Source: a virus (lineage: Duplodnaviria; Heunggongvirae; Uroviricota; Caudoviricetes). Taken from it: DNA of 12,106 nucleotides. The stretch lies in the IMG/VR virus record IMGVR_UViG_2744054964_000001. The stretch is one strand, 5' to 3'. The first letter of the stretch is position 1. Every line of letters begins with the position of its first letter. This document shows positions 1-12,106 of this stretch, piece by piece. The position numbers were made by a program, and so were the translations under genes. The notes beneath the pieces are model-generated. The model was given only the letters and a program-made list of their open reading frames with translations, searched no databases and was not told the DNA's origin.

Positions 1-1254
1 ATGCTGGAACAAATGGGCATTGCCGCGAAGCAAGCCTCGTATAAATTAGCGCAACTCTCCAGCCGCGAAAAAAATCGCGTGCTGGAAAAAATCGCCGATG
101 AACTGGAAGCACAAAGCGAAATCATCCTCAACGCTAACGCCCAGGATGTTGCTGACGCGCGAGCCAATGGCCTTAGCGAAGCGATGCTTGACCGTCTGGC
201 ACTGACGCCCGCACGGCTGAAAGGCATTGCCGACGATGTACGTCAGGTGTGCAACCTCGCCGATCCGGTGGGGCAGGTAATCGATGGCGGCGTACTGGAC
301 AGCGGCCTGCGTCTTGAGCGTCGTCGCGTACCGCTGGGGGTTATTGGCGTGATTTATGAAGCGCGCCCGAACGTGACGGTTGATGTCGCTTCGCTGTGCC
401 TGAAAACCGGTAATGCGGTGATCCTGCGCGGTGGCAAAGAAACGTGTCGCACTAACGCTGCAACGGTGGCGGTGATTCAGGACGCCCTGAAATCCTGCGG
501 CTTACCGGCGGGTGCCGTGCAGGCGATTGATAATCCTGACCGTGCGCTGGTCAGTGAAATGCTGCGTATGGATAAATACATCGACATGCTGATCCCGCGT
601 GGTGGCGCTGGTTTGCATAAACTGTGCCGTGAACAGTCGACAATCCCGGTGATCACAGGTGGTATAGGCGTATGCCATATTTACGTTGATGAAAGTGTAG
701 AGATCGCTGAAGCATTAAAAGTGATCGTCAACGCGAAAACTCAGCGTCCGAGCACATGTAATACGGTTGAAACGTTGCTGGTGAATAAAAACATCGCCGA
801 TAGCTTCCTGCCCGCATTAAGCAAACAAATGGCGGAAAGCGGCGTGACATTACACGCAGATGCAGCTGCACTGGCGCAGTTGCAGGCAGGCCCTGCGAAG
901 GTGGTTGCTGTTAAAGCCGAAGAGTATGACGATGAGTTTCTGTCATTAGATTTGAACGTCAAAATCGTCAGCGATCTTGACGATGCCATCGCCCATATTC
1001 GTGAACACGGCACACAACACTCCGATGCGATCCTGACCCGCGATATGCGCAACGCCCAGCGTTTTGTTAACGAAGTGGATTCGTCCGCTGTTTACGTTAA
1101 CGCCTCTACGCGTTTTACCGACGGCGGCCAGTTTGGTCTGGGTGCGGAAGTGGCGGTAAGCACACAAAAACTCCACGCGCGTGGCCCAATGGGGCTGGAA
1201 GCACTGACCACTTACAAGTGGATCGGCATTGGTGATTACACCATTCGTGCGTAA
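1..1254 (+). CDS. proA: gamma-glutamyl phosphate reductase (glutamate-5-semialdehyde dehydrogenase)
   Basis: Full-length 417-aa ORF ending at TAA 1252-1254. I recognise the sequence as enterobacterial ProA, with an aldehyde-dehydrogenase-type catalytic Cys motif [12 protein letters not shown]. Its position directly upstream of thrW matches the E. coli proBA-thrW locus. Confidence 0.97.
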
Positions 1255-1260
1255 ATAAAA

Positions 1261-1323
1261 CCGGGTGATGCAAAAGTAGCCATTTGATTCACAAGGCCAT
1301 TGACGCATCACCCGGTTAGTTTT
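1261..1323 (+). terminator. putative proBA terminator (long-loop hairpin plus T-rich tail)
   Basis: An 11-bp perfect inverted repeat, CCGGGTGATGC (1261-1271) / GCATCACCCGG (1305-1315), is followed by TTAGTTTT. It starts 7 nt after the proA stop. The 33-nt loop is large, so confidence is moderate. Confidence 0.5.
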
Positions 1324-1368
1324 AACCTTGTCCACCGTGATTCACGTTCGTGAACATGTCCTTTCAGG

Positions 1369-1444
1369 GCCGATATAGCTCAGTTGGTAGAGCAGCGCAT
1401 TCGTAATGCGAAGGTCGTAGGTTCGACTCCTATTATCGGCACCA
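1369..1444 (+). tRNA. thrW: tRNA-Thr (anticodon CGU)
   Basis: 76-nt cloverleaf folded by hand. Acceptor stem GCCGATA/TATCGGC, D stem GCTC/GAGC, anticodon loop TTCGTAA (CGT), T arm GTAGG-TTCGACT-CCTAT, encoded CCA end. It matches my memory of E. coli thrW. Confidence 0.97.
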
Positions 1445-1461
1445 TTCAAACATCTCCCCAA

Positions 1462-1545
1462 GTCTACTAAAGTCTTTCAAAACCCCTTATAATCCGCGTA
1501 TTAAAGCCCCGTTCGTCTTTTGACGTCTACTAAAGTCCCTCAAAA
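1462..1545 (+). repeat. pair of 21-bp direct repeats (possible integrase arm-type sites in attL)
   Basis: GTCTACTAAAGTCTTTCAAAA (1462-1482) and GTCTACTAAAGTCCCTCAAAA (1525-1545) match at 19/21 positions with starts 63 bp apart. They lie between the tRNA and int. Confidence 0.5.
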
Positions 1546-1556
1546 TCTACGGTCAG

Positions 1557-1608
1557 ATGGGGGTACTTATGGGGGTATTTGCTGTTCGGTTTAGTGGAGG
1601 TACCCCCA
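1557..1608 (+). promoter_or_regulatory. ATGGGGGTA x2 direct repeats plus inverted copy TACCCCCA bracketing the int Shine-Dalgarno
   Basis: ATGGGGGTA occurs at 1557-1565 and 1569-1577. TACCCCCA at 1601-1608 is the reverse complement of TGGGGGTA. The GGAGG SD (1596-1600) and GTG start (1610) sit inside or next to the potential stem. Confidence 0.4.
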
Positions 1609-1609
1609 A

Positions 1610-2824
1610 GTGAAACTCAATGCCCGTCAAATAGACACAGCCAAGCCAAAAGAGAAGGCTTACAAGCTGGCCGATGGTGGCGGTTTGTATCTCTTGGTAA
1701 AACCTAATGGAGGTAAATACTGGCGACTTAAATATCGTGTAGCTGGTAAAGAGAAGCTATTGGCACTAGGTGTGTATCCTGAGGTTACTCTAGCCGATGC
1801 GCGAGCTAAACGTGAAGATGCGAAAAGGGGTATCGCTGGTGGTATCGATCCGATGGAAGCGAAACGAGAGGAAAAGATTGCCCGGGAAACGCAGTTAAAC
1901 AACACCTTCAAAGATATTGCCCTTGAGTGGCACAGCAGCAAATTAAAAAAATGGTCTGCTGGTTATGCTTCAGACATCCTCGAAGCCTTCAACAAAGATG
2001 TGTTCCCTTACATTGGCAAAAAACCAATCGCCGAAATCAAACCACTTGAACTTCTGAATGTGCTGCGGCGCATCGAGGGGCGCGGTGCTACAGAAAAAGC
2101 CAAAAAAGTGAGGCAGCGGTGCGGGGAAGTTTTCCGCTATGCAATAGTCACTGGTCGCGCAGAGTATAACCCTGCACCAGACCTTACTAGCGCGATGCAA
2201 GGTCATGAATCTAATCATTACCCTTTCCTTACAGCCAAAGAATTACCTGATTTTTTCAAGGCATTGTCCAGTTACTCAGGAAGCGCATTGGTTGTTATGG
2301 CGGCTCGTCTACTGATTATCACCGGCTTGCGGACTGGCGAACTACGTGGCGCATTATGGGATGAAATTGATTTCAACAAGGCTATCTGGGAGATACCCGC
2401 TTCACGTATGAAAATGCGGCGGCCTCATATTGTGCCATTGTCTGAGCAGGCTCTTTCGCTTATTGGGAAGATTAGAGAAATAACAGGCAATTACCCTCTT
2501 ATGTTTCCCGGGCGCAATGATCCAAGGAAAACAATGAGCGAGGCCAGCATAAACCAAGTGTTTAAGCGCATTGGCTACGCTGGACGTGTAACTGGTCATG
2601 GGTTCCGGCACACTATGAGTACGATTTTGCATGAGCAGGGCTATAACACTGCGTGGATAGAAACGCAGCTCGCTCACGTTGATAAGAACTCAATTCGTGG
2701 CACATACAACCATGCGCAATATCTGGATGGAAGGCGGGAGATGCTTCAATGGTATGCCGACTATATGGATTCTCTCGAGCATGGCGGAAATGTGGTGCAT
2801 ATGGTGTTTGAAAAACACGCATGA
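1610..2824 (+). CDS. int: P4-family tyrosine integrase
   Basis: 404-aa ORF with a GTG start 9 nt after GGAGG. The N-terminus is typical of P4-like integrases (KLADGGGLYLLVKPNGGKYWRLKYR...LALGVYPEVTLADAR). The catalytic signature is present: TGLRTGEL, HGFRHT, RGTYNHAQY. It is adjacent to the tRNA. Confidence 0.95.
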   Translation: MKLNARQIDTAKPKEKAYKLADGGGLYLLVKPNGGKYWRLKYRVAGKEKLLALGVYPEVTLADARAKREDAKRGIAGGIDPMEAKREEKIARETQLNNTFKDIALEWHSSKLKKWSAGYASDILEAFNKDVFPYIGKKPIAEIKPLELLNVLRRIEGRGATEKAKKVRQRCGEVFRYAIVTGRAEYNPAPDLTSAMQGHESNHYPFLTAKELPDFFKALSSYSGSALVVMAARLLIITGLRTGELRGALWDEIDFNKAIWEIPASRMKMRRPHIVPLSEQALSLIGKIREITGNYPLMFPGRNDPRKTMSEASINQVFKRIGYAGRVTGHGFRHTMSTILHEQGYNTAWIETQLAHVDKNSIRGTYNHAQYLDGRREMLQWYADYMDSLEHGGNVVHMVFEKHA

Positions 2825-2830
2825 AACAAC

Positions 2831-2859
2831 TGGACAAGTATACAGAGGTTTACTAAAGT
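2831..2859 (+). promoter_or_regulatory. weak candidate sigma70 promoter upstream of the nut-like array
   Basis: TGGACA (2831-2836), a 17-bp spacer, then TAAAGT (2854-2859). This is a consensus-by-eye match only. Read-through from int is an alternative transcript source. Confidence 0.25.
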
Positions 2860-2894
2860 ATAAGGGAGTAGATTGATAAAAACTCACAGAGGAT

Positions 2895-2925
2895 TGCTAT
2901 TTAACAGTTAGCCATGGAGAAGGGC
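2895..2925 (+). promoter_or_regulatory. boxA-like motif + degenerate lambda nutL-type boxB
   Basis: TGCTATTTAACAG (2895-2907) matches rrn boxA TGCTCTTTAACAA at 11/13. After 3 nt comes GCCATGGAGAAGGGC (2911-2925), a 13/15 match to lambda nutL boxB GCCCTGAAGAAGGGC. One mismatch breaks a stem pair. Confidence 0.45.
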
Positions 2926-2928
2926 AAT

Positions 2929-2958
2929 TGCTCTTTTAACAACGAAGATGGAATCTTC
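2929..2958 (+). promoter_or_regulatory. boxA-like motif + 15-nt boxB-format hairpin
   Basis: TGCTCTTTTAACAA (2929-2942) is rrn boxA with one extra T. After 1 nt comes GAAGA-TGGAA-TCTTC (2944-2958), a 5-bp stem with a pentaloop. Confidence 0.5.
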
Positions 2959-2962
2959 TACG

Positions 2963-2991
2963 CAGCTGAAAAGCTGGATGCTCTTTAACAG
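2963..2991 (+). promoter_or_regulatory. GAAA-tetraloop hairpin + near-consensus boxA
   Basis: Hairpin CAGCT-GAAA-AGCTG (2963-2976), then 2 nt, then TGCTCTTTAACAG (2979-2991), a 12/13 match to rrn boxA. Nine nt further on is the hairpin CTTTCCT-GATGC-AGGAAAG (3001-3019). Confidence 0.55.
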
Positions 2992-3076
2992 CCTTTGGTG
3001 CTTTCCTGATGCAGGAAAGAATAGGGATACATGCACCTTTACAATGCATGTAATGATTCATCCATGAGGCTGCGGA

Positions 3077-3107
3077 GCGCTGACAAAGCGCAATTGCTCT
3101 TTAACAT
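3077..3107 (+). promoter_or_regulatory. P22-type boxB hairpin + near-consensus boxA
   Basis: GCGCTGACAAAGCGC (3077-3091) has a 5-bp stem and a GACAA pentaloop. From memory it is identical to the P22 boxB RNA used in N-peptide structural work. After AAT comes TGCTCTTTAACAT (3095-3107), a 12/13 match to rrn boxA. The 24-nt unit 3077-3100 is repeated exactly at 3190-3213. Confidence 0.6.
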
Positions 3108-3115
3108 TGATGTGG

Positions 3116-3185
3116 GCGGGATGGTTCATCCCGCAGTGACCGATAGATTTCTATCGGGAAACATACAATGATTCAAATATGAATC
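3116..3185 (+). promoter_or_regulatory. three consecutive short hairpins
   Basis: GCGGGAT-GGTTC-ATCCCGC (3116-3134), CCGATAG-ATTT-CTATCGG (3140-3157) and GATTCA-AATA-TGAATC (3170-3185). All stems are perfect. Confidence 0.45.
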
Positions 3186-3189
3186 TACG

Positions 3190-3244
3190 GCGCTGACAAA
3201 GCGCAATTGCTCTCTTGCCTGCCCACCATGCCCTGAAAAAGGGC
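3190..3244 (+). promoter_or_regulatory. second P22-type boxB + degenerate boxA + exact lambda nutR boxB
   Basis: GCGCTGACAAAGCGC (3190-3204), then AAT, then TGCTCTCTT (3208-3216, a degenerate boxA). After a 13-nt spacer comes GCCCTGAAAAAGGGC (3230-3244), which is 15/15 identical to lambda nutR boxB. Confidence 0.7.
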
Positions 3245-3265
3245 GTTCTTTAAAACTACTGGATG

Positions 3266-3300
3266 TCACGCCTAATAGCGTGATCCTGCCGAAATGCAGG
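3266..3300 (+). promoter_or_regulatory. two further hairpins with hexaloops
   Basis: TCACGC-CTAATA-GCGTGA (3266-3283). Its hexaloop starts CUAA, like my recollection of the phi21 boxB loop CUAACC; this link is tentative. The second hairpin is CCTGC-CGAAAT-GCAGG (3285-3300). Confidence 0.35.
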
Positions 3301-3354
3301 GTAGCTCTACCCTTGTGGAGCAAACAAACCAAAACAATCTGACTATCTTTTATA

Positions 3355-3389
3355 AAAGACCGCAATATGTTTTTCATATTGTGGTCTTT
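3355..3389. terminator. 15-bp-stem hairpin (possible bidirectional terminator or operator) upstream of alpA
   Basis: AAAGACCGCAATATG-TTTTT-CATATTGTGGTCTTT pairs over 15 bp with one G-U. An A tract lies 5' and a short T tract 3'. It sits 87 bp upstream of the alpA ATG and is preceded by a 20-nt G-free C/A tract (3321-3340). Confidence 0.4.
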
Positions 3390-3475
3390 GGCGTATTCGA
3401 CATTTGACGCAAATAAAACTCTCGCCATTCGTTGCAGGAGGGGGTTATTGCGTCATTAGTACAGGATATTAATAA

Positions 3476-3679
3476 ATGGCTAATTACAATTCATTAATTC
3501 GTCTCTCTGAAGTTCAAAGGCGAACTGGTTATAGCAAAGCATGGATTTATCGTCTTATTAGTCAGGGGAGGTTCCCTAAACAGGTAAAAATTGGAAGTCG
3601 GGCAATTGCTTTTGTTGAGTCTGAAATAGATGAATGGATTGAGAAGTGTATATTAGAATCTAGAGACGAGGTGGCCTGA
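3476..3679 (+). CDS. alpA: AlpA-family (Vis-like) DNA-binding regulator / excisionase
   Basis: 67-aa ORF with the typical AlpA pattern LIRLSEVQRRTGYSKAWIYRLISQGRFPKQVKIGSRAIAFVESEIDEWI. It is the first gene of the island operon, and its stop overlaps the next start by 1 nt. Confidence 0.9.
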   Translation: MANYNSLIRLSEVQRRTGYSKAWIYRLISQGRFPKQVKIGSRAIAFVESEIDEWIEKCILESRDEVA

Positions 3680-4110
3680 TGGAAAAGAAAAACCGCCCAT
3701 TACAGGCGGCTAACTCAGATATTCGCACGTCTGATATTACGCCGACCACCAGCCCGGTACAAGTACCTAGGCGTACCCCAAAGAAACACCGCGCCCGCGT
3801 CTATATGCTGCGTACTGGTATAGAGGGATGGACAGAAAACGACATTCTTCGCTACTGCCGTCTGTCTTCTGGTCGTAACTATGCAACAGAGTTAGAACGC
3901 CAGCTTGGAATCACTCTGGAGCGTATCGACGAAAAGAATCCTGATGGTATCGGAACACACCTTCGCTACCGTTTCTCCTGCCGTGGTGATGTTCTGAAAG
4001 TGATCACTCATGTTAACCATCTTGCGAACATAAATGATCACAACGGACTTTCTCAGCAGGAAATTGCCGACATTCTGAAACTCTACCCGGACGCGTTTAA
4101 CGCCGCCTAA
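3679..4110 (+). CDS. hypothetical protein (basic, probably disordered N-terminus)
   Basis: 143-aa ORF translationally coupled to alpA (TGATG overlap). I recognise no domain. Confidence 0.7.
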   Translation: MEKKNRPLQAANSDIRTSDITPTTSPVQVPRRTPKKHRARVYMLRTGIEGWTENDILRYCRLSSGRNYATELERQLGITLERIDEKNPDGIGTHLRYRFSCRGDVLKVITHVNHLANINDHNGLSQQEIADILKLYPDAFNAA

Positions 4111-4122
4111 CGGAGACTGAAA

Positions 4123-4956
4123 ATGAACATCGAAAAAAGCAGATTAATTTCTGAGGCCGCCCCTCATCTGAACGCCTATCAGGGAACAATTAACGGTAAT
4201 GAATTTGCCGCAATTGTCCCGGTTATTCCTGGTCATATCGGTGGGCGTGAAACCAATATTGTTAGCGCAAAAGCGTTACACAAAGCGTTGGGCGTGGGAA
4301 AAGACTTCTCTACATGGATCGCTGATCGCATCTCTGAATATGACTTCACCATTGGGCACGATTACTCAGTCCATAAAACAATTTCCCCAAATCTGGGGAA
4401 AAGCCCGAATGGCGCGGCTTACAGCAAGATTAAACAGTCTGGCAGACCCGGCAAAGACTATCTGTTAAGTGTCGGAATGGCGAAAGAACTGGCAATGATC
4501 GAACGCAATGATCAGGGGCGTGCTATCCGTCGTTATTTCATCCAGTGCGAGGAAGAATTACAGCGTAGCGTGCCTGAAATCGCCGCCCGCTATCGTCGCC
4601 AGCTAAAAGCCCGTATCAGTGCCGCAAACAACTTTAAGCCAATGTGCGATGCGCTGAATATGGCCCGTGCCGAGATGGGTAAAGCGACGCAGCAGCGCCA
4701 CTACAGCAACGAGAGCAACATGATCGCCCGTATCGTGCTGGGTGGCATGACGGCGAAGCAGTGGGCGCAGGCAAATGGCATTACTGGCGAACCACGGGAC
4801 AGCATGAACGCAGCACAGCTTGAACACCTCGCCTATCTCGAAAGCACCAATATCACGTTAATTGATATGGGCATGGAATATGAGCAGCGCAAAGGAGAAC
4901 TCACCCGCCTGTCGCAACGCTGGCTCGCTAAACGTCTGGAGGTAAACCATGCGTAA
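4123..4956 (+). CDS. phage antirepressor-like protein (AntA/AntB N-terminal domain + KilAC-type C-terminal region)
   Basis: 277-aa ORF with a GGAG SD. The AntA-like segment is SAKALHKALGVGKDFSTWIADRISEYDFTIGHDY. The KilAC/ANT-like segment is DYLLSVGMAKELAMIERNDQGRAIRRYFIQCEEEL. Confidence 0.8.
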   Translation: MNIEKSRLISEAAPHLNAYQGTINGNEFAAIVPVIPGHIGGRETNIVSAKALHKALGVGKDFSTWIADRISEYDFTIGHDYSVHKTISPNLGKSPNGAAYSKIKQSGRPGKDYLLSVGMAKELAMIERNDQGRAIRRYFIQCEEELQRSVPEIAARYRRQLKARISAANNFKPMCDALNMARAEMGKATQQRHYSNESNMIARIVLGGMTAKQWAQANGITGEPRDSMNAAQLEHLAYLESTNITLIDMGMEYEQRKGELTRLSQRWLAKRLEVNHA

Positions 4957-5131
4957 CCATAATCCGATGCCGGGAAGCCGTTACAAGGATTCGCACGGGG
5001 CTGTAGTGACCGTTGAGCGCGTCGAGCATAACCGAGTGACCTTTTACCGCGAGGGCTATCAGTCGCCATGTGTTCAGCCTTTGGAGAGATTCGTTAATGA
5101 GTTCGTGGAGGTGCGCCGTGATACTGAATGA
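4949..5131 (+). CDS. small DUF4222-like protein
   Basis: 60-aa ORF with a GGAGG SD and an ATGCGTAA start/stop overlap with the upstream gene. The pattern YKDSHGAVVTVERVEHNRVTFYREGY resembles DUF4222 family members as I remember them. Confidence 0.65.
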   Translation: MRNHNPMPGSRYKDSHGAVVTVERVEHNRVTFYREGYQSPCVQPLERFVNEFVEVRRDTE

Positions 5132-5171
5132 ACCTGCCGCCCAGAAAGAAGCCTTTAATCTGGCTGGCATG

Positions 5172-5187
5172 TTGTCAAAAGTTGACA
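5172..5187. promoter_or_regulatory. 16-bp palindromic motif TTGTCAAAAGTTGACA (copy 1 of 2)
   Basis: The structure is TGTCAA-N3-TTGACA. It matches 10615-10630 (TTGTCAAAACTTGACA) at 15/16. It contains the TTGACA -35 consensus but I found no good -10 partner. Confidence 0.45.
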
Positions 5188-5419
5188 TCTGCAACCTTAC
5201 AAAACCTGATATTGATACCGCAGCGCCTGGAGTTCCGTTACCAGTACGCGAGGCGCTTACCCTCAACAAAAAGATGGTGAGCCGTGCACAGGGAAAACTC
5301 TTAAAGGGTTACGGTTTTATCTGGTATGACCACCTAGCAGAGAAAAGCTGTTATAGTCCAAGCGTTGCTGCAAAATCAGCAACCGGGCGTGAGAACCCGA
5401 ACACACTCAGGGCGACACA

Positions 5420-5441
5420 GACGCCGAAAGCGTCTTTTTTT
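5420..5441 (+). terminator. candidate intrinsic terminator inside the leader of the icd-like gene
   Basis: GACGC-CGAAA-GCGTC followed by seven T residues (5435-5441). The stem is short (5-6 bp), so confidence is moderate. Confidence 0.5.
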
Positions 5442-5466
5442 GTGTCCATTCACTACGCACATCAAA

Positions 5467-5603
5467 TCAGCGGACTTACCCGTACTGTATCAATGGTGGC
5501 GTTAGTGGGGCTACGTTCGCGTAGGCCGGTTTCCTTTGTGTCCGGTATTCTCACCCCCGCTGACGTCACCGCCAATTCAGAGCGTGAGAACTCAGGCGGT
5601 GAC
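5467..5603 (+). ncRNA. structured RNA region resembling the P4 CI / P1 C4 immunity-RNA locus ('ash' region); ends not determined
   Basis: A closing stem TCAGCGG (5467-5473) / CCGCTGA (5557-5563) encloses two hairpins: a UUCG-tetraloop hairpin CTACG-TTCG-CGTAG (5511-5524) and CCGG-loop-CCGG (5526-5545). A 9-bp stem follows, GTCACCGCC (5565-5573) / GGCGGTGAC (5595-5603). The conceptual translation (MVALVGLRSRRPVSFVSGILTP) resembles 'Ash family protein' annotations, which overlie the P4 cI RNA gene. Confidence 0.45.
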
Positions 5604-5630
5604 TCCTTAAACACAAAGGAGGCTGCCATA

Positions 5631-5822
5631 ATGGCTACTACCCCTACCCAAAAACCGCAATTTATCTGGATTATCGCAGCAGTTCGCCGCGATATGCCGA
5701 CAATTACCGCCAAAATTCACCATATCGCCGCAGAGACTGAGCAGGAAGCCCGCCGCATTCTGGCGCGGGATCACGTTTGCTTTTTTGCCGGACGTATTCG
5801 CACAGGGGGCGCACATGCTTAA
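5631..5822 (+). CDS. icd: host cell division inhibitor Icd-like protein
   Basis: 63 aa starting at the ATG 7 nt after AAGGAGG (5617-5623). The pattern KPQFIWIIAAVRR...TEQEARRIL...HVCFFAGRI resembles Icd-like proteins of P4-like elements. The frame is open upstream to 5070, but that extension is judged non-coding. Confidence 0.75.
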   Translation: MATTPTQKPQFIWIIAAVRRDMPTITAKIHHIAAETEQEARRILARDHVCFFAGRIRTGGAHA

Positions 5823-5994
5823 TTACTTCCGTGTTGCAGGATGCGCCACCGCCAGGAGCGGCGAATTAGTCGAGTTCGTTTATATCGTTGACGCCCGCAG
5901 CGCGATCAGCGCCAAAGCTGAGGCGCTAAATCAGGCCAGAAATGAACGCCTTTCCCACATCCAGATTACCCGCGTTCGTGAGGTGGCGGCATGA
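5815..5994 (+). CDS. hypothetical protein
   Basis: 59 aa starting at an ATG that overlaps the icd-like stop (ATGCTTAA), with an AGGGGG SD. The ORF-track start at 5785 lies inside icd and lacks an SD. Confidence 0.6.
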   Translation: MLNYFRVAGCATARSGELVEFVYIVDARSAISAKAEALNQARNERLSHIQITRVREVAA

Positions 5995-6305
5995 GCATGT
6001 ATGACGATTTAGTGTCCTGCAAATTTGATGGTTGTACACCTGATGATCTGAACGGAATTGAGAGCCGCGCCAGTGATGCCGTGGATGATTTAATGCTGGG
6101 CGTAAGTGCCATTGGTAGCCTCATGTTCTGGGCGGCTGGTAGCGATGGCTACCCGGAGGAAATCGCTAAGGCTGATATGTACAGATTAGGCGCAATGCTG
6201 GGACATATCGGAGAATTTGCGCGGGCGCTGAACGATATCGCTGCAAACGCCGCATTCTTGCGCTCAATCAGTGAAAAAGAAGCCAAAGGGAGGGCGGGCA
6301 AATGA
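5991..6305 (+). CDS. hypothetical protein
   Basis: 104-aa ORF with an ATGA start/stop overlap and a GAGGTGG SD. Confidence 0.75.
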   Translation: MSMYDDLVSCKFDGCTPDDLNGIESRASDAVDDLMLGVSAIGSLMFWAAGSDGYPEEIAKADMYRLGAMLGHIGEFARALNDIAANAAFLRSISEKEAKGRAGK

Positions 6306-6565
6306 ACATAACTACCATCTATCGCCACCCGGCAGAGCTGGAAGCCGAAGCGATGTTATCCCGCGAGCAGGCTTACCCGGATGATTTTACGCTGGCAGAC
6401 CGAACAGCAGAACGCATGACCCGCGCCCGCAATGGGCTGGCTCACGTTATGACCGATTTATTACCACTCCTCGAAGTTGAGCAAGCAGCCATCGCGTATT
6501 GCTGGCTGAGTAAAGTCCTGACGATTGTCGATATAGCCAGAATTGATGCGGAGGGCAGCGCATGA
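6302..6565 (+). CDS. hypothetical protein
   Basis: 87-aa ORF with an ATGA overlap and a GGAGGG SD. Confidence 0.75.
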   Translation: MNITTIYRHPAELEAEAMLSREQAYPDDFTLADRTAERMTRARNGLAHVMTDLLPLLEVEQAAIAYCWLSKVLTIVDIARIDAEGSA

Positions 6566-7188
6566 GCAACGCACCGACCATTAAATCGGGAAATGCCGAC
6601 TTATTACACGCCGAAGCCACACCGCACGGCGTCAATATCATGACCCGCAATGATGCCGGGGGATATGAGCAGGTTGCTCTTATCAGCTACGAGAGCGCCG
6701 TGAACGGCCTTGACGCCGGAGAGTACGACGATAAGCCAGATATCGGATACGCCATTCATTTTGCCGTTGCTGATGGCGGGGCGCGTGGCTGGTTCGACTT
6801 CACCGCGCAGCATAACGTCACTATGTGGCGCTGGCTGATTGCTGCGACGTTCATTTCTGAGATGAAGCGCGAAAACGGCACAACCACGGTAACTGAGTCT
6901 GACGGCACTTCATCGCAGGTGGCGATTTACTCCAATGGCACGGCGGGGATTGTGGTTTACCCGTTCGCGGAACGTCTGGCGATGGCTAACAACATGGAGG
7001 GCGCAATGGTTGAGCGCTACGGCATTGAGCAGGGAACAGCGAACGCCATTGTTTTTTATCAGGCCATGATCGACACGGAGCGCGGCGAGTTGACCCCGTT
7101 CGGGCGTGAAACGCTTGCTGAACTTCACAACAGCTTTATAGCTGAACTGGATGAAAACGGCTGGCCTGAAATGCCGCTGGCGCACTGA
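6562..7188 (+). CDS. hypothetical protein
   Basis: 208-aa ORF with an ATGA overlap and a GGAGGG SD. I recognise no motif. Confidence 0.8.
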   Translation: MSNAPTIKSGNADLLHAEATPHGVNIMTRNDAGGYEQVALISYESAVNGLDAGEYDDKPDIGYAIHFAVADGGARGWFDFTAQHNVTMWRWLIAATFISEMKRENGTTTVTESDGTSSQVAIYSNGTAGIVVYPFAERLAMANNMEGAMVERYGIEQGTANAIVFYQAMIDTERGELTPFGRETLAELHNSFIAELDENGWPEMPLAH

Positions 7189-7197
7189 GGGGGCGAC

Positions 7198-7539
7198 ATG
7201 ATTACTAAAAATTTCCGACTTAATGCGCTGGCGAATAAGTATGCGTCGGCACTGTATAACCACATTACGGCTATCAATGGTGGCAATTACTTCATGGTTG
7301 ACGCGGCAGGCCAGCAAATCCGTGTGGAGATCGTCAATGGAGTAAAAGGCGTTCGCAGCCTGATCGATAGCTACACACTGGCAGCCATGAAAGTGTCCTA
7401 CCCGCAGTGGGAAACCGTGGGGGTCGAGCTTCTTGAGCGTTGCGTCACTAAGGACGGATTGACTGACGTCGGGCGCGAGATATGGCAAAGCATGGTTAAA
7501 GACATGGGCGCGACAGTGGCAGGAGGCAATCATGCGTAA
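7198..7539 (+). CDS. hypothetical protein
   Basis: 113-aa ORF with a GAGGGGG SD. Its stop overlaps the primase start (ATGCGTAA). Confidence 0.75.
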   Translation: MITKNFRLNALANKYASALYNHITAINGGNYFMVDAAGQQIRVEIVNGVKGVRSLIDSYTLAAMKVSYPQWETVGVELLERCVTKDGLTDVGREIWQSMVKDMGATVAGGNHA

Positions 7540-9973
7540 TATCGACCTTATCCGCGAAGTGACCAGTGCCGCCGCCGGGCGCTGGCCTTATGTGCTGGCT
7601 GGATTGTCTATCGACGTGCCTGATTCATCGCGCCGCCATTCTCCATGCCCTGCATGTGGTGGAAAAGACCGTTTCAGATTCGACGACAACGGGCGCGGTA
7701 GCTTTATCTGCAACCAGTGTGGCGCTGGTGACGGGCTGGATTTAATCAAGCGGGTTAACAACTGCGACACTACGGAGGCGGCACAGCTTGCCGCTGACGT
7801 GCTGGGTATTGATTACCGGGCAGCGCAAACCGACCCGGTGGCAGCGAGCCATAGAAGAGAGCAACTGGAAGCTGACCGCCAGCAGCGTGAGCAGGAGCGC
7901 CAGAAACAGGCAGCAGAGGATGCAGAGCAGCGAAGGGCTACGTTTGCCCGTCTGTATGCCGGAATGCGCCAGAGTGCCACACAGGGCGAATCTGATTACC
8001 TGCAATCAAAAGGGCTGACCGGGTTTAAATATCCGGTAATGCCGGATGGTTCGTTATTGCTGGAGCTGGTGGACGAATCCGGCGCAGTGGCAGCAGCGCA
8101 AACCATTACACCGCAGGGAGAGAAGCGACTCCTGACAGGTTCAGCAAAGCGCGGGGCATATCACGCCGTAAACGCGCCAGAATCGCCGCAGAGCGTTTTA
8201 ATTGCCGAGGGGCTGGCGACGGCCCTTTCAGTTCACCTGATGCGCCCGGACGCGCTGGCAGTGGCAGCAATTGACGCGGGCAACCTGCTACCCGTTGCCG
8301 AAGTGATGCGCCGGAAACACCCGCAGTCGCAAATTATCATTGCCGCAGATAACGACCACCAGCAGGACGAACAGGCGAACACGGGCAAAGATGCCGCAGA
8401 GAAAGCCGCCTTATCCGTGGCTGGCTGGGTGGCGCTGCCGCCGACAGACTATAAAGCCGACTGGGACGACTACCGCCAGCAAAACGGGCTGGAAGTCGCT
8501 ACGGCTGCGTTTAACGATTCGATGTACCAGATTCAGGGGGAAGCCGTGAAACCACAACTACAGGCCATTGCGGGCGGTAAATCCCGCCGTAAAGCCGAAG
8601 TCGGAGATATTGCACAAATGGCAGCCAGCCAGAAAGCGCGGTTGCTTTCATCTCGATGGGATATGTTGGCGGTTAACCCTGATAGTGGCACTGTTTACTG
8701 TTACGAATCTGGCGTATGGGAGAAGCTACCAGACAGTGAATTAGAAAGGGTTATGGTGGCAATTTTCGACGAGCACGAAGCCCACTACACCGAAAAGGGG
8801 ATTAAATCGGTTGTCGCAACCATGAAGCTGCAAATACCGGTAATTGGTGAGCGGAGCGGGGATCTGATTGGTTTTGATAACGGCGTTTATGACCTCGCCA
8901 CGCAGACGTTTTCCGCCCATTCGCCGGGTAACTGGCTGATGAACCACAATGGGATCACCTACACCCCGCCAGCGCCGGGGGAAAATATTACCACCAGCGC
9001 CCCCAATTTTACCCGTTGGCTGAATCATGCAACGGCTGGCGACCATCATAAGGCCGAGCGTATCAAAGCAGCCTTGTTTATGGTGCTGGCGAAGCGTCAC
9101 GACTGGCAGCTATTCATTGAGATAACTGGCGAGGGCGGCAGTGGGAAATCCGTATTCAGCAGCATAGCAACCACGCTGGCAGGTGAACACAACACCGCCA
9201 GCGGTAGCATGATGACGCTGGACACCGCACGGGGACGAGCGCAGTTCGTAGGAAAAAGCCTGATTATTATGCCTGACCAGACCCGCTATGTTGGAGAGGG
9301 TGCGGGGATTAAGGCCATTACGGGCGGCGATCCGGTAGAGATTGATGGGAAATATGAAAAGCAGTTCACAACCGTGCTAAATGCCGTTGTTATGGCAACC
9401 AATAACGAGCCGATGACATTCACGGAGCGAAACGGGGGCATTGCCCGCCGCCGCGTGATATTCCCGTTTAATAACCCGGTATCAGACGCAGACAAAGACC
9501 CGGATTTAACCGCAAAAATCAGGCGAGAAATCCCGGTGATTATCCGCCACCTGCTAACCACCTTTGCCGACCAGAACAAAGCAAAGGCACTATTACTAGA
9601 GCAGCGCGATTCGCAGGAGGCGCTAGAGGTTAAACGCGGCACAGATCCGGTTGTCGATATGTGTGCGGCGCTTTTTTTCATGAACGAACCCAAAGGCATG
9701 ATGATGGGCGGAGGTACATGGGCAGGCCAGCCAGAGCCGAGGACATATCTTTATCATCTTTATCTGGCGTTTATGGAGTATCACGGCCTGGGTAAACCGC
9801 TTTCCGTCAATAAGTTTTCACGCGCCATAAAATCAGCAGCAAAAGAGTACCGAGCCAGCTACCTGACGAGAAGCATTAACGGCAGAGCGCAAACCAACGT
9901 TGGCTATAACGAGAAGGCTGAGGAGTTCATGCCACGCGCTTACGGCGTGGAGAGCGGGCAGAGTGATGATTGA
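7532..9973 (+). CDS. P4 alpha-type bifunctional DNA primase / SF3 helicase
   Basis: 813-aa ORF. It has an N-terminal Cys4 zinc ribbon CPACGGKDRFRF...CNQCG starting at codon 39 (nt 7646). Toprim-like motifs are LIAEGLATA and IIIAADND. The Walker A motif is GEGGSGKS (nt 9128-9151) and LIIMPD is Walker-B-like. Overall architecture matches P4 gp-alpha. Confidence 0.95.
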   Translation: MRNIDLIREVTSAAAGRWPYVLAGLSIDVPDSSRRHSPCPACGGKDRFRFDDNGRGSFICNQCGAGDGLDLIKRVNNCDTTEAAQLAADVLGIDYRAAQTDPVAASHRREQLEADRQQREQERQKQAAEDAEQRRATFARLYAGMRQSATQGESDYLQSKGLTGFKYPVMPDGSLLLELVDESGAVAAAQTITPQGEKRLLTGSAKRGAYHAVNAPESPQSVLIAEGLATALSVHLMRPDALAVAAIDAGNLLPVAEVMRRKHPQSQIIIAADNDHQQDEQANTGKDAAEKAALSVAGWVALPPTDYKADWDDYRQQNGLEVATAAFNDSMYQIQGEAVKPQLQAIAGGKSRRKAEVGDIAQMAASQKARLLSSRWDMLAVNPDSGTVYCYESGVWEKLPDSELERVMVAIFDEHEAHYTEKGIKSVVATMKLQIPVIGERSGDLIGFDNGVYDLATQTFSAHSPGNWLMNHNGITYTPPAPGENITTSAPNFTRWLNHATAGDHHKAERIKAALFMVLAKRHDWQLFIEITGEGGSGKSVFSSIATTLAGEHNTASGSMMTLDTARGRAQFVGKSLIIMPDQTRYVGEGAGIKAITGGDPVEIDGKYEKQFTTVLNAVVMATNNEPMTFTERNGGIARRRVIFPFNNPVSDADKDPDLTAKIRREIPVIIRHLLTTFADQNKAKALLLEQRDSQEALEVKRGTDPVVDMCAALFFMNEPKGMMMGGGTWAGQPEPRTYLYHLYLAFMEYHGLGKPLSVNKFSRAIKSAAKEYRASYLTRSINGRAQTNVGYNEKAEEFMPRAYGVESGQSDD

Positions 9974-9990
9974 AACTTTTACGGCGGCAC

Positions 9991-10240
9991 TTATCCCTAC
10001 TGCCCTACTAAAAACGAGACGAGGCCAGACGTAGCAAGGCTTTAAACTAGGTAGGGATATATATTTTTATCCCTACTTATCCCTACATATCCCTACCAAA
10101 TAAAACAGGCAGCAAAATGCCGTTGAAGTGATTTAGTAGGGATAAGTAGGGTTATGTAGGGCAACAAAATTGAATGCCTACCAGTCTGAAAGCCTTGCCA
10201 TTCGTGGCCTGAGACAGTTAGTAGGGATTGGTAGGGATAT
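9991..10240. repeat. iteron-type replication origin (ori/crr-like)
   Basis: ATCCCTAC occurs at 9993, 10069, 10079 and 10089. The inverted form GTAGGGAT occurs at 10051, 10136, 10221 and 10231. Degenerate copies are at 10002, 10146 and 10156. Tandem copies have exact 10-bp spacing. An AT-rich tract lies at 10058-10068. The flanking 10-bp inverted repeat is GCAAGGCTTT (10035-10044) / AAAGCCTTGC (10189-10198). The region lies directly downstream of the primase-helicase gene. Confidence 0.7.
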
Positions 10241-10292
10241 TACACCCCCAAAAAGATTCTATGGGGGGGGTAGCTTATAACGAAGGTGGGCA

Positions 10293-10574
10293 ATGAATAC
10301 AGAAACCAGCCAGAAAATGACCTATCAGGAGCGTGAAGCATTGAAGGGGTTTACTGACAAACGCGCATTACAGGGCGACACCCAAAGCCTGCAAATGACC
10401 TTGAGGATGATCGCCCACTGGATGAGGCAGCCAGCAGAAATTGGATTTACAGAATATGCAACACACTGGACGGCGGCACAGGCCGGACGTGATGACGGGA
10501 ATCACTCGACCGCAGCAATGGCGGAGCAGTGGCCTTTAAGGGAAGAAATGAAAAGCGCCTGCCGTGAAGAGTAA
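10293..10574 (+). CDS. hypothetical protein
   Basis: 93-aa ORF with a GAAGGTGG SD. It is the last ORF before the strong terminator. No domain recognised. Confidence 0.6.
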   Translation: MNTETSQKMTYQEREALKGFTDKRALQGDTQSLQMTLRMIAHWMRQPAEIGFTEYATHWTAAQAGRDDGNHSTAAMAEQWPLREEMKSACREE

Positions 10575-10614
10575 TGCGACACCATAAATATAGTTTTTAG
10601 AGCCCATAAAAAAC

Positions 10615-10630
10615 TTGTCAAAACTTGACA
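10615..10630. promoter_or_regulatory. 16-bp palindromic motif TTGTCAAAACTTGACA (copy 2 of 2)
   Basis: Matches 5172-5187 at 15/16. It lies between the 93-aa ORF stop and the terminator. Confidence 0.45.
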
Positions 10631-10639
10631 CACAGAACG

Positions 10640-10672
10640 ATGCCACCAGCTACTGAGCGGTGGCATTTTTTT
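10640..10672 (+). terminator. rho-independent terminator ending the alpA-to-ori operon
   Basis: ATGCCACC (10640-10647) / GGTGGCAT (10659-10666) form an 8-bp stem with an 11-nt loop. A run of T residues follows through 10672. Confidence 0.8.
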
Positions 10673-10673
10673 G

Positions 10674-10740
10674 TGCTATTTGTTTCATATTTTGCAATTA
10701 CGGTGATAAATATTGCTATTTGTGAAACTATAATAACTGT
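10674..10740 (+). promoter_or_regulatory. candidate promoter/operator of the cargo cassette
   Basis: A perfect TATAAT lies at 10729-10734, 33 nt upstream of ATG 10767. The 10-bp direct repeat TGCTATTTGT occurs at 10674-10683 and 10714-10723, 40 bp apart. The -35 element is poor. Confidence 0.4.
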
Positions 10741-10766
10741 TGTTTTATACAGTTCTAAGGGGCGTT

Positions 10767-10940
10767 ATGGCTATTTCAGCAAAGCCGGTATTGATAAGTG
10801 AGAAGCAAATGGAAGCGATAAAGAAAATTCAGGAGGAGCAGCGTAAAAAATCAGAGGTAGGAGTTGCGCCAACGATCCACGAAATTGCTCGGGGATTAAT
10901 GGATAAGGCGCTGGCCTCACTGGCAAGCGAGGGCGCGTAA
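10767..10940 (+). CDS. small ribbon-helix-helix-like protein (putative regulator/antitoxin)
   Basis: 57 aa from ATG 10767 (SD AAGGGG). I prefer this to the TTG at 10740 given in the ORF track. The layout is a beta-strand-like KPVLISE, then helix EKQMEAIKKIQEEQRKK, a loop, then helix TIHEIARGLMDKAL. The stop overlaps the next start (TAATG). The fold call is inference from pattern only. Confidence 0.6.
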   Translation: MAISAKPVLISEKQMEAIKKIQEEQRKKSEVGVAPTIHEIARGLMDKALASLASEGA

Positions 10941-11611
10941 TGGGCGCCATTCACCAGATATATGAGCATGAAATGTTCTATAACTGGATAGGTGATGGTA
11001 AACGATGTGTAGCATTCCACGAAGCGGGACATGCAGTAGCTGCATGGCTTATTCGCTTAGATATACAGGTTATCGCCGTTATGGATGAATACGGTTACGT
11101 TGCTGGCGAACATGTACATGAGGCCAAGTGTTTGGGTGTTGTTAAACACAGCATAATTCACAGCCACGATCTAGGGCGTTTGCGGGATAGTAAATCTGGT
11201 GTAGTTGGGCAGAATGGTAAAGTTATCCCTTTCATACGTTACTATGCGGATGGTATAAAGCGCGATGCAAAAAAGGCCGCTTTTGTATCCCTCGCCGGAC
11301 CAGTAAGCGAAGCCCTTTACGAAAACAACGATATTTTCAACAAAAAGTATTCGCTACCTCATCGCTATGACATGGCTAACGTAAATGACATGCTCGATTT
11401 AATCTGCGCTACAGATAAGCGAATTAACAGGGAGTTAATGCTTTCTAAACTCGTTGAAAAGACCAAAGCCCTCATGTCTCAATACTGGTATGAAGTAGAA
11501 AAAATAGCGCATTTGCTTGAACGGGATAGCATTGTGAATGGTCGAAATGTTAGCTCGTTAATTGGCATCAACGTCATAGACCGGGCAACGCCATTTTTGC
11601 TGGTGGAATAA
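10940..11611 (+). CDS. stand-alone FtsH/M41-like zinc metalloprotease domain protein (HEAGH)
   Basis: 223-aa ORF with a GAGGG SD. VAFHEAGHAVAAWL (HEAGH at nt 11018-11032) parallels the FtsH protease-domain motif VAYHEAGHAI. Later segments align by eye to FtsH: LAGPVSEALY to GGRLAEEIIY, and the C-terminal helices. There is no AAA+ module and no TM segment. Confidence 0.8.
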   Translation: MGAIHQIYEHEMFYNWIGDGKRCVAFHEAGHAVAAWLIRLDIQVIAVMDEYGYVAGEHVHEAKCLGVVKHSIIHSHDLGRLRDSKSGVVGQNGKVIPFIRYYADGIKRDAKKAAFVSLAGPVSEALYENNDIFNKKYSLPHRYDMANVNDMLDLICATDKRINRELMLSKLVEKTKALMSQYWYEVEKIAHLLERDSIVNGRNVSSLIGINVIDRATPFLLVE

Positions 11612-11824
11612 CTCCAGACCAAACTCATTCGATGATTCATTTCTCCACGGGTAAGCTATGCCGGTATACCTAACTCCGCAGTATTACCGGAATCAGCCAG
11701 GCTACAGGCACACAGGAGGCCACGCAACACAATCCGCGCCGGGATAGGAGTTATATAATACCCCTGATGATTTTGACCAACGCCCACCATTCGACGATGA
11801 AACGCCATTCTGGGGGAGATAAAC

Positions 11825-12106
11825 ATGGTAAACGACAGTAAAGCCGAGGATCTGGAAGCAAAAGGGCTGTACCGACGCGCCGCAGCGCGATGGATGGAAG
11901 TCATGCTGTTATGCACCGAGGACGATGATCGGGAATGGATAAAGCGCCGCCGTGAAACGTGTCTGGAGAACGTGAAGCGCCCGCCCGTGAAGGTTGAGGA
12001 CTTTGGCGACCTACATAAAGCTGTTACCGAAACGCAACACCGCATGGGGATAGCGCAACCGAACGGTAACGCCTTCCGGTTAAATGGCGGCAAGAGGCAA
12101 AGGTAG
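11825..12106 (+). CDS. PerC-family transcriptional regulator-like protein
   Basis: 93-aa ORF with a GGGGAG SD. The TAG stop is the last codon of the window. The N-terminal pattern AEDLEAKGLYRRAAARWMEVM matches my memory of the PerC/Pch family signature. Confidence 0.6.
   Translation: MVNDSKAEDLEAKGLYRRAAARWMEVMLLCTEDDDREWIKRRRETCLENVKRPPVKVEDFGDLHKAVTETQHRMGIAQPNGNAFRLNGGKRQR

Follow-up and report, generated by a model that had tools for sequence, protein, structure and literature searches.

Gene content of the island and the int-alpA interval

The window analysed here, a stretch of 12,106 nt from the IMG/VR virus record IMGVR_UViG_2744054964_000001, contains an island whose integration site is thrW, a tRNA-Thr (CGU) gene at 1369-1444 on the + strand (ARAGORN). 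The att core within thrW, TCCTATTATC (1428-1437), is the core reported for EcCIMP1 (PMC11773190). A tyrosine integrase gene, int (1610-2824, + strand), is followed by alpA (3476-3679, + strand; Pfam Phage_AlpA, 7e-20), which encodes the master activator of the satellite cycle, and by the primase/helicase gene pri-rep (7532-9973), all co-oriented. The AlpA protein is identical to that of EcCIMP1 (WP_000035054.1), and the island belongs to the EcCIMP1 family. Co-oriented int, alpA, and pri-rep genes and site-specific integration at thrW give the island the layout of a Gram-negative PICI. Phage structural or lysis genes were not seen in the island region covered by the window, which stops before the right end of the island, and searches of the tested island ORFs against Pfam and PHROGs returned no N-like protein.

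Between int and alpA lies an ORF-free interval of 651 nt (2825-3475), longer than the roughly 400 nt given in a previous interpretation made from the sequence alone (hereafter the sequence-only reading). Two ORFs in this interval, on the minus strand at 3126-3428 and on the plus strand at 3031-3171, were rejected as genes; neither has a Pfam match and both fall in regions that are deleted in shorter variants of the leader. A terminator consensus scan of the window found no terminator-like site after the int stop codon. The motifs of the leader share the orientation of int and alpA, as had been claimed.

Six boxA-boxB modules in the leader

We identify six co-oriented boxA-spacer-boxB modules at 2895-3283. 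As in phages, the array opens with a boxA and closes with a boxB, and its five boxA-like sequences and one degenerate copy, all on the + strand, lie 4-90 nt 5' of hairpins in boxB format, as expected of nut sites. The sequence TGCTCTTTAACA occurs exactly at 2979 and 3095 and with one mismatch at 2895; the copy at 2929 carries a one-base insertion (TGCTCTTTTAACA), that at 3244 reads CGTTCTTTAAAAC, and that at 3208 is degenerate. When up to 2 mismatches were allowed, a boxA search of the window gave 5 matches against 1.0 expected, a number reached in 0 of 200 shuffles, and three of the five fall in the leader, all on the + strand; a boxA-like motif was not found on the minus strand of the leader. 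These copies had been called rrn-type, which is correct as a sequence match, TGCTCTTTAACA being the E. coli rrn boxA. About 60 of 80 phage loci, however, have TGCTCTTTAACA as the boxA of their phi21-type nutR, so that a phage origin of the leader boxA is the simpler reading.

Module 1 (2895-2925) consists of the boxA-like TGCTATTTAACA (2895-2906), a 4-nt spacer, and the boxB-like GCCATGGAGAAGGGC (2911-2925), which agrees with lambda nutL boxB (GCCCTGAAGAAGGGC) at 13 of 15 positions and has a GGAGA loop. Its stem is broken in the window by an A.G mismatch, and relatives carry either GCCCT, which gives a perfect stem (GCCCTGGAGAAGGGC), or GCCTT, which gives a wobble pair. We dropped an assignment of module 1 to lambda N because the GGAGA loop was absent among 80 lambda-N-type phage loci. 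The 15-mer GCCCTGGAGAAGGGC returned more than 120 scattered environmental matches in IMG/VR and was uninformative. Module 2 (2929-2976) comprises the boxA TGCTCTTTTAACAA, a hairpin GAAGAT-GGA-ATCTTC (2944-2958), the linker UACG (2959-2962), and the boxB CAGCU-GAAA-AGCUG (2963-2976; CAGCTGAAAAGCTG). The last of these matches the prophage type NNGCU-GAAA-AGCNN, a further boxB type that the sequence-only reading had not recognised.

In module 3 (2979-3091), a consensus boxA (2979-2990) is separated from the boxB GCGCUGACAAAGCGC (3077-3091) by 86 nt of structured spacer, in which hairpins lie at 3001-3019 and 3028-3052. Module 4 (3095-3204) ends in the same boxB (3190-3204), preceded by the linker UACG (3186-3189); its consensus boxA (3095-3106) is followed by a spacer of 83 nt that contains three hairpins (3116-3134, 3140-3157, and 3170-3185). 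The 3' part of the module 3 spacer is a 72% copy of that in module 4, and the two boxB copies (GCGCTGACAAAGCGC), each within an exact 24-nt repeat, are identical to the nutL boxB of both P22 and 933W. Module 5 (3208-3244) joins a degenerate boxA, TGCTCTCTTGCC (3208-3219), through a spacer to the boxB GCCCUGAAAAAGGGC (3230-3244; GCCCTGAAAAAGGGC), which is identical to lambda nutR boxB at 15 of 15 positions.

Module 6 (3244-3284) is composed of the boxA variant CGUUCUUUAAAAC (3244-3256), a 9-nt spacer, and the hairpin UCACGC-CUAAUA-GCGUGA (3266-3283). We compared this hairpin with the phi21-type nutR boxB TCACCTCTAACCGGGTGA, taken from the Kapi1 record, its CUAACC loop being that of PMC12550061; 13 of 18 positions agree, and one stem pair is changed on both sides, from C-G to G-C. 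Natural phi21-type loops are CUAACC, CUAACA, and CUAAUC, from which CUAAUA differs in the last two bases; the hexaloop had already been described as phi21-like for its CUAA. The exact hairpin occurs in IMG/VR only in the EcCIMP1-type island family and in one unrelated contig, with no phage carrying it found there, and the module is invariant in 6 of 6 aligned leaders. The match of module 6 to Kapi1 N is thus one of resemblance only. Two to three further short hairpins follow on the + strand (3283-3302, 3298-3313, and 3304-3321), and then an A/C-rich unstructured stretch (3322-3345).

The boxB elements of modules 3, 4, and 5 are therefore identical to phage boxB, that of module 2 belongs to a prophage type, and those of modules 1 and 6 are similar only. 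The motifs of the sequence-only reading were reproduced at every position it had placed, and comparison with reference records bore out its 13/15 agreement with lambda nutL at 2911-2925, its identity with lambda nutR at 3230-3244, and its two copies of a P22 boxB. Its central description, a nut-like array of several specificities, agrees with the lambda nutR, P22/933W nutL, prophage GAAA, and phi21-like types distinguished here.

The leader is unusually rich in secondary structure. Counting perfect stems of at least 5 bp with loops of 3-6 nt, we found 12 distinct hairpins in 2885-3300, whereas 1000 shuffles averaged 1.7 and never exceeded 7, and coding tiles of the window had 0-4. This is the number anticipated previously (at least 12), but only about six are in boxB format, the rest being spacer hairpins, where most had been thought to be boxB-like. 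The fold z-score of the leader is -7.3, against -7.2 for the opposite strand; the two are equally well folded, and the orientation is therefore drawn from the boxA and loop sequences and not from folding. A search of 2700-3600 against Rfam at a permissive threshold gave chance-level matches only (enterovirus elements and LhrA), and no curated Rfam family covers this region.

Putative promoter and terminator flanking the array

Directly upstream of the first boxA lies a promoter-like site, TGGACA-17-TAAAGT (2831-2859, + strand), with a 9/12 consensus match. Two diverged islands, L106 (TGGACA-17-TACAGT) and Pantoea L009 (TGGAAA-17-TATATT), conserve both its position and its sequence, and we infer that it serves as the leader promoter. 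Downstream of the array, a terminator-like hairpin, AAAGACCGCAAUAUG-UUUUU-CAUAUUGUGGUCUUU (3355-3400, + strand), has a predicted stability of -20.8 kcal/mol (z -4.9). The U tract that follows this predicted terminator is weak (UUUGGCGUAUU), and the consensus terminator scan left the site uncalled, its T run being too short. The homologous hairpin in L106 and L009 carries a UUUU tract, and each of these islands has a second strong intrinsic terminator just 5' of alpA. Between the putative terminator and alpA, an inverted repeat, TGACGCAA (35 nt) TTGCGTCA (3405-3455, + strand), is a candidate AlpA operator or autoregulated PalpA region; AlpA autoactivation has been reported for EcCICFT073 and EcCIMP1 (PMC6092414, PMC11773190).

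Shared ancestry with phage nut sites

At 3160-3207, 48 nt that comprise a spacer hairpin and a boxB align at about 94-96% identity with the nutL annotated in 933W, H-19B, and further Stx phages, and the match runs in the sense of the pL transcript. The build of module 2, boxA-hairpin-UACG-GAAA-boxB, is that of both putative nut sites, nutL and nutR, of the CFT073 icd lambdoid prophage. In a module 2-type set, chosen by the analyst, 7 of 10 pairs were changed on both sides, with 96% of cells paired, a result reached in 0 of 500 shuffles. Because of the Stx nutL match and the common build of module 2, we conclude from these alignments that the array and phage nut sites have a common ancestry, at least in part. 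The sequence-only reading had found the flanks of the boxB copies unlike the lambda nut regions and had argued from this against a captured prophage fragment. For 3160-3207 a lack of resemblance to phage nut regions is contradicted by the Stx nutL match, and the argument against capture does not hold in view of this stretch and of the build of module 2. Detectable flank homology to phages is confined to 3160-3207: when 2880-3080 and 3205-3340 were compared by BLAST with 50,697 phage records, no meaningful match was returned, and modules 1-3, 5, and 6 have no flank homology detectable in this way.

Distribution and variation of the leader

The leader family is present in 279 of 5,426 complete E. 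coli genomes (about 5%), in variants of 651, 427, and 391 nt that differ by whole modules. The 3' 231 nt, from module 6 to alpA, are at least 99% identical in 272 of the 279 genomes; conservation within E. coli says little, however, because the family is 95-100% identical there. Module 5 occurs in 40 of the 5,426 genomes and is absent from EcCIMP1, the leader of which is a shorter variant of the one in the window.

Beyond E. coli, a strict boxA search (GCTCTTTAAC, at most 1 mismatch) 5' of 80 alpA homologues in other genera was negative and without strand bias. A looser search for the boxA core at alpA homologue loci turned up arrays at only three of them, L009, L069, and L106, and a doubtful case at L158. 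These arrays lie at the same position in diverged islands of Pantoea septica, Providencia alcalifaciens, and one IMG/VR contig, with 4 boxA cores on the + strand, 0 on the - strand, and different boxB hairpins. The succession of promoter-like site, array, terminator(s), and alpA is common to the Pantoea island and the IMG/VR contig (2 of 3 aligned). Inspection of the whole EcCICFT073 leader revealed no boxA-boxB array, and about 150 of 160 alpA homologue loci are without boxA clusters. We accordingly abandoned the idea of an array in all E. coli PICIs, and the array is not the general feature of int-alpA leaders that it might have been taken for.

A model for sensing of helper N

Helpers switch on alpA transcription in Gram-negative PICIs, but the inducer was reported in 2018 to be unknown and "under study" (PMC6092414), and we found no later identification of a helper-encoded alpA inducer in the searchable literature. 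For EcCIMP1, helper-dependent induction, packaging, and transfer have been published (PMC11773190). A reporter of its alpA leader (-449 to +50) is induced by the helper Kapi1, also in a delta-alpA mutant, and is not induced by DNA damage alone (PMC11773190). The reporter fragment spans the whole array of EcCIMP1. Kapi1 encodes a phi21-type N, which has the phi21 arginine-rich motif, and its nut sites are of phi21 type. Circumstantial support for induction by N comes, then, from membership of the EcCIMP1 family, the Kapi1-induced leader reporter, the phi21-type N and nut sites of this helper, and the hairpin before alpA.

We propose that the leader is probably a sensor for helper N, on the RNA of which N would be loaded to allow read-through of the terminator into alpA. 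When no helper is active, transcription would reach the leader from int, from the promoter-like site (2831-2859), or by both routes, and would stop at the 3355-3400 hairpin or be ended by Rho in the long untranslated RNA, so that alpA would stay off. Once a lambdoid helper is induced or infects, its early antiterminator N would be made and would bind, in the nascent leader, whichever boxB matches its arginine-rich motif, the types on offer being lambda, P22/933W, GAAA-tetraloop, and phi21-like. Acting with the neighbouring boxA and with NusA/B/E/G of the host, N would render RNA polymerase resistant to termination, and the modified polymerase would read into alpA and probably on through the downstream operon. 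AlpA would then boost its own synthesis and start excision and replication. Several boxB types in one array may widen the helper range, and modules could be gained and lost as cassettes through recombination between repeated boxB/boxA junctions. Induction of alpA by helpers does not need an array in general, because EcCICFT073, which is induced by lambda and phi80, is without one.

An alternative is that the array RNA acts as a decoy, soaking up helper N and NusB/NusE, with interference or immunity as its output; we regard this as rather unlikely as the main function, although it is compatible with a sensor. The leader does place six boxB and five or six boxA elements on one untranslated RNA, two of the boxA copies being the high-affinity consensus, and Friedman and colleagues reportedly observed in 1990 that over-expressed consensus boxA RNA competes for NusB and inhibits lambda N function. 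EcCIMP1, in which no known defence system was found, also raises the superinfection immunity of Kapi1 lysogens, but it leaves Kapi1 titres after induction unreduced (PMC11773190). A single chromosomal copy would moreover be a weak sponge before the island replicates, and a decoy need not sit between a promoter-like site and the terminator(s) before alpA, a frame that is kept in diverged islands.

It is unlikely that the leader works without N in the manner of rrn operons, with boxA recruiting NusB/E/A/G (and SuhB) against Rho and the boxB elements being inherited phage baggage. Exact copies of the rrn boxA sequence and a 650-nt untranslated RNA, an obvious Rho target, would suit such a role, and cellular genes regulated by Nus factors through boxA alone are known (review PMC12360218). 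It leaves unexplained, however, why three different phage-specific boxB loops and stems are kept exactly, why boxB changes across modules preserve the stems, why intrinsic terminators, which rrn-type complexes suppress poorly, are present, and why the EcCIMP1 leader reporter depends on a helper. That the modules are roleless scars of lambdoid nut fragments acquired from co-resident prophages by illegitimate or short-homology recombination, the helper being sensed by another site or protein, is very unlikely: the near-identical 48 nt common to the leader and Stx-phage nutL, the coming and going of modules between close relatives, the broken module 1 stem and degenerate module 5 boxA in the window, and helper induction of EcCICFT073 would fit it, but six complete tandem modules stand on one strand with no other phage-derived sequence between them, the leader family persists in 279 genomes with its nearly invariant 3' part, other genera have arrays that differ in sequence and agree in design, and the hairpin density is far above chance.

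If the leader is a sensor of helper N, it would bear on how helpers switch on Gram-negative PICIs, a question that has stood since these islands were described in 2018, by supplying a proposed cis element for alpA induction in at least the EcCIMP1 family, carried by about 5% of the complete E. coli genomes. We found no prior description of a satellite-encoded multi-specificity nut array in the searchable literature, in line with the sequence-only reading. The satellite would then be the first one known to respond to an RNA-binding antiterminator of a phage and not to a protein-protein signal, and it would illustrate in nature how a combination of nut sites can set the range of helpers. That range could be predicted from sequence by matching the modules of an array to prophage N types. 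In synthetic biology and in PICI-based delivery vehicles, the array would serve as a ready-made antitermination part with several inputs. The superinfection immunity given by EcCIMP1 might be accounted for as well. Taken more broadly, the chances seem to us evenly balanced that there is a family of RNA-based helper sensors, in which a modular multi-specificity nut array captures N before a terminator and alpA, module content tracks local phage N types, and the RNA may in addition act as a sponge for N and Nus factors and so confer superinfection immunity.

Comparison with known antitermination and satellite systems

The closest counterparts of the leader are the nut sites of lambdoid phages (lambda, P22, phi21, and H-19B/933W). 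These have the same order of boxA, spacer (with a hairpin in H-19B/933W), and boxB, with a terminator, putative in the leader, downstream; three leader boxB elements are identical to those of phages, and 48 nt of one module match 933W nutL at about 94-96% identity. The leader differs in that it belongs to a satellite without a recognisable N gene, where it would control alpA, and in that it lies between int and alpA, whereas phage nut sites stand in an early operon beside N (nutL) or cro (nutR). Whereas phages have one site per early operon, the leader has six tandem modules in 390 nt and joins several N specificities in one transcript.

The E. coli rrn leader shares with that of the satellite an identical boxA and a long untranslated structured RNA. 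It has, however, a single boxB-boxA-boxC unit with rRNA genes 3', its boxB sequence matters little, and it acts without N and mainly against Rho, whereas the satellite leader has six units in which boxA precedes boxB and is followed by a protein gene and no rRNA. We identified no boxC in the leader, and Rfam gave no match to it.

Among satellites, the Gram-negative PICIs EcCICFT073 and EcCIMP1 share with the window the succession of int, leader, alpA, and pri-rep, and EcCIMP1 shares its family, att site, and AlpA. Published work on them names neither an inducer nor a cis element, and the proposed array is absent from EcCICFT073; a nut array would explain one lineage, not all PICIs. P4 likewise involves termination, antitermination, and a structured leader RNA in its regulation, but it encodes its own factors, Psu acting on Rho and the CI RNA (seqA/seqB sites) causing termination. 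To our knowledge P4 makes no use of helper N or nut sites, and its helper P2 has no N system. The logic proposed here is shared with Stl derepression in the SaPIs and other PICIs of Gram-positive bacteria, where an early helper product that differs between islands is likewise the induction signal. In those islands the sensing is done by a repressor protein to which a phage protein binds, whereas in the satellite leader the sensor would be an RNA that recruits a phage RNA-binding antiterminator.

Layout of the island

With the order thrW, int, leader, alpA operon, primase/helicase, the window is laid out like a phage-inducible chromosomal island (PICI) of Gram-negative bacteria. A proA-like gene, represented by its 3' part (1-1254), is followed by the tRNA-Thr(CGU) gene thrW (1369-1444), with an att core, TCCTATTATC at 1428-1437, the same as that published for the E. 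coli PICI EcCIMP1 (PMC11773190). A tyrosine integrase gene (1610-2824, + strand) then precedes an ORF-poor interval of 651 nt (2825-3475), the master activator gene alpA (3476-3679, + strand) and an operon co-oriented with alpA, whose last gene encodes a primase/helicase (7532-9973). A 143-aa ORF (3679-4110) that overlaps the alpA stop codon has an N-terminal stretch rich in arginine and lysine (PRRTPKKHRARV); it has no match in Pfam or PHROGs and is named 'PM1773 family protein' by RefSeq in one genome. Within an Ash-like ORF (5070-5822), the plus strand carries a perfect intrinsic-terminator-like site at 5419-5435, AGACGC-CGAAA-GCGTCT followed by TTTTTTG, which could be an internal operon terminator passed only by antiterminated polymerase. 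The ash gene of EcCIMP1 is a pseudogene.

Six nut-like modules between int and alpA

Every motif on which the sequence-only reading had based a nut-like array was recovered in its place. The boxA sequence TGCTCTTTAACA occurs exactly at 2979 and 3095 and with one mismatch at 2895; variants comprise a one-base insertion at 2929, CGTTCTTTAAAAC at 3244 and a degenerate copy at 3208, and all copies in the leader lie on the + strand, with none on the - strand. A search for TGCTCTTTAACA allowing up to two mismatches returned 5 matches in the window against 1.0 expected, a number reached in 0/200 shuffles. The stretch 2885-3300 contains 12 distinct perfect hairpins; dinucleotide shuffles (n = 1000) averaged 1.7 and never exceeded 7, coding tiles of the window had 0-4 each, and the RNA fold of the leader has z = -7.3. 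Chance is excluded as the source of this richness. Six units make up the array, each with boxA, spacer and boxB in the order found in phages and on the + strand: M1 (2895-2925), M2 (2929-2976), M3 (2979-3091), M4 (3095-3204), M5 (3208-3244) and M6 (3244-3284), the first element being a boxA (2895) and the last a boxB (3283).

A hairpin GGGAUG-NUU-CRUCCC is common to three diverged int-alpA leaders, lying in the M4 spacer of the window (3118-3132) and closer to alpA in a Pantoea septica locus (L009, 2304-2318) and an IMG/VR contig (L106, 1135-1149). In strain BKQ37E (L090 615-1004, approximately window 3040-3428), RefSeq places a 129-aa hypothetical protein, WP_225389441.1, across the nut array on the minus strand. 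This is probably a false call: its window equivalent has no Pfam match, and the region is deleted from the 427-nt and 391-nt leader variants.

Relationship to phage nut sites

Reference nut sites were read from the phage records, in which lambda nutR is cgctcttacacattcca-GCCCTGAAAAAGGGC, lambda nutL is cgctcttaaaaattaa-GCCCTGAAGAAGGGC, P22 nutL is cgctctttaacttcgatgat-GCGCTGACAAAGCGC, and the 3' end of 933W nutL is ...cgattcgaatatgaatctacg-GCGCTGACAAAGCGC. The proposed lambda nutR boxB (3230-3244) is indeed identical at 15/15 positions; the two copies assigned to P22 (3077-3091 and 3190-3204) both match its nutL boxB at 15/15, and that of 933W equally; and the likeness of 2911-2925 to lambda nutL boxB stands at 13/15, the stem being interrupted by an A.G mismatch. 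A survey of phages with lambda-type N, conducted as for phi21-type N, yielded only GAAAA and GAAGA loops, so the M1 loop, GGAGA, has no identified cognate among them.

The sequence-only reading had set the flanks apart from lambda nut regions; at 3160-3207 they do resemble nut sites of other phages, with about 94-96% identity to nutL as annotated in 933W, H-19B and numerous further Stx phages. This stretch consists of a spacer hairpin (GATTC-AAATAT-GAATC), the linker TACG and boxB, and the phage strand that it matches is the one transcribed from pL, with N 3' of the site. This module, at a minimum, has a common ancestor with a phage nut site.

A further boxB, CAGCTGAAAAGCTG (2963-2976), had been overlooked. 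M2, TGCTCTTTTAACAA-c-GAAGATggaATCTTC-tacg-CAGCTGAAAAGCTG, has the same build as two putative nut sites of the lambdoid icd prophage of CFT073: GGCTCTTTAAACAA-c-GTCGActcTCGAC-tacg-TGGCTGAAAAGCCA, between the early left promoter region and the N-like gene, and CGCTCTTTGTAACAA-c-GGACattcGTCC-tacg-TCGCTGAAAAGCGA, 3' of the cro-like gene. Both occupy canonical nutL/nutR positions in a record that carries no nut annotation, and the prophage boxB has a GAAA tetraloop, not a pentaloop. Across eight hand-picked modules from satellites and this prophage, from which the structure was itself derived, 96% of cells in two helices are paired and both sides changed in 7 of 10 pairs; 0/500 shuffles scored as high, and slid controls fell to 26-52% paired. 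In the prophage (L091 25373-25645 and 25700-25800) the N-like protein, annotated only as 'hypothetical protein', has the N terminus MSRKTEFKGTAASRRRARRANLQ and a C terminus that resembles 933W N.

Kapi1, the helper phage of EcCIMP1, has nutR TGCTCTTTAACA-gttctggcctt-TCACCTCTAACCGGGTGA and nutL GCTCTTTAACA-tcgacggac-TCTCAACCTAACCGTTGAGA, and its N-like protein contains GTAKSRYKARRAELIAERR, which we take to be the phi21 N arginine-rich motif. Loops of nutR at 80 phage loci with Kapi1-type N were CUAACC (61), CUAACA (8) and CUAAUC (1); the phi21 boxB hexaloop is CUAACC (PMC12550061). M6, CGTTCTTTAAAAC-tactggatg-TCACGC-CTAATA-GCGTGA, shares with phi21-type nutR its boxA-to-hairpin spacing class and UCAC...GUGA stem ends, with one stem pair switched from C-G to G-C and a loop one step away from natural phi21-type variants. 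The exact hairpin is present in no phage of IMG/VR, so the earlier description of M6 as phi21-like stands as a well-founded resemblance and not as identity.

Proposed read-through control of alpA

The leader elements are arranged as would be expected if N-dependent read-through controlled alpA: a predicted promoter-like site (2831-2859, + strand, 9/12 match), the nut modules, a putative terminator hairpin (3355-3400, + strand, -20.8 kcal/mol), whose U tract is short and which is weaker than the terminators of relatives, an inverted repeat and alpA. The repeat (TGACGCAA at 3405-3412 and TTGCGTCA at 3448-3455, 35 nt apart) lies between the hairpin and the alpA ribosome-binding site and may be an AlpA operator or part of an AlpA-activated, autoregulated alpA promoter region. 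At 3355-3389 the minus-strand U tract (UUUUAUAAAAGA) is better than the plus-strand one, so the hairpin could also stop antisense transcription from the alpA side.

Helpers activate alpA transcription, with the inducer reported as unknown (PMC6092414). In EcCIMP1, an alpA-lux fusion spanning -449 to +50, which covers the whole 427-nt leader, came on upon Kapi1 induction and not with mitomycin C alone, and a response persisted, less strongly, without alpA (PMC11773190). Sequence identity, homology, structure, the order and orientation of the elements and the pattern among relatives are observations, and from them we infer the promoter, termination, N binding and N dependence. Given the element order and the fit of these helper data, we favor, with somewhat better than even confidence, the following as the most likely mechanism: helper N and host Nus factors would convert polymerase on the leader RNA, the converted polymerase would read through into alpA, and alpA would then autoactivate. 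The array RNA might also act as an N/Nus sponge, which is compatible with a sensor; this is attractive because EcCIMP1 gives unexplained superinfection immunity and carries no known defence genes, and we assign it a small probability.

Variation among leaders

Leader variants in E. coli differ by whole modules, with breakpoints within repeated boxB/boxA junctions. The EcCIMP1 leader aligns end to end with that of the window, minus 3000-3244 (M3 to M5), and a third variant (391 nt) has the M2 spacer fused to a P22-type boxB. Stem-preserving changes occur in the M2 spacer hairpin (GAAGAT/ATCTTC to GAAGG/CCTTC) and the M2 boxB (CAGCU/AGCUG to CUGCU/AGCGG). A scan covering 5,426 complete E. coli genomes placed the 3' 231 nt, from M6 to alpA, in 279, with an identity of 99% or higher in 272; the lambda-type module is found in 40 complete genomes, and the full 651-nt leader in 29. 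The family is nearly clonal within E. coli, so its conservation in this species carries no information.

Outside the EcCIMP1-type family the array is rare, with at least two boxA cores upstream on the alpA strand in just four further loci among 160 AlpA-homologue loci (70-83% identity): L009, a Providencia alcalifaciens locus (L069), L106 and the doubtful L158. In each of L009, L069 and L106 the + strand has 4 cores and the - strand none. Clear modules are found in L009 and L106, for example TGTTCTTTAAAAAA-GGCTttAGCC-tacg-TCGTTGAAAAACGA and TGTTCTTTAAATAA-tGGACgtcaGTCC-tacg-TCGCTGCAAAGCGA. These two loci keep a frame consisting of a conserved promoter-like block directly 3' of int (CTGGA(C/A)AAGTA(A/T)ACAG...AGTAGAT), a variable array, a conserved hairpin (ACCGCA.ATG...CAT.TTGTGG) with a U tract, a second, strong intrinsic terminator and alpA. 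An rrn-like, N-independent shielding of the leader from Rho is disfavoured by this conserved frame, the tandem single-strand design and the independent arrays of other genera, and we consider it improbable. The same three features speak against functionless recombination scars, which are less probable still.

The leader of EcCICFT073, a published PICI whose helpers include lambda, is quite different in sequence and has no array; boxB hairpins are absent from its int-alpA interval (L092 9161-9525). It contains CACTCTTAAAAAT, a 12/13 match to lambda nutL boxA plus flank CGCTCTTAAAAAT, as well as GACTCTTTAAGAA about 20 nt 5' of alpA and, in its 5' part, repeated (A)ACAACG/ACAA units.

Comparison with known systems

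Both nut sites and antitermination by N belong to textbook knowledge. The sequence-only reading knew of no satellite described as encoding a multi-specificity nut array, and our search agrees: a link between a satellite leader and nut sites or N was not found in the open literature covered, 7.7 million PMC papers and 0.34 million preprints. The cis elements themselves are familiar, and the novelty lies in the element that carries them, in their number, in the mix of specificities and in the role proposed for them in N-driven read-through.

Follow-up and report, generated by a model that had tools for sequence, protein, structure and literature searches.

A hairpin conserved on the + strand separates a nut-type array from alpA in a phage satellite of E. 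coli, and we put at about one half the probability that this hairpin, its tail and the C/A tract in front of it together gate alpA and are bypassed by N-modified RNA polymerase. The window (the whole 12,106-nt stretch that was analysed, to which all positions refer) is E. coli DNA. In the chain of events that we envisage, the leader would be transcribed at a low level, either by read-through from int or from a promoter of its own, and the transcripts would halt at the hairpin, leaving alpA insulated from upstream transcription and off. When a helper lambdoid phage makes N, N would bind its cognate boxB on the nascent leader and Nus factors would act at boxA; the modified polymerase would then pass the barrier and alpA would be expressed. 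AlpA auto-activation, which was shown for another allele (PMC6092414), would finally lock the switch. We infer both termination at the hairpin and its override by N, and N-TAC is known to resist intrinsic and Rho-dependent terminators alike (PMC10250234). Judged from its sequence, the hairpin taken by itself is probably a + strand terminator or insulator. The initial annotation had described 3301-3475 as a candidate termination barrier, an interpretation that our analysis supports in part.

The satellite element and its nut-type array

Its gene content identifies the element, which is integrated at thrW, as a phage satellite of the Gram-negative PICI type, with int, alpA, a Bro/C4-RNA zone and a primase (Table 1). 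Co-oriented int and alpA, the zone of Bro and immunity RNAs, the primase and the tRNA site all lie within the window, and the late zone lies outside it. This layout of integration, Bro and immunity RNA, and replication is known for Gram-negative PICIs (PMC10111431). Every gene of this region is on the + strand. AlpA is the master activator of Gram-negative PICIs and activates its own expression, and helper phages such as lambda and phi80 switch on transcription of PICI alpA; in 2018 the inducer was reported to be still under study (PMC6092414). A paper from 2025 gives PICI alpA induction only as helper-dependent (PMC11773190).

Table 1. Positions of the features of the window and the basis on which each was assigned
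Feature	Position	Strand	Basis or remark
proA	1-1254		
tRNA-Thr(CGT), thrW	1369-1444	+	ARAGORN, Rfam tRNA, identical-locus annotation; integration site of the element
Tyrosine integrase (int)	1610-2824	+	Pfam Arm-DNA-bind_3, Phage_int_M, Phage_integrase; annotation
int-alpA spacer			651 nt, non-coding
Candidate leader promoter, TGGACA-17-TAAAGT	2831-2859	+	weak; scan, 9/12 matches
Nut-type unit array	2895-3255	+	repeats and motif scan; each unit a boxB-like hairpin, then rrn-type boxA-like TGCTCTTTAACA
boxB hairpins	2911-2925 (decayed), 2963-2976, 3077-3091, 3190-3204, 3230-3244	+	
Three small conserved hairpins	3265-3284 (loop CUAAUA), 3285-3300, 3304-3321	+	RNAalifold, 7 distinct sequences
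G-free C/A tract CAAACAAACCAAAACAATCT, rut-like candidate	3321-3340	+	sequence; unpaired in consensus fold
Predicted terminator/attenuator hairpin	3355-3389	+	folding, two-lineage core, terminator call of the sister allele
U-rich tail UUUGGCGUAUUC	3387-3398	+	weak in the window lineage; UUUUGUCGUGUU in the sister lineage
24-nt block identical in both lineages, with TTGACG	3400-3423	+	alignments, RNAalifold
alpA Shine-Dalgarno AGGA	3463-3466	+	
alpA	3476-3679	+	Pfam Phage_AlpA, E 7e-20; ATG at 3476
AntA/Bro-type gene	3' of alpA		
C4, isrK and c4-a1b1 immunity RNAs	5351-5576		Rfam
P4-family primase	7532-9973		annotation

The array that fills much of the spacer consists of units that are all sense-oriented relative to alpA. 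A boxA-like element lies directly 3' of each boxB, which is the rrn order, and 13 nt to about 85 nt before the next boxB; we take its sequence to fit the rrn boxA consensus. Two of the boxB hairpins are of known N-binding types and stand in the sense orientation on the transcript. The sequence of the hairpin at 3230-3244, GCCCTGAAAAAGGGC, is the same as that of the boxB annotated in lambda Nutr. The other, at 3190-3204, comes with its 5' spacer: window positions 3160-3207 are 92-96% identical to a segment found in hundreds of E. coli genomes, which in O157 prophages is flanked on one side by the cI-stk block and on the other by an N gene (127 aa, arginine-rich N-terminus), and which GenBank records of 933W-like phages and mEp234 label nutL or its boxB. 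By this nutL homology and the boxB identical to that of lambda nutR, the upstream units are genuinely nut-type, and binding of N to them is predicted. The array is also modular: in close relatives at thrW, one to three of the units are missing between identical flanks.

Outside the array-bearing elements, there was little to find. In seven further alpA alleles of E. coli the same motif scan detected neither boxA nor boxB, and 80 alpA-homolog loci from other Enterobacterales yielded two lone boxA-like elements, one boxB-like hairpin and no array; the window's leader sequence was present in none of these 80 loci. Because the scans elsewhere were essentially empty, we regard the array as specific to two E. 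coli lineages and not as a product of chance. In the approximately 45 array-bearing loci, drawn from both lineages, array and hairpin always occur together.

Three further hairpins (3265-3321) follow the last boxB. They show a compensatory change at one pair and wobble changes at several, all of them valid on the + strand only, and they may be further boxB-type modules.

How the leader would come to be transcribed is a separate matter. We found no terminator between the int stop codon and the array, so read-through from int can feed the leader. Against the proposed chain counts the leader promoter candidate, which matches the consensus at only 9 of 12 positions and is weaker still in the sister lineage, where the promoter block is kept but the -10 reads TAACGT and is not called by the scan. 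Searches of the spacer for other functions gave the following. No Rfam family matched 2825-3475 at E <= 1. As a target of the C4 antisense RNA, the leader gave a duplex energy of -42.9, which is not better than that of shuffled sequences (-44.7 +/- 5.6), and on this measure the leader is not a C4 target. A minus-strand ORF of 100 aa (3126-3428), annotated as a 'hypothetical protein' in a few genomes, was taken as spurious because it has no Pfam match and spans the indel-variable array.

The hairpin and its conservation in two lineages

The hairpin has the form that the initial annotation gave it: a left arm AAAGACCGCAATATG (3355-3369), a TTTTT loop (3370-3374) and a right arm CATATTGTGGTCTTT (3375-3389) that form 15 pairs, one of them a G.U (G3362.U3382). 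Folded as + strand RNA it reaches -20.8 kcal/mol, compared with -6.6 +/- 2.2 for 200 shuffled sequences, none of which folded as well (z -6.4). The minus strand folds at -16.3, with an A.C mismatch. Within the 12-kb window it is the longest inverted repeat with separate arms and a short loop. Its conserved core comprises 11 bp (3359-3385), and the outer AAAG/CUUU pairs belong to the window lineage only. From core to full stem, this amounts to a stable stem-loop of 11-15 bp with 5 G-C pairs, a loop of 4-5 nt and a dG of -13.4 (core) to -20.8 kcal/mol.

We found the segment 3244-3475 in 292 of 5426 complete E. coli genomes (approximately 5%). Most of the copies (272 of the 292) are at least 99% identical, and 13 are approximately 77% identical. 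The diverged copy comes from a sister element at a tRNA-Gly site (loci L008 and L089; approximately 77-80% identity). When metagenome and viral contigs were scanned with exact 18-mers for more diverged leader copies, only the two lineages and chance matches came back, as they did with a composite boxB+boxA pattern, and strong covariation statistics are therefore impossible.

The sister hairpin reads ACCACAACAUG-UUUU-CAUGUUGUGGU and is followed by UUUUGUCGUGUU. Its 11-bp core is kept: all three substitutions in the core preserve pairing (U-A to C-G, G.U to A-U), which amounts to one compensatory change and one change from G.U to A-U, and the 5' flank differs between the lineages at about 40% of positions. 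Since there are two lineages only, the covariation is not significant, with 214 of 500 shuffles doing equally well. The consensus fold of seven distinct leaders (RNAalifold) leaves the C/A tract unpaired and contains the three small hairpins, the core of the main hairpin and a stem of TGACGC with GCGUCA. Across the leader as a whole, two pairs carry compensatory changes and each one-sided change is a wobble that is valid on the + strand only. Taken together, the fold and these changes support a + strand RNA function for the whole leader. The placing of a hairpin between a nut-like array and alpA by the initial annotation has therefore held: the array is nut-type, and between it and alpA lies an RNA structure that is conserved on the + strand.

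The sequence 3' of the stem bears on whether the hairpin terminates, and on which strand. In the sister allele the scan calls a terminator on the + strand (stem of 11 bp, tail TTTTGTCGTG) and none on the minus strand. Five of the eight bases after the sister stem are U (TTTTGTCG), and the scan requires at least five. In the window allele four of the eight are T (TTTGGCGT; a TTTGG tail, with UUU before GGCG), which is why the window hairpin goes uncalled. We also computed a TransTermHP-style tail score. On the + strand the score is 3.67 for the window, within the top 2.1% of window positions, and 4.56 for L008, within the top 0.34%; on the minus strand it is 4.38 for the window (UUUUAUAAAAG) and 2.44 for L008 (ATTGCATAAG). 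When the full 15-bp stem forms in the window lineage, no U-tail remains and the score drops to 1.7.

The initial annotation had likened the hairpin to a bidirectional terminator, flanked by A and T tracts. Of that likeness the + strand half stands, with the call of the sister allele, and the bidirectional half does not. What was read as flanking tracts is the three outermost pairs of the 15-bp stem itself. An A tract 5' of the hairpin is missing from the sister lineage, so the bidirectional appearance is not conserved, and a 5' A-tract combined with a 3' T-tract is seen in the window lineage only. From the scan calls and the tail scores by strand, it is the + strand terminator reading that is conserved, and not the bidirectional one. 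These same data make it highly improbable that the hairpin serves as a minus-strand or bidirectional terminator against antisense transcription from the alpA side. The window lineage does offer a good minus-strand tail for such a role, but the sister lineage has lost this tail, the minus-strand stem contains the A.C mismatch, 2700-3800 has no minus-strand promoter-like site, and all genes here are on the + strand.

We also asked whether the 15-bp inverted repeat could be a DNA operator for a dimeric protein such as AlpA, Int/RDF or a helper repressor. The initial annotation had held an operator equally probable. The palindrome is near-perfect, symmetric substitutions in both arms would also fit a co-evolving operator, and AlpA-family proteins do bind DNA (Pfam HTH_17, Phage_AlpA). 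However, the half-site GACCGCAATATG recurs nowhere else in the 12-kb window at up to 2 mismatches, and the element carries no annotated repressor gene, its immunity being RNA-based via C4/isrK. The one asymmetry of the stem is a + strand G.U, wobbles are conserved on the + strand across the rest of the leader, and both lineages have a T-rich tail 3' of the stem on the + strand. Small wHTH recombination directionality factors, moreover, usually bind direct repeats, and a centre of 5 nt between 15-bp arms is atypical of their sites. We therefore judge an operator to be very unlikely, and return to the hairpin as a probable + strand terminator.

Factor dependence and the stretch before alpA

If the hairpin terminates transcription, it could do so with the help of Rho. 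The C/A tract is 20 nt long and free of G, and 17 of its bases form an uninterrupted run of C and A. By estimate, chance would produce a G-free run of 20 nt about once per 650 nt at 22% G, which makes such a run weak evidence taken alone; a C/A-only run, unlike a bare G-free run, is unusual. In the sister lineage (L008) the tract is 26 nt long after a 6-nt insertion, and it is still G-free and C/A-rich. The ratio of C to G along the leader peaks at 2.29 over 3305-3364, and the best 60-nt window of the leader holds 27% C and 12% G; the tract is shorter than usual rut regions and similar to the annotated rutB of lambda. The rut-like character that the initial annotation saw in the tract thus has a precedent, since lambda rutB as annotated, TCAAATTAAACCACACCTAT, is likewise a 20-nt G-free stretch that lies 3' of the nutR boxB and before the tR1 hairpin.

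A terminator like lambda tR1, in which the C/A tract and the G-poor left arm act as rut and the hairpin serves mainly as a pause, is a sub-case of the reading that we prefer and differs from it only in factor dependence. In lambda, the G-free and C/A-rich rutB is followed by an AU-rich hairpin that has no U-tract; in the satellite, the tail of the window allele is weak, the tract is G-free and unpaired in both lineages, and a long untranslated leader would be a natural substrate for Rho. On the other side, the unstructured C-rich stretch extends over some 35-55 nt, whereas rut sites are typically 70-80 nt long, and the sister allele resembles a regular intrinsic terminator. In addition, the upstream boxA elements, several in number and of rrn type, can be expected to bring in NusB/E and to counteract Rho even when N is absent. 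Altogether, we think it unlikely that termination here depends chiefly on Rho, and the predicted stop may be intrinsic, Rho-dependent or a mixture of both.

The stretch between the hairpin and alpA raises the question of whether alpA has a promoter of its own. The alpA ATG lies 87 nt after the end of the stem, and a TTGACG that could be a -35 is found at 3404-3409, as the initial annotation recorded. We detected no sigma70-like promoter by scan between hairpin and alpA in either lineage, and no usable -10 after TTGACG in either. The absence of a convincing promoter, which the initial annotation had offered as an argument for read-through, thus holds in the scan but proves little, because alpA alleles that have no array also lack promoters that the scan can detect: two of them, L090 and L091, gave zero promoter-like sites.

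These observations bear on the possibility that the hairpin is simply an insulator, an end-of-transcript terminator that stops int read-through and an RNA leader of approximately 530 nt, while alpA is expressed from its own non-consensus promoter within 3400-3460. That promoter would be switched by AlpA or by the helper, and the nut array would have some other role, for example as a decoy that titrates helper N. Several points are in keeping with this. In other PICI alleles such as EcCICFT073, the int-alpA spacer holds a promoter that AlpA itself activates, and EcCICFT073 is helper-induced with no nut array present (PMC6092414). Other alpA alleles, in which a terminator or a long hairpin follows the upstream ORF, need a proximal promoter and yet score no sigma70 site. 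The block at 3400-3423 that contains TTGACG is 100% conserved. This last point is double-edged, however, because TTGACG has no acceptable -10 in either lineage, and a natural variant, TTGATG, weakens the -35 and keeps a G.U pair in the RNA. The pair in question belongs to the consensus fold, where TGACGC (3405-3410) pairs with GCGTCA (3451-3456). Read from the alignments, the block may be an activator-dependent promoter, a binding site or one arm of an RNA stem. The array argues further against a mere insulator: once bound to the nut RNA as it emerges, N acts on the transcribing polymerase in cis, and read-through of the terminator would therefore follow N binding even if the array also had a decoy role. 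On this evidence we hold an insulator with an independent alpA promoter to be somewhat unlikely, and we continue with the hairpin as a gate that N would open.

In the consensus fold, the sequence after the hairpin also pairs with the ribosome-binding region of alpA. On this folding model, transcripts that read through the hairpin could be poorly translated.

Proposed helper sensing and comparison with known systems

The type of phage to which each boxB belongs suggests what the gate may be for. We propose, tentatively and at somewhat less than even odds, that PICIs of this lineage detect a helper by the N antiterminator that it makes, using a strain-variable array of several specificities (lambda, 933W/H-19B/P22-like and others) placed before a terminator that gates alpA. 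If so, any phage with a matching N that starts its early programme would turn the satellite on, N would be the inducer that the phage supplies to these Gram-negative PICIs, and the helper range would be set by the repertoire of the array. The array RNA might also act as a sponge for N.

Such a route could not be general. EcCICFT073 and EcCIMP1 correspond to the satellite in element type, gene order and helper-induced alpA (PMC6092414, PMC11773190, PMC10111431). Unlike the satellite, however, EcCICFT073 has AACAAC repeats and a C/A-rich tract in its int-alpA spacer, in which we found no nut array and no comparable long hairpin when we read it directly, and it is nevertheless induced by lambda and phi80. 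Because EcCICFT073 is induced with no array, N read-through cannot be the general route of PICI induction, and the mechanism, if real, is specific to this lineage.

Antitermination by N at nut sites and terminators that act as gates are both classical, whereas a nut array of multiple specificities and a terminator before the master activator of a satellite would be new. In a full-text search of the literature, no paper connected alpA or phage satellites with nut, boxB or N. With this proposal, the identity of the inducer in Gram-negative PICIs can be tested directly, for a lineage present in approximately 5% of complete E. coli genomes. If it is true, a parasite of a virus eavesdrops in a new way on that virus's first regulatory step, helper range can be predicted from the sequence of the array, and the leader provides engineering with a modular 'phage-infection sensor' part of natural origin. 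The finding is routine if the hairpin is merely an ordinary insulator terminator.

The closest known arrangement is the nutR-rutA/rutB-tR1-cII region of lambda. Both have, in the same order, a boxA-like element, a boxB, a 20-nt G-free C/A tract, an AU-rich hairpin and a regulator gene, and they share the boxB sequence GCCCUGAAAAAGGGC. In both, the hairpin (tR1 in lambda) is followed by no strong U-run and then by 60-90 nt that lead to a small regulatory gene. The differences are also considerable. The satellite has several boxB types in tandem and lambda has one; boxA follows each boxB in the satellite, as in rrn, and precedes boxB by 8 nt in lambda; three additional hairpins stand between the last boxB and the C/A tract of the satellite; its terminator-like hairpin has 11-15 bp and that of lambda 7 bp; and the satellite encodes no N protein. 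Nor does the satellite barrier (3244-3475) have detectable sequence homology to any phage record: compared with phage records for a captured tR1 or tL1, it gave no match at E <= 1.

A second relationship is with the nutL of Stx phages of the 933W/H-19B/mEp234 type, whose spacer dyad and boxB GCGCUGACAAAGCGC are 92-96% identical to window positions 3160-3207. In 933W-type phages, nutL lies between OL/PL and the N gene and is followed by the early left operon. The satellite copy, in contrast, is one unit of an array and is followed by a boxA-like element, the terminator-like hairpin and alpA.

The order of boxB and then boxA is common to the satellite and the E. coli rrn leader (boxB-boxA-boxC), on which the rrnTAC forms (PMC10250234). 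Unlike the satellite, whose boxB hairpins are of phage N types and whose barrier looks partly intrinsic, the rrnTAC involves no phage factor and is chiefly anti-Rho.

A short leader with a terminator before the operon is also a property of the AlpA system of P. aeruginosa, where an intrinsic terminator, tB, lies upstream of alpB and keeps the lysis/induction operon off until an antiterminator loads (PMC7969949). There, AlpA itself antiterminates through a DNA element, GGGACG-N5-GGTA, located between the -35 and the -10. By eye we saw no such element in the satellite, either close to alpA or at the candidate leader promoter, and the putative terminator of the satellite is situated upstream of alpA itself and not upstream of AlpA targets.

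Modular variation of the nut-type array

We found that the array of boxB/boxA units (window 2895-3255) is modular across the relatives at thrW (L004-L007, 1501-1930), in which one to three units are missing, or other boxB loops are present (for instance GCCCTGGAGAAGGGC and CGCTGAAAAGCG), relative to the window. The array flanks are identical between the window and its close thrW relatives despite these unit differences, and across these loci the int-alpA spacer is 391 to 651 nt long. The first boxB-like hairpin of the window (2911-2925) is GCCATGGAGAAGGGC, in which a C-to-A change relative to GCCCTGGAGAAGGGC, the form found in L004-L006 and L186, breaks the stem; it looks like a decayed unit.

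Candidate signals on either side of the array

Upstream, GTATAC-N4-GTTTAC (2836-2855) lies within the spacer of the candidate leader promoter; its equivalent in the diverged sister lineage at a tRNA-Gly site (L008, 2203-2222) is GTATAC-AGAT-GTATAC. This repeat could be a small operator overlapping the promoter. Downstream, the three small hairpins carry the loops CUAAUA, CGAAAU and CCUU. They are conserved, and the changes within them, either wobble or compensatory, fit pairing of the + strand only; the first (CUAAUA) may resemble the boxB of phage 21. Between the terminator-like stem-loop and alpA (3393-3470), the arms TGACGC (3405-3410) and GCGTCA (3451-3456) make up an inverted repeat, which is conserved and forms an RNA stem, and GUAUUC (3393-3398), directly 3' of the stem-loop, is predicted to be able to pair with the alpA Shine-Dalgarno region. 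These pairings may serve translational control of read-through transcripts, or the region may hold an AlpA binding site.

Additional features in the window

The PICI-like element carries P1/P4-type RNA immunity at 5351-5576. The 100-aa ORF is probably a spurious call, because it has no Pfam match and the DNA that it spans is indel-variable.

Positions of additional features in the window
Feature	Position	Strand	Bits	Context
Three small hairpins	3265-3321	+		last boxA upstream, C/A tract downstream
100-aa ORF	3126-3428	-		'hypothetical protein' in a few RefSeq genomes; overlaps array and stem-loop
Rfam C4 antisense RNA	within 5351-5576		76.9	within annotated Icd-like gene
Rfam isrK	within 5351-5576		68.7	within annotated Icd-like gene
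Rfam c4-a1b1 target	within 5351-5576		54.3	within annotated Icd-like gene

Other alpA alleles

The nut array is absent from the int-alpA spacer of the prototype Gram-negative PICI, EcCICFT073 (L184, 9161-9525), which contains five AACAAC-type repeats, spaced ~10-11 nt, to which AlpA or an RDF may bind. Immediately 5' of alpA, EcCICFT073 also has a long tract that is rich in C/A and poor in G; a C/A-rich alpA leader is therefore common to non-homologous alleles. In another alpA allele (L090/L094, 1960-2130), the palindrome ACCCTNAGGGT occurs five times in the stretch that separates alpA from an upstream ORF, and its first two copies also score as terminator-like hairpins; this arrangement looks like a different regulatory logic.

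Follow-up and report, generated by a model that had tools for sequence, protein, structure and literature searches.

The window, by which we mean the whole stretch of 12,106 nucleotides that we analyzed, contains a P4-like island located at a tRNA-Thr gene (1369–1444) beside proA. The tRNA gene is adjoined by a tyrosine integrase gene (1610–2824), beyond which lie alpA, encoding an AlpA/Vis-type regulator (3476–3679), and a gene for a P4 alpha-type primase-helicase of 813 amino acids (7532–9973) with Zn-ribbon, Toprim, D5_N and DUF5906 domains. All three are full-length ORFs on one strand, and with the integrase next to a tRNA gene they make up the gene set of a P4-like satellite. The interval between alpA and the module described below is occupied by a 143-amino-acid ORF, an AntA-domain protein and DUF4222. 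At the same site, several complete E. coli genomes carry islands with 97–98% identity to the window. The capsid-size and Psu genes fall outside it.

The first gene 3′ of the module, on the plus strand at 5631–5822, encodes 63 amino acids and starts at an ATG (5631–5633) placed 8 nt after a Shine–Dalgarno (SD) sequence, AAGGAGG (5616–5622). The icd-like gene foreseen at this position in the original prediction was borne out by a match to the NCBIfam model NF033153 (phage_ICD_like; 68.8 bits against a cut-off of 25), which covers residues 198–245 of the ORF at 5070–5822 and is confined to the 63-amino-acid ORF. Judged by this match and by its position, the product is a member of the Icd-like/P4 Kil family, for which inhibition of cell division would be predicted. 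The gene heads an operon that ends in the P4 alpha-type primase.

The reading frame of the icd-like gene extends far upstream, forming a long eta-like ORF (5169–5822, plus strand) that runs through the whole module; the frame is open from 5040, and 5169 is the start that RefSeq uses in a relative. Between 5352 and 5630 this frame has no stop codon, as against two and six in the other frames (shuffle P ~0.02). In 11 P4-like and lambdoid homologues it likewise stays open beyond the start of isrK, but in P1-like plasmids it is closed. The long ORF corresponds to P4 eta, with kil nested inside it, and we predict that it is translated. In P4, only transcription from a late promoter upstream leads to translation of eta, and that translation prevents transcription from being terminated by the immunity system (PMC10111431).

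Leader RNA, C4 RNA and their target sites

We scanned the region with Rfam models at their curated gathering scores (GA). Three adjacent matches on the plus strand exceeded the cut-off, and they stood in the right order: c4-a1b1 (RF03163; 5351–5403, 54.3 bits, GA 46.7), isrK (RF01394; 5364–5440, 68.7 bits, GA 50) and the C4 antisense RNA (RF01695; 5489–5576, 76.9 bits, GA 45, E = 5.3e-14), the last of which spans model positions 1–87 of 87. The immunity region of phage P4, scanned in the same way, also gave isrK and C4 matches; its parts follow the same order, and it shares 76% DNA identity with the module. Given these common matches, the module has the seqA/CI RNA/seqC arrangement of P4. The original prediction had described a P4 CI/P1 C4-like structured RNA and had named the C4 and IsrK models as its check; both models, and c4-a1b1 in addition, recognized the locus. 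The equation of IsrK with seqA and of C4 with the CI RNA in P4-like prophages has already been published (PMC3632133; PMC10111431), and the two Rfam profiles are known to pick up CI and seqA relatives in satellites (PMC10111431). The module is thus a textbook RNA immunity switch that curated models already recognize. When plasmids and phages were searched for this C4 allele, no match attained 90% identity; the best were 72–88% for plasmids and 71–78% for phages.

At the 5′ edge of the module lies a putative constitutive promoter resembling P4 PLE (5349–5357, plus strand). It consists of a TGn extended −10 element, TGTTATAGT, with the −10 hexamer TATAGT at 5352–5357, and transcription is predicted to start at about 5364. 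Every base of the hexamer falls in the same alignment column as the −10 given in the P4 record X02534 (587–592 of L003, equivalent to 1487–1492 of L002), and its T, A and final T are invariant in eight homologues. A consensus sigma-70 scan of 4900–5900 returned no promoter, because a good −35 is lacking here; the assignment is made from homology to the P4 −10, with no recognizable −35.

Directly downstream of this putative promoter, the IsrK/P4 seqA-like leader RNA (5364–5441, plus strand; RF01394 and RF03163) begins with two hairpins, at 5364–5383 and 5384–5399, and closes with a Rho-independent terminator (stem 5419/5420–5435, U7 at 5435–5441). The loop of the second hairpin presents target site a1 (GUGAGAA, 5389–5395), which is followed by an imperfect target site b1 (5401–5412). 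The terminator-like hairpin with its T7 run had been recognized before, and both a base-by-base reading and a terminator scan agree with it; it belongs to this separate upstream RNA, the one that carries the a1 and b1 sites. A second claim about this stretch, that a related copy of the C4 loop lies at 5439–5447, held in part. The sequence TTTGTGTCC is indeed there, but it is composed of the T-run and a TGTGTC flank; this flank is kept in 13 of 17 homologues, among which 14 different loops are represented. It is not a loop duplicate, and its likeness to the loop of the window is coincidental by this comparison.

The C4/P4 CI-type antisense RNA (5489–5576, plus strand) folds into a closing stem of 17 pairs (5494–5510/5555–5571) around two hairpins. 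The first, CUACG-UUCG-CGUAG (5511–5524), and the second, GCCGG/CCGGU (5525–5546), correspond to the UUCG and CCGG hairpins seen earlier and were verified base by base, the second with the extent given here. The second hairpin carries a 12-nt loop, b′ (UUUCCUUUGUGU, 5530–5541), and is followed by an unpaired junction, a′ (UUCUCAC, 5548–5554). A 3′ tail with CCA at 5572–5574 completes the RNA; the conserved C-x-CC(A) at 5570–5574, after the closing stem, is a substrate-like feature for processing. The minimum free energy (MFE) structure of 5489–5576 coincides with the family structure (−41.9 kcal/mol, z = −4.75), and none of 200 shuffled sequences folded as well. The closing stem had been placed at 5467–5473/5557–5563, and this placement had to be abandoned. 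That 7-bp stem is present only in the window, in a spacer of variable length and sequence, and at the equivalent positions the homologues have complementarity of only 3–6 nt, with 3 nt in a relative 88% identical to the window (L004).

The b′ loop is complementary to the translation initiation region of the icd-like gene (5604–5622, plus strand). As originally predicted, and as we confirmed base by base, the loop sequence TCCTTTGTGT (5532–5541) is the exact reverse complement of ACACAAAGGA (5611–5620), which overlaps the SD. With flanking bases included, b′ and its target b2 (ACACAAAGGAGG, 5611–5622) form a duplex of 12 bp, 10 Watson–Crick and 2 G-U, between 5530–5541 and 5611–5622, which covers the SD. 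The 10-mer occurs at only these two places in the whole window, and a loop complement of at least 10 nt within 90 nt downstream is rare among shuffled sequences (P ~7e-4).

The junction a′ constitutes a second determinant. It is complementary over 7 bp each to GUGAGAA at a1 in the leader and at a2 (5584–5590) downstream of C4. The enclosing CGTGAGAAC is found in the window only at 5388–5396 and 5583–5591, and none of 200 shuffles yielded two copies. This a′/a1/a2 element was absent from the original prediction. Site a2 is held in the loop of a downstream hairpin (5565–5603, plus strand), whose 9-bp stem, GTCACCGCC (5565–5573) with GGCGGTGAC (5595–5603), was read base by base as previously described. 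Bases 5565–5572, the 5′ arm of this hairpin, double as the 3′ strand of the closing stem of C4, so that only one of the two helices can exist at a time. Covariation supports each of them (see below). Thus, a′ and b′ have complements downstream, at a2 and at b2 over the ribosome-binding site, as well as upstream, where that of a′ is exact and that of b′ imperfect. In P4 terms, the two unpaired segments are seqB, the upstream sites seqA and the downstream sites seqC.

The imperfection of b1 lies in ACACTCAGGG (5403–5412), which has two central mismatches relative to the ACACAAAGG of relatives with an identical b′; in those relatives b1 is intact over 8–9 nt. In the window, b1 can pair with b′ over 5 + 4 bp in one register or 4 + 4 bp in another. 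Cofolding of the mature C4 with the leader or the target by RNAcofold gave small gains only (−4 to −5 kcal/mol), loop–loop contacts being beyond the reach of nested folding; duplex energies were therefore computed on isolated segments instead. By this measure, the b′/b1 duplex is worth −8.4 kcal/mol, compared with −19.5 kcal/mol for b′/b2. A further match to the b′ loop is the conserved GACACAGA, which lies at the base of the leader terminator (5414–5421, −10.1 kcal/mol).

Folding of the whole precursor (5345–5640) at minimum free energy paired all 7 positions of a1 with a′ and also joined b1 to b′ in cis. The MFE structure also contains a local anti-SD hairpin, in which CUCCU (5604–5608) pairs with AGGAG (5616–5620) and the specificity bases ACACA are in the loop. 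Such a fold could be read as a leader that works in cis alone, in which either the C4 loop, which precedes b2 by only ~80 nt in the same RNA, or the local CUCCU sequesters the SD, with neither a processed trans-acting RNA nor immunity. We regard this as highly improbable. A leader of this kind would have no need for two determinants that are each matched at two sites and that each co-vary, nor for a closing stem that resembles a tRNA and is followed by a conserved CCA tail, and both P4 CI and P1 C4 are established as trans-acting immunity factors (PMC3632133, PMC10111431).

Conservation and exchange of the specificity determinants

We compared P4 and 18 further loci, which included E. coli islands, P1-like plasmids, phages D6 and mEp460, a Punavirus and a Klebsiella phage. 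C4 was found in all 18 further loci, and isrK scored above its gathering score in all but two of them (L017 and L021). The C4 fold was preserved in 17 homologues, with 99.1% of the cells paired and both partners substituted in 15 of 27 pairs, a value reached by none of 500 column shuffles. In the closing stem, 99% of the cells were paired and 9 of the 17 pairs showed compensatory changes. The a2 hairpin behaved similarly (94.9% of cells paired, 7/12 pairs changed on both sides, 0/500 column shuffles reaching the observed value).

The intermolecular pairings co-varied as well. Taking a′/a2 and b′/b2 together, 86% of the cells were paired in the 17 homologues and both partners had changed in 14 of 19 pairs; again, no column shuffle out of 500 attained the observed covariation. 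In each of the three tests (C4 fold, a2 hairpin and intermolecular pairings), pairing fell to 30–54% when the partner was slid by 1–3 columns. Among 21 C4 copies, which between them use at least 7 different a′ heptamers, an exact complement of the heptamer was present at a1 in all 21 and at a2 in 20. In the lone a2 outlier, the P1-like phage L021, reading by eye suggests that the apparent mismatch at a2/b2 consists of G-U wobbles. The b′ loop occurs in 14 variants, and a complement of at least 7 nt was present at b2 in 18 and at b1 in 14 of the 21 copies.

These substitutions bear on the way in which the region is currently annotated. The closest RefSeq relative has no RNA gene and a 217-amino-acid "Icd-like" CDS drawn across the module, and other RefSeq relatives have an "ash family protein" there. 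The Pfam family Phage_ASH matches residues 95–195 of the ORF at 5070–5822 (E = 5e-21), and it also matches the obsolete "cI gene product" ORF of P4 over the C4 region. Taken with a frame that stays open throughout, this could mean that the region merely encodes a protein, of the Ash family or a long Icd-like one, and that the RNA structure is incidental, a reading that we find scarcely credible. The substitutions in C4 and in the a2 hairpin keep base pairs rather than codons, and the P1-like copies contain stop codons in the icd frame. The Phage_ASH match, moreover, coincides exactly with the RNA module (nt 5352–5654), running from the promoter to the icd start. The open frame finds its explanation in P4 eta: the RNA switch includes the translation of eta as one of its elements, so that coding and RNA function coexist.

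The weakened b1, with its mismatches to relatives that share b′, might also be taken as a sign that the island is cryptic and decaying and the module within it an inert relic, the more so as P4-like islands at tRNA genes are often defective. We consider decay of this kind very doubtful: the −10, the leader hairpins, the terminator, all C4 helices, a′, a1, a2, b′, b2, the SD and the icd-like ORF are intact, as are the ORFs for the integrase, AlpA and the primase.

The two determinants are inherited in differing combinations. The 88%-identical relative L004 has kept b′ and has exchanged a′ for one of the UGCAAA type, with both a1 and a2 changed to match. A search with the exact b′ hairpin of the window brought up nine further loci, namely three Halomonas/Vreelandella genomes, a Pseudomonadota metagenome-assembled genome, a contig labelled Chryseobacterium and four IMG/VR contigs. 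They carry five a′ heptamers that occur in neither the window nor L004, with exact complements at a1 and a2 in every case save one a1 site. In all, no fewer than 7 different a′ heptamers accompany the exact b′ hairpin of the window, and the hosts range from Escherichia to Halomonas. Some islands, such as L005 and L010, share their b′ with P1-like plasmids.

One may speculate that a and b reassort freely, as modules of a combinatorial code of RNA immunity common to P4-like satellites, P1-like phage-plasmids and lambdoid prophages, and that here, with b1 decayed and b′ matching GACACAGA at the foot of the terminator, C4 might bind there and act directly on the leader terminator. We hold this idea to be unlikely; if it were true, a reassorting code would allow cross-talk between satellites and their helpers.

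Relation to known systems and proposed operation

We consider it highly probable (about 88%) that this region serves a P4-like satellite prophage as its immunity region, each part having its homologue in PLE–seqA–cI–seqC–kil/eta of P4 and in a1b1–c4–a2b2–icd of P1/P7, and that, by homology, it would repress by the mechanism set out below. The view in the original prediction that the RNA is an immunity or antisense control element gains support from the Rfam matches, the Icd-like gene, the covarying pairing between loop and SD, and the published identity of IsrK with seqA and of C4 with CI.

The correspondence with P4 extends to details. The a′ heptamer and the GUGAGAA of the a1 and a2 sites are identical in the two elements, the −10 TATAGT occupies the aligned position, and a kil/icd-like gene directly follows b2/seqC, with 63 codons here and 65 in P4. 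In both, a long eta-like frame continues without a stop through the RNA, and a P4 alpha-type primase is encoded downstream. The elements differ in the b′ loop, UUUCCUUUGUGU here versus UAUCCUGUGAAG in P4, with b2 differing to match, and we would therefore expect partial heteroimmunity with P4. Further differences from P4 are the degenerate b1, a spacer between the terminator and C4 of 47 nt instead of ~107 nt, and the additional genes between alpA and the module.

The immI region of P1/P7 (a1 b1–c4–a2 b2–icd–ant1/2) has the same C4 fold with an a′ junction and a b′ loop, and its target sites are likewise duplicated upstream and downstream, with b2 covering the ribosome-binding site of icd; the alignment of the window with P1-like plasmids and phage D6 extends over the entire module. 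In P1, however, icd is followed by an antirepressor gene (KilAC/Ant), whereas small ORFs and the replication primase follow here, as in P4. The P1-like copies also lack the open eta-like frame and have other specificity sequences.

The lambdoid copies, for instance that of mEp460, have the isrK and C4 pair as in the window, and the Gifsy-1 locus (IsrK–orf45 (STnc1160)–anrP) combines a leader with two hairpins and a terminator with a processed species of ~80 nt downstream that is complementary to IsrK (PMC4825925). The function published for Gifsy-1, in contrast, is activation: the short IsrK RNA, acting in trans, raised downstream translation more than 100-fold (PMC4825925). We therefore weighed whether activation of this type could be the main mode here. 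The short terminated RNA (5364–5441) would then pair in trans, through a1 and b1, with a′ and b′ of the read-through transcript, or titrate free C4, and so open an inactive structure and activate downstream translation, which would make it more than a passive target. The isrK match of 68.7 bits speaks for this, as does the fold of the precursor, whose a1/a′ (7/7) and b1/b′ pairings in cis reproduce the inactive "structure A" of Gifsy-1, and the ~80-nt processed STnc1160 maps over the Gifsy-1 C4-like stretch (PMC4825925). The downstream genes are organized differently, however. In Gifsy-1, the frame starts inside the C4-like sequence, which is translated as orf45 and coupled to the antirepressor, whereas in the window, as in P4 and P1, the first gene downstream is Icd-like and has an SD of its own past C4. 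Moreover, b1, through which the short RNA would have to act, is weakened in the window, and activation by IsrK can coexist with repression by C4 rather than replace it. Activation as the main mode is thus a minor possibility in our estimation, and we favor repression by a P4-type immunity RNA.

RNAs of the P4 CI/C4 family are stable species of ~77–80 nt that are cut from a longer transcript, with RNase P acting at the 5′ end, and Rho-dependent termination takes part in P4 immunity. By analogy with the work on P4 and P1, the anatomy, complementarities and covariation that we observed would operate in the following way. The constitutive promoter at ~5349–5357 would transcribe the leader, and most transcripts would end at the terminator at 5419–5441. 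The RNA that reads through would be processed, by RNase P at ~5493/5494 on the 5′ side of the closing stem and with a 3′ end near the CCA at 5572–5574, to give a stable C4/CI RNA of ~80 nt. This RNA would act in trans, and in cis on its own precursor, by pairing a′ and b′ with a2 and b2, which would block ribosome entry at the icd/kil start. The untranslated transcript would then end prematurely in a Rho-dependent manner, and the replication genes would stay off. Pairing with a1 and b1 in the leader would add to this control, and the short leader RNA may in addition be a competitor or an activator, as reported for IsrK. Superinfecting elements with identical a and b specificities would be excluded. 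When an upstream late promoter fires, ribosomes traversing the eta-like ORF would disrupt the RNA structures, and transcription would pass.

The identification of the module settles no open question in itself. Its main consequence is a correction of annotation, in that a stretch labelled as protein in RefSeq and Pfam would encode an RNA immunity switch that decides whether the replication operon is expressed. The a′ and b′ alleles, in turn, would allow mutual immunity to be predicted among the P4-like islands, P1-like plasmids and prophages present in a strain.

Protein labels over the RNA module

The Pfam Phage_ASH (PF10554) match in the window coincides exactly with the conceptual translation of the isrK-C4 module (5352-5654, within the ORF at 5070-5822), and the same family likewise matched the obsolete 'cI/ash' ORF of P4 (L002, 1607-2023). 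Since the matched segment is a translated isrK-C4 RNA, the RefSeq labels 'ash family protein' and, for the long products, 'Icd-like protein' overlie un-annotated RNA genes. The frame matched in the window corresponds to P4 eta, the long ORF in which kil is nested.

A conserved AUG (5493-5495) lies where the closing stem of C4 has its 5′ foot; of 17 copies checked, 15 have this AUG in the reading frame of the icd-like gene. The equivalent stretch of Gifsy-1 is reportedly translated as orf45 (PMC4825925), for which the corresponding AUG may serve as the start codon. No obvious Shine-Dalgarno sequence precedes the AUG in the window.

Surroundings of the C4 RNA

The leader terminator is flanked by two mutually complementary motifs, GACACA (5414-5419) immediately 5′ of its stem and UGUGUC (5441-5446) immediately 3′ of its U-run, which are kept in most homologues (GGCGACACAGACGC ... 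GCGTCTTTTTTTGTGTC). When transcription reads through, the two flanks could pair into a helix around the terminator.

Three co-oriented genes that P4 and most related islands lack at this place lie between alpA and the immunity module of the window (3679-5131): a 143-aa ORF without a family match, a gene for an AntA/AntB-domain protein (4123-4956) and one for a DUF4222 protein (4949-5131). The presence of the AntA/AntB gene thus places an antirepressor-like gene upstream of C4, whereas the antirepressor gene of P1 lies downstream of C4.

Paired C4 copies and shared b′ segments

The locus L017 of E. coli OkiPb01678 (NZ_AP042495) has two C4 copies, at 499-586 and 979-1067 of the locus, about 480 nt apart, which differ from each other in both their a′ and their b′ alleles. 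The first copy, spanned by a single 1653-nt 'Icd-like' CDS in RefSeq, is followed by an Icd-like ORF of 62 codons; the ORF found after the second is a mere 11 codons long, and this Icd-like CDS is flagged in RefSeq as frameshifted. The pair may represent tandem or stacked immunity modules.

The b′ hairpin of the window also occurs in a contig labelled Chryseobacterium sp. (Bacteroidota; L022, CACSKA010000004.1), as part of a C4 module of enterobacterial appearance. Its presence there may reflect assembly contamination or mislabelling.

Some chromosomal P4-like islands have b′ in common with P1-like phage-plasmids, with a different a′. The b′ loop TTCCCTTTGACG is common to the island L005 and the P1-like L010, and that of the island L006 is one base off those of the P1-like L018, L011 and L014. 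Such sharing is a hint that satellites and P1-like elements partly cross-react.

Follow-up and report, generated by a model that had tools for sequence, protein, structure and literature searches.

A predicted stand-alone FtsH-type (M41) protease domain as exchangeable single-gene cargo on the conserved leader of a PICI-like satellite at Escherichia coli thrW

A viral contig of 12,106 nucleotides (IMG/VR record IMGVR_UViG_2744054964_000001; this whole stretch is referred to below as the window) carries, directly downstream of the terminator that closes a satellite replication operon, a 57-aa ORF followed by a 223-aa ORF with a zinc-protease motif. The locus raises the question of whether these two genes constitute a self-contained system or were brought together in some other way. 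A sequence-only reading had favoured the former, describing positions 10,674 to 11,611 as an autonomous, AT-rich two-gene cassette in which an RHH-like protein is coupled to an FtsH-like protease, and proposing it as a candidate defence or toxin–antitoxin (TA) system. Here we examined the island that surrounds the two genes, the proteins that they encode, and the distribution of each gene across satellites and genomes.

The window proved to be the E. coli proA–thrW junction carrying an integrated island (Table 1). In the near-identical syntenic strain PC6 (L043), a second copy of the attachment core is found 12,422 bp from the first, giving an element size of ~12.4 kb as measured in that strain. 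The features by which PICIs are recognised were all found: an integrase with a tRNA attachment site, AlpA, a primase/replication module, and a size in the range of ~10–20 kb with no structural or lysis genes. The attachment site and its core, as well as the integrase, AlpA, antirepressor, primase and PerC genes, are common to this island and EcCIMP1, an E. coli PICI at proA–thrW–yagU that is induced and transduced by the P22-like temperate phage Kapi1 (Pick et al. 2025, PMC11773190). The published description of EcCIMP1 mentions no peptidase (PMC11773190). Judged by its gene set and attachment core, the island is an EcCIMP1-like Gram-negative PICI satellite at thrW, which agrees with the earlier reading of the protease gene as variable cargo of a satellite.

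Table 1. Features of the proA–thrW window and of the region downstream of the primase operon.
Feature	Position	Strand	Basis or remark
proA	1–1254		ORF listing
tRNA-Thr(CGU)	1369–1444		tRNA call
Attachment core TCCTATTATC	1428–1437		Inside tRNA-Thr
Tyrosine integrase, AlpA-type regulator, AntA/B antirepressor, C4-RNA/Icd-like module	Between tRNA-Thr and primase		
P4-family primase	7532–9973		
93-aa ORF	3' of primase, before the 10631–10672 terminator		Same operon as primase
Intrinsic terminator, hairpin and U7	10631–10672	+	Closes primase/93-aa operon; conserved satellite backbone
17-nt inverted repeat GTTTCATATTTTGCAAT / ATTGCTATTTGTGAAAC	10682–10698 / 10712–10728	.	Over the -35/spacer region
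TATAAT -10 hexamer	10729–10734	+	Read from sequence
57-aa leader ORF (ATG start)	10767–10940	+	Conserved backbone gene of EcCIMP1-type satellites
Leader ORF tail, last 8 codons and stop (ASLASEGA)	10914–10940	+	Carries protease Shine–Dalgarno; part of the protease module, not backbone
223-aa stand-alone M41 (FtsH-type) zinc-peptidase ORF	10940–11611	+	
HEAGH (H27, E28, H31)	11018–11032	+	Motif in VAFHEAGHAV
D144, third zinc ligand	11369–11371	+	hhalign to FtsH protease domain
PerC-family gene	After the 223-aa protease ORF		ORFs and Pfam

We then characterised the larger of the two genes. A GAGGG Shine–Dalgarno sequence is located at 10929–10933, 6 nt 5' of the second ATG. In some genomes a shorter start is called by PGAP; we rejected it and regard the long start as genuine, since Met is lacking at position 12 in P0010 and other homologues. 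Pairwise dN/dS against four homologues was 0.18–0.27, and on this comparison the gene is real and constrained, under purifying selection. Scans of its product with NCBIfam, PHROGs, PADLOC and Pfam returned nothing beyond a sub-threshold M41 match on the HEAGH helix (PF01434, 21.3 bits against a gathering threshold of 29.9, covering only 20 residues around the motif); the distant stand-alone relatives P0029, P0038 and P0125 pass the same threshold. A profile built from 15 homologues retrieved FtsH structures from the PDB in two collinear segments (E = 4e-5), and hhalign against an FtsH protease domain gave 96.3% probability over residues 19–208 (E = 1.8e-9). Using an AF2 model of the protein (pLDDT 74, pTM 0.76), the best 50 Foldseek matches in the PDB were all FtsH, AFG3L2, YME1 or FtsHi, with TM-scores of 0.45–0.58, so that the M41 likeness first seen by eye is now backed by profile and structure comparisons. 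The VAFHEAGHAV segment is present as had been read, and hhalign pairs D144 with the Asp of GASNDI in the FtsH protease domain; none of the four residues H27, E28, H31 and D144 varies among 15 close homologues or among 31 distant stand-alone ones.

As also noted earlier, the remaining parts of an FtsH protein are missing. The 223-aa protein has 19 residues ahead of the protease domain and gave no match to an AAA+ module; no membrane helix is predicted in it, and no 19-residue Kyte–Doolittle window exceeds 1.41. By these predictions it is a soluble stand-alone FtsH/M41 protease domain that is catalytically complete, and we are highly confident both of this identity and of the modular architecture of the locus described below. 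FtsH-family proteases are ATP-dependent machines, and the general view is that their protease domains rely on the ATPase for substrate feeding, so that a free domain might have little activity or require a partner. One reading has the free domain co-assembling with, competing with or substituting for the host FtsH (HflB), thereby altering the stability of CII/CIII-type regulators and the lysis–lysogeny outcome of lambdoid or P22-like helpers. FtsH controls lambda CII and is itself inhibited by CIII, which speaks for such mimicry, as does the extent of the homology, which reaches over practically all of the FtsH protease domain and takes in its C-terminal helices. Moreover, the related island has a P22-like temperate phage as its known helper (PMC11773190). 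However, the strict conservation of the catalytic residues favours catalysis over mere interference with assembly, and the wider family is found in many phyla and in contexts unrelated to lambdoid phages; we consider FtsH mimicry quite improbable here.

The region upstream of the two genes bears on whether they form a cassette of their own. The terminator hairpin has a predicted free energy of -26.2 kcal/mol (z = -6.8 against shuffles), is followed by U7 and was also called by a terminator scan, confirming the strong terminator that had been described ahead of the cassette. In the alignment it is nearly invariant among satellites carrying different replication genes and different cargo. The 17-nt inverted repeat, which abuts TATAAT and is conserved in 5/5 aligned satellites, is a candidate regulator-binding site. 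The region had also been credited with a TATAAT promoter of its own: the hexamer is indeed there, but no acceptable -35 accompanies it and a consensus promoter scan reports nothing at this position. With a -10 and no recognisable -35, the leader promoter, as far as its sequence tells, probably depends on an activator. Computed base composition agreed with the visual impression of AT-richness, the region having a GC content of 42.9% (leader 34.9%, protease gene 43.3%) compared with 55.4% in the primase gene and 50.5% over the part of the window that belongs to the island. No other coding stretch is as AT-rich, although the int–alpA spacer has a similar value (42.5% GC).

For the 57-aa protein, no database search supported the proposed RHH identity, and the structural model was non-specific. 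Its homologues align with 18 invariant residues. A Pfam scan of 17 homologues, run to E ≤ 10, gave no match, and there was none in a PDB profile search, in a Foldseek search with the AF2 model, in NCBIfam or PHROGs scans, or in a tblastn search of the phage collection; no HTH or RHH domain was therefore detectable by Pfam or PDB profile. The sole PADLOC match (Cas11a/Csa5, E = 0.016) was at chance level. The AF2 monomer (pLDDT 78) has an extended segment at residues 1–11 and helices at residues 12–28 and 37–55, a topology that is compatible with, and not specific to, RHH proteins, so that an RHH fold is possible on the model. The gene is the first to follow a promoter that has a dyad and no recognisable -35, and interchangeable cargo comes after it, a position that suggests an Arc-like autoregulatory leader.

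At the same time, the distribution of the two genes across 5426 complete E. coli genomes was unequal. The leader with its 57-aa ORF occurs in about 520 of them (~10%), and the protease gene in 53. Essentially all copies of the 57-aa ORF unlinked to the protease (472 genomes) are instead followed by P22-type ejection genes, either of the gp14/gp7/gp20/gp16-like (258 genomes) or of the gp20/gp16-like type (214 genomes), and this arrangement was confirmed in 7/7 loci inspected. The autonomous two-gene cassette is thus not borne out: the terminator, the leader and the 57-aa ORF are satellite backbone, and the pair is not conserved as a unit. Leaders taken from satellites encoding three types of primase aligned with near-identity across the terminator, dyad, TATAAT, Shine–Dalgarno sequence and codons 1–49, and then, relative to ejection-type satellites, diverged abruptly after ...GATAAGGCGCTGGC, which puts the swap junction at codon 49/50 of the 57-aa ORF.

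Two further comparisons delimit what was exchanged. In the E2348/69-type island the 57-aa ORF has 65% protein identity and many synonymous changes, codons 1–48 being heavily diverged, whereas codons 49–58 are nucleotide-identical between that copy and the one described here. Where the protease gene follows an SSB gene, the same 34 nt precede it and the rest of the 57-aa ORF is absent. The identical tail, its retention in the SSB context and the position of the junction together indicate that the mobile module comprises the leader-ORF tail, with its Shine–Dalgarno sequence, and the protease gene. We had considered that the ASLASEGA tail might be kept as a recognition site for the protease; we dismissed such selection because the tail, as befits a part of the recombined module, shows no nucleotide difference in a gene that has otherwise diverged. 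On the strength of these alignments, the leader ORF is a docking and expression platform, onto which the protease has been recombined as a single-gene module. This defines a conserved platform for expression and recombination whose cargo is swapped at a fixed junction, which helps in reading the cargo of other satellites.

This distribution also bears on the proposed TA system. In a type II TA or abortive-infection pair the 57-aa protein would be the antitoxin and the protease the toxin, and the locus has a small upstream gene, a stop codon that overlaps the next start (TAATG, as originally read) and a mobile-element location, all of which would suit such a pair. However, the genes are not obligately linked (about 520 genomes with the small gene versus 53 with the protease), the small gene is in most cases followed by structural genes, three or more E. 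coli genomes and several other lineages stably retain the protease in its absence, and PADLOC gave no match. Both the unequal spread and the occurrence of the protease without the small gene argue against an antitoxin–toxin pair, as well as against an obligate pairing of regulator and protease, and we rejected the TA reading as very improbable.

To resolve where the protease gene does occur, we compared its contexts. In 26/53 E. coli genomes the arrangement is the same as here, and in 21/53 the gene order is p183–p62–small ORF–protease on a different satellite backbone; SSB–protease and truncated protease copies each account for 3/53, and the small gene is found upstream of the protease in 47/53. 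Outside E. coli, the order p183–p62–small gene–protease recurs at 83% and 67% protease identity, p183–p62–small gene–Neck1-like gene–protease at 46%, and p183–(p62-like)–protease, without the small gene, at 46–49%. More distant loci have SSB–protease followed by a gene for a secreted 116-aa protein (28%), or SSB and, further on, the protease followed by a gene for a 350-aa lipoprotein (22%; also in Dickeya). Loci with the protease and no small gene (L002, L003, L016–L019, L032, L035 and L037–L040) include Dickeya and metagenomic satellites; L003 was the one useful locus among the matches listed in a contig scan with the protease profile, which was swamped by genuine FtsH genes. Taken together, these gene orders identify the protease as a recurrent gene in the post-replication region of PICI-like satellites, often, and not necessarily, behind a small ORF. 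Since the small gene recurs directly 5' of the protease in three diverged IMG/VR lineages (83%, 67% and 46% protease identity), there may be some functional link between the leader protein and the protease.

The most specific form of such a link would be a regulatory pair resembling ImmR/ImmA, in which the 57-aa protein is a DNA-binding repressor acting on the inverted repeat, and the M41 protein either a signal-activated anti-repressor or a protease of another repressor, for example that of the helper. The overlapping stop and start of the pair, and its place immediately after the promoter-like stretch that contains the 17-nt inverted repeat, fit this reading, and so do the recurrence of the small gene in the 47 E. 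coli genomes and in the three IMG/VR lineages, and the order small ORF, M41, integrase in a distant relative (L021), which resembles the immR–immA–int order of ICEBs1. On the other hand, the small gene is about ten times commoner without the protease (472 genomes), the protease is also found without the small gene, and the C-terminal tail common to the leader proteins is due to the recombination junction and not to selection. In addition, the small protein has no detectable DNA-binding domain, and the peptidase is M41 and not the M78/COG2856 type of ImmA, which leaves an ImmR/ImmA-like pair unlikely.

The protease of this island belongs to a much wider set of proteins. A profile search returned 2258 representative clusters (50% identity); among the 150 best, nearly all were 150–250 aa in length. 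A second search gave 2343 clusters at 90% identity that were mostly metagenomic, most of them with a PF01434 match. Their source labels read 'hypothetical' or 'ATP-dependent Zn protease', and in RefSeq some copies carry the name 'peptidase M41 family protein'. Among the contexts sampled, members lie directly 5' of tyrosine integrase genes (L021, L023), adjoin a DISARM-like cluster (L024, L025) or, in one case (L022), occupy a plain chromosomal site; others are in IMG/VR contigs, and the best structural match in BFVD is a 214-aa 'Peptidase M41 domain-containing protein' of an uncultured phage. In a tblastn search of 50,697 phage genomes and 72,556 plasmids no homologues of the protease were found, and there is hence no guilt-by-association with characterised systems. 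No family of PADLOC-DB 2.0.0, the one defence library searched, matched the protease at E ≤ 1, consistent with the earlier statement that the pair was no defence or TA family that could be named, and 10 distant relatives gave no meaningful PADLOC matches. A search of the literature on M41/FtsH-like proteins in connection with satellites, PICIs or phage resistance returned nothing relevant; its only mention of an FtsH-like protein was IetA, which is unrelated. Short M41-only proteins thus form a large family of more than 2000 clusters, often on integrative elements, for which we found no functional work. That intact and constrained protease-only proteins are present in so many clusters suggests that the domain can work alone or with a borrowed partner. 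A broader proposal, that free FtsH protease domains are widespread, unrecognised single-gene effectors of mobile elements, acting here either by ATPase-free cleavage of a helper or competitor phage protein, which would be a new, proteolytic kind of satellite interference or defence, or as an FtsH mimic rewiring the HflB–CII switch, strikes us as speculative and unlikely to hold as a whole.

What might such a protein do for the satellite? On the alignments, a single-gene M41 cargo has been recombined onto the post-terminator leader, where it takes the place of the P22-type DNA-ejection genes that this leader precedes in most related islands. Translation of the protease would be coupled to the leader ORF by the TAATG overlap, with a ribosome-binding site in the last codons of that ORF, and the protease would be expressed, if at all, from the conserved leader of the satellite. 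With no unfoldase and no membrane anchor, the protein may be an ATP-independent endopeptidase with a small number of targets, perhaps a single one, that are exposed or disordered. The slot otherwise serves helper-virion proteins and the family resides on integrative elements, so that the most likely target would be a phage protein, of a helper or competitor, or a host factor needed by the phage. Cleavage during helper infection would then tilt the outcome toward the satellite and amount to phage interference. For this role, in which enzymatic activity, timing of expression, target and phenotype are all inferred, our view is tentative and leans towards doubt; a role in defence is likewise possible. 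Taken as a whole, an exchanged single-gene M41 cargo on a PICI leader that acts as an interfering peptidase is our best explanation of the locus, and we would give it slightly less than an even chance.

The same slot also invites a reading in terms of helper exploitation, in which virion components of the helper, such as its ejection, scaffold or connector proteins, would be the targets of the peptidase, processed or destroyed so that the particles serve the satellite. Beyond the P22-type ejection-protein genes that the slot otherwise holds, in three loci (L033, L034, L036) the leader gene and the M41 gene are separated by a gene for a Neck1/tail-completion protein (phrog_222, E = 1e-47), and DUF5681 genes lie 3' of the M41 gene in three others (L016, L019, L031). 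Such a role in virion morphogenesis is nevertheless improbable in our judgement: the satellite of this window has no other virion gene, distant family members adjoin integrases and not structural genes, and we know of no zinc metalloprotease in tailed-phage morphogenesis. Whichever its target, an M41 gene in a slot for helper-virion genes is a candidate for a new kind of phage manipulation by satellites.

Compared with FtsH (M41, PF01434), the 223-aa protein has the same fold, the HEXXH and downstream Asp zinc ligands and a C-terminal helical bundle. It differs in having no AAA+ ATPase, transmembrane anchors or periplasmic domain, in an insertion of ~45 residues after the active-site helix, and in being encoded on a phage satellite, FtsH being a housekeeping gene. 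ImmA/IrrE proteins (COG2856, M78) are likewise small HExxH zinc peptidases encoded on integrative elements just after a small ORF, and in distant relatives the M41 gene directly adjoins an integrase gene; however, the peptidase family is another one, the upstream protein has no HTH or RHH match and the pair is not obligate. Lit of e14 and the lone HExxH abortive-infection proteases, to which our protein has no homology, its fold being M41, are also single zinc metalloprotease genes on defective or parasitic mobile elements, and, like them, the protease here could be infection-triggered. In the arc–ant operon of P22, a small RHH autoregulator is the first gene and an effector follows. The leader described here has a comparable layout, with a dyad-bearing promoter, a first ORF of ~55 aa predicted to form an extended segment and two helices, and then an effector, although neither sequence nor profile comparison relates the 57-aa protein to Arc or Mnt. 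EcCIMP1 itself, finally, is 20 kb in size and is drawn with 'DNA transfer' genes, whereas the ~12.4 kb island of this window carries the M41 gene in that position.

In ~470 complete E. coli genomes, we found satellites in which the leader gene, the 57-aa ORF directly 5′ of the M41 protease gene in the window, stands first in an operon of homologues of P22-type virion and ejection proteins (DUF2824/gp14-like, gp7-like, gp20-like and gp16-like). In some IMG/VR satellites, the leader and M41 genes were separated by a Neck1/tail-completion homologue (phrog_222, E = 1e-47; L033, L034, L036 5295-5888).

A recurrent 3′ neighbour of diverged M41 genes was a gene for either a ~115-aa secreted protein or a ~350-aa lipoprotein, neither of which is present in the window. 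At the loci of two distant stand-alone relatives, a tyrosine integrase gene lies directly 3′ of the M41 gene (L021 5001-6482; L023 379-2033); in L021 the M41 start shares 4 nt with the 3′ end of a 106-aa ORF lying before it, and in L023 the M41 gene lies <380 bp from the contig start. One diverged locus, L003, has a record titled Chryseobacterium sp. 18061 and holds a satellite of enterobacterial type. Its primase matches the primase in the window almost perfectly at the N-terminus, and the SSB and M41-like genes come after it; this contig is probably contamination or mis-assigned.

The protease copy of the E. coli strain EPEC E2348/69 has a replaced C-terminus and is faced by the gene for an XRE-HTH protein with a HEIGH motif, which looks COG2856/ImmA-like. 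The island of strain PT62 is of the same type as that of the window. There, a Panacea-domain gene and an adjoining 144-aa gene possibly represent toxin-antitoxin cargo; strain PC6 lacks this pair.

Coordinates of features in the window and the comparison loci
Feature	Locus	Position	Remark
tRNA-Thr(CGU)	window	1369-1444	
Att core TCCTATTATC	window	1428-1437	within tRNA-Thr(CGU)
Att core repeats	L043 (PC6)	2122-2131 and 14544-14553	
Tandem decamer, AAAACTTGTC then AAAACTTGAC	window	10610-10629	directly 5′ of terminator hairpin
Protease copy	L012 (EPEC E2348/69)	3996-4727	243 aa
XRE-HTH protein with HEIGH	L012	4775-5998	407 aa
Panacea-domain gene and 144-aa gene	L001 (PT62)	14149-15041	3′ of PerC
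Leader gene with P22-type operon	L009, L010, L011, L026-L029	from about 4069 in L009-L011	
~115-aa secreted-protein gene	L003	6603-6953	3′ of M41
	L019	3807-4145	3′ of M41
	L038 and L039	6603-6956	3′ of M41
~350-aa lipoprotein gene	L013	4247-5299	3′ of M41
	L018	6795-7853	3′ of M41
	L040	6638-7744	3′ of M41

The tandem decamer is kept in other satellites with point changes; its second copy in the window contains TTGACA. The att core has the same sequence as the core reported for EcCIMP1. The core repeats of the syntenic PC6 locus lie 12,422 bp apart, and the window's island therefore measures ~12.4 kb, reaching ~1.7 kb past the window end.

At window 5351-5576, within a region that is elsewhere annotated as Icd-like, Rfam matched a C4 antisense RNA (76.9 bits) together with isrK and the a1/b1 target element; an AntA/B antirepressor gene adjoins this stretch. 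By these Rfam matches, the window's PICI carries a c4-icd immunity module of the type found in P1, P7 and P4.
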